A DNA stretch of 54,982 nucleotides, filler included, from Stramenopiles sp. TOSAG23-3 (taxonomy: Eukaryota), in NCBI GenBank assembly GCA_900128585.1. It is 4 parts of 4 records of this genome, joined end to end, with 100 filler letters (N's around TTAATTAATTAA, not from the genome) between each part and the next. Parts side by side here need not be neighbours in the genome. Positions count along the whole stretch, not along the records: positions 1 to 25,365 come from LT642290.1; 3 more parts are not named here. The stretch is one strand, 5' to 3'. The notes under the pieces were generated by a model. That model did not search any database. It was not told the origin of the DNA and was given only the letters and a program-made list of their open reading frames with translations. Positions 1 through 54,982 of this stretch are shown here, piece after piece. The position numbers and the translations under genes are program-made. Every line of letters begins with the position of its first letter. Position 1 is the stretch's first letter.

Positions 1-3000
1 GCTGTTACATGGTTGAGCTACACGTATTTGTTCGTGCGTATGATGCGTAACCCAATGGCCTACGGCATTAGTTACGAGGAGAAACACATGGATCATCGTT
101 TGGTTCGGAGAAGAACAGAGTTGATACAGTCAGCAGCACGCCAGTTGGATGACGCTCGTATGGCGCGGTACGACGCAAAGTCTGGTAATTTGGCCATCAC
201 CAGCCTCGGGCGAGTGGCAAGTCACTTTTATCTGAAGCACGAAACGATCATAGAGTTCAATAAGAAGCTAAGTCCACATCTAGCAATGAAAGATGTGCTC
301 GACTTGATTTGCAGTGCAGAGGAATTGGACAACGTGCGAGTCCGTGACGAGGAGCTTAAAGAATTGGACATGATCAAAGCAAAAGCCCCCTTTGCAATTA
401 AAGGCGGGATTGAAAATAAGAACGGAAAATGCAACGCGCTGCTGCAAGGGTATATATCCCGAATATATCCACGATCCTTCACGTTGGTATCAGACACACA
501 TTACGTGGCACAAAATGCCGCTCGGGTTACTCGGGGGCTATTCGAAATCTGTCTCAAGAGAGGGTGGCCTGGGCTATCCGAAACCTTCCTTACCCTTAGC
601 AAGGCGATAGACAAACGCACGTGGTGGGAACCTATCTGCCATCCATTGCGGCAGTTTGAAAAACTTCCCATGGAACTTGTACGGAAACTCGAGGAGCGGG
701 ATGTACCGATGAGTAAATTGTATGACTTCTCGGCGCAGCAGCTGGGCCAGTTGGTACGATACAAACGAATGGGAGACAAACTTTTGGACTACATTCGTCA
801 GTTCCCCGCATTGGACATTCAAGTTAAGCTCTTGCCGATAACCAGGACCATTTTGAAGGTGGAGTTGGAGATATACCCTGACTTTATCTGGTCGGACAGA
901 AATCATGGCAACATCCAGCCATGGTATATATGGATGGAGGATTCTGAAAATGACAGGATTTATCACTCGGAATACTTGATGATCACCAAAAAGCAATACC
1001 TGTCCGAAGAGCCCATTCAAATGGTTTTTACCGTGCCAATCTTTGAGCCACTGCCTGCGCAGTACTACATACGGGCCGAAAGCGACAGATGGATCGGCGC
1101 CTCTCACGTAATAGCAGCATCGTTCCAACATTTAATTTTGCCAGACCACCGGTCGCCGTACACGGACTTGATGGATTTACAACCGCTGTCAATTAAAGCA
1201 CTACAAAATAGCGACTTCCAGAGCCTGTTTTCATGGACGCATTTTAACCCCATTCAGACGCAGATCTTCCCAACGGTTTACCACACGAACAGGAACATAT
1301 TGCTCGGTGCCCCTACAGGAAGTGGGAAGACAGTAGTGGCCGAACTGGCAATGATGAAATTGTGGCGAGAAAGGCCGGGCGCAAAAGTAGTTTACATCGC
1401 ACCTCTCAAAGCACTTGCGCGAGAGCGCCATTCGGACTGGAGGCGGAAGTATGGACCGACGTCGCGTGTTAGGCGGCAGGTGGTGCAGCTGACGGGGGAC
1501 GTCACCCCCGATATGCAATCGTTGAAAAATTCGCATATTATAATAACCACTCCAGAAAAGTGGGACGGTGTGAGTCGTTCTTGGCACAGGCGGTCGTATG
1601 TGAAGCAGGTCGAACTGGTGATCATTGATGAAATCCACCTACTTGGTGAAGATCGTGGCCCTGTGTTGGAGGCGGTCGTCAGCCGCATGCGGAACATTTC
1701 CACGCAACTTGAGAATCCAATTAGACTGGTTGGCCTAAGCACTGCACTTGCGAACGCCCACGACTTAGGATCATGGATGGGGATACGGAAAGTTGGCCTC
1801 TATAATTTTAGGCCATCGGTGCGACCGGTGCCGTTAGAAGTCCACATCTCAGGTTTTCCAGGCCGCCATTACTGCCCACGGATGGCAACTATGAACAAGC
1901 CCACGTACATTTCGATTAAGACATACAGCCCCGACAAACCGACGCTCGTGTTTGTTTCTTCACGGCGTCAAACGCGGTTAACGGCGCTTGATCTGATTTC
2001 ACTGTGTGCAGCAGAAGAAAACCCCCGCCAGTTCTTAAGGATCGCTGAGGATGAAATCGATATTCTTAGCCAAACCTGCCGCGACAAAGCCCTGCAAGAC
2101 ACCCTGCCGTTCGGGATAGGCATACATCATGGTGGGTTATGCAGCCAAGACAGGGAAATTGTTGAAAAATTGTTTCTGGAAGGGCACATTCAAGTTTTAG
2201 TCTGCACATCAACGCTTGCGTGGGGTGTCAATTTCCCCGCCCATTTAGTGGTGATAAAAGGGACGGAGTACTTTGACGGGAAACTAGGACGGTATGTAGA
2301 CTTTGCCATAACTGATATTTTACAAATGATGGGGCGTGCGGGACGACCACAGTTCGACAAGGATGCAGTCGCGTGTGTATTGATTCATGAGCCAAAAAAA
2401 GAGTTCTACAAGAAATTCCTTTACGAGCCGTTTCCTGTCGAAAGCAAGTTGTTGCATGGCGACGTATTGCACAACCATGTAAATGCTGAAATATCGGGCG
2501 GCGTGATTGCATCGTTGAAAGATACAGTTGAATACTTAACTTGGACATATATGTTTCGGCGAATTTTGAAAAACCCGTCGTTCTATGGACTGGATGATGC
2601 GAGCGATGATACTGTCGAGAAGTTCTTGCTAGATTTGTGCAAACTAGTGCTCCGCGATTTGAAAGACAGTGGGTGTATCGAAGCGTCCGGCAGTCTTGAA
2701 GACATTGGACCGTTGCCGTTGGGCAAGATCGCATCGTATTACTATATTTCGTATAGGACTGTATTTTGCTTCTACGACAGAATAACAGAATGGAACCGCC
2801 CGACCCAAAAGGATGTGTTTAGGTTGCTTTCCGATGCAATTGAGTACGATGAATTGCCAGTCCGACACAACGAGGACAAACTGAATGTAGAGTTGGCAAA
2901 ATTCTGCACGTGGTCGATCGACGAAGACATGGCTGGCGACCCTCACGTCAAGTGCTTTCTGTTGCTGCAAGCACACCATTTTCGCATAAAATTGCCCATG

Positions 3001-3540
3001 AGTGACTACATCACAGATTTAAAGTCTGTCATGGACCAGGCATTTCGAATCACGAGTGCGATGGTGGACATCTCAGCATACGTGGGTAACTTAACTGCGA
3101 CCACAGAGGCAATAATGTTGGCACAAAACCTGAAACGAATCTCCAAGAATGGGCGGGAGAGACCTAGTATTGATTTGGACATTGCCCTATTTGACCATCC
3201 GGGCAGCACCGAGATACCAGAAGGCCAGAACCTTGTTTTAGATAACGTTTACAAGCTACGCGTGGACATGTTTGCAAAAGCGTTGCCACCGAAGCAGAAA
3301 GGCAGTTCCCGCAGAGCGACCTGGTGGGTCATTCTTGGGGAGAAGTCTTCCAATACAATTTTCAGCATCAAGCGGTTTTCCTTTGGAAACCGTCATATTG
3401 TAAAACAGGAATTAGAGTTTTCCTTTGATATTCTGGGCACAAAAGTGTTGACTTGCTTTCTTATGTCAGACAACTTGCCAGGAATTCCAGTGGAGAAAGA
3501 GTTTGTCAAAGGAGTGGTGTCCGACTGTCTTAAAGTTTAA
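1..3540 (+). CDS. ASCC3: ASCC3/Slh1 Ski2-like RNA helicase, C-terminal portion (first Sec63 unit plus second helicase cassette); 5'-truncated by window edge
   Basis: Frame is open from base 1 (AVTWLSYTYL...). Walker A GAPTGSGKT, DEIH, GLSTAL, QMMGRAGRPQFD and Sec63 LPVRHNED motifs are present. GFPGRHYCPRMATMNKP is typical of ASCC3 rather than Brr2. Confidence 0.93.
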   Translation, partial: AVTWLSYTYLFVRMMRNPMAYGISYEEKHMDHRLVRRRTELIQSAARQLDDARMARYDAKSGNLAITSLGRVASHFYLKHETIIEFNKKLSPHLAMKDVLDLICSAEELDNVRVRDEELKELDMIKAKAPFAIKGGIENKNGKCNALLQGYISRIYPRSFTLVSDTHYVAQNAARVTRGLFEICLKRGWPGLSETFLTLSKAIDKRTWWEPICHPLRQFEKLPMELVRKLEERDVPMSKLYDFSAQQLGQLVRYKRMGDKLLDYIRQFPALDIQVKLLPITRTILKVELEIYPDFIWSDRNHGNIQPWYIWMEDSENDRIYHSEYLMITKKQYLSEEPIQMVFTVPIFEPLPAQYYIRAESDRWIGASHVIAASFQHLILPDHRSPYTDLMDLQPLSIKALQNSDFQSLFSWTHFNPIQTQIFPTVYHTNRNILLGAPTGSGKTVVAELAMMKLWRERPGAKVVYIAPLKALARERHSDWRRKYGPTSRVRRQVVQLTGDVTPDMQSLKNSHIIITTPEKWDGVSRSWHRRSYVKQVELVIIDEIHLLGEDRGPVLEAVVSRMRNISTQLENPIRLVGLSTALANAHDLGSWMGIRKVGLYNFRPSVRPVPLEVHISGFPGRHYCPRMATMNKPTYISIKTYSPDKPTLVFVSSRRQTRLTALDLISLCAAEENPRQFLRIAEDEIDILSQTCRDKALQDTLPFGIGIHHGGLCSQDREIVEKLFLEGHIQVLVCTSTLAWGVNFPAHLVVIKGTEYFDGKLGRYVDFAITDILQMMGRAGRPQFDKDAVACVLIHEPKKEFYKKFLYEPFPVESKLLHGDVLHNHVNAEISGGVIASLKDTVEYLTWTYMFRRILKNPSFYGLDDASDDTVEKFLLDLCKLVLRDLKDSGCIEASGSLEDIGPLPLGKIASYYYISYRTVFCFYDRITEWNRPTQKDVFRLLSDAIEYDELPVRHNEDKLNVELAKFCTWSIDEDMAGDPHVKCFLLLQAHHFRIKLPMSDYITDLKSVMDQAFRITSAMVDISAYVGNLTATTEAIMLAQNLKRISKNGRERPSIDLDIALFDHPGSTEIPEGQNLVLDNVYKLRVDMFAKALPPKQKGSSRRATWWVILGEKSSNTIFSIKRFSFGNRHIVKQELEFSFDILGTKVLTCFLMSDNLPGIPVEKEFVKGVVSDCLKV

Positions 3541-4333
3541 AAATCCGAATCCAAAAGGGCTGGCTTTGCAGCAGTTCATCACAACATTATTTTGTTGTTG
3601 TTGTTGTTAGTTGTCGCAAATTTCAGACTTTTCGTCGGCGCTCCTCCTGTAACACAGCAAAAAAACGATATACAAGTACACAGCAAAGAAAAGAGGAGTT
3701 TACTGTTCTCTCATCTCTGATTGGTGATTGAGTGGAAGGAATATAGGAGGAAAGAGGTATAATAGAAGCTAAAAAATAAACTTGATATCAAAAATAAATC
3801 TTACCAGCAGGAACACAACATCAACAAAATACTATTTTCAAAATATATTAAGCAACAACAAACCGGACACAAAAAAAACACACAAATAAAAAACGAAAAG
3901 TGGGGAAATTAGACTACACAAATATGTACTTATGTATTAATTGGCAAATTGATTGGGTTATTTTTTTTATCAAAAAATACAAAATAATAATCAATTCCTC
4001 TTTTTTTCTTCTTTTTCTTGTTGTGTGTTTTTTGTTGTTTGTTGTCTTCTTCTTCTCATTCTTCATAATATTATTATTATCGCAGCCGCCGCCGACCACC
4101 AAATGCCAAAAAAAAAATAAAAAGAAGAAGTGGCTGAATCAAACAAAAGTGTTTTTTTCTTTAGCAGAAGGTTCAATCTCCACCATTCTTCCAGACTTTC
4201 TATCGCCCGATATTAAATTCATTTCAATTAACAGGATTCACCCAATTTTTGAAAAGTAAGAATTTTCTAGGATCACCGTTTTGTACGACTTGTTCTGTCT
4301 GGAAAGGATTTTATCAGTCGCGTATAGAGTCCA

Positions 4334-7300
4334 ATGAGAATAGTTGGTGGCTACTTTCTGCGTGGTGTCCACGTGGCCGTCCTTACATTTTTCTTCGTTG
4401 CAACCTTTGATAATGCCCTGTCTGAAGTCTTGTACTCGCGCCCCATAATGTTTGACGACAAACATTATGGGGATATAAAGATATCTTCCAAACGTGAGCC
4501 TGTAGATACAATTCACGCATTTTGTAAAAAGCACAACTTACCACCGCACGTAAAGCGTGGTATCATGGTGGACGTCTGTAAGCAAGAAAAAGTAGTATGC
4601 ACGCGTGACAAACCGGTCTTATTCCGGACGCCGATAACTATAAACGGAACAAAGCTAGGCGTTCTAAAAATTTTAGAAGGAGAAGAACCCGCAGATATAA
4701 TATTTCATTTTGCACGTACAAGACCGAAAGTGACTGCCAAAATGAAGAAGGCGCTTTTGCGTCATGCTTGCAAAGCGATGAAGTGCACGCGGAACAAGGC
4801 TGTTGTTTACACTAAGCCTTTGGTATATGAGGGTAAAACGTACCCAAAAATAGTGCTGTACGATGACGGGAAAGAGCCTAGTGACAAAATATACAAATTC
4901 ACTTATGCCCACGGCCTGCCCCGTCATATTCATAGAGCAGTCGTCACGGACGTTTGCTCAGTAGAGTGGATAGAGTGTCAGCGAACTGCCCCTGTGGTCT
5001 ACCGGGCCCCGATGCTTATTCCCAATAGAACAAAACCGGTGGAGTTAGAAATTTACGAATCCGAAGAGCCAGCAGACAAGGTCCACCATTTTTTGCAGAA
5101 ATATAATTTGTCCAAAGCATTGTCGAAGAAGATATTGCTTCGGGCTTGCCGCAAGACGAAGTGTAGCCGAACAGAGCATGCAAAGTTTGTAGATTCAGTG
5201 CACCACCCCGTACAGAAAGAAGATATCCATGTTGGAATTGTCGATGGAGTAGAGCCGGCAGACGTGCTGCAACAGTGGTCGGTCGAGTATGATATTCCGC
5301 GTTCTCTTCGGGAAAAGGTGCTCAAACGTGCTTGTAAGGTTTTCAACTGTACCCGGGAAAGGGCAAAACTTTACGAAAGGCCTATCATGTACGATGACGT
5401 GGACCAAGGCAACGTTGTCGTGCTGGAAGACGAAGAACCCGCGGACATCGTGCAACAATTTTGTTTGAACAGAAGCCTCCCGGTAGAATTAAGAAACACA
5501 GTGATCGAAGACGCCTGTAAAACGGTGAAATGCACAAGGCTGGACCCAATTATTTTGGAAACAGCGGTAGTCGACGAGAATGGTACTTGGTATGCAAATG
5601 TTACATTTTTTGACGGAGAGGAACCGGCGGATAAAATTTACAGCGAAACGAAGGATACGAACATTACGCACGAAATTAAGCACGAGTTCTTGCTGCAGAA
5701 TGTTTGCAGTGTGATTCCATGCAGGCGTGATCGTGCGATCCTCTTTCAAAATCCAGTTGTGGCCAACGGCAAAAAATACCCTGACTTGATTATTTTTGAT
5801 GCCCCAGATCAAGAACCAACGGACGTCGTATACAATTATTGCAAAAAACACCAAATCCCTGGCTTGCACATGCAACTCCTAACGCATGCATGCCAGGCAG
5901 CGCGGTGTTCTCGTGCAGAGCCCATAATATTTCGGTCCATCATATTGGGAGAGAAAAACGAGGAACTTGGGACGTTAAAGATAAAGCAAGGCGAAGAGCC
6001 CGCTGATGCAATTTTTGAGTTTTGTAAAGAACAAAACTGCACGGAACATTTTCGCCGCAATTTGTTGACCCAAATATGCCCCACAGAGGGGATCGAGTGT
6101 AGTCGCGCAGAGGCGATGATCCTGAGCGTGCCCGTTGTGCACCCTGATTATGGAAACTTTGGGACTCTTTACGTACCGGAAAACAGAGAACCAGCGGATG
6201 TTGTTGAAGAGTTTTCAAATAAAATATTTTTGCCTCGAGACTTTCGTGGTTCAATCATCACTCACGTTTGTAATTTATTTGGAAAACACTACTGGTTCAA
6301 AAATTGTACTCGTCGGCTTCCGTTGTTACTGAACCAAAGTCTGAAGGTGGATAACAGAACTCTCCCCAGACTCGAAATATTCGGTGCAGGGGAGCCTGCG
6401 GATACCATAGATCGTTGGGCAGAAGAATATGGAATCGAAAAGCATATAAGGGACACAGTCATACACAATTTGTGCTCCCGAGATAATTTCCAGTGCAAGC
6501 GCACGATCCCCTGCATATTTCGGATAACTGTATCAGAGTTTTCTGAATCGCCGTTGGAGGTAATGGAGAACGAAGAGGCCATTGACGCTGTCACAAAATA
6601 CATGCGCATAAACGGCGCCCCGCAGCACAAGCGACGTCAACTATTTGACATTGCCTGTAAAGCCCCCAGGGTGATCTGCACCCGCAGGAAAGGGGTTTAT
6701 TACAAAAACACTGTCCAAGGAATTGACGAACCGCTTGTCATCTGGGATGATAATCTTGAGACGGTTGATGCTATTTACAAGTGGGGAAAACGAAATAATT
6801 TGACCTGGATGGAGCGGGATAGAATATACCGGGCAGTTGTTCCAGTAACGAAAAGCGGTAGAGGCGAAGTAATGATTGCATCGTTTCCTGTAAACAATGA
6901 CACGGTTCCTTACTGCCACCGGTTGCTGCAAAATGCTCCATTTCGTGAATACGAGCTGTTTTCAGGAAGCCTGGTTGCCCTCATGTTATCGGTCCCACTC
7001 TTGACCGTGAACGCGTTTGTAGGCGTTAACCCAATCCTGTCGTCCTTGTACCTTGGGCTGTCTGCGGCATTATCGTATTTTGTAGCCGAGCCTTTATCGG
7101 TTGCTACAAGGGTACCATCCCCACAGCTCGAGGCAACGAACTATTTTAATCTTTATCACGTGGCCGATGTCATGGTACGCGAGGGTCAACAACCGTACGA
7201 CGCCGTCTACGAATTCGGAAAATCACGAGAAGGGGCAAAGTTTGAAACGCTGCGTACGCCCAAATTCGATCATATTTTTGAAGGCCTTTGCGAAGACGAG

Positions 7301-7876
7301 GGCGTGAAATGTAATCGCAGGTTCGCGCAGGAAGAAATGTTCAAGGCGGAAGTGAGCCAGCATGGACACAAGCGATTTCTTCATTATATGAAACCGCTGA
7401 ATGAGTCGAAGTGTAAACCAATTGAAGAAAATGGCGTCCTGGGGACAACATGCACTAGGCGCCAGAGCAGAAGATTTTGCAAGATGTTGGACCCCCCTCC
7501 ATCAAGCTGTGTTTCGCAAATCATGGGACTGATTAACCAGCACATGGTGACTTACAACAAGCGAAAGTGGAACGGCCGGCGCTTGTATCGAACTTTGGAC
7601 TCTCTAATGGATGCAAGCAATGCCACGATGTGGAAACGGTATCTAAAAGCTAGAAAGGAATTCGTAAAACCATGCTTCCCGGGGCCAACTCCTTTAGGGT
7701 TTTCAACGATGGAGCGGGATAGGCTGCACACCCTTGGGTCTGCGTGGGGTAGTGTCGGAAAAGATCCGGATGAACGTGCATTTTACGACCAGCCTTGCCG
7801 AATAGTCTTTGGGGCTATGTGCGCAAAAACGAAAAAGTCTGGCGACATGATAATTGAAACGATGCAGCCGGAATAA
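4334..7876 (+). CDS. Secretory/membrane protein with about 14 Cys-containing ~62-aa repeats, a hydrophobic hairpin and a C-terminal degenerate J-like domain
   Basis: 1180-aa ORF with an N-terminal hydrophobic signal. Repeated E-P-x-D-x-I-x-x-F...C-x(3-6)-C-x-R units, a hydrophobic segment at ~6956-7087, and a tail LYRTL..DAS...KRY...AW..V..DPDERAFYD. Confidence 0.8.
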   Translation: MRIVGGYFLRGVHVAVLTFFFVATFDNALSEVLYSRPIMFDDKHYGDIKISSKREPVDTIHAFCKKHNLPPHVKRGIMVDVCKQEKVVCTRDKPVLFRTPITINGTKLGVLKILEGEEPADIIFHFARTRPKVTAKMKKALLRHACKAMKCTRNKAVVYTKPLVYEGKTYPKIVLYDDGKEPSDKIYKFTYAHGLPRHIHRAVVTDVCSVEWIECQRTAPVVYRAPMLIPNRTKPVELEIYESEEPADKVHHFLQKYNLSKALSKKILLRACRKTKCSRTEHAKFVDSVHHPVQKEDIHVGIVDGVEPADVLQQWSVEYDIPRSLREKVLKRACKVFNCTRERAKLYERPIMYDDVDQGNVVVLEDEEPADIVQQFCLNRSLPVELRNTVIEDACKTVKCTRLDPIILETAVVDENGTWYANVTFFDGEEPADKIYSETKDTNITHEIKHEFLLQNVCSVIPCRRDRAILFQNPVVANGKKYPDLIIFDAPDQEPTDVVYNYCKKHQIPGLHMQLLTHACQAARCSRAEPIIFRSIILGEKNEELGTLKIKQGEEPADAIFEFCKEQNCTEHFRRNLLTQICPTEGIECSRAEAMILSVPVVHPDYGNFGTLYVPENREPADVVEEFSNKIFLPRDFRGSIITHVCNLFGKHYWFKNCTRRLPLLLNQSLKVDNRTLPRLEIFGAGEPADTIDRWAEEYGIEKHIRDTVIHNLCSRDNFQCKRTIPCIFRITVSEFSESPLEVMENEEAIDAVTKYMRINGAPQHKRRQLFDIACKAPRVICTRRKGVYYKNTVQGIDEPLVIWDDNLETVDAIYKWGKRNNLTWMERDRIYRAVVPVTKSGRGEVMIASFPVNNDTVPYCHRLLQNAPFREYELFSGSLVALMLSVPLLTVNAFVGVNPILSSLYLGLSAALSYFVAEPLSVATRVPSPQLEATNYFNLYHVADVMVREGQQPYDAVYEFGKSREGAKFETLRTPKFDHIFEGLCEDEGVKCNRRFAQEEMFKAEVSQHGHKRFLHYMKPLNESKCKPIEENGVLGTTCTRRQSRRFCKMLDPPPSSCVSQIMGLINQHMVTYNKRKWNGRRLYRTLDSLMDASNATMWKRYLKARKEFVKPCFPGPTPLGFSTMERDRLHTLGSAWGSVGKDPDERAFYDQPCRIVFGAMCAKTKKSGDMIIETMQPE

Positions 7877-8165
7877 AGCGGGCAATTTATTATATGATAT
7901 GTTGATATGTTGTCGAGTGCAACGCAATGTAGTTTTCGTAATCTTAGCACGCCTTGAAATTTTATAAAAGTAAATCTTAGAATTACCCCCCTCGCGTTTA
8001 GAAGTGAACCCGTGGTATTACAGCGTATATAACATTTTACTTAAATAACAGCCAATTTTCTTGTTTTTATAATTTGTTTTTTTTTTTACAGCGCGTGCAC
8101 GTTAAACATATTCTGAACTTCCTTCTGGGGTCATGTGCATGTCGTTTCTTTCAATATTTAGGATT

Positions 8166-9062
8166 TTACAGATTATCACTCTCCTCGCCCCTGACTTTTA
8201 ATGCGTACCCAACACTAACGATCGCACTGAGGAAGATGACGATTGAAAGACTAATTTCAAAGCCTGCCATTAGCTCAGTGTTTGCAATGAACTTCTTTTT
8301 CAAGTCGCTGGCCGCTGGGTAATACTCTGACACCATGGCCTCCGGCAGCGTGTTCCATTTGCTTTGGGCTATCCCTTCAGCACTAGTATAGTAGTCGCTG
8401 CCCCCTTCTGTCTTCGGGAAAGCTGGATCTACTTTGGTGTCGTTGCCCAAATCGCTCACTATTACCCCAAACACTAGCATAATGGTCGCAAAGGCAATGG
8501 CAACAAACGCATACACGAAAAGTTTCAGTGAAGACTCTGAAGCCGAGGCAGAATAGCATAATATGCCAACCGCGATGGTCACGATCATGAGCGGGATGAA
8601 ACTGTTTGTTGGCACGGTCACTGAATAATTTGCGCTGTTTGGCACTGCGGGGTCTTCGTAGTTGTTGCACAAGCGTTGAAACATGCAGGTGACTTCAAAA
8701 CCCAGCGCCGCGATGAATATTATACTCACTGTGAAGAATCCCATGACCATTTTCATTACCTTGAATTTAACCTCTATTTTGCTATGTCGAATTCTCGCTC
8801 GGTCGTTACCACCACCCCCCTTCTCGTCACCGCGGTTCTTCCGTTTCTTCTTCTTCCTTTGCTTTTCTATATCACCGCCAGCGTCGTCCACATCCTCATC
8901 ATCGTCTCCACCTTTTTCTTCTGTTTCATCGTCCGCGTTATCGAGTAGACCTTCCTTTTCGTCCGCATCTCCTTTCGCTTTCTTTCTCTTCCGCTCCCTT
9001 CGTTTCTTCCTCCTCTCTTCTCTAGTCTCCGTCATCTGGACGCCGTTGTCCTCGTCTGACAT
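8166..9062 (-). CDS. Four-TM membrane protein with tetraspanin-like topology and a charged N-terminal tail
   Basis: 298-aa ORF with four hydrophobic helices and a larger loop between TM3 and TM4. The tetraspanin CCG motif is absent. Confidence 0.65.
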   Translation of the reverse strand: MSDEDNGVQMTETREERRKKRRERKRKKAKGDADEKEGLLDNADDETEEKGGDDDEDVDDAGGDIEKQRKKKKRKNRGDEKGGGGNDRARIRHSKIEVKFKVMKMVMGFFTVSIIFIAALGFEVTCMFQRLCNNYEDPAVPNSANYSVTVPTNSFIPLMIVTIAVGILCYSASASESSLKLFVYAFVAIAFATIMLVFGVIVSDLGNDTKVDPAFPKTEGGSDYYTSAEGIAQSKWNTLPEAMVSEYYPAASDLKKKFIANTELMAGFEISLSIVIFLSAIVSVGYALKVRGEESDNL

Positions 9063-10330
9063 GTTGTTGCTTCGTTACGGTTTTGTCTATGCTAAGGTCG
9101 CTGCAGATGCTCCACGTCTTGAAATTGTATAAGACGGTATTAAACATTTCTGGTACTCGGCATAGATTTCTTTCTTTACCGGTCTTCTTCCGATGACTTC
9201 AACAATAACTGTTGGTTCCTAATATATAAAAATTACTGTAGTTAGTATAATATAGTAGTATAATAAAAAATAAAAAAAATTATTTTTTATATTTTTTTTT
9301 TGAAAAAAAAAAGAAGAAGTTATAGAGAGTAACATATATAACAACAACAACAACAACTCGAAAATCATCGTAATACTATACTATACGAACATTAATATAT
9401 TCACAGCAAAAGTGAATGTTGTTGTGACCTATTCTTTTAGTCACTAAATCCCGTTTGTACACCCATTGTACACTATCGGTTAGTTAAAATTAATTATAAT
9501 AAATTAATTTTTGAATTTCAATTATTTATACGTATTTATTGAAATAAAATAAATATTTAAAAAATATATTATTTATTGGCCCCGTTATACTGTACAGTAG
9601 GAATAAGCTAATATTTCTGTAGTTAATTAATTACTTGTATATTAATAAATATCTACATAAATAACATACGTACAATACCATTTCATTTTTGTTCGATAAT
9701 GTAATACTGTCCTCGTAAATCAAGTTATATGTGCATATAGTTTAAATTAAATATATTTAGAATATTGATCCTGTGATAGAGACATCCTCGTACTAGTAGT
9801 TATATGTGAGATCGGATTTTTTATTTATTTGCTTCGTTTTTTGTATTTTATTTTCGTTTGTATTAATACGCGTATTATTCCTAGTAATACTACCTGGTGT
9901 GGATTTTGTTAAAATTATATTTAGTCTTTTTTCTTTTATTTGCTATTTTATCGCTTTAATTATTACACCGACCTATTCTCTTCTAGGGAATTTTTAATAT
10001 TGGATCTTAGCCCTCCTTATCCCCGATGATTGTTTTTATCACTACTATTATTATATTACCCGCTGTATTTGATTTACCTAGTTAGCTATGTAGATAAAAA
10101 AGTAATAATATTATACCAAGGAGGTAATAAAGACGACGACTAATAAATAATAATACATTTTTTTATTACACTGAATACATCTTTGATTTTTTTACTGATT
10201 TCCATCTGAAATAGTGTAAAACAAATAATGGATTTAGGCTTGTATGCATAAAAGAAGGAAAACGAGTTCACCACCCGAGTGTATTCGAGAGCAAATAGTC
10301 GCGGTCTTTACTTTACGCGTACGTAGGAGG

Positions 10331-11668
10331 ATGTCAGCCGGGCATGGTGGGTGGATATGGGGAGTATTCCTTAGCTTGTTAGGTTCGGTTTCCACAAACC
10401 TTGGGATGATTCTGCAGAAACTAGAATTTATGCGTACTGCCGCCAGACTAGAACGGGGAATAGACGTAGAAAATAAAACAAGTGTCTGCTCCCAATGGCG
10501 TTGGTACATTGGGTTTACATTGTTTATTTTTGGGCAGCTATTTAACGCCGTTGCTTTGAGTTTTGCCAGTCAGTCTATGTTAGCCACTTTGGGAGCGTTC
10601 TCTTTGGTGTCCAACACATTGTTTGCTCCATTTTTGTTAGGCGAAAAAGTATATTGGACACACTTGGTTTCAGTTTGTCTTATTGTTGTTGGCGCCGTCA
10701 CTGTAGTGTTAAACTCCAACCACGCCGAGCACAACTTTGACGTTCAGCAGCTTGTGGCGCTCTACAAGCGTCCCGCGTTTATTGGGTTGCTGAGCTTTAC
10801 GGCCATCAGTGTTTTCCTTACTTTGGTGCGACGGTATGTTGCAATGCGAAAAGGCGAGACCCTGCCGGGGCACCTATATGCATACTTGGCAGCGGTTTTC
10901 GGCTCACTGTCTGTTCTCTTTAGTAAAAGCATATCTCAACTGATTAAGCAGACCGCAATGGGGAACAACCAATTTAAAAGCCCCGTTACGTATTTCATTA
11001 TTGTAATGACGGTCGTTTGCGGGGTCTTGAGCATTAGGGCCTTGAACGAAGGGTTGCAAAGCAGCGCGAAGGCCTTGTTTTTGATTCCATTTTATTTTGT
11101 TTTGGTTTTGATTGGCCAGGTTGGCTGTGGGGCTTCTTATTTTGGCGACTTCGATTCTATGGGAACGGCCCAAACCATTTTTGTGTGCGGAGGGGTGACG
11201 CTCACCATTGTCGGGGTCTGGATCAGCAGCATGCATGATGTGAAAAACGATGAAGTCTTGAAAGTTGTGACGAACGACGAAGATGCCCCGGGCATAGAAA
11301 CGCCAGTGTCGTTCGTTGGCAACGACATAGACGAAAACAGGGATAATGCAAAACCGCTGCCCCGAATCCGTGCTTCTACGTATGGGACAACGCGCAGCTC
11401 GGGCACCCTCAAACGGCGTTCCATCGTTCGGCGCGCAAGTGTGAAACGATTTTCGCTTCACAGGGAAGCTTACTCAGAATCCTTCACACCAATTCTACCA
11501 GAGCTAGAAGAAACGAACCAAACGGTGACTGGGAACACCGGGAGAGATTCGACCGAAACATCTGCTCAAAGTATGAACGAACGTCTTATTTCAGTCCAAA
11601 CAACCCCGAAAAAACGATCCAAACGGCGTTACTCCGTCTCTGTTATTGGAGGCCTTGGTGTTTGTTGA
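10331..11668 (+). CDS. NIPA-family magnesium transporter (DMT superfamily)
   Basis: WxWYIGFTLFIFGQLFNAVALSFASQSMLATLGAFSLVSNTLFAPFLLGE, SVLFSKSI and LNEGL...LFLIPFYFV motifs with about 9 TMs. ATG 10331 is preferred over 10244. Confidence 0.9.
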   Translation: MSAGHGGWIWGVFLSLLGSVSTNLGMILQKLEFMRTAARLERGIDVENKTSVCSQWRWYIGFTLFIFGQLFNAVALSFASQSMLATLGAFSLVSNTLFAPFLLGEKVYWTHLVSVCLIVVGAVTVVLNSNHAEHNFDVQQLVALYKRPAFIGLLSFTAISVFLTLVRRYVAMRKGETLPGHLYAYLAAVFGSLSVLFSKSISQLIKQTAMGNNQFKSPVTYFIIVMTVVCGVLSIRALNEGLQSSAKALFLIPFYFVLVLIGQVGCGASYFGDFDSMGTAQTIFVCGGVTLTIVGVWISSMHDVKNDEVLKVVTNDEDAPGIETPVSFVGNDIDENRDNAKPLPRIRASTYGTTRSSGTLKRRSIVRRASVKRFSLHREAYSESFTPILPELEETNQTVTGNTGRDSTETSAQSMNERLISVQTTPKKRSKRRYSVSVIGGLGVC

Positions 11669-11983
11669 GGATACTTTGATGTGATGTGTGTAGTTTAACA
11701 TAAATATAAAAGACAAACAAAACTATAAATATTTTATTATACTAAAAAGGATCAATTTCGAAATTTGTTTGTGTACTTAAGATACCATATCCCTATATTA
11801 CGATATATACTATTTTCTTAAATCTGTTCCCTTATTCCTTCTTCCTCTCCTTCATCATGGATGTAATTTTTAACATCTTACACAGTACAATATTTCCTTC
11901 TGAATTGTCATCGCATCGCCACCATACCGTATAGGAACGGGTAGGACTATGCATGAGTAATATAATGAAACACACGGGCGTTT

Positions 11984-14504
11984 ATGGCCATGCATGTTAC
12001 AATTTTGGAAGACTCGAAACCAGGACAACCAGTTGCACCCCAAGCCCCGTTAGTTGGACGGGAAAGCTCGCTAGACCAGGCGTACGGTCGAACTCAGTCC
12101 TACCATATAATGTCTACCGCGGCGCCCAAGCAGTACCGTGTCTCCGCTGGGGTATTTTTGCGTGCGGTAGGGGCCCTCTATTTTGTTTCATTTTTTCACT
12201 TGAGTTTTCAGGTTATTGGGTTGATCGGAGAAAACGGGATATCCCCAGCTCAGCGTTTTGTTGAGAGAATGTCAGATTTTGCGTTTGAAAAAGAGTCGCA
12301 GTTTTTGTACGGGCCGGTGTTTTATCCTTCTATTTTCTGGTACAGCGCTGCTGACGATATGCTACGTGGCGCGTGCTTCGTAGGAGTCTTGCTAAGTGCA
12401 GCGCTGATACTTGGTATTGGCCATACCAAACTAAATCTTCTGTTTTTGTACGTAACAAAACTCTCATTTTGCGTCGTGGGGGGAGATTTGTTTGCGTTTC
12501 CGTGGGACTACTTGCTTATGGAAACTACAATTCTCTCCCTGTTTTTTCCGTCGCTAAAACCTCTGTTTCTAGTATTATCAAAGCTTACGGGAGAAACGGA
12601 GGCGGGGGTGGGGAGCATTGCTGAGCCAGTGCCAATGGCACGTTGGGCAATAATTTTTTTGTGCATTCGGTTCATGCTAGCCATGGGCCTAGAGAAAGTG
12701 CCGTTCGTCAATAACTGTGAAGAATGGGAAAATTGGACATACATAAAATGGTTTTATGAACGGGAGCAGCCTATGCCAACTGCATTGGCTTGGTACGCAT
12801 TTCACTTACCAATGTGGTTTCACGAGATTTCTTGTTTGGCGACTTGGATCATAGAAGTTGTGATACCCCTTTTTGCGTTTTGGCCGTCGTTTCGGGTTAG
12901 AAAATGGTGTGGGATTATGTTGATTTTCCTTCAAATTCCAATCATGATAACTGGGAATTATGGTATTCTAAACTGGTTGACCATCGTCCTTTGTATCCCA
13001 ATGCTTGACGATACATGTTTTGTGTCTGGGGGGGGGGGCACCAATGAAGTCCAAGAATGCTTCACCCAGCCATGATGTAGGAGTGGGGGTCATGCCGCTG
13101 TTAAAAGAACCGGCGGGACAATCGACACTGGAAGAAAGAGAGCTGCGACCGCCGCGAGAATGCGGTCTCGCTAATCTTTTTCGACGAGTTGGGCCAGTCC
13201 TTCGGGCAATGTTCTTGGGCTCTCATGCCCTCTTGGGGCTGCTGTACACTTTCAGAATTTTAGAAGACGGAGGCGTGTCGTACTTGGCCAACCCCAGCTG
13301 GATAATGGATCGACGGAATCATTATAGTGATATTAGCACGATTGCACCGAAGGAAGTCTTGTTGTGGCTTCAGCGGTATCACATTATCCAGCAGTACGGC
13401 GGAGTCTTTTATGGAACGTTTGACCATCAGGGTAAGCTTGCGTTCATCATCGAGGGCAGCATGGACGGCGCGTTGTGGAAGGAGTATACGTACGAATACC
13501 ATATACAGGATGTGCAGGACAGTCCACGGTTCTTTGCACCGTTATTCCCCCGCATGGACCATATGATATTTTATGAATCCAATGGAATAGGATTTAATAA
13601 AATAAATCCATTTAGCCCACTGTTTAACCCGTCAGCATCTGGAAGTTGGTTTTTGGGGTTGGTTCAAAGACTTTTGGAAGCAGAGAGCTCGGTCACGAAT
13701 CTTTTTCACTCTGTTCCTTTTGGTAGACAGCGGCCCACGTATGTGAGGGTGAACCTTTACCAGTACCGCTTCACGAAGGGCTCCACCGAATCGAAAGATT
13801 GGTGGACTCGGAAATTTGTGACCGAGGTGCTGCCGCCCGTTACAATTGACAACGCGGATGAGAAGAACGCCTTTGCCGTCTGCTTCTATATATTGACGCA
13901 GGTCGGAACCTTCCCCCCACCAGAAATCAGGGAATTGTGTACTGTGTCATTTGGCGAGAAGGAAAAGTCTCGAGAAGAGGGAAACCACCCGGTTGTCCGA
14001 GTTTACGATTTCGACAATCCGACCAACATATACCGGCATTCGGCCACTTTGGCCATGTTATTACCAATGCTGCTGAGCGAAGCGTACTTGGAGAGCATTC
14101 GCGACGTTGTACATTTCAACGAAGAATTTTCAGTTTTGGGCAACGCTACTAGATCTTTGTCCCAGGATGTGAATGTGTACAGGCACATCCTGTACGCGCA
14201 TTCGGAATGCCGCTTGTTTATGTTAAACAGTCTGCCCTGGGGCAAGTTGCGCAACAATTTAATAAATGGCAAGGGTCTGTCTTGGCGGCAGTTCTCACGG
14301 GTTCTGGGCAGTGCGGATATAGAAGAAAATACCGCCAGGCGTATCATGTCCGTGGCCGACTTGACGCCGTCTTTTGACAGAATGGTTTCTTTCGATGAGC
14401 TGGTAGCTTGCCGGGAGTGTCTGTATGAATTGTGTGGATCGGGTTTCTTTGAATCAATGGCAGACAGGCTGAAAAAAATCGTGTCGTACCGCAAACCTGC
14501 GTGA
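11984..14504 (+). CDS. Lipase maturation factor (LMF1/LMF2 family), split by a one-base frameshift at the G11 run 13028-13038
   Basis: ORF1 has FLRAVGALYFVSF, QVIGLIGENGISP, FPWDYLLMET, EQPMPT and TGNYGILNWLT. ORF2 has IIEGSMDG..W..Y, PRMDH and PTYVRVNLYQYRFT...WW.R. Removing one G joins the frames. Confidence 0.85.
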
Positions 14505-15042
14505 ATAGTCTTAAATTATAAAACTAATTAATAACGCTGAAAAAAAGAAAGTTTATCGACGATTGGTTTTTATTAAATTTTAGCTTTCGTTATTCTACTA
14601 TTTTTTGGGACTATTTATTATACATCTACAGAGTAAGGAATGATGTAGTTATGCTATTCCTATATTATTTTTGCCTCGCCTGCCCAACCGGGCTCCGTCC
14701 GTCCGCGTTCCGCGTTCTCATAGAAGAAAGTGGTTTGTTCTCTCCTCTCTCTAATCTCCTCTCTCCTCCTTCTCTCTATTATTCTCCTCTTTCCTCTCTT
14801 CATCATATGATTAAAATATCATGTCGTTAAAAAATAATAATGTTGATGATGATGATAGAGATAATAAATAAAACAACAAATTAAATGTAATAATTAATAG
14901 CAATAAATGCGTGTTCACGACTTCAGTGAATGTTCTTTTGAAAGACACCAATCACAAAAGAAAAACAAATTTGAAGCGATCGACAGCGTAAGAACCAATT
15001 TTATTTCTGAAAATCAAGGCCTTGGATTTGAAAACGAAAGGG

Positions 15043-16197
15043 ATGAAGTGGTTTTCTATTGGTATTTTAGTACTCGCGTGCTGTTCGGCGGCCATTGCCC
15101 AGGGGAGCAGGGGGAAAATGGTCATAGTAGCGAACGATAAGAACCTGGTTGACATGGACGCAACTCATTCGCATGATTCAAAAACAGCGTCTGTATCGGA
15201 CGTTTTGTCGGGTCTGATTGGCGGCCCATTGGGGTGGGGTGGCACCCACGATGAAGTGTATGTGTTGGGAAACCTTCTTTATCGACCGCAAGGAAACCTG
15301 TTGGTGGTTGTAGAAGGGGCAGACCCAGCATACCTAAGAAAAGAAACTTTTATGACTGGTAAACCCGCGGTTGCGTTGGATTTACAGACCTCCGACGCCG
15401 ACGTCTTCCAGTGGACAAAGGTCGCCGCTGTAGTCGCACAGGAAGAGAAAGGAATGGACCGCCAGCTTTTGGTCGCGTCTGCGGACTCCACTTTTACCGA
15501 CGCCTGCACAGCGCAGCGTGACGACTGCGTGGGGTACACTGTAGGTAGCACTCAGTACCCAGAGTCTGCCCTGTTGGAGGCGATACACTTAAACATGGAA
15601 AACATCTGGGGCGCGTACGTTTTGAAGGCCACTAACGACTTGTTTGTGTTTGGGGACGGCGACTCGAAAATTATTTTGAGCTTGAACTCGGCGGTACACA
15701 AACAATTCCTCCTAGAGGTTGGGCTGCTTTCCGTAATCGCGAACGAAGGGGATGCGAAGAAGATGCAAAGCACGGGTACCGCGATGGTGATCAATGTAAT
15801 GTCATCCACGCTACCTTTTCTCGCCCAGTTTAAGGAAGGGACCAAGGAGCACAAGTTCGCGCAGCAACTGGTTTGGCACACGGTGAATGCGCTGGTCCAG
15901 TCATGGTCCAAGGTTTTCCCAGGTAGATTTACAAGTGAAATTGTTGCTATTCCACGGGACGGGGCATTGGCCCGCCGTCGACGGCTCTTGTCGAACGCTG
16001 CCCAGGCAAATGCGCTGAACAAGAACTATACTGCCGGCTACACCCAAGTCCAAATCGAGGATTACCAGCTGTTTCTATGGACATCAATCATACTGAGTGT
16101 TTTTGTTTTAATGGCAGTGTGCATGTTTTTTAACTTGGATGTAGAAAACGACAGAACTTTGTACAACTCTTACTTGGTCAAAAAGAAAGGCCTTTGA
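15043..16197 (+). CDS. ATP6AP2/(pro)renin-receptor-like V-ATPase accessory protein
   Basis: Signal peptide, RPQGNLLVVVEG, basic cleavage site RRRRLL, and a C-terminal TM LWTSIILSVFVLMAVCMFF followed by NLDVENDRTLY (cf. MDPGxDSIIY). Confidence 0.75.
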   Translation: MKWFSIGILVLACCSAAIAQGSRGKMVIVANDKNLVDMDATHSHDSKTASVSDVLSGLIGGPLGWGGTHDEVYVLGNLLYRPQGNLLVVVEGADPAYLRKETFMTGKPAVALDLQTSDADVFQWTKVAAVVAQEEKGMDRQLLVASADSTFTDACTAQRDDCVGYTVGSTQYPESALLEAIHLNMENIWGAYVLKATNDLFVFGDGDSKIILSLNSAVHKQFLLEVGLLSVIANEGDAKKMQSTGTAMVINVMSSTLPFLAQFKEGTKEHKFAQQLVWHTVNALVQSWSKVFPGRFTSEIVAIPRDGALARRRRLLSNAAQANALNKNYTAGYTQVQIEDYQLFLWTSIILSVFVLMAVCMFFNLDVENDRTLYNSYLVKKKGL

Positions 16198-16517
16198 AGG
16201 AGCTGGTCATGAGGGAAGGGCGTGAGCTTGAAAACTCTTGGCAAAGCGGTACTGGAGCGTTTCGAATATCATTCACCTCTTTGTAAGATTTTAAAATATT
16301 AATAATTAAAAACGTATTATACACATTTTTTGTTTATACACTATATATAATTTGTTTTATCCTACAATTGAGATAATCTTGAGAGTCTTAAAACATACTA
16401 TATAATCAGTTTTTTTTTTTTATAATTTGTTTTAACCACAATTTTTTTGTTTTTTATATAATAATTATGATATATTTCACAAATTTTATATGCTATGATG
16501 AAAGAAATTCTTTATAC

Positions 16518-18563
16518 CTATTCCTCTCGCGTCACAGGTTTCCCATCAACAAATTCAAATGGGGGAAGTTGGTCTGGGCGAATTGGAAAGTCACCCCCTA
16601 CCTTTGTTACCAACAAGTCGTAGGATTTCAGGAATTCATCGATACCAATTAAACCATCACCATTTTCATCACATGCCCGGAACAAAGCTTCTGCATCCAC
16701 GCGTCTCATACCATATTTTCCACACAACCTTCCTACAGTTTCGTCCTCGTCTAAAAATCCATTGTGGTCCACATCGAAGGCTTCGAATTCTACTTTTGCG
16801 GGATGCTCCACGCTCTGATCGACTTTGTACATCGTGCCAACGCCATGAGGCACGTCATTTTTGAACGGACCTTCCCACCGGTCATAACCCCATTTACCAT
16901 CGTAGAGGGAAGTGCCCCAACCTTCGCGTTTACCGCTTATCCACTGCCCCACGTATCCACCGCCGTTGGAGTATAACTTGCCTCCCTGACCGTGATAAAG
17001 CCCGTCGCACCATTCTCCCTCGTACGTTATTCCGTTTTCCCATTGCATGATCCCCGAGCCATGCGGTCGCCCGCGTTTTTCATCCCATTCACCACTGTAC
17101 AAGGAGGTCACACTCTCCGTGGAAGGGGAACCATCCGTAAACCCTTCCACCCCAAGATCGTTTACAAGAACAATTGGACCTCGCTCCAAAAGTTGGAATG
17201 CCTGTTTTAGTGTGGAATCGGGCAAAGACTCGATCGCCTCATAGTACAAGTCGATGGTTTCGGGATTATTGCCTTCAACAGCGACAAACTTTGCCCCCGA
17301 AACAACAGCCTTTATTGCAGCGTTTTTGTAACCCCGATCGCTTGCGGTACCGCTGGCCCCGGACTCTACCAAAAATTCGACGAAGCTAACGATTGTTTCG
17401 ATGGAGCTGACAAACGTCGCAGACGGGTACAGTCGCACGCACTGCCGAAGACGTTCGGAAGGATCTCCCAGAACATTTGTTGCTAAGACTGCCCAGTTCG
17501 ATACCTTTCCGTGAAACGCATTTAAGTAAGGCAAAAATTTAGACGCATCATTGTGAGTTCCAGTTTTCACCTCATCTAGAAACAGTGAAAGGTCTTCTCC
17601 TTCGTTCATGTTGAAAAATACAGGAGCTGGGGGAGTATTCCAGGACCGTCTACCCTCGTCCCCCTTTCGTCCCAAGGCATGAAGGGCCCAGCTAGCAGCC
17701 CGGATTGTCGTCACTGCATTCTTGCATTGGATGCCAATAATGGATTCTTGTGGTAACATCGATGGGGCCACCAGTTCTCGGTACGTGCTCCCGTCCCTGC
17801 TAGATATCAAAACCTTTGCCATGGGGCTTTTCAGTCCCTTTTCTTCAAACCGAATGGCCTCTGGGACACCTTCAACGCCGACTGCTCGTTCGCCAACTTT
17901 GTTGACCTTTGTTTCGTCATCGACCAGGCGCAGCCCGAACACCTCCAGTGCACGGGCATGTTCTTCCTCTCCAACGCCTTCCATCAGAGCACGCAACGTT
18001 AACAGGGCGCATGCAGCATCCTCTCCCTCCCTCTCTCGCTCCCCTTTGACCATGTTGTGCGTGTAGTGCTTTCCCTCCCCCGAGCTGTCCACGCAGGCTG
18101 CGTGGCACCTATACCCCCCCCGCCGCTGGTAGTGACTCACTATTGTAGCCGTAGAGGCCACCCCAACACAGTCCGGCCACTGGTCCAAGAAGGGCGTCAA
18201 CGCCAGAGCGCGATCACGTGCAGCCGAAGCCAGCAAGATTGCCATCTCTGGGCTGCAAAATCCAATGCCCTGTGATTTCTCGACTCGTTCGTGCTTCGAG
18301 AGGAACTCCAGGCAACTATTTTTATCGTACGGGACGAGCGCCTCCAGCAAACATTTAGTAGCGCCGGGTTCAGAAAGCATCCATGACACCAGGTGACCCC
18401 CACCGCCGGTAACGGCCACTACGGCCCGAGGTTGGTTCGCAAGTCTACTCCGGCCACGCGAGTACAACGCAGATATAGCACCCGAAACAACCCCGGAATC
18501 GCTGTTGCTCGTAAAGCTGCGGCGTGCCGACAGTTGGGCGCGTCTTGAGAGAGCTCGCCACAT
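16518..18563 (-). CDS. CinA-like domain + degenerate nucleotidyltransferase-like region + MORN repeats + EF-hands; probable mitochondrial presequence
   Basis: AVTGGGGHLVSWMLSEPGATKCLLEALVPY and CSPEMAILLA...RAL motifs, YxGEW..G..HG.G repeats, and EF loops DVDHNGFLDEDE and DENGDGLIGIDE. N-terminus MWRALSRRAQLSARRSFTS. Confidence 0.75.
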   Translation of the reverse strand: MWRALSRRAQLSARRSFTSNSDSGVVSGAISALYSRGRSRLANQPRAVVAVTGGGGHLVSWMLSEPGATKCLLEALVPYDKNSCLEFLSKHERVEKSQGIGFCSPEMAILLASAARDRALALTPFLDQWPDCVGVASTATIVSHYQRRGGYRCHAACVDSSGEGKHYTHNMVKGEREREGEDAACALLTLRALMEGVGEEEHARALEVFGLRLVDDETKVNKVGERAVGVEGVPEAIRFEEKGLKSPMAKVLISSRDGSTYRELVAPSMLPQESIIGIQCKNAVTTIRAASWALHALGRKGDEGRRSWNTPPAPVFFNMNEGEDLSLFLDEVKTGTHNDASKFLPYLNAFHGKVSNWAVLATNVLGDPSERLRQCVRLYPSATFVSSIETIVSFVEFLVESGASGTASDRGYKNAAIKAVVSGAKFVAVEGNNPETIDLYYEAIESLPDSTLKQAFQLLERGPIVLVNDLGVEGFTDGSPSTESVTSLYSGEWDEKRGRPHGSGIMQWENGITYEGEWCDGLYHGQGGKLYSNGGGYVGQWISGKREGWGTSLYDGKWGYDRWEGPFKNDVPHGVGTMYKVDQSVEHPAKVEFEAFDVDHNGFLDEDETVGRLCGKYGMRRVDAEALFRACDENGDGLIGIDEFLKSYDLLVTKVGGDFPIRPDQLPPFEFVDGKPVTREE

Positions 18564-19397
18564 CGGCGTTCTTGCGTTCGTTGGTCGATTTACACCTCGC
18601 CGCAAAACGAACGTGGGCTATTCCTAAAACTAGATTTATTTGAACAGAACAAAGAGTAAAACCCTAACGTTCAATATCTTTTTCTTCTTTTTTTATCAAC
18701 AACAAACAGTACAAAATTGTGGGTTTTTGTTTCGCTTATTGCTAACTGCTTCGATTCTTCTTCTTCCGTTATAGTAAAATGTTAATCTTCTTTATTATTA
18801 TTATATCCTCCCCGATTATATTTGTTGTGACAACACACCACCAACCACCACTGCTGTTGTTGTAGCACCATTATTATTATATTATTAATATTCAATTATT
18901 ATTATTATTATTTTATTTACCACTTACCACCAAGAAGGTATTACAAAAATAAAAATTATTTCTTCTTCTTCTTCTTCGTTCTTCTTCTACCTCGTACTAT
19001 TTTGCTACTACTACTACGGGATAATACCGGTACCGTACCTGGTACCCGGTTGTTTTTGACCTGGAGGCCTGGAGGCCTGGAGGCCTGGATGGAGGCTTCG
19101 TTCTTCCTTCTTCTTCGTGTTTGTTGTTGTGTGTTGTATAAAAAATAATATTACATAGATATAAATAATATATGATAATAGGGTGGTGGTGTTTTTTGTT
19201 TTGTTTTTGTATGTTGTTTTTGGTGTCGTTGTTGTTGTTTTGTTTTTGGTGTCGTTGTTGTTGAATTGATTTAACATAATAAAATTAATCAATTATTCAT
19301 GGAAAATGCAGACAATGCAAAGGTGTACATTTCTCATATTATCACAATTACCAACAAGCATTTGTAAACCGTCGGTAGAGCGTGCACTTCAATCATC

Positions 19398-20512
19398 ATG
19401 GCGAGGTTGTCTTCAAAAAGCTATGGGGAGAAGTCCACCACTACGGCGGTTGGTACAGTTTTGGAAGCAGCCGTGAACGATGTCATTTTAGAAGAGGCGG
19501 ATCGAAACACTGTAATGAAAGCATTTGGGCTGGTCAGGCCCTTGCTGACTACCTCCACTATCGTCTCAAAAGGAACGCGCATCAGACCTTTTCTAAAATG
19601 CGAAGGTAATGTCTTATTCAAAACCTCAAATATCCGCGCGTTGCAAAGGGCCATTCTGCGTCGAAGGATTGAAGTTGAGAATCACGGTAGCAAACCGGTT
19701 GTTTTTACCGCGCCCCATACGCTGGCGCTTCAACGAGATAACAATTCAGACCACAAGCCGGAAGATTTTACTGGAACACTAGCGCGTCGGTTTGCGAAGA
19801 TATGTGGAGGTGCATGCATAACGTGGACGGAGAGCGAAAGGCTAAGGATTCGAGACGGAGGGACGGATCCGACCAACAGAGACCCGAACTATTTGAAAGA
19901 TAGTGAATTGTTGGAAAATCCATGGTTCGCTGCGCTGCGGTCGTTGAGGGAATTTAAGGTTCCGTTGTGGGATGTGGAAGGGGCCATGAAGCCCTGCCTG
20001 CACGTTGACGTTCATGGTATGAAAGATCCACCGTCTCATCCTGTGGACGTATTTATAGGTACCGGGTAAGTTCCTGTTTCCCCTATTTCATCGGTCGCAT
20101 CGTTTCGTTTCACAACTAACATTTGCCAACCTGTTTTTTCTTCTATTCTCTCCCGTACAGTGCCATGCGACGGCACCTCAGTGAAAAGCGGACGGACGAT
20201 TTTGTGCGCCGTATTGAGAAGAACCTGATCCCTGTTCTTGATGAAATAATACTAGACAAGGAACGTCTGCAGTGCCATTGCGGCTTGCAGACGCCGCAAC
20301 CAAAGTTCAGCGGAGATTGGGGCCCTGGTTCGAAAGTGAATAGTTTGACGCAGTTGAGTACAAACCAGGATCTGTGGATGGGATGTGGGAGTATTTGTTA
20401 TAGTTACGCCGTTCAGGTCGAACTCTCGTATCGGTTTCGAAAATATTTAGACAAGAATCGAAAAGGGAGGGAATCCTTCATCAACGCAATTGTATCATCC
20501 GTCGCATTTTAG
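19398..20512 (+). CDS. Zn-dependent hydrolase of the N-formylglutamate amidohydrolase-like fold; two exons (19398-20065, 20161-20512)
   Basis: Motifs FTAPH, E-D-x-T, RDPN, HVDVHG, D..IGTG and VQVELS. Removing the GT-AG intron gives in-frame ...GT-G-AMRR. Confidence 0.7.
20066..20160 (+). other. Spliceosomal intron, 95 nt
   Basis: GTAAGT donor, CTAAC branch-like site at 20116-20120, pyrimidine tract and TACAG acceptor. Splicing restores the frame. Confidence 0.9.
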
Positions 20513-21074
20513 GTAAGGATTGGCATGCGTGAAAGTGTATTACATTTGTCTTACATTCACATATATTTATATACGTCATTTCACAAAAATGAAAATACCT
20601 AACCCAAAAATATTTGAAAAAATAAAATATCACATCTAATATTCCAATTCCTGGTACTTCTTCTTCTTCAATAAATAATCTTTTATCATCTTCTTCAACT
20701 TCTTCTTATAAGCTCTGTTACATGGATATAGCACGGTGTATATATCGTCTTAATTAGTATAGATAATTATATACTTGTGTAAATATTGTTCATAGGAAAG
20801 ATGAAATACAAGTTCTATTTTCTTTCGATTACTTGCGTTACAGTTTGATGTGTTCATATGAGTTCATGTGAAGTTATATTATATATAGAAATAGCACTGA
20901 GCACCGGAATGCTTTTCCGAAACCTCCTTCCTCTTTTTCTCTTTTATACGTTATAATTACACCTGCTATTTCTATATTATATAATGATGACTTTTGTTGG
21001 CTGCTTATAGATGGTGTGATGATGAAAAGCGGATGATCACACCAGCATGACAGCGTGACCTTGATGACGCTGCG

Positions 21075-21318
21075 AAGAAGAAGAAGAAGAAGAGGAGAAG
21101 AAGAAGAAGAAGAAGAAGAAGAAAAAAAAAAAAAAAAAAAAGAAGAAAAAAAAAAGAGAAAAAAAAAAAAAGAAGCAGACAGGGGAGAGAGGTCTCTCTC
21201 TCTCTTCTTCTTCTTCTTCTCTTCTTCTTCTTCTTCTCTCCTCCTCTCTCTTCTTCTTCTTTTTCTTCTTCTTCTTCTTCTCTCCTCCTCTCTCTTCTTC
21301 TTCTTTTTCTTCTTTCTC
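21075..21318. repeat. (GAA)n/A-rich purine tract followed by (CTT)n pyrimidine tract
   Basis: Directly visible low-complexity sequence. Confidence 0.9.
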
Positions 21319-21499
21319 ATTGCGTGTTAGTAAGTTCGAGGGTTTGTAAGTGATTCCGAAATTCTTCATATTGCCACCCAGGAAAAAAACAACTTGCGTT
21401 TATTCGATTCTTATCTTTCTTAACACGTCAATATTATTATTTCACTGCGGACGGTGACAACATACGTACTATACATACACGTAGTACAGAACGGGAACA

Positions 21500-22678
21500 A
21501 TGTTCAAGTCCTCCGATGACTCTTTAGACTGCCGCTTCCAGAAGGCTGGGTTTTTAATGAAGCTTCCCTTTGCAACCAAAGGGCGGTGGCAGAAACGTTG
21601 GTTCGTGCTGAAGGACGGGTATATGCTCTATTATGGTAGCTTTAAAAAGTCGACGGAGAAGTTCGACCAGCACCCAAGGGGCGCCGTTCCCCTTGGTAAT
21701 TGCACCATTGAGTACTTCGACGACGCGCCGAAAATACCAAAAGGTTACTACGCGTTTCGGGCCACGCATCCGAACTTCGGTGGCGGCGCAATGACCCTGG
21801 CGTGTTCCGGAAAGGAAGAACGGGACGAATGGATGGCAATCATGCGCGACTGCAGGAGAATAACCTACGAGAATGCACTGCTGGGGGACGGAATGATAAA
21901 GAAGTTGAACAGCAAAGGCTCGGAGCTGGAGGCAGAGCAGGAGGCCGCGATGAAGGAATTTGAAGCAAACGCGCTGCGCCACCGGGAGGAGAGGGAGGCC
22001 TTCGAGGACGCCAAGACGAAAATGGACGACGCGCACAAAGAAGTCGCGAGTATCGACAAAGCGTTGCAAGAGAAGGCGTCGAAGGCGAAAGAAACGGAAG
22101 AGGAACATGCGCAGTTGATGAAAGAGATGGATGCGTACGAAGAGGCTGCAAAGCGGTTAGACGAAGAAAATAATCGCATCGTAGAAGAGCAGGCCCGTTT
22201 GGCCCAGGAGAAGGAGGACGCCGAAGCCCAGCTCGTGGGAGTTGCCGAAGAAGCGGCGACGATGGAGGAGCAGCGAATCGAAGCGGAGCAGAAGCGAGAA
22301 GAGCAAAAGGCGAAAGCGACAGAAGACCAGGCCAAACTGGAGAAGCAAATGGGCGAGTTGTTGAAGGCAAAGGAGGGATTAGAAGCGCGATTGGAGAAAG
22401 AGGCCGTGAAGCATAAGAAAGCCGAAATCAAATTGAAAATGGCCCAAGACTCCGTGCGCCGGCTGGACTCTGCACTGAAACTAAGTGGCGCATCATTAGA
22501 CGACAAATTGTCGAACGATGTCAAAAATCTTATGGGCTTTTTTGAGAAACAGGTGAGTGACCTAAAGCATCAAGTGGATCATGCTGAGAATGTTAAAATT
22601 GGGCTTCGTCAGCACAAACAATACCGCAAAAAAGCCCGGCAATTAAGCGTAGCGCACCCCAGCCAGCTGAACAAGTAG
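21500..22678 (+). CDS. PLEKHD1: PH domain + coiled-coil protein, PLEKHD1-like
   Basis: GFLMKLPF...WQKRWFVLKDGYMLYY, HPRGAVPLG, ITYENALLGDGMI and DVKNLMGFFE parallel recalled PLEKHD1 motifs (HPKGVIPLG, VTWKNAQLGEAMI, DVSHLKRFFE). Confidence 0.75.
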   Translation: MFKSSDDSLDCRFQKAGFLMKLPFATKGRWQKRWFVLKDGYMLYYGSFKKSTEKFDQHPRGAVPLGNCTIEYFDDAPKIPKGYYAFRATHPNFGGGAMTLACSGKEERDEWMAIMRDCRRITYENALLGDGMIKKLNSKGSELEAEQEAAMKEFEANALRHREEREAFEDAKTKMDDAHKEVASIDKALQEKASKAKETEEEHAQLMKEMDAYEEAAKRLDEENNRIVEEQARLAQEKEDAEAQLVGVAEEAATMEEQRIEAEQKREEQKAKATEDQAKLEKQMGELLKAKEGLEARLEKEAVKHKKAEIKLKMAQDSVRRLDSALKLSGASLDDKLSNDVKNLMGFFEKQVSDLKHQVDHAENVKIGLRQHKQYRKKARQLSVAHPSQLNK

Positions 22679-23091
22679 ATGCCCTGGTACTTCAAGAAAA
22701 TCTAAATTGGTGGAACCCAAGACAGAAGAATTGGCACATTCCCAATCTGCTCTATATACGCGGAAGCCGGTTTTAGGTATGCTTTTAAAGTATAGTATGT
22801 ATAACTAAGAAATTCTGAACAAAAACACGGAACAACAACGAAACGGTACTACGAACTCCTATAATTTTCATGGCGGTAGAAATCTATAATTTACCGGGGG
22901 GTCTTCTTCTTCATTGCGTCCCCACAGTAATATGGCTGTACAGCTCCTATTGCAACACGCCAAAAAAAATATCATCACTGAAACGCTGTAGAAGAACGAG
23001 GGCGGCTAGCCAACAGCATGACGTTAGTTATTTACAAACCGGTTTTGTACGATAAACTGAATTAGCTTTCTTTTTTTAAATAGAAGAATTC

Positions 23092-23400
23092 TTACTTCTT
23101 TCCACCAAGAAGTTTCCACACCACTTTCCTGTCCGGTTTTTTCAACTCTTGGGACCCCATGGACTTATTTAACTTTTGCCGGCTTTGGTTGTAGTTAAGA
23201 TGCCGTCGACCAGCCTTCCAACGTTTTACTGTACCGTCCGCTCGCCTCAAAAACCTTTTCTTCGCCGACGACTTCGTTTTGATGCCCATGGACTGTACGT
23301 TTATACAAGGCCGGCCGCACGCCATCGCTCTAGCAGCTACCGTTGGCAGCGGCGTGCCAACGTGGGACCGTGCAAATAACGTCTTCAATACAGTTGCCAT
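23092..23400 (-). CDS. MRPL35: Mitochondrial ribosomal protein bL35m
   Basis: Presequence-like N-terminus followed by IKTKSSAKKRF...GTVKRWKAGRRHL (bL35 signature). Confidence 0.88.
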   Translation of the reverse strand: MATVLKTLFARSHVGTPLPTVAARAMACGRPCINVQSMGIKTKSSAKKRFLRRADGTVKRWKAGRRHLNYNQSRQKLNKSMGSQELKKPDRKVVWKLLGGKK

Positions 23401-24135
23401 CTCAGTCCACTATTTGTTACACGACCCGTCACTCGTTGAATAGATAGCTAGAAAAAGTACAACAACAATTCGTTTACACAGAATTGTTATGTGCATCCTT
23501 CTTCTCTGTTTTCTCAACTGTTTACATTACTAAATTCCTATTATATATAAAACTAATACCATAGTATTTATAAAATGCACAACAAGATTAATAATAATAA
23601 TTTTCGGTCTTGACTCCTCGTATATTCCTCGTATTCCTCGTTGGAGTATGGAGAGTAGGGATTTTGAGATCATTTACGTAATATACTATAATTGGTCCGA
23701 AAAGGATAGGCAAGAAGAGAAATTCAAAAACAATCGTACTTTAGTATAATCAACGATCACAATCACCACTCTTTAATCCACACGGACGCTCCAACGACCG
23801 TACCGTACTGCACACCAAAAAAAATTCTTTCGACTATGCGTAACAATTCTGACATTTCCATGTTCATCTTTGTCCTATCAAGCACCCCTTACCATCGATT
23901 AGATATTCACACAACAGTTTTTATCTCGGAAACATTTTCCTTTTGGCACTCATTGGGGACGGAATCAGTGAACGTCCCGCACAATCGTTCTGTACATAGA
24001 TCTGTAAATAGACGGAGGTGGTGGGTCTCCAGGCATTTTAGTGTTTTTGGAGGTATGAATGTGCTTTTTCTTGTTTAATTATTGGCAATTTTGGTTTATT
24101 TGTGGTGTGCGTCCCCGTTTAAGCGGAAACTAAAC

Positions 24136-24498
24136 TCATTTTTCTCCAACAACAACTTTGCCGTAACCACCAGCTATTACCAGGGCGTGGTCTTCGCATG
24201 TTGGCTCGTATGCGGTCGGCTCAAACGGATTATACCTCGGTGATTCTGGAGCGAACGGGTCATAGGTCGGACTCTTCGGGGAGTATTTCGGACACTCTGC
24301 GCTTGCCGGGCCCATTATAGGCTGGTATAAGGAAGGTTGCGCGGTTGGCTGACTAAACGCATTCACCGGTTGGCTAAACGCGTTCACCGGCTGACTAAAC
24401 GCATTCACCGGCTGACTGAATACATTCATTGGCTGGTTGAATATACCTGTTGACGGTGCGGTAAAAGCGGGGATAAGCCTTGAATGGGCAAGATACAT
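24136..24498 (-). CDS. Small low-complexity cargo ORF with FSQPVNA repeats and YSPxSP motifs
   Basis: 120-aa ORF inside the TIR element. The 21-bp repeats at 24347-24444 vary mostly at synonymous sites. Confidence 0.55.
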   Translation of the reverse strand: MYLAHSRLIPAFTAPSTGIFNQPMNVFSQPVNAFSQPVNAFSQPVNAFSQPTAQPSLYQPIMGPASAECPKYSPKSPTYDPFAPESPRYNPFEPTAYEPTCEDHALVIAGGYGKVVVGEK

Positions 24499-24567
24499 AA
24501 TAATGTATAGAGTACGATGGTTCGAACTAAACTCATGTTATTATAAATTTATTGATATTTATACATG

Positions 24568-24687
24568 TTAATTGTTAAACAATGCCTCACAGTCCTTACC
24601 GTATGCTTTTAAAAATTTCTCACCAATGATCATACTATGTACAGGTTCGGTTTGTGTGGATGTATCACGCGTAGGTGGAGTGACCAT
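24568..24687 (-). CDS. Putative 39-aa micro-ORF (MVTPPTRDTSTQTE...) inside the TIR element
   Basis: ATG in AT-rich context (TATTATG, as in the neighbouring ORF) and a TQT motif. Confidence 0.3.
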   Translation of the reverse strand: MVTPPTRDTSTQTEPVHSMIIGEKFLKAYGKDCEALFNN

Positions 24688-24850
24688 AATATTATATTTA
24701 ATGGAACAGTGTGCAAAGACAACGACTGGTTCGAGGAGAATGTTTGCAACCCTGATGTCTGTACAGCGACTGCTAATATACCTCGTATGCTCCAATAAGT
24801 TTGACTGTTCCTCGAACAATTGTAAATGTCAATGTGTTGTTGGTGAAATT

Positions 24851-25091
24851 AGAAACATTTTTTTAATTACTTTAATTATTATTGTTGAATGAAAATAATA
24901 TATAATAATTAATATATTTTTTTTAAATAATCAATTTAGATATAAATAACAAGGGAGTATTAAATTGAAAATAGAAACATTTTTTTTTTATTATTATTTT
25001 TTTATTATTTTATTATTATATTGTTGACTGAATATATTATTATTTTTTTAATAATCAGTTTAACATATAAATAACAAGGAAGTATTAACTT
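24851..25091. repeat. Degenerate ~122-125-bp tandem duplication inside the TIR element
   Basis: AGAAACATTTTTT occurs at ~24851 and ~24973, and TATAAATAACAAGG(G/A)AGTATTAA at ~24941 and ~25066. Confidence 0.7.
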
Positions 25092-25365
25092 CCAAAAGAG
25101 ACGAACAATACGAACATTGTATAGCATGGGAAATGGTGAGATGTCGGAAGACTCAGTTTCGTGAAGTAGATCAATGTATGTAGATAAATGTAAAGTTTTG
25201 GGACTGCATTTTCGTTAACTTTTTATTAAGTACTTAAAAATCTATTTTCCTATACATACTATACAATCCCTACTCTCCATACTCCACTCGTCCCTCGTCT
25301 TCCTTTTTCTTCCTCCTTCTCTCTCTTCTTTTCTTTTCTCTTCTTCTTCTTTCTTCTTTCTTCTT

Positions 25366-25465
25366 NNNNNNNNNNNNNNNNNNNNNNNNNNNNNNNNNNN
25401 NNNNNNNNNTTAATTAATTAANNNNNNNNNNNNNNNNNNNNNNNNNNNNNNNNNNNNNNNNNNNN
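25366..25465. other. Artificial contig spacer (N44-TTAATTAATTAA-N44)
   Basis: All-frame stop linker embedded in Ns. Confidence 0.98.
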
Positions 25466-25467
25466 GA

Positions 25468-25542
<75 letters not shown>
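25466..25542. repeat. (GAAA)n microsatellite at contig start
   Basis: Directly visible. Confidence 0.95.
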
Positions 25543-25544
<2 letters not shown>

Positions 25545-26028
25545 CCAATCCAATTTAGCTAAGCCCGCGAAATGACAACGACCATTTAATATAGTCACAG
25601 CATACAAATAGATAAGGGCGACTTTGAAGTTGTTCTTGGATAGGCTAGTAAATGTACTTGGAATGTATATTAGTATAGGATGGAATTCGAGAAGGATGGT
25701 GGTGTTGTTTGCCTTGTTGTCTTCTTGTCTGGGTGGTAAGTGGTGAGTCAGGTAGAGAGAGTGATGTGGATGGAATTGTTGATTAATGTCTTGAACTTCA
25801 CGTTGTAACGCCCCGATTATGGGAGAAGATGCACAAGAGGAGTACGAGGAGAAACTTGAGGAAAAACGCAGTGACGGTGCAGAGCATCAGGGACGAAATC
25901 TTGAAGGAATCATTGTCATTTACAACAGATAGTTCAGCGGAAGAAGTAGTAGATGTACAACATTGCTCTTTCGTCTACCACTCACCACTTCAACGCATTG
26001 CTGAATGCAGCACTGGAAGATGCAAGGG

Positions 26029-26089
26029 GTTTCCCATTTGACAATGGACTAGTATACTAGTTTCCCATTTGACAATGGACTAGTATACT
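26029..26089. repeat. Exact 30-bp direct repeat, period 31
   Basis: GTTTCCCATTTGACAATGGACTAGTATACT at 26029-26058 and 26060-26089. Confidence 0.95.
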
Positions 26090-26663
26090 CAAGAACGCGT
26101 GGTGGGCGTCTTGTCCTCTATAGGATAATTGTACTTCTGTGCAAGTGCTCTGGCTTTCTCTAACCTACTTGCTTCCCTTTTTTCCATTTCTTTTTGCCAC
26201 TTCTTCTGGTTGTCCCTTTGTCTTACTCTTTTCAAATTAAAACCCCTGGGAGGAATTGCACCCCCCCTTGCAGCTCTAGCAGGGGCAGGGTCTTGCCCGG
26301 GATCCAGGCAAAATAACAGGGTACATTTTGGAATCGTACGAGCTATGGCAGAGCTGAAAATGTTCCTACGTGACGTAACCCAACTATACGGCAGCACCAG
26401 GAGAGAAATGGTACTTATGGCGGACATGTTGGGAAACAGACACACACAAGGGGAACTCGAGAGAATGGAAGTATACTACAGCGCGCGAAACGAATGGCCA
26501 AACCTACGAGGGTATATCAGAACTCTAGAACGAGGTACCAATCTGGAGAGAAGTGAGCAGAGAGACTTTATAAGCCAAACTGCGTTCCAAGACCCGGTGC
26601 AAATGGAGTACAGGTACGGGGCAACGGTATCTTATGGACTCGTTGAACCGTAACGGTACAAGA

Positions 26664-27500
26664 TCAGCAAGCAAATTCTTCGATTTTTTGCATTAATTTT
26701 TCTTCAATTTTTGTCCCAAGGTCGTCTAGTGTCATTCCCCACACCACTTCCGTTTTTTTCTTTCCTAGACCTTTCCATCCGCCAGAATTCTGCACAATGT
26801 AACCCCTTAATTCCTTTTTAAGTTCTTTTTCTGCATCTTCATATATGCCTTTAATGGCTTCCTTATCATCCGTAGGTTTGCCAATTTCAAAGAAGGCAAT
26901 GTCCGAACATACATACCTTACTTCATCCATAAAGAATATTTTCCCTTTATACTTACGGCAAAGCCGTGCCTTGCCTGCTTTATTTTGTTTGATAAAATGT
27001 AAGCTATTGCACCTTTCATTTGATAATTCTTTTTCCCATTCCTCAATATTGCTTTGAAAGACATAAAAAGACAGGATTGGAGGTATGTCATATTCACCAT
27101 GATCTTTGACATCTTGTTCATTACCTAGCCCCACTTTGACATGTGTCAAACCTCAAACCTTGTTCATTACCTAGCCCCACTTTGACATGAGTCAAAAGCT
27201 TATTGGTGTCAAAACTAAGAGAATGCCGTTTTATTCCATAGCCATTCTTCATGATCTGATGCAATCTTTCACTCTGGCCTGAAGCAAGAATGCCTCCACA
27301 TATCCTTAGCCCAATTTTGCTCAAAAAGTTAAAATTGCCAAGGTCTGCTTGGTGTTGCCAAAACTTGAGGGGCTGCAAGTCAACAAGAAGGTTTACTTTC
27401 AATAATCTTTGGTATGCTTGCAACTCCAAAGCAATGTCTGCAACGATTGTTTTTAATGAGTCGTTCGATCCACTGGTGTTTGCATTTTGACTACCCCCAA
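26664..27500 (-). pseudogene. hAT transposase relic (C-terminal dimerisation domain), frameshifted
   Basis: ELQAY...PLKFWQ...F..LSKIGLRI....ASGQSERL......KRHSLS matches the hATC pattern (PLxWW...LSxxA..S...SERxF...RxxL). A 46-bp duplication at 27113-27196 breaks the frame, and the catalytic N-terminal part is missing. Confidence 0.75.
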
Positions 27501-27907
27501 CCATATCATCCCCTTTCCTCTTCCTCCTCCACCAAATAGAACCCACATACCACCATACCACCCCTACACGCACACAGCACCACTTTATCATAACCCTATC
27601 CTTCTAACACTAACTTCACTCCGAGACCAGAAATATGTTCCTCAATATATTGTTTAAGGAAATATAATATTAATCATACAATAATATTATGTTATTGTTA
27701 TGTTAATGGTTATAGTTTTGATTACGAAACCCTAAAACTAAAATTCCTTTTTTTCTATTTTTTTTTTTTAAACCAAAAAAAAAAAACTTTTTTTTTTTTT
27801 TTTTTTTTAAATAGAATTTTAAGAAAATGATGTTAAGGTATAAGCACAAGTATGAAAGTAAGATGGATGGCGATGAAAGGAGTAAAGGATTGTGGAAGAA
27901 AATGTGA

Positions 27908-30163
<2,256 letters not shown>

Positions 30164-30332
30164 GAAGGGCGCCCGTAAGGTTTGCGCTGCAAAGAGAAGC
30201 AGCGTGAATACGATAATCTTAATCTTGCGAAAGATTGGAAAAGGAATTGTGTTAAGTCTTAGTAGCACAAATAATGTTGATCAGATTTTTTTTAGTATGA
30301 AATATTCTCATTATTACAAGCGAGACCGTCTT

Positions 30333-31046
30333 CTACCGTTTCACCCATTGATAACGCTTCCGCGCCTTGGCCTGGCCCGGCTTCTTGCGCTCTACTTTCC
30401 GTGCGTCCCTTCGGAGGAACCCTTCCATCTTTAGCACCTCTCGGTGGCTCGGTTCGATGAACTGAAGGCATCGAGAAATTGCCATTCTCGTCGCCTGGGC
30501 CTGCCCCGTCTGCCCCCCGCCATGGACTCGAACGTCCACGTCGAACTTTCCCACCGTGTCGGTCACCACGAACGGGGACAGGACGTTCTCCACCCAGGAC
30601 CGCCGTGGGAAGTACTCGTTCACGTACGTGCCGTTCACCAGTACTTTCCCTTCCCCTTCTCGCAGCGTCGCCGACGCAACCGCCGACTTTCGCGATCCCC
30701 GGCTGGTCACGATCCCATCGCGGCGCCACTTCTCCTCCACGCGAACCGCGTGCTGCACCCTCGGGCTGGCCGTGCCGTCCGAACCGTCCAACGACGACAG
30801 CGCGCCGATACGCTTCGAACGGTTGAAGGGGCTGATCTTCTCCCACTGCGCAATAAAGTCTTCCGGGTCCTCAAAGCGCGTCGCCGGCGCGTCCGACGTT
30901 TCGGCTTCGACCACCGCCCCCGTTGCGGTGGAAAATTTGTGGGAAACGAACGCGCGAAATGCCGGGGCGCGCCGTGCACCCAACGACCGCCGCGCCAAGC
31001 CTTGCAAGGCGCGCCGTAGGGGAATGGAGGACGAGGAGGTCGCCAT
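30333..31046 (-). CDS. MRPS9: Mitochondrial ribosomal protein uS9m
   Basis: Presequence, GSRKSAVA, VHGGGQTGQAQA and RDARKVERKKPGQAKARKRYQWVKR. Confidence 0.95.
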   Translation of the reverse strand: MATSSSSIPLRRALQGLARRSLGARRAPAFRAFVSHKFSTATGAVVEAETSDAPATRFEDPEDFIAQWEKISPFNRSKRIGALSSLDGSDGTASPRVQHAVRVEEKWRRDGIVTSRGSRKSAVASATLREGEGKVLVNGTYVNEYFPRRSWVENVLSPFVVTDTVGKFDVDVRVHGGGQTGQAQATRMAISRCLQFIEPSHREVLKMEGFLRRDARKVERKKPGQAKARKRYQWVKR

Positions 31047-31444
31047 GCAAAACGAAAGAAGAATTACCAAACAAGAGCGCGGTTTAAGAATGGGTTTGGT
31101 TTGGAATTCAACCGAGCGTTATGTCTGTATAAATAAAAAATACGCACAATATTGTGCATTCTTGAGTAAAAACACAACCACTTGTATTAGATAGATATTG
31201 ATTGAAGTGATGAAAAGGAATATTATTAATAATATTATTTCTCCGTCCGTCCATCCGTTGTTTCCGTATTACGTTCGTCTCTTTCTCTCCTCCGCCACCA
31301 ATCCAATCCAATCCAATCCAATTGTCATCATCTTAAAAAGGGTTAGGGATAAGGATGGGGTTGAAGATATAGTTGTAATGATAGGGTTTTTGGTTATTAT
31401 AATAAACTTAACTTAACTGATCTTTTTTCTTTCCATCTTGTTTC

Positions 31445-31500
31445 TCCTTGTCTTCTTCTTTCTTTCTTTCTTTCTTTCTTTCTTTCCTTCTTCTTCTTCC
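31445..31500. repeat. (CTTT)n/(CTT)n microsatellite
   Basis: Directly visible. Confidence 0.8.
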
Positions 31501-31884
31501 CACAGCAGGATCACAAGTACAAGTTGGTATTAAAGATGATTTTTTATGCTATTAGCCTATATATAGAAGGGATAAAATATTAGTAGAAATAATCTTTTAC
31601 TCTTCTTTCTCTTCTTTTTTAGTTTTAGTTTTTTAGTTTTATTTATTATATTAAATGTAGTAGTTAGTATAGTATGAGTGAGCTACTCTAAAAGAAAAGC
31701 CATTCATTCAGCTGGGGAATATATAAATGACAAGAAAGAAAGGAAAGGGGTTGAAAAGAAAAGAACGTATTAATCGTATTAATTATCTTTTGTAACTTTG
31801 TTTATCGTGTGCACTGTTTGTTTTTGTCTTGTTTCTTACTTATTTCGTTTCGGTGCAGTATAAAGAGTAAAAGGATTACGAACA

Positions 31885-34440
31885 ATGAGCTCGTTTCGGA
31901 CGATGGCTTCGATGCCGGGATCGAATGCGCTGGCTACACCGCTTCCGGAGAGCCTGCGGAGGTGGTCTACTTCGGCCGAACAACAACAACAAAAGCAACG
32001 GGGTGGCCCTCCGCCGGCACCCTTGCCACAAGACGTCGCCGCGGCCTTTCAAGACCCCGGGGGGCTGGCGTCCCTGGACACCAACCGCGATGGGTCGATC
32101 AGTGCAAACGAGGTACTTGCGGCCTACGACCAGGATGGGGACGGGGAGCTGTCTCGAGGCGAGCTGAAACGGTTGGCAGATCAGTTGTCCCAACAGACGG
32201 ATTTCAACAACACACTTTTAGAGAAGATGCAGCAGGCCGAGACCCAAGCGCTCCGTCAACAGCGGGACGCGCAGGCCAAGCAAACCTCGTTGCGCAAGGC
32301 CCTGCGGTCCATGGAGCAGGCCCGGGAGGAGGCCTCCGCATTAAAGCAGGAAATAACGTCGGTGAAGCAAAACCGCTCCAACAACGAAGTCGAAATGCAA
32401 AAAATGAAACGTGACGTCGAGCGCTGCCGGCGTGATGTGGAGATCTCCAACGTCGCAAAGCGAAAGGCGCAGCGGGCCTTCGAGAAGGGCAATGAGGAGC
32501 GGATGGAGCTGGTGGACCAGCTCCAGGTGGTTGTCCAGGAGAGGAACCAGAACGCGGAGAACTACGAGCACACCCGGAGGGAGCTCGCGCAAGTGCGCTC
32601 TGACCTAAGCACCAACCTGGCGACCCTCTCCTCCAAACTCTCCGCGTTGGCTACCAGCGAGGACCACTGGAGGAAGAAATGCGAGTCCCAGGAAAATGCC
32701 ATGCAAGCCCTTGTGGACGGCGCGAAGGAGAAGGAGTTGCGGACGAAGGCTGCGGAGGCAGCCCTGTTGTCCTCCCAGCGCCAATGCGCAGAGTTCGAGG
32801 GAATGCTAGTCAAGGGGCGCGAGACGCAGACTGGTCTGCGAAACAGCTTGGACCGGAACCTCCGCCGCATGGAGGAGCTGGCCGCCAAGTGCGAGGAGGC
32901 CCAGGCCACCGAAGCAAGGCAACAAGACGCGGTGCGGGACCTGCGGGAGAAACTCTCCGAAGCGACCCGGCAAGCCGAGGAGGCCCAACAAGCGAACGGG
33001 GATCTCCGCGCCGACCTTCGGGACGCCCGGGACGCCCACCGGACGGTGAACGAGCAGCGCGCAAGGGAACAGGCGGCGTTTCAGCAGAAGGTGGAAGAAA
33101 ACCACGACCAGCTCAACGACCTTGCCTCGGAGGCACGGTCCCGGCACCAGGAATACGCCAAGCAGGCGGCAACAATGCGGCAAGAGCAACGGGAGCAGTT
33201 GGGGGAGCGGGACGAGAAGTACGTGAAGCTTCAGAACGACTACAAAGGCCTCCACGAAATTTTGGCAAAAGTCCAGGCTGAGCATTCCAAGCAGATCAAG
33301 ATGTTCCAGGACGAGCGGAACGCGTACGAGAAGCGCATCATGGAGGCCCTGAACAAGGCGAACAATACCGATAAGAACACGGGCGCCAGGATTGCGGCGT
33401 ACCAGCAAGAGCAGGACCGGCTGAAGCAGCAGGCCAACGCCTTGCAACGCGAGCTCCACGTCCGCTCGGAGCAGCACTTGCAAACCTTGGAAAAGGTCCA
33501 GCACACCTACCGCCTAACGATTGGCCGCGTTTCCGAGGAGAACAACGACTTGAAGATCATGCGGGACGACGTGGACTCGCTGAAGCGAACGGTCCAGTAC
33601 CAGATGACGCACATGCTCAAACCGCACGAGGACCAGCACGCCAGCATGCAGCAGAATGTCATGACGATGAACGACATGATGCAAAAGATGAAGGAGGACT
33701 ACAACTTGGCCTGCGACGCCAAGTACCATGCGGAAGCGCTGGCGGAAGAGCAGCGGAGCGAAAACATCATGTTGAACGACGAAATTTCGAAACTGGAAAT
33801 GAGCCGCCACGGCATGGCCATGAAACTGGAGAGCATGGAGGACACCGCCTCCGCGGAGCTCAAGGTGGTGAAGGTCGAGCACCAAGCGGCCATGGCGTCC
33901 CGGGACGGCCTGGAGTCCCAACTCCGGCGGACCATGGAACAGTTAGAGCAAGCTAACCAGTTGTCAAGAAAGCTTCAAGTCGACAACCGGGACCTGCACA
34001 CCCAGCTGCACGAGTTTCAGCAGGAGATGGGCGAAAAGGCTCACTTGACCAGCAAGCAATTGCACGATTCCAGGCTAAAGGAGCAAGGGCTCGCCCAGAA
34101 CAACGAGTCGTTGGAGGCAGAGCGCGACCAGCTGCGCCGCGAACTGGAGCAGCAGAGCGCAAAGGTCCAGCATCTGCAGCATGAAATCATACAAACCGGG
34201 GAAAACTACCGGTCGCAAATTTCAACAGAAAAGATTAACCAAGGCAAATACAAGGCCCAAGTGCATAGCCTCGGGGATAGCTTTCGAAAGATGCAGACGC
34301 AACTCGGGCAGACGAAGCAGCTGCTGGGCACCATCCAGGAGCAACGGAAACTCTTGAGCGAGGACAACGATAAACTAAGGGCCGAACTGGACGAGGTGTA
34401 CAATAAGATGACTTCCAAAAACGAGAAAGGGTTCCAATGA
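31885..34440 (+). CDS. EF-hand pair plus long coiled-coil protein (cytoskeletal/basal-body-like)
   Basis: DTNRDGSISANE and DQDGDGELSRGE loops followed by about 750 aa of E/Q/R/K-rich heptads. Confidence 0.8.
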   Translation: MSSFRTMASMPGSNALATPLPESLRRWSTSAEQQQQKQRGGPPPAPLPQDVAAAFQDPGGLASLDTNRDGSISANEVLAAYDQDGDGELSRGELKRLADQLSQQTDFNNTLLEKMQQAETQALRQQRDAQAKQTSLRKALRSMEQAREEASALKQEITSVKQNRSNNEVEMQKMKRDVERCRRDVEISNVAKRKAQRAFEKGNEERMELVDQLQVVVQERNQNAENYEHTRRELAQVRSDLSTNLATLSSKLSALATSEDHWRKKCESQENAMQALVDGAKEKELRTKAAEAALLSSQRQCAEFEGMLVKGRETQTGLRNSLDRNLRRMEELAAKCEEAQATEARQQDAVRDLREKLSEATRQAEEAQQANGDLRADLRDARDAHRTVNEQRAREQAAFQQKVEENHDQLNDLASEARSRHQEYAKQAATMRQEQREQLGERDEKYVKLQNDYKGLHEILAKVQAEHSKQIKMFQDERNAYEKRIMEALNKANNTDKNTGARIAAYQQEQDRLKQQANALQRELHVRSEQHLQTLEKVQHTYRLTIGRVSEENNDLKIMRDDVDSLKRTVQYQMTHMLKPHEDQHASMQQNVMTMNDMMQKMKEDYNLACDAKYHAEALAEEQRSENIMLNDEISKLEMSRHGMAMKLESMEDTASAELKVVKVEHQAAMASRDGLESQLRRTMEQLEQANQLSRKLQVDNRDLHTQLHEFQQEMGEKAHLTSKQLHDSRLKEQGLAQNNESLEAERDQLRRELEQQSAKVQHLQHEIIQTGENYRSQISTEKINQGKYKAQVHSLGDSFRKMQTQLGQTKQLLGTIQEQRKLLSEDNDKLRAELDEVYNKMTSKNEKGFQ

Positions 34441-34730
34441 TACCCAGTTTGGCTGCGAAGGGAGACCGGGGCGTGGAAACAAGCATTTTGTACAAAATAA
34501 TTTTTATTAAGAACCAAAATATATATAAAATTAATTTTTATATAAGAATTCTTAAAATAATGGGAGTTGTGTTATTTACGTAAGGTGTTTAAAAATGTAT
34601 TTAAAAAGAAAAAAGGGGATTTCAGGTTCAAGAACAATAATCTCCTCTTGTCGCAAACCCTCTCCCCTTTCTGGTTAACACTGGCTACTACGTATCATAT
34701 TGCTAGTAATTTCTTAACAGCATTGCGGTT

Positions 34731-37334
34731 TTAGTTTTTAGATTGTATCGAGGCGACGGCCCTTTTGTACTCTTCACTACTGGCGCCGAACTGTTCTCGC
34801 AGCTCTCTTAGAGTCTGAATGTTTTGCTCGGTTGCTGATGGTAATGAGCCCTTTTCTTCCACTACTGGGACAACTTTGGTGCTCTCCGGTTTCGAAGACA
34901 TTTGTTCCTTTCTTTTTGTAACGGACCAGCCTGCCTGGTAAATGACTCGCGCGCTATACATCGTCGCTGTGAATGCAGACACAAGTATCCCAACATTCAT
35001 GACTACCAGCAGTGTTCCTACCGCACCGGTCTCGTACTCACCGGTTGCCGGGTCGTCCAACTTCAAAACCAAGCCGATCAGCAGGTTCAAGACAACTTGA
35101 ACGGAACAACATCGTTGTAAAATGTTGTCCGTTCTGTCTGTGTACGGCTTCACATCCGTGACAACAGAAGCAAACAACAGTGCAACCAGAAGGCCCAAAA
35201 GTATCTGCGATGATGTCCCCGGTCTTATGATGACCAATCCCCCAGCTAAGATCATTTTTCGCAACATTTCTACCGTTTCAAAATACCAGAATTGAGGTTT
35301 GTAACTGTTGTACAACATCCCAAACGTCATTTGTGTTCGTGGCGCGTGTAACGTCTTGCGACGCCTGTACAAGACAATTACTGTAAGGAATGGAATGCCG
35401 ATGACGTACACAAAAATGCACATGACGGCCACCATAGCAGCAACGAGGTGTTCCCCCTGGTAACACTCGGCGCTGAAATCTGCAACCAAGTAGAGCGTTT
35501 CTCCTATCTCCATACATTTGAACATTCGAAATATTTTTGTACCAATCCCAGGGTAGAGCAAAAACACCCAAAATACGCAAAGACTAACACCCTGACCAAA
35601 CACCTCTTTGGGGTTGCCTTTTTTCCAACACACGCGTTTAGACAGAGCCCCTGCGGCTATGATCAAGCCAAACATTATTGGAAGGGCAAGCATGTGGGCA
35701 TAAAATTGATTTATAAACGAAGTTGTAAATGCGCACGGTGATATTGGAATGAACAGGCTTGAAACGTCTACATTAAAAACTTTGAACGTGTCGATTACAT
35801 TTTGAAATGCGTCTGGCCATTTTACATCAAACGTTAAGTTAAAGGCAGATGTAATTTGCAAATAGCCGACAAGGATGCGAAACTTGCTCCGTGTAGACTT
35901 CAGAAAATGGGCTTTGAACGGTTTGGAGTAATTTTTCGATGAAACATTACTGCCTAACCCCGTTTTCCCCAGCGCGGATTCCTGTCCCTTCGCTTGCATA
36001 TCCTCTGCTACAGTGTCGGGCACAACCTCGGCAAGGGTATCTTTCATTTCGGCACATTTTGGAGACAATCGCAAGGCGTTGTATGCAAAGAACATGACAC
36101 AGACAGCAAAGAACGCCAACACGCGGAAGGGGGCGCCATTGCTGTTTGGGCACGTCTTGCAGACGCCCCCTTGGATTGCATAGTTCGGTTTGCACAATTC
36201 GCACAGTGGCCCGTCGTGCCCATCTTTACATTGGTTGTTTGCACTTCCGTTTGAAATTGAGCCGCCGGTGCAAAACTTGGCATTTTCACAAAGGTAAAAA
36301 ATTGCCTCGTGCTTATTCTTCCGCCAATATGACGGTTTTGTCACCAGCGTCTCTACATTCAAATCATTTTCATCGCAACTTGCTCCACTCGGGCAGTCTA
36401 TACACAAATCCGGGTCTGGCACTACCCCAGATGCATTGGTTTTGTTTTGAAAGAAGCCCTTGTCACACACACACTCTTCTCGGGATCGGCGCCCTTTCTT
36501 GCTGTTTGTATTTGTATTCAACGCATAATCGGTGCGACATTTTCTACACTGAGCTGGTGTAGTGCTCCCAGTGTCTTCGTTGTAAGTGTCGGTGTTGCAC
36601 TGAAGACAGCTCGATTGGCCCTCGTTTTCATTATATGTTCCTGGTTCACACTGTTCACACTTTTGGAGTGCTGTGTTTGTTTGTTTTCCGGGTGGGCACA
36701 TCACACATGACGTTGCGCTGATATTATTAATTGTTGTAACCTGCCGTATGCGAGCAGAACCACACACACAGTGGTCGATACTTGTGGCGTTTACCATTAA
36801 TTTTGTGGTGGAAAATGCTGGACATTCTGTACAGACCATCAGTTCGTTCAACGAATAATCGTTGCTATTGTAAAAGTTGGCCTGGCAAGCGCAGGAGTCT
36901 TGCTCGCGAGGGCCTGCCGCGTTTTGTAGCAGTGCGTTCTGGGGGCATTGGACACACTGCACTTGGGCTGTACGATCTTCACCATCGGCTACGCTCCTGT
37001 AGTATGAAGCAGAACATTGGCATCCGTCGATGCTCGACACGTTGGTGCTGGAGTTGGTCGATGAAAACAATGGGCATGCAACACACTGAACGCGTGTATC
37101 ATTGGTAAAGTGTGTGTAATAGTTCCCTCTGCAAATGCAAGCCGCCGCCTCAGTTGGCCCAAGCGAGTTTACTAAGAACGAGTTCAGGGGGCACTGCGCG
37201 CACTGAACCTGAACCCCTCCCCCCGTTCCAATGCTAATAGAACGATAGTACCCATCTGAGCATATACAGTTCTCCAACGAACTTGCATTTGCCAGCCCCT
37301 TTGTGCTGGAAAACAGGGGACATTTTACGCAGCA
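34731..37334 (-). CDS. Cys-rich (GCC2_GCC3/ephrin-receptor-like) repeat, multi-pass membrane receptor-like protein, C-terminal part
   Basis: CxxCP...CxC..YY repeats, C..GHDGPLCELC, KFRILVGYLQI, LVADFSAECY, FGMLYNSYKPQFWYFETVEMLRK and KPY motifs. The frame is open back to ~37334. Confidence 0.85.
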   Translation of the reverse strand, partial: CCVKCPLFSSTKGLANASSLENCICSDGYYRSISIGTGGGVQVQCAQCPLNSFLVNSLGPTEAAACICRGNYYTHFTNDTRVQCVACPLFSSTNSSTNVSSIDGCQCSASYYRSVADGEDRTAQVQCVQCPQNALLQNAAGPREQDSCACQANFYNSNDYSLNELMVCTECPAFSTTKLMVNATSIDHCVCGSARIRQVTTINNISATSCVMCPPGKQTNTALQKCEQCEPGTYNENEGQSSCLQCNTDTYNEDTGSTTPAQCRKCRTDYALNTNTNSKKGRRSREECVCDKGFFQNKTNASGVVPDPDLCIDCPSGASCDENDLNVETLVTKPSYWRKNKHEAIFYLCENAKFCTGGSISNGSANNQCKDGHDGPLCELCKPNYAIQGGVCKTCPNSNGAPFRVLAFFAVCVMFFAYNALRLSPKCAEMKDTLAEVVPDTVAEDMQAKGQESALGKTGLGSNVSSKNYSKPFKAHFLKSTRSKFRILVGYLQITSAFNLTFDVKWPDAFQNVIDTFKVFNVDVSSLFIPISPCAFTTSFINQFYAHMLALPIMFGLIIAAGALSKRVCWKKGNPKEVFGQGVSLCVFWVFLLYPGIGTKIFRMFKCMEIGETLYLVADFSAECYQGEHLVAAMVAVMCIFVYVIGIPFLTVIVLYRRRKTLHAPRTQMTFGMLYNSYKPQFWYFETVEMLRKMILAGGLVIIRPGTSSQILLGLLVALLFASVVTDVKPYTDRTDNILQRCCSVQVVLNLLIGLVLKLDDPATGEYETGAVGTLLVVMNVGILVSAFTATMYSARVIYQAGWSVTKRKEQMSSKPESTKVVPVVEEKGSLPSATEQNIQTLRELREQFGASSEEYKRAVASIQSKN

Positions 37335-37816
37335 TCATCGGCAAAACTTATAAGCAAAGGTGACCAGACAGAAAGGTACACATCGTACTGGGCACCAAAC
37401 GTGCCATTTCCGGTGTTTCTTCTGGCCCGTATGTCGCCAATAGTGTTTGTGTAGAGGATGTCTCTGAGGCCATCGTCGTCAACATCCAAATGGATTACGT
37501 CGTAAAACCCCTGCTCACTAACTGCGAGTAATTTTCGATTGCTATATTGACCCCGTCCATTTTCATTCTCAAACCAAACGATGCTTTGATCGGTAAAGCT
37601 AAGGGCAAGGACGTCATAATCGCCATCGTTGTCCATATCAACCGAAACTGCTTTCACGGGCCCATTAAATGTCTCTGTCAAAGCATGCTCTTTCCATTCA
37701 GTCCCATATGCAATTTCAAAGGAGCAAAGGACGAACACCATCGCAATGCAAGCCAGTGACAAATTACCACGACAACGACCCATCCAAAACATGTGCGTCG
37801 GTTCTATGATCATCAT
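37325..37816 (-). CDS. Signal peptide + FG-GAP/VCBS repeats; probable 5' end of the 34731-37334 gene, joined out of frame
   Basis: DMDNDGDYDVL, IVWFEN.NG.G, DVDDDGLRDIL and NTGNGTF motifs. The ORF ends abruptly at the start of a third repeat (FADD). Confidence 0.7.
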   Translation of the reverse strand: MMIIEPTHMFWMGRCRGNLSLACIAMVFVLCSFEIAYGTEWKEHALTETFNGPVKAVSVDMDNDGDYDVLALSFTDQSIVWFENENGRGQYSNRKLLAVSEQGFYDVIHLDVDDDGLRDILYTNTIGDIRARRNTGNGTFGAQYDVYLSVWSPLLISFADDAA

Positions 37817-38471
37817 GTACCTGAAATCAAACCACCAACACTTTCTTCCCCACCCAAAACAAGATCAAGCCGAAAGGGAAAACAATGGATCTGATGTTCC
37901 TTGTAAAGCATGCATTTTTTTCTTCTCGTTCATTCATACATACATTTATATTCATGAAATTTTCTTTTCATACGAGACGACTTTATTACGAAAAGAAGAA
38001 GAAAAAAAGGGGGGGGGGACGAAAAATGAAACGATTTGTTCCATTTTTAGTTATATTTATTACTATACATATGATATAGGTAATATATATTACAAGTACA
38101 ATATATACAAATATATATTGGTTTTCTATTCTTTCAACCCGTATACTTGTAACAAACATCACCTATGTAAATACGTATAGTTAGCATAATATTCTAAACA
38201 AATTTAATTCAACTTTTTCGTGTACTTGTAAGAACTATTCTCTATATAAATACGTATAGTAAGAAGTAAAAATAAAAACTTTTGTCCTGTATTTAAATAA
38301 TGCTGTGTCTATATATATATAAACCAAACGACTAATAACTTCTTCATTTTTTAAAATTGTTTTTGATTTTTGATGATGAAGAAAAAAAAAAAAAAAAAAA
38401 AAAAAAAGTTTTTAAAAAAAAAAATAAGAAATATCAAGTCAGCAGCAAGCAGTCAGCAGCAGAAGAGATTC

Positions 38472-38785
38472 TCATCTTCTTTTCTTTTTCTTCCTTCTTT
38501 TTTTCTTCTTCTTCCTTCTTTTCTTCTTCTTCCTTCTTTTCTTCTTCTTCCTTCTTTTCTTCTTCTTCCTTCTTTTCTTCTTCTTCCTTCTTTTTTTCTT
38601 CTTCTTCTTCTTCTTTCTTCTTCTTCTTCTTCTTCTTCCTTCTTTTTTTCTTCTTCTTCCTTCTTTTCTTCTTCTTCCTTCTTTTCTTCTTCTTCTTCCT
38701 TCTTTTCTTCTTCTTCCTTCTTTTCTTCTTCTTCCTTCTTCCTCCACCACCACCACCACCAGATTTTTTCTTCTTTTTTTTCTCC
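38472..38785. repeat. Polypyrimidine (CTT-based, ~18-bp period) array
   Basis: TTTTCTTCTTCTTCCTTC-like units repeated many times. Confidence 0.9.
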
Positions 38786-38982
38786 TGGTTTGAAAATTGA
38801 AAACAAATTATAGTATGTCTTGTATGTCTTTTTTGTTTGTATTATCTTCTTTCGTATATTGAGTATATAAATTGTAATGAAAAGGTTTAACGGAATTATT
38901 TATTCCATTTGTTTTTACAAGTGTTAAGCTTATTACTAGTTTTATTAACCGATTGTTTTATTTTTGAAGATACAATAATACC

Positions 38983-39423
38983 ATGGCGGAGAAATCAACG
39001 TTGTTCGATGGAAGTTATGGACTGTCTGTGCGAGTCCCCGGGGTATCGTTTGAAGAGGCGGTGGAGAAAGTTAAGAAATCTTTCTCGGCTGCAGGTTTTG
39101 GTTTACCACCTGGAACCACCAACTTGGACATGGCTGGTATTTTTGGCAAAAAGTTCCCGGGCAAGTTTGATCTTCCACAGATGCTGGTGATTGGCTTTTG
39201 CTCCCCCCCTCATGCTTTGAAGGCCATGATGACGGAGCGAAGCACTGCGCTGCTTGTTCCGTGCAACGTCTGCGTTGCTATGACCGCGGACAACGTAGTC
39301 GAGGTCGCCGCTATCGACCCATACGCGCTGCTGGGTGTCGTTAACCGAAAGGATGCACTACGGGAGCTCGTAGAAGAGGTGAGGACCATGATCAAGGCAG
39401 GGCTTGCGGGTCTAACGGCGTAA
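38983..39423 (+). CDS. DUF302-domain protein
   Basis: SFEEAVEKV...GFG...D...F.KK, IGFCSP..A..A, LLVPCNVCV and VEVAAIDP motifs. Confidence 0.85.
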   Translation: MAEKSTLFDGSYGLSVRVPGVSFEEAVEKVKKSFSAAGFGLPPGTTNLDMAGIFGKKFPGKFDLPQMLVIGFCSPPHALKAMMTERSTALLVPCNVCVAMTADNVVEVAAIDPYALLGVVNRKDALRELVEEVRTMIKAGLAGLTA

Positions 39424-40170
39424 ACGTAGTATATTTATCCTCCTCGAAAAGATCGAACTATTTTTGGTGGTGCGATGAGCACACGTCGTCGTCATCTCTA
39501 TCTCTTCTTTTTCTCTTCCTTTATCATCCATATGGGAGTGAGTAAAATCCTCTCTTCTTGATGCTGCGGGATTGGAATCAGAAAATTTACTACTACCACG
39601 ACAAAAGAAAGATTAAGTAGTTTTACAATCTTTTTCCTTTCTTCTCGAGATTCAATAATAGCTATAACTTTGGTACGATATAATGATATAATTATCATCA
39701 ACAAAAAACATCTCTTCTTCTTCTTCTCTTCTTCTTTTAAGTATTTTAGGGCTATAGAGTATAGAGGAGAGAGACAAGATAAGTCACCTAACATTAAGGA
39801 TATGTGTTTTGTGTTTATAGGAATAACTATAAGATCAATTGTAACATAGCATATATAATCATTATACATATATATCCTTAATATTTGCTTATTTGGTCAT
39901 CCATCGTCCGTCCATCCTTCTTCTTTCTTTCTTTCGACCTTTCGACTCTTTCTTTCTTTCGATGAAAATGATGATCTCTCTTCTTCTTCTTTCTTCTTAA
40001 TACTACTTCTATAATATTTTTTTATTATTATTTTTTTTTTTCTTTTTTTTTTATCATATCTCCTCTTCTCTCTACCTTTTCTCTCACTCATCATCAAAAA
40101 ATATATACTTTAACAAAAATCAAATGACACTGAAACATAAAAATATTATGAAATGGAATGTGATGGGTAG

Positions 40171-43100
40171 ATGAAAACGATTTTCTTTTTCTCTACCGAT
40201 GCTTGTTTGTTAACCCCCGTTTCTATTATTTACGGTTTCTATCGACCATTTCTTTCGTTTCATTTATTTTGGTGGCCTGGGCAGCACCAGGCCTCATACA
40301 ACAGCTTGCATGGGTCTCTGTTTCAATTTGAGACCTACGCCTGGAACAACGTTTCGCCGTCCTCGATTGCACCCGCGTCTGCATACGTGCATGACGATAC
40401 TGCGCTACGAGACTCCGTGACACTAGAGTTTAACGACCCAATAGCAAACTTGAACGCGGTAGACCCGTCCCAGTTTGTCGTGAACGTAATAAATGCAAAC
40501 CGTGAGGAATCGCCTACCAGTATGACCCTGCAGGCATACAAAGTAATATTGAAAATGCCAACAGAGTTTGCATATAGGGAGACGTTCAAAGTGTCGTACA
40601 CCCATAATGTAACAGCGATCGAGGGCGTTGCAGGGGGGGTTAACTACGTGGCGTCTTTCACGGACTTCTCCGGCAGCAACGCCATCCGTGCACCAGTACC
40701 TGAACCGACCAAAGCCAACATCAATAGCGAAGATAAGGTGTTCATCGAGTTCTCTACTCCCATCACCTCGGGGACAACGCGAAATGGCGATTGGTCCGTT
40801 TCCAGTGTAAAACACGGAAGTGCAACGTTGCAAAGCCCAGCGTCCCACACGGTTACGAAAGTGACGGTCGACTCTACGCGAACCATTAGACTCGACATTG
40901 ACGGGACGACGCCATTGCGGTCGGGCTACAATGTTACTGTAGAATACAAACGGCCAGTAGATACGACGCATCATCTGTTCAATACGTACGCGAAACCATT
41001 GGATTCCTTCAGGTGGGCAAACACAGTAAACGAGCTCATTACAAAACTTTTGTACGCCACAATAGAGACCGCTGCGCCAAAAAACATCAGTCTGGTCTTT
41101 GACAGTTGGATTACAAGCTCCACCATGCCTGACAGCGGCTTTGCTGTCACGGTGGACGGGGCCAACAACAACGTTGTTGGCCATTTTATCAATTCCCAGA
41201 GTGGGGTAGTCTTGGTTTGCCTACAGACTCCTGTTAAAAGTGCTTCAAATGCCACGAGGGTCAGTTTTACGCAAAGCTCCAGCAGTGCAGCGTATATCAC
41301 AAACGCCGTCGGCGGCCAAGCTGCATCATTCGCGCCACAAATGGTGTACAATACTATTGGCACCCCTGAAGTCAAGTCTGTCTCCGTTGAAAGTACCAAT
41401 GCTGGCGTAGCGCGAATATTATTTAACTTGGAAGTCGCGGTCGCCTCGTCGCTATCCGCCCATGACTTTAGTGTGTACGTGAACGGCAACATGACAGATA
41501 AGGTAAAACTAACGAAAGCGGAAGTGGTGATAGACAAAATTGAGCTAACGCTGGAAACACCGTTGGACTTTGGAGATACATTTTGGGTGCTGTACACGAA
41601 AAACACAACGAATTCCAATCAGAATTTGAAGTCAAAGCTTACCAATGTGCCATTGGAGAGTTTTCCCGCTCCCTTGCTGGGGACTAACAGACGAGGGACG
41701 ACGTGTTGCACCACATCGACGCTAGACGTCGCTTCAGTAGCAGGCGCACATGGGAGAGTTGTAATTCTTGGGTTTCAGCATAGCTTAGATAAATATAACG
41801 GGGTTACAAAGGATGGGTACTCGATTTCTGTAAATGGGGTAGATAAAGCTGTGGAATCCATACAGCTCCAGCAGGGAAAGGTTGCGTTGACTATGAGTGC
41901 GGCGGACCAGGTAGTAGATATGGCGGCCGTCGTGCGAGTCAGCTACTCTCATACCAACAATGACAATCCTCCAGTAGTAACGTTTGCCAACCATGTCATA
42001 ACTCTGCAGAACAGCACGACCACGGTTTCGGTCAGTGCGCAAGTCACCCCAAGTCCAGCACTGGTGGGTCTTGCCTGGACTCAGAAGCAAGGGGATCGTA
42101 TAGTCGCAACGTTCGATCGGAATTTAAACGAAACGGAGGTGCCTCTGACATCCAAGTTTGAAATTGAGGTGGACAGCGCTGCGCAGTCCCCACGCTCGTT
42201 GGCAATATCAGGGTCTACACTAACTGTCGTGCTAGACTCATCAATAGATTTGGCAAATGCCATCAGTGTTATTTTAACGTACACAAAGACCAACCAGTCT
42301 GCCACGATGGTACAGGTACTGACCCCGGCAGCCAACGCGTCAAACAGCAGCACGAACAGCAGCAACCAAACCAACACCCAAACGGTCATTGTTTCCCCGT
42401 CCGCTTCCTCCGTTCGTCTGCAAGGTACCAACGGGGCAAACGTTCACTCTTTCAGCAAAACGGTCACGCGGCACTCGAGCCCAAGATTTGTTTCTGCCGT
42501 CGTTTCTCGCCTTAATCCCCGAGTAGTAAACATTACGCTGTCGCATAATCTGATCACTGTCGGCGATAGTGTCATATTCAGACGAATGAAAACCGTAAGC
42601 AGAGGAACGTTTGGCAACTACGATGGCCCTCCCTCCATTGTCAAAGCGATTGCGTACGACAGCACTAGTAATCCCAGCCCTGGGATTTCGGATTATGACG
42701 TCCTTGATTTGCACTTTAGTGTTCCGACAAACAAACCTAGCGTTGCATATCATAGCGATATTGAAACGCTCCTTACATTTTCATCTCTGCTTGGCACAAA
42801 CCTGACTGGTTATTGGAAAACTGCATCGGTCCTCTCAATTACAATATGCTGCGGAATCGACAACGGGCGCGACGTAGTCGACCTCTACAAAACTCAAGTG
42901 AACCGTGGCGGTAGCACGAAAGGGCTGCAGGTGTCCGTGAATGAGAAAGGGGGGCTCATTACTGTTGATGGAAGCAACGGCGCAGTTGCGTGCATTGACT
43001 CGGCATACTTGAACGAAGGCACGTGGGGAAACCGTTCCGCGCCTTTGCTCGTTACGGCTACTGCCGAAAATACTGGAAATGGGCCAGGGATAAATAATGG

Positions 43101-45858
43101 AGACAGCATTATATTGTGCTTCGATGCAGAGACTAACTACCCCATTCCTGATGGCAGCCATGAGGTACTCTCGTGGTTCACGTTTCATGCGAGTTCGACC
43201 CCTGCAACGACGACAATACTTGGCAGTCAGTTTGACCTCGTTTGGATAAACGCAACGTGCGCACGGCTGACTATTGTCGATACTTCTGGGCTCGATGCCG
43301 ACCCTGCAACCACCAGGTCGTGCACAAAGGCAAGTGCGTTCGGGGCGACGGGCTGTCTGCACGTTTCCATGGTGCCAGGAAACCGGATAAGACACCTCGA
43401 CAATTCCAGTTCTTACGCTGGTGGGCAATTTTTAAAACTGAAAGGCAGCTGGGGAACCCACCCTGCTTCTAGCTCTGGGTCGGCAGACGCAGTGAAGCTG
43501 GTCTCCATTTGCGGCGAGAGTGGGGGCTCGGCGGGAGCTTTAGACAGCGGAGATCGTTTAGTGATCGTCTTTTCTTCGCCACCGTACCAATTAGACCTCT
43601 CATCAAAAGCAAAAGTTGACAGCTTGTTTGGGTTCAGCGCCTCCATTGGGGCCAACTACAGCGCAGAATGGCGAAACCTAACATCCCTTGTAATCACTGT
43701 GATTAACGCCAGCAGTGCCGCCGACAGAATGCTGACAACATACAACATTTTGACGCTTACGCTTAAAACGTCCGGAAACATGCTTCCGGCCGACTTGGAA
43801 GGCATCGCAACAACGGGCTCGGCGAAGTTATCTTGTGGTACGTTTGGCATCGCCACACCCCCGGTCATATTGTCGCTAGTGGCAAGTGGGACTGCCGGGG
43901 GGATTTCGAACAACGACAAACTGACCATATCGTTCGACCAACAAGTTCTGACGCCGTCTATTGCGACAAAAGAAGAAGTGGATGCACTATTCCAGTTCTC
44001 CGCTGGCATTGGCAAAAACTATTCCGGAAAGTGGCTTTCTCACACGGTTGCAGAGATCACGATGTTGGACGTCACCAACGGCTTCCTATACACTGGGACC
44101 TGGTTTTTGATACCCCTATCCGGGTCGCTGTACTGGCACAACACCTCAGAGGGGTCTAGCCGGGGCTGCCAATGCGCAGTCTCGCCCTCTCCATCAAGAT
44201 GCATCTGCACGTCAGAGCCTCAGACGAGTGACATGACGAACGGCACGGCTTTTACCGTTCTTTTGCCGTCATCCCCGAATGTGCCTCTAGAGTTGCAAGT
44301 GGAGACCGTGACATCAACGTACATCACATACAAAGTTCCGAACGATCCAAATTTCCAGACTCCACTGCCAAACGTGTTTGTGGAGGCAAACATTTCACAC
44401 ACGTCAAACCCTTTTCCGCCCCCTTTGCAAAGTCCATCATCAGAGACCGCCGTTGGAGCGCTTGTGGTTCAAGTGAAAAGTGACACGTTTCAACTGCTGT
44501 CTCGAGACTCCATGTCGTCCCCGTCAACAGCTGCGGCGGTTCTGGACGGCTCTTGGGGTAGTAATTCAGGCCGGGCCTTGCCTGAAATACACACCGTTGT
44601 CGCCGTCAACAACGGTGGTGAATCGGGGCTAAACAATGGGGACGAAGTCAAAATTAAGTTCAGCGCGGACGTTCGACGACAGTCGTCCGATGCTGTGGTG
44701 TCCCTAGGCTTCACGTCGTCAGCAATAATGGAGGGCGGTCAGTGGCAGCTAATGTTCAAGAAGAACGGTTGCTCGTTCGGCACAGGCGTTGTCGGGGGAA
44801 ATGGTACTTCCAGCACTGCCCTTCAGATGATCGTAAATGCGCTCGTGCCGTTCGCGCCCAGTGGGGTCGTTGTCTCCAAAACGCCCACAAGCTTTGCACT
44901 GACGTTTGGAGAGTGCCCGTGGTGCGATTTTGATAGCGTCACGCTGTCCGTTTTAAATGCGACTGGTCAAGCGAGTGGATCGGTCGTAGTAAGCACTGAC
45001 GTGCCGCCGTTTACGTTGGAATCGAGCGATTTCGTAGACACGTTGATTGCATTTTCATCCCCTATTGGTCTGTCATATTCTGGGTACTGGAACAGCCCCA
45101 GGCAACTGACCATAAAAATAGATTCAGCAATTTCTGGGGTGGCGTTCAAAGATACCAGAATTGGGGCGCTGAATTTTAAACTTCTTGCGAACGCCATCGA
45201 GTCGGCGGACAGGTCCCAAGTTCAGGGCACAGAAACGCAGTGGGTGTCTGTCGCCGGCAGCTGGGGGTCGCATGCGCCCCCCCAAATGACCCAGGCGGTT
45301 GCGTCTGACCCGGCAGATCCCCCCGAGAAAGGTTTTACAACAAAGGACGTGCTTGAAGTATTCTTTGACAAGGAGACGAACATGCCATCGGTATCGACGA
45401 AAGGGGGGGTAGACGACCTGCTGGACTGGACAAGCATAATTGAGGGTACGACTTACAATTGCAAGTCTGTGAACTGCTTTGCCCCCGGGTCCGACTACGA
45501 AGGGAAATGGGTAACCCCTAAGCTATTGAAAATCAGCGTGACCGATGCGACCTTGACAAAATCCCCGCACTACCAGTCTACCGGGAACGACGGCATTGAA
45601 ATATCACCAGAAAAGCAGTTAGAAATCGGTAACTTTCATGTTGTTTTGAAAAATTCAGGGAGGTTAAAGTCTCTCGATCTGTCGTCTGGCAGTGCATCCG
45701 GTGTGATAAAAGTGAGCGGGGATTGGGGGACACCAATCATGAACCAAAACGTTGTCCAAATATTTTACATGATTGCATTGTTTGGTAGTGCATTGGCATT
45801 CACTTACTTCATCTTGAAGTCTATTTACATTTACACCTGTCGTCCGAAAGTTGAGTAA
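40171..45858 (+). CDS. Giant type-I membrane surface protein with SwmB-like beta repeats followed by six ~120-aa repeats ending G[STD][WF]G; start uncertain
   Basis: 1895-aa ORF with repeats of V.L.F...L......F.V.V.G...V.L.L......V.VSY, a second repeat D.L.I.F...TN.P...D.L..FS..IG..YSG.W....L.I, and a C-terminal TM IFYMIALFGSALAFTYFIL. Confidence 0.75.
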   Translation: MKTIFFFSTDACLLTPVSIIYGFYRPFLSFHLFWWPGQHQASYNSLHGSLFQFETYAWNNVSPSSIAPASAYVHDDTALRDSVTLEFNDPIANLNAVDPSQFVVNVINANREESPTSMTLQAYKVILKMPTEFAYRETFKVSYTHNVTAIEGVAGGVNYVASFTDFSGSNAIRAPVPEPTKANINSEDKVFIEFSTPITSGTTRNGDWSVSSVKHGSATLQSPASHTVTKVTVDSTRTIRLDIDGTTPLRSGYNVTVEYKRPVDTTHHLFNTYAKPLDSFRWANTVNELITKLLYATIETAAPKNISLVFDSWITSSTMPDSGFAVTVDGANNNVVGHFINSQSGVVLVCLQTPVKSASNATRVSFTQSSSSAAYITNAVGGQAASFAPQMVYNTIGTPEVKSVSVESTNAGVARILFNLEVAVASSLSAHDFSVYVNGNMTDKVKLTKAEVVIDKIELTLETPLDFGDTFWVLYTKNTTNSNQNLKSKLTNVPLESFPAPLLGTNRRGTTCCTTSTLDVASVAGAHGRVVILGFQHSLDKYNGVTKDGYSISVNGVDKAVESIQLQQGKVALTMSAADQVVDMAAVVRVSYSHTNNDNPPVVTFANHVITLQNSTTTVSVSAQVTPSPALVGLAWTQKQGDRIVATFDRNLNETEVPLTSKFEIEVDSAAQSPRSLAISGSTLTVVLDSSIDLANAISVILTYTKTNQSATMVQVLTPAANASNSSTNSSNQTNTQTVIVSPSASSVRLQGTNGANVHSFSKTVTRHSSPRFVSAVVSRLNPRVVNITLSHNLITVGDSVIFRRMKTVSRGTFGNYDGPPSIVKAIAYDSTSNPSPGISDYDVLDLHFSVPTNKPSVAYHSDIETLLTFSSLLGTNLTGYWKTASVLSITICCGIDNGRDVVDLYKTQVNRGGSTKGLQVSVNEKGGLITVDGSNGAVACIDSAYLNEGTWGNRSAPLLVTATAENTGNGPGINNGDSIILCFDAETNYPIPDGSHEVLSWFTFHASSTPATTTILGSQFDLVWINATCARLTIVDTSGLDADPATTRSCTKASAFGATGCLHVSMVPGNRIRHLDNSSSYAGGQFLKLKGSWGTHPASSSGSADAVKLVSICGESGGSAGALDSGDRLVIVFSSPPYQLDLSSKAKVDSLFGFSASIGANYSAEWRNLTSLVITVINASSAADRMLTTYNILTLTLKTSGNMLPADLEGIATTGSAKLSCGTFGIATPPVILSLVASGTAGGISNNDKLTISFDQQVLTPSIATKEEVDALFQFSAGIGKNYSGKWLSHTVAEITMLDVTNGFLYTGTWFLIPLSGSLYWHNTSEGSSRGCQCAVSPSPSRCICTSEPQTSDMTNGTAFTVLLPSSPNVPLELQVETVTSTYITYKVPNDPNFQTPLPNVFVEANISHTSNPFPPPLQSPSSETAVGALVVQVKSDTFQLLSRDSMSSPSTAAAVLDGSWGSNSGRALPEIHTVVAVNNGGESGLNNGDEVKIKFSADVRRQSSDAVVSLGFTSSAIMEGGQWQLMFKKNGCSFGTGVVGGNGTSSTALQMIVNALVPFAPSGVVVSKTPTSFALTFGECPWCDFDSVTLSVLNATGQASGSVVVSTDVPPFTLESSDFVDTLIAFSSPIGLSYSGYWNSPRQLTIKIDSAISGVAFKDTRIGALNFKLLANAIESADRSQVQGTETQWVSVAGSWGSHAPPQMTQAVASDPADPPEKGFTTKDVLEVFFDKETNMPSVSTKGGVDDLLDWTSIIEGTTYNCKSVNCFAPGSDYEGKWVTPKLLKISVTDATLTKSPHYQSTGNDGIEISPEKQLEIGNFHVVLKNSGRLKSLDLSSGSASGVIKVSGDWGTPIMNQNVVQIFYMIALFGSALAFTYFILKSIYIYTCRPKVE

Positions 45859-46250
45859 TAGGAAAAGATAGACAGAAAAGAGCGAGCGAGAGGAGAGAAG
45901 AGAATGAAGAAGGAGAGAAGAAAACAGAGGATGAAAATACAAAAATATGAATAGATAGGATAAAATATTAAATAAGTATAATATTGATATATACTAATTC
46001 CAACCCAAAAAACCGCCGGGGAGGAAGAATCATCATCATCCACGCCGCACCGACCGACGACCAGAAAAAAAGGAAGGGCGTATCTTTTTGTAATTTTTAT
46101 CCATTTCTATCTATCTTTCTTACAAAGCAACGAAATCATTAGAGCCGACATGATTTTTGTTTGTGCAAGACGAAAGGGAGCATTTAGTTTTTCAGGCGAG
46201 TGAACCATTAGCAAAGATTAGCCGTTCATTCCTTAGGAAAAGGTGGGGTA

Positions 46251-49247
46251 TTGGTTTACGAGGCTGGCTGTTGGAGGGGCATGGAGCACTTCTTAAACTC
46301 GGAGTGGCGCCTTGCAGCTGAGGCGTTCTTAAAATTGGCAGAGACGGAGCCGGAGAACCTGACCCATTTGACGAATGCGGCCTATGCTCAACTGAAACGG
46401 TCTATGTACCGACGGTCCATTAAACTTTGCGACCAAGTTCTGAAGGCGGACAAATTGTGCCTTCGGGCCTACTGCATTATTGCGGAGGCGTACGTTGGAA
46501 TGAAAAAAACGTCAAAGGCAAAGAAGAAACTTCTTGAAGGTTTGAAGGCCGTTGAAAGCGGAAATGGGAGCGCACCAATTGATGCCATGGTCGTACTACA
46601 AATGCGAACCGCGTTGGAGGAGATGGAGTCTGCGGGACCGGATTCTAAACCAAAAGCGGACCATGTGCCGCGGGCCCCTTCGAAGAAACCCGCGGCAACG
46701 GCACCGCCCAAACAGTCGAACGATAGCACGATAAAACTGAAGAAGGGCGGCGGCTCGCCGGCAGGCTCGCGGGCCGAGCTGGCGGCCAACGCGTCGGGCC
46801 AGGTGAACCACGGGACGGGGGTAAAGCAAATAGACCAAAGCATTGCTCTGGGTTACTTGCACGTAAACACTGGAAAGTACGCAGAGGCCGTGGCGGTATT
46901 CGACGCCATTCTGTCGGTGTCCAGCAACGTGTACGCGGCGCGCCTGGGGCGGGGCAGCGCGTACGCCTTGCAGGGGCAATTCAACAAAGCCATCGGAGAC
47001 TTCAACCAGGCCGTGAAGATAAAACCAAACGAAGCGGATGGGTACAAACGCCTGGGCCAAGTTCTCGGTGCGGCTGGGGAGGTGGACAAAGCAGCCATTT
47101 GCCTCGGCAAGGCAATCGAATTGTCGAAAAGCACCGACTCTGACTCGTTTCAACAACGGGCGACGATCTACCAGAAAAATGGCAACCACCGGCGCGCCTT
47201 GGTGGACTTTCGGGCTGCGGCAAAATCGAGCGGAACGCACGGGCACACGACGAACGGCAACTCGCTCGCAGTCCTATGGAACTACATCGGGCTGTGCGAG
47301 AACGCGCTGGGGAACAATTTGAAGGCCGTTCAGAGCTACAAAAAAGCAATCAAGTTCGACGGCAACTTCAAAGAGGCCTACGTGAACATGGGCCAGGCCT
47401 ACCGCGACTATGGCATGACCGCGGAGGCCCGCGGGGCATTCGAAAGCGCGATGCAGACGCACAGGAGAGTGTCGGGGGAGGGGTCGATGTACGTCCATGT
47501 TCTGCACCTTCGAGGGCTCATGCACCATGGGGAAGGGCGCTACCGCCTGGCGCTGAACGATTTCTTGGACGCACTAATCGTGCAGCCCCGCCACGTCGAG
47601 TGCCGGCTGATGGCCGGCATACTTCTTCACGGCCTGGGGCAATTCACGGAAGCCATCAAGCACTACGGCGTGCTGATAGAAAACACACTGCCGGAAACCA
47701 TCGACCAGGTCACAGCGACGGTACGGAGTGACCCATCCATTCAGGGGACCCCGGGCGTTGGCAACGACCACGGGCTCGAGACCGACGGGACAGTCGACAA
47801 GCAAGGGAACAAAGTCGCTAAGTTCGGCTCGCCCTCCATTTGGGCGTGGTACCAGCGGGAAGTCGCCATCGTGTGCCAATCGAAGCTGCTCGACCGTCCA
47901 TTTCGTGAGTTTCACTTTGGCCATTCCCTGAACCCTTTGTTCAAAGAGCTGTTGACGAAACGGTCCCCGCCGAAAGATCTCCTATCGAGCACGGCGTACA
48001 CGTACACCAGCGTTGCGGACGCATGGATTCCCGCAGACACCCCCGGTTTCTCTGCCCGCAACGTTGTCTTTCGTTGCAAGTTCGAGGGCGAGGGGGGTGG
48101 CGACCGCGCGCTCCAGGCCCTGGTGCCCGTGGCACAGCGATTGGGGAAGCTGCTGCAGTTAAAATCACCAGGCTTCCTGTCGAATCGTCGTCAGCACCTT
48201 CAGTGCGGGTTTGCGATCCTGGAAATGGCCCAGGCCCTGCGGAGGGAGTGGGCCCTGGGCGCGCCGACGGTGGTGCCGGGAGCATTCTCGTCGAAGCCGC
48301 ACGGGGCGCCGCACGAGTTCGGGTGGAGGGACCTCATGGACATTGCAGTGAAGTGGCGCCAGTTCAGCGAGCCGAATGACCCGGTGTTTTGGATTGACTA
48401 CATGACGAAAGAGGCGTTCACGGAAGGGTTTGGGCTGCAGACGCCGATGCTAACGGGCCAGTTGCGTGTACCTCGGTATTACCCATATTTCCCAAAAGCA
48501 TTCGAGGCGCTGAAAGGCCTCGTGGACCAGCAGTGCCCCTTGACCGATGGGCTGAGGGAGCAGGTGTACGCGTCGAAGACTGGCCTTGACCTGTACGGCG
48601 TGATGAAACGTGACTTTTGGGTCGTGAGCCCGTGCTACCGATTGTCGACGGTGGCTACAGGGGAAAGTACACGGCAAGTCCGCAGTGACCCGGGAAAGTA
48701 CCTGGAAGGGACCAGGCTGACAATGACGTCCAAGCCTCCGGAAGGGGTCGAGTTTACGACGCGAATGCCCGGGCTTCCCGAGCGGTACAAGGAGTACGAC
48801 GCTGAGCTACGGCACGTGTACGAACTTCTGCGGGGGCAAATGGCGAAACTGGGCGTGTCGAAGGGCGAGGAGGGAGGGAACCCCTCGCGCCTGCGCTACC
48901 CTGGCGATCTGATGCTGGCATATTTTTATTTATGGGTCACATTTGCCCCGTTGACGCGCGGGAGTGCGGCGACCGGCTACGCGGTCTTGTACGCCCTGTT
49001 TTTGGCCGCCGATATGCCCATCGGGGTGTCCCCGCCGAGCGGGGTGCAGGCTGATTTTGAAGCATTTTTGGAGCCGCGGGCGGAAACATTTATCGCGACC
49101 ATTCGAAATAAGTGGGTCAACGAAGCGTTGCAAAGCGACGGACCAGACGGCCAATGTTTGGACTGGGATAACCTTCCCCTTGTGAGTGAGACCATTACCA
49201 CCCCGCGGCAGCTCATCGAGGCCCTGAACTTTTCAAGCGGGGAATAA
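46251..49247 (+). CDS. TTC13: TPR protein of the TTC13/SRFR1 family; start uncertain (first ATG 46281)
   Basis: Many TPRs, then WRDLMDIAVKWRQFSEPNDPVFWID, EGFG..TPM..GQ..V.RYYP and PLTRGSAATG motifs. Confidence 0.85.
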   Translation: MVYEAGCWRGMEHFLNSEWRLAAEAFLKLAETEPENLTHLTNAAYAQLKRSMYRRSIKLCDQVLKADKLCLRAYCIIAEAYVGMKKTSKAKKKLLEGLKAVESGNGSAPIDAMVVLQMRTALEEMESAGPDSKPKADHVPRAPSKKPAATAPPKQSNDSTIKLKKGGGSPAGSRAELAANASGQVNHGTGVKQIDQSIALGYLHVNTGKYAEAVAVFDAILSVSSNVYAARLGRGSAYALQGQFNKAIGDFNQAVKIKPNEADGYKRLGQVLGAAGEVDKAAICLGKAIELSKSTDSDSFQQRATIYQKNGNHRRALVDFRAAAKSSGTHGHTTNGNSLAVLWNYIGLCENALGNNLKAVQSYKKAIKFDGNFKEAYVNMGQAYRDYGMTAEARGAFESAMQTHRRVSGEGSMYVHVLHLRGLMHHGEGRYRLALNDFLDALIVQPRHVECRLMAGILLHGLGQFTEAIKHYGVLIENTLPETIDQVTATVRSDPSIQGTPGVGNDHGLETDGTVDKQGNKVAKFGSPSIWAWYQREVAIVCQSKLLDRPFREFHFGHSLNPLFKELLTKRSPPKDLLSSTAYTYTSVADAWIPADTPGFSARNVVFRCKFEGEGGGDRALQALVPVAQRLGKLLQLKSPGFLSNRRQHLQCGFAILEMAQALRREWALGAPTVVPGAFSSKPHGAPHEFGWRDLMDIAVKWRQFSEPNDPVFWIDYMTKEAFTEGFGLQTPMLTGQLRVPRYYPYFPKAFEALKGLVDQQCPLTDGLREQVYASKTGLDLYGVMKRDFWVVSPCYRLSTVATGESTRQVRSDPGKYLEGTRLTMTSKPPEGVEFTTRMPGLPERYKEYDAELRHVYELLRGQMAKLGVSKGEEGGNPSRLRYPGDLMLAYFYLWVTFAPLTRGSAATGYAVLYALFLAADMPIGVSPPSGVQADFEAFLEPRAETFIATIRNKWVNEALQSDGPDGQCLDWDNLPLVSETITTPRQLIEALNFSSGE

Positions 49248-49532
49248 TAGTTTGAATATAGATCTATATTAGTGTGTCGAATATGCTCTGTTATTTTCTA
49301 TGTTATGATAAGATTATTAATCTAAAGTTATAATGACTACCTCTTGATGAATTTCCAATGTCATCCTTTCCCTTAACCTTTCTGTTTGTAATCAAGACAG
49401 AAATCAAAAGTGTAGGATACAACGTGCAAGGTAACTTATGTTTCAGATATTAACATGCGTGCTTTACAAAAATGCTGGCCGCTTGGTTCCTTGCTTTCTC
49501 GCGGTCCCTAAAAGGCCCAACATGAGAAACTA

Positions 49533-50336
49533 CTACCGCCGCCTTCGTTTCTTCTCGGTCAGGCGTTGGAGTGCGATCTCCCTGTTGTGCCTTGCACGGG
49601 CCAACTGTTCTTGGGTCGGCTTCGAAGTTGTAGACACGTTAGTTGGGGGAACAAATTCACTGTGTCGTCTTTTTCTGTCCCGTGGGGGTGATTTGTACCC
49701 TAGAAAATTGCAGGACGACATGTTCCCGTCTTTGAAGGCGCGGCGGTCCCTCGATGAGACGACGGTGCCACGGTGCCTGGCAGATGACGAGGAGGGCGCC
49801 TCGAACACCTTCTTTCGGCGCTTTCTCAACTGCTTCTTCTCCCGCACCGTTTGTTTCCACTTGTTTACCAGGTCGGCGGCCTGCTGCCGAACGTCTTCGT
49901 GCTGTACATTCCTCTTCTTGCTCGCCCATTTATTTACAATTTTGCCTATTTTCGTGGCTTCCAACGTTTCCAGCGCGATGAACGCAGAGCTTAGCTCGTC
50001 AAAAATTGCCCTCACCCTTTTCATGGCGACGCTGCGGTGGTCGTCGTCGTAGGGCGGCGATTCGATGGGGTCATCCTCGTCGCTGGGCGCGCCTCTGGCG
50101 GCGGTAGTAGCGTCGTCGTTATCGTCGTCGTCTGGGCCCTTCTCATCGTCCGCTGCGGATGGGTCTATTAAAATACCGAGCGACAGTTCCTCTAGCTCTA
50201 TTTTCAGTTCGTTGATGCTCTCCAACCGAACCACTTTCTTGCACGAAAAAATGGACGATTGCTTGTACTTTTTCAGCTTTGTCTGCTTGACCCGGTGTTG
50301 CTTCCGGTCTTCCTTACGAACCAAGAAACGATCCAT
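49533..50336 (-). CDS. TFIIS N-terminal (TND/Med26) domain protein, TCEANC2-like
   Basis: N-terminus MDRFLVR...KYKQSSI.S.KKVV, plus LEATKIGKIVNK and AADLVNKWKQ motifs. Confidence 0.75.
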   Translation of the reverse strand: MDRFLVRKEDRKQHRVKQTKLKKYKQSSIFSCKKVVRLESINELKIELEELSLGILIDPSAADDEKGPDDDDNDDATTAARGAPSDEDDPIESPPYDDDHRSVAMKRVRAIFDELSSAFIALETLEATKIGKIVNKWASKKRNVQHEDVRQQAADLVNKWKQTVREKKQLRKRRKKVFEAPSSSSARHRGTVVSSRDRRAFKDGNMSSCNFLGYKSPPRDRKRRHSEFVPPTNVSTTSKPTQEQLARARHNREIALQRLTEKKRRRR

Positions 50337-50690
50337 CGTGCAGTGTCGGACGCGGCGAAGATCCAGGGAAAGGATTCACAGACACGTGTATATAGTTGTT
50401 TTTGTATGCGAGAACGACGGCTTAGTGCCGAACGGACCGATTGGAAGGTTCAAGGATGGTATACGCCTTTGAAAGGCAAACACTATAGATTATGAAACAA
50501 TGAAAGAAAGAGACTCGCACAGAAAAGGGGGAGAGGAGGGGGGGGGGATATATGTCAACGAACTTTGTCTGCAAATAAACATGTTGCAAAACAAAAAACA
50601 AAGTACAAAGTATAAAAGTTTGAATGTGTGGTTTATGGCAAAAAAATATTGTAGTACACATATTACCTCTCTTTTCTTCTTCTTCTTCTT

Positions 50691-50790
50691 NNNNNNNNNN
50701 NNNNNNNNNNNNNNNNNNNNNNNNNNNNNNNNNNTTAATTAATTAANNNNNNNNNNNNNNNNNNNNNNNNNNNNNNNNNNNNNNNNNNNN
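50691..50790. other. Artificial contig spacer
   Basis: N44-TTAATTAATTAA-N44. Confidence 0.98.
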
Positions 50791-50869
50791 ATTGAATTTT
50801 ATAGTGAAATCTTCCCCCCACACGGGGTCTAGGGTCTTTTTTATTACTTTGGACATGCATTGCTTTTCC

Positions 50870-51716
50870 GGTAGAAGAAGGAAAACTGCGCCTCCCCAAC
50901 CGTCTTCAAATGTTCAAATAGTTGCGCAACTTCCTTTTGGCTTCCTGAAATCGTCTGCCCCGAGGGGGAGTTTTCACATCCTACACAGACTTGTGTTAGC
51001 CCCACCTCTTCTATTGCTTGGGTCACAACGGAGGCTTCCAAACCAATGACGCTCATTTGACCAGTCATGTCGTACAAAGTATCGTCCGCAGTCTCCGTTC
51101 CTTTTCTATCGACCACGACATTCTTTGAATAGAATTTGTCGATGTCGCGCTCATCGGTAATATAGTAGTGGTTGAAACCAGACGATTGAAACATAAGCTC
51201 TAAGCACTCGATCCGCCTTCTAGTTTTAAGAATAAACTGGCCAGGTCTAATTTTTTCAATCATTTTTGCTTGCACCCACTGGAACAGAATTGTCTCTTTT
51301 TCAGTTTGGGCACCGCTTGCATAGCCGGAGGCAGTTTCTCCAATGGAGTGGCCAATGACGTAGTCGGGCGACGGCAAGCGGATGTCTTCTCGTAGGATAT
51401 TTATTACTCCAATCTGATACGCTACGATCCCAATGCCCGTGTATTTTTTATCTGTCCAACATTCCCCTTTACTAGCAAACAGTTTAACCAGCTCGGTCAC
51501 TTCATTCGCAGGGTCAACCTCCTTCAAATACTTTGACAAACGAACGATCGTTTTGCGGAACGTTTTATTGTGGTATATGAGTGTCGATCCCATAGAAGCC
51601 CACTGCGAGCCAATTCCCCCAAAAATATACGCTGTGCTACTCTTCGGTGCAATCACCCTCGGAACGCGAGGGGTGTGCCGGGAAACAGCTGAGGCAGAGG
51701 CGGCAAAATTTGACAT
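50870..51716 (-). CDS. N-terminal acyltransferase (MAT/AT) domain of a type I PKS/FAS-like protein; 3'-truncated by a chimeric junction
   Basis: YIFGGIGSQWASMG, PDYVIGHSIGE (GHSxG catalytic Ser), GQMSVIGL and CENSPSGQTISG motifs. Confidence 0.85.
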
Positions 51717-52647
51717 GGGTATTTATGTACACGTTCCCGTCACCAAGCTGACCACTCGTCGTCTTTCGTTTTAGTTTGGCACAAATTAACCGGCGCAATG
51801 GGTCTTTATGGTCTCGTTCCGCACTGCTGATTTCTTATTTATTGTAGTCTTATAATATATCTATGTATTTTCATTTGATCTTGATGAGTTGCAATTACTT
51901 TTTCAGTTGTTGAAAACACTTGTCTGTTTTTTTATAATAGTAGAAGAAACGAAGAAGAAGAAACTACTAGTCGGTCTAATTTAATTGTGGTGATTAGAAA
52001 AGACTTAGTTGTTGTGTACCTGTATTATTAATAATTAAAAAAAGAAAGGGAAGCATTCTGGGTATAATATTATAGTGTCTATTTAATTTAAAAACTTTAT
52101 TATTTGATGTGACGATGTGACGATGCAATAAATCGGAAATAACCCTAACCCCACCCCAATCTATGAAATCAGAACTTCACCTATTATAACCCTAATCATA
52201 ACTATAATACAACGTATAAATAGTAAAAAAGATGGAGGAAGAAGAAGAACAAAAACAAAAACAAAACAAAAAAAAGAAGAAAAAGATTTAAAAATAGCAT
52301 TGACTTTCGTATATAAACGTCTCTCTGTTATTCTCTCATATTTAAAAAAAAAATGGTTTTTTTGTTGTTGTTTGGTTGTTGTTAGTCGTCTATTATTATT
52401 ACGGTACAGGTACGGTACTTCTTCTACTAATCATACAAAAAAAAGAAAAGTGCTGCTGATGATTCCTTCTTCTATATATATATTCCTTCTTTTTTGTTGT
52501 TGATATTCTTCTTCTCCCGAATGTTTTATATAGCAACGAAATCATGGAATTAATCACGGCGTGCGATCTAAATTGAAGTGAGATACCAGAAATATTAGCG
52601 CGTTTACGTTCTTTTGATATGCAAACAAACACGTTTATCGTTACACA

Positions 52648-52836
52648 ATGTCGATCCCAACCTATACGCTAAACTTTACTCTAGACTCTGCCAGTGGCCT
52701 CAAGAAGGCAGATACGTTTGGGAAATCAGACCCGTACTGCATAGTGAAAGTGAACGGGGAAAAGCAATGCATGTCCAAAGTAATAAAAAAGACCCTAGAC
52801 CCCGTGTGGGGGGAAGATTTCACTATAAAATTCAAT
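52648..52836 (+). CDS. C2-domain protein, N-terminal fragment (contig end)
   Basis: SASGLKKADTFGKSDPYC.V...SKVIKKTLDPVWGEDF. Confidence 0.9.
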
Positions 52837-52936
52837 NNNNNNNNNNNNNNNNNNNNNNNNNNNNNNNNNNNNNNNNNNNNTTAATTAATTAANNNNNNNN
52901 NNNNNNNNNNNNNNNNNNNNNNNNNNNNNNNNNNNN
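52837..52936. other. Artificial contig spacer
   Basis: N44-TTAATTAATTAA-N44. Confidence 0.98.
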
Positions 52937-54982
52937 GTTTCACAACGTCATTGTAATCGTAAAGACCTTGTGCTTCTGGGTCAACGGGGAAACGAAAAAC
53001 GTACGACTGCGGGTCCATCATCAAAATCTTTAACACTTTGATTCCTTGGGATATTTTTAACTTTTTCGGCGGCTCTGCCATCACATATACACCGCCCCGG
53101 GATTCTTTGTTGGGGGCACTTATGGTTGCATGGAATCCACCGAATTTTCGTTTGACTCTAACGGTGATGCCGGAGATGTACCCAGAGACGTTCTCTTCTG
53201 TTTCCATCAACTCGTCCGTCATGGATAAAACGCCAAGGTCTTCCTCGTCGTCGTCGTCCGAGGAGGAAGGCACCTCTTCCACGGAAGGGCGCTCCTTGAT
53301 GCCTTCATCGTCATCTTCGTCGTCTGAGTATCCATATACACCCCAAGATTTTCCGGGGCCTTTCGGCTTGGGGCAAGCGTTGGAAGTTTTCTTGTTTCTC
53401 CGCCTCCTTGAATTTTCAATTAAATCAATCCAGAAAGTGGCCAACTGCTTTTGATCGATGCTTTTGTCGGGAGATCCTCGTACTTTCAGTTCTATCAAAA
53501 TCTCCATTATGGATTCCGTGTCGGAGTGAACTTTCCCTTCCGATCGACTGTTTCTAACCGATCTAACGAGTTCACCAACTTCTACAAGAAATTCCCTGGT
53601 CTGGTCCAAGTTGACCGTTTCTAACTTGCCGTCACGGACAAACTTCATCAACCTGTCAACGGGCTTTGGCCCCAAAATTTTCTCCCAGAAATTCTCGTCC
53701 CCAAAATTCACTTTGCCGTCTTCCGTTGAGGCCATGAAGGACGCTTTGGACAACGACAACGACGGGACAGGTTGCGACACTCCCCCATTTAAACTGCTGC
53801 CCGCAGTTTTCTTGTCGCTGTCATAGCGGATAGTCGTACATTTTGCAAGCAATTGGTCGATCGTGGCTTCTGTAAATTGATTCGCGGAGCTGTCGTCGTC
53901 CTTGTCCAATATAGCGTAGGCACCATAACGAAGGAGCATCTCAACCTCATCTTTATCCATCGTCAAGAGCGACATCATCCCGCCGCCACCCCCCCTGTTG
54001 TCGCTGATGGTAGCTTCTCCGCCCTCGAGCGTCCCGTGCTTAAACACGGCAGTGGAAAGTCCTAACTTTTTCGATGACTTGGCGAACATTTCCGCCTCGT
54101 ACGTCTTTGTGGTAATCAACCGATAAACCCGGACCGGCTTTGTCTGCCCAATTCGGTGGGCCCGGGCTTGAGCCTGGAGATCATTTTGGGGGTTCCAGTC
54201 ACTGTCGTACAAGATTACAGTGTCTGCCGACTGTAAATTCAGACCCACCCCGCCTGCTTTGGTGGATAACAGAAATGCAAACGTGTCTTCGTCGGCGGAG
54301 AACCGATCTATGGCTTTCTGCCTTTCGTTCCCCCGCACCATTCCATCGAGTCGTTCGTACTTCATTTCATGGTACTCCAACAAGAGACCAATCAGAGTAA
54401 GCATGTAGCGGAACTGAGAAAAGATTAACACCCTATGCCCCTCCGCCCGCAGCTTTGGTAGCAGTTTGTGCAACAAAATCATTTTTCCAGAGCAATGGAT
54501 CATGTGCTCAATTTCATCGGCGCGTGTGGTAACCGCTTTACCTTGTTTCGCGTTAGACCGTTGGCATTCCACAATTTCCGAGTCTTGTATGCCATCGATC
54601 ATGTACGGGTGGCAGCAGCACTTTCTCATTTCCATCTCAAGGTTTATCAGCGACGGCCCTTTCGACCGACCGGTGGAATGGGGCACTCCGCCGCCGCCCT
54701 CAGGTTTCGGTTTCACCACTGGTCCAGTAAGAATGTCACGGTTTCGTTCGAAAATGGCTCGGTAGTACTTTTTCTGTTTAATGGTGAGTTCAACGTCCAC
54801 TATGGTTTCTTCTTTTGCCGGTATACTCTTTTCGACATCTTCTTTCAGTCTCCGAAGCATATATGGTCGCAGCTCGTCGTGCAGTTCTGCCAACGTCGAC
54901 GCTTCCCGCATACTTCCAAAGCGGGAAAGAAACGTGTCTGCATCTGCAAACTTTTCTGGTTCAATAAAATGCAACAACGACC
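52937..54982 (-). CDS. CHD6-9-like SNF2 chromatin remodeller, internal fragment ending in the start of a bromodomain
   Basis: PYMLRRLKEDVEK, KEETIVDVELT..QK.YY.AI, SGKMILLHKLL, HRVLIFSQF, DSDWNPQNDLQAQARAHRIGQ and LLRYGAY motifs. The fragment ends with F..PVDP...GL.DY..VVK. Confidence 0.9.

Follow-up and report, generated by a model that had tools for sequence, protein, structure and literature searches.

Near one end of a contig of Stramenopiles sp. TOSAG23-3 lies a 1645 bp segment that begins with TG, ends with CA and is bounded by inverted repeats, raising the question of whether it is a mobile element and, if so, of what kind and how it moves. A first-pass annotation, made from the sequence alone, proposed a recent, non-autonomous element mobilised in trans, and named a solo LTR and a viral satellite as further options. 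The window examined here is the whole stretch of DNA that was analysed (54,982 nt, filler included), a eukaryotic pseudo-molecule with long, intron-poor ORFs on both strands and AT-rich spacers containing microsatellites. The N gaps of the window carry a TTAATTAATTAA linker at three places.

Boundaries of the element and its flanking duplication

An inverted-repeat search of the window returned a pair of arms (pair I20) at the coordinates first annotated, namely a left terminal repeat at 23642–23663 (plus strand, TGGAGTATGGAGAGTAGGGATT, starting with TG) and a right terminal repeat at 25265–25286 (minus strand, ending with CA). The arms are 22 nt long, 100% complementary (22/22), and separated by 1601 nt. 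Allowing up to three mismatches, the 22-bp repeat has exactly two matches in the window, while two or more matches were seen in 0 of 100 dinucleotide shuffles (mean 0.00), and a perfect 22-bp inverted repeat of this kind is far beyond chance. The similarity between the two ends of the element ceases at base 22, and the window holds no second copy, making 23642–25286 a single copy within the 54,982 nt.

Directly outside both ends is the 5-mer CTCGT (left, 23637–23641; right, 25287–25291), as the first-pass annotation had reported. On the left side, the flank consists of a short ATTCCTCGT-type repeat; on the right side, it reads ctcgtccctcgt. CCTCGT-like repeats are abundant in both flanks, so that the window copy alone is no proof of a target-site duplication and the match may be partly fortuitous. 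This caveat had been raised from the start and is correct; nevertheless, the 5-bp length is settled by exact duplications at two other complete elements, CTCGT at locus L003 and ATAAT at locus L007, both of which are described below. Part of the element (D13/D14) had been suspected of duplicating the left flank, but this proved to be a chance match.

Alternatively, the structure might be immobile, a chance or artefactual inverted repeat that encloses an ordinary host gene and was formed, for example, by chimeric assembly or amplification. Two features of the window lend themselves to such a reading: only 80 bp separate the element's right end from a contig end, and a 79-bp perfect inverted repeat sits exactly at both ends of the contig at 50791–52836, which is a suspicious assembly structure. 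Against it stand the shuffle expectation of 0 and the presence of the element, with identical ends, in seven other contexts in independent metagenome assemblies. Unless all seven metagenome contigs are mis-assembled, the artefact explanation is refuted, and we give it practically no weight.

Copies at other insertion sites

Metagenome contigs were scanned for the first 20 bases of the terminal repeat, which gave nine rows under eight locus identifiers and, since L008 is the same contig as L007, seven distinct contigs. When these were compared to the window by BLAST, the matches were confined to the element and never extended into the window flanks (low-complexity microsatellite matches aside). 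The flanks differ among all seven contigs, giving eight insertion sites when the window is included. All the additional copies are metagenome contigs, so the eight sites do not represent a copy number for this genome. The first-pass annotation had recommended a search of the assembly for the 22-mer and had held that a lack of other copies, together with the lack of an empty site, would refute its proposal; the search, here in metagenome contigs, recovered further copies on seven of them. In prokaryote genome contigs, the 20-mer had no matches.

Two of the seven contigs carry a full copy (L004, 378–2011; L007, 4666–6297), one carries a nearly full copy that is cut by the contig end (L005, 1523 bp, reaching the contig start), three have partial copies, and one has a miniature of 88 bp. 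Among the partial copies, L002 retains the left end only and L006 the right end only, each at a contig end, while L001 has 250 bp of the right end followed by differing sequence that leads into an Ephrin_rec_like gene, and represents either a truncated copy or a chimeric contig. The miniature (L003, 5001–5088) consists of two perfect 22-bp ends and a 44-bp interior that bears only a loose resemblance to subterminal parts of the long form. The long-form elements measure 1.63–1.65 kb and are nearly identical; when the copies in the window, L004, L007 and L005 are aligned, substitutions are seen in seven of about 1630 columns and indels in a single AT tract, and the BLAST identity of the long copies is 98.8–99.5%.

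The termini are equally well conserved. All ten non-redundant termini of the seven contigs are identical to the window repeat at 22 of 22 positions, of which the scan itself demanded the first 20, and no imperfect termini were found in these contigs at up to five substitutions. Both ends are perfect in each of the three complete metagenome elements, and this was not forced by the scan.

Flanking ORFs offer some indication of the source of the copies. By a codon-usage score trained on 13 long ORFs of the window, the flank ORFs of L003, L007 and L006 reach 0.084–0.153 per codon, compared to a range of 0.085–0.379 in the window. As these values fall within or at the lower edge of the window range, the metagenome copies could stem from the same or a close organism. 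Among public sequencing runs, 20 of 24 hold part of the region 21900–25366, and in 14 of them half or more of the sampled words are present. The runs come from 13 studies, for the most part of marine metagenomes. In RNA runs the share of sampled words is 0.22–0.34. None of these shares is taken as evidence for the presence or absence of the insertion, or for transcription.

The first-pass annotation had also advised that duplication lengths be tabulated. Both flanks are visible in four elements and, read in the orientation of the window, three of these have an exact 5-bp duplication, i.e. CTCGT on either side in the window and in L003, and ATAAT on either side in L007. The exception is L004, with CTTGG at the left and CTAAG at the right, where a 7-bp inverted match (ATACCCT/AGGGTAT) is found in place of a duplication. 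Its flanks possibly derive from two copies joined across the repeat in a chimeric metagenome assembly, which would account for the missing duplication. Where a single end is visible, the flanking 5-mers are CTGGG and CTCAA (left) and CTAAG and TTTAG (right); no compatible pair exists among them, so they represent four further sites. If the two L004 flanks are counted separately, position 2 is T and position 4 a purine in all nine flanking 5-mers, seven of which begin with C. Small as this sample is, it hints at a target preference.

With regard to neighbouring genes, the window copy is upstream of a gene, 232 bp from the L35 ORF, 312 bp separate the L007 copy from the 5′ end of an RCC1-repeat ORF, and the L003 element is situated between divergent ORFs. 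For three insertions, a flanking gene has its 5′ end 230–550 bp away, and the L006 copy is 3′ of its neighbouring ORF. The L35 protein encoded next to the window copy has relatives at 91–56% identity.

These flanks bear directly on the solo-LTR option of the first-pass annotation, according to which the copies would be solo LTRs of a Copia/Gypsy-type retrotransposon, left behind by LTR–LTR recombination, with ends and duplication produced by the retroelement integrase. The TG...CA ends and the 5-bp duplication agree with this, LTR retrotransposons being given duplications of 3–6 bp in a published comparison (PMC10045372). A solo LTR also requires no ORF; here there is no transposase inside and each complete copy stands alone. 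The element differs from a solo LTR in its perfect 22-bp inverted repeat, and the six left-end and six right-end flanks (window included) are mutually unlike, so that no shared internal retroelement sequence adjoins them in this small sample. A TGG start, as expected for a primer-binding site, is seen in 0 of 6 right flanks. Pfam searches of the scanned flank ORFs (two at L003, and those at L007, L006 and L001) detected host-type domains or nothing, and no reverse transcriptase, RNase H or integrase. Finally, the 88-bp element conserves both ends perfectly around a diverged interior, which would not be expected from in-place deletion within a young solo LTR. Metagenome assemblies do break at repeats and, beside the small sample, this weakens the evidence against a solo LTR. 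As none of the 12 ends borders on internal sequence shared between copies, or on a primer-binding site beginning with TGG, the option is disfavoured, and we consider it quite improbable.

The other option, in which a viral integrase moves what is left of an integrating virophage or Polinton-like element, or a satellite of one, draws on the TG...CA ends and the short duplication only, both being products of integrase-type enzymes (PMC2836005). No matches to the 22-mer were found in viral contigs, and there is no viral gene inside the element or in the scanned flanks. The duplication is 5 bp, unlike the 6 bp assigned to Polintons in PMC10045372. A viral origin of this sort is left without support, and appears very improbable.

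Interior of the 1.6-kb element and an RPB1-like ORF

The element contains five ORFs of 86–133 aa, and none of them matched a transposase, integrase or reverse transcriptase in Pfam at curated cut-offs, bearing out the earlier observation that the 1645 bp include no transposase or integrase. The best sub-threshold Pfam match was to MINT_RAM7, which at E 0.005 reached 17 bits where the cut-off is 108. Scans of the element for Rfam families and tRNAs gave no matches, and an atlas search with the 86-aa ORF returned no leads.

In base composition, the element is a mosaic. The left interior (23664–24135) has a GC content of 0.36–0.48 and is without a convincing coding signal by codon usage or Pfam; an ORF at 23710–24078 (plus strand) scores −0.097 per codon by the window-trained usage and has no Pfam match. 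A GC island (0.47–0.55) follows at 24100–24499, and an AT-rich tract (GC 0.10–0.23) at 24800–25099. The tract corresponds to a very AT-rich region (24844–25101, GC 0.10–0.23) that includes a tandem duplication of about 125 bp (D2, D7; 73% identity over 143 columns) and varies in length within the family, with between-copy indels at 24988–25001 and 25018.

The sole plausible coding part is a 120-aa ORF in the GC island, running on the minus strand from 24498 to 24139 with its stop codon at 24136–24138. Its codon score of +0.075 is weak, and near that of the adjacent L35 gene (+0.050), while the remaining ORFs of the element score between −0.10 and +0.035. In the inferred product the heptad FSQPVNA recurs four or five times, and the DNA that encodes these heptads is a series of 21-nt tandem repeats at 24347–24455 (family D1; four copies, with spacings of 21, 21 and 25).

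A near-length protein search with the 120-aa ORF returned only copies with 98–100% identity in other metagenome assemblies. P0001 and P0002 are the same protein at 98–99% identity, from other metagenome assemblies, and P0003 is a variant in which the sequence after residue 74 is absent from the window. No longer relatives were found by word-based search. An exhaustive phmmer search retrieved 58 proteins at E ≤ 0.001, including P0002 and P0003, and most of the other matches share heptad periodicity alone. For example, P0010–P0012 match only through repeats such as FSQAVGK, MSQPLKV and FDEPVAV, at about 40 bits, and were rejected as relatives, as were P0020, P0034 and other long proteins with heptad-periodicity matches.

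Only one of the 58 matches, P0013 (448 aa), is colinear with the ORF beyond the heptad periodicity. The alignment has an E-value of 4.3e-14 (whole library), a score of 86.7 bits and 53 identical residues in 119 columns (45%), in a low-complexity region. P0013 carries the Pfam domain RNA_pol_Rpb1_5 at residues 38–124, aligns best (E 9e-33) to residues of about 1311–1477 in RPB1 chains of solved Pol II structures, with weaker alignments to Pol III and Pol I, and has YSPTSPA-type heptads at its C-terminus. By these features, it is identified as the Pol II RPB1 C-terminus of another, related organism. In the window, similarity to P0013 is confined to 24199–24471 on the minus strand (phmmer, with tblastn limits), which coincides with the GC island, and this segment would be homologous to the linker and degenerate-heptad tail of Pol II RPB1.

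Colinearity of the ORF with the linker and heptad tail of P0013 suggests that the element carries a captured host gene fragment, an RPB1 tail, the parent gene being known here only from the protein of another organism. We think this rather likely, at a lower level of confidence than the transposon assignment itself. The central 90 or so residues of the ORF would then derive from, or share ancestry with, the RPB1 linker and heptad tail, and the fragment would have been picked up from a host. The competing explanation is an unrelated or de novo heptad ORF that resembles RPB1 by convergent low complexity. This is consistent with the other 57 of the 58 phmmer matches, which are not colinear beyond the heptads (those examined, P0010–P0012, being periodicity noise), with the modest match of the non-repeat tail of the ORF (P0013 alone, E 5e-8, within a small set of 62 proteins), and with the leads from an atlas search with the 120-aa ORF, which are weak, of low complexity and FG-repeat-like (at most 0.78). 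It is harder to reconcile with P0013, which shares the near-identical heptads FNQPxNVFSQPxNxF and then, with their order preserved, the motifs AQPSxYxPxM and YDPxAPxSPxYxPFxPTA, and which scores 86.7 bits as against about 40 bits for repeat-only matches. Convergence is accordingly the less likely account, although it keeps appreciable weight, and the transposon reading is unaffected by it.

Relationship to known transposons and significance

The features expected of a class II TIR element are seen in perfect 22-bp TIRs, 5-bp duplications at three of four elements and copies in seven other contexts. We conclude that 23642–25286 is probably a copy of a young, multi-copy, non-autonomous class II TIR DNA transposon of a marine protist. 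The original proposal of a recent, non-autonomous element mobilised in trans gains support from the seven other loci, the duplications, the near-identity of the copies, the lack of a transposase inside and the miniature. No autonomous partner with the same ends was present among the seven metagenome contigs. A transposase encoded elsewhere would recognise the 22-bp ends and move the element in trans, inserting it at a target site whose two strands are cut 5 bp apart, and gap repair would then leave the 5-bp duplication. The ends are common to the 88-bp and 1.6-kb forms, so the MITE-like miniature presumably uses the same enzyme. Conserved ends around a drifted interior, as found in L003, are what selection for transposase recognition would predict.

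The 88-bp L003 element and the 1.63–1.65-kb forms resemble a MITE and its longer relatives in sharing terminal repeats and duplication length, and in both lacking a transposase; they differ from typical MITE families in that one miniature copy only has been seen. Transib elements also have 5-bp duplications, but their termini are of the CAC type.

Ginger2/TDD elements are likewise cut-and-paste, inverted-repeat elements that start with TG and end with CA, and TDD-4 as well as TDD-5 show a 5-bp duplication (PMC2836005). The same paper gives Ginger termini as TGTNR...YNACA with repeats of about 40–300 bp, and the duplications of the other Ginger2 families as 4 bp at RTATAY. In contrast, the element terminates in TGGAG rather than TGTNR, its repeat is 22 bp long compared to about 45–297 bp for Ginger2/TDD, and its flanking 5-mers, with T in second and a purine in fourth position, contrast with RTATAY. 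In a broader survey (PMC10045372), LTR elements are listed with duplications of 3–6 bp, Ginger2 with 4 or 5 bp, Polinton and IS3EU with 6 bp each, and IS481EU with 4, 15 or 25 bp. The putative cargo recalls Pack-TYPE elements (Pack-MULE, Pack-CACTA), which are non-autonomous, inverted-repeat elements with host gene fragments; those belong to plant Mutator and CACTA superfamilies (PMC6379663, PMC8903248), whereas here the setting is a marine protist, the duplications are 5 bp and there is a single fragment.

An integrase-like DDE enzyme would be in keeping with the TG...CA ends and the 5-bp duplication, and the element would resemble transposons mobilised by integrase-type or other DDE enzymes. 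Judged by ends and duplication length, the element appears to fit no described superfamily cleanly. A bolder version would have it represent a lineage or superfamily of eukaryotic cut-and-paste transposons that is new to science (ends TGGAG...CTCCA, repeats of 22 bp, 5-bp duplications and a CTNRN-like target) and active now in a widespread marine protist, with the RPB1-tail ORF expressed as a polymerase-CTD-like decoy; taken as a whole, this is speculative and improbable.

To our knowledge, compact marine protist genomes have few transposons, and active DNA transposons have seldom been documented in them. The element is a well-supported yet ordinary kind of mobile element, and general principles are unchanged by it. 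With near-identical copies at eight sites in independent ocean metagenomes, and a miniature besides, transposition seems to be ongoing or to have ceased very recently. Knowing the transposase would allow the family to be classified, possibly close to the integrase-like group, and the RPB1-tail cargo would exemplify gene-fragment capture outside plants. For the organism, the family could mark strain variation and, with three insertions located 230–550 bp from gene 5′ ends, could cause promoter-proximal mutations.

Contig joins and other repeats in the window

The linker TTAATTAATTAA lies within the N run at each join between contigs (window 25410-25421, 50735-50746 and 52881-52892). Because these linkers are the marks of contig joins, sequences on opposite sides of an N gap need not be neighbours in the genome. 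The same holds for what follows the element on its right, where the contig stops 80 bp beyond the element end. One small contig, flanked on each side by an N/linker gap, carries a perfect 79-bp inverted repeat (window 50791-50869 and 52758-52836) that coincides exactly with its two termini, and the contig so bounded contains an Acyl_transf_1 ORF. This inverted repeat has the look of a fold-back artefact, arising in assembly or amplification, and not of a second transposon. Elsewhere in the window the 30-bp sequence GTTTCCCATTTGACAATGGACTAGTATACT is repeated perfectly in tandem, its units separated by 1 bp (26029-26058 and 26060-26089), and a near-perfect 32-bp palindrome (93.75%; 4441-4472) lies within a long ORF (4328-7876).

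Possible partial and variant copies

On the metagenome contig L001 the element is represented by its final 250 bp alone (L001:382-629; window 25040-25288). The sequence beyond (L001:630-2314) departs from the element and holds AT-rich spacer DNA, an ORF for 128 aa that is rich in Lys, and a Cys-repeat gene of the Ephrin_rec_like type. L001 may be a chimera, an element copy that has been truncated, or a variant whose cargo differs. The 120-aa, RPB1 tail-like ORF of the element has a variant form (P0003) on a 705-bp contig, and the first 74 residues of P0003 are identical. The break is at about window 24277, beyond which there is AT-rich sequence not present in the window; P0003 is a structural variant of the element or a truncated copy.

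Target sites of the full and miniature copies

The full copy on contig L004 lacks a 5-bp duplication (flanks L004:366-377 and 2012-2021). Its flanks contain an inverted 7-bp match (ATACCCT/AGGGTAT) with unequal spacers, a structure that may reflect chimeric assembly or a palindromic target. The other full copy, on L007, has a 21-bp tandem repeat as its insertion target (L007:4630-4665 and 6298-6313), with ATAATACCTGTACCTG on each side, and palindromes of the GGTACC type abound in the region; the duplication proper is ATAAT. The window copy and the 88-bp miniature element of L003 share the left-side 8 bp, TTCCTCGT (window 23634-23641; L003:5089-5096), and likewise have the CTCGT duplication in common, at loci that are unrelated. 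The 8-bp match between the window and L003 possibly represents an extended target preference.
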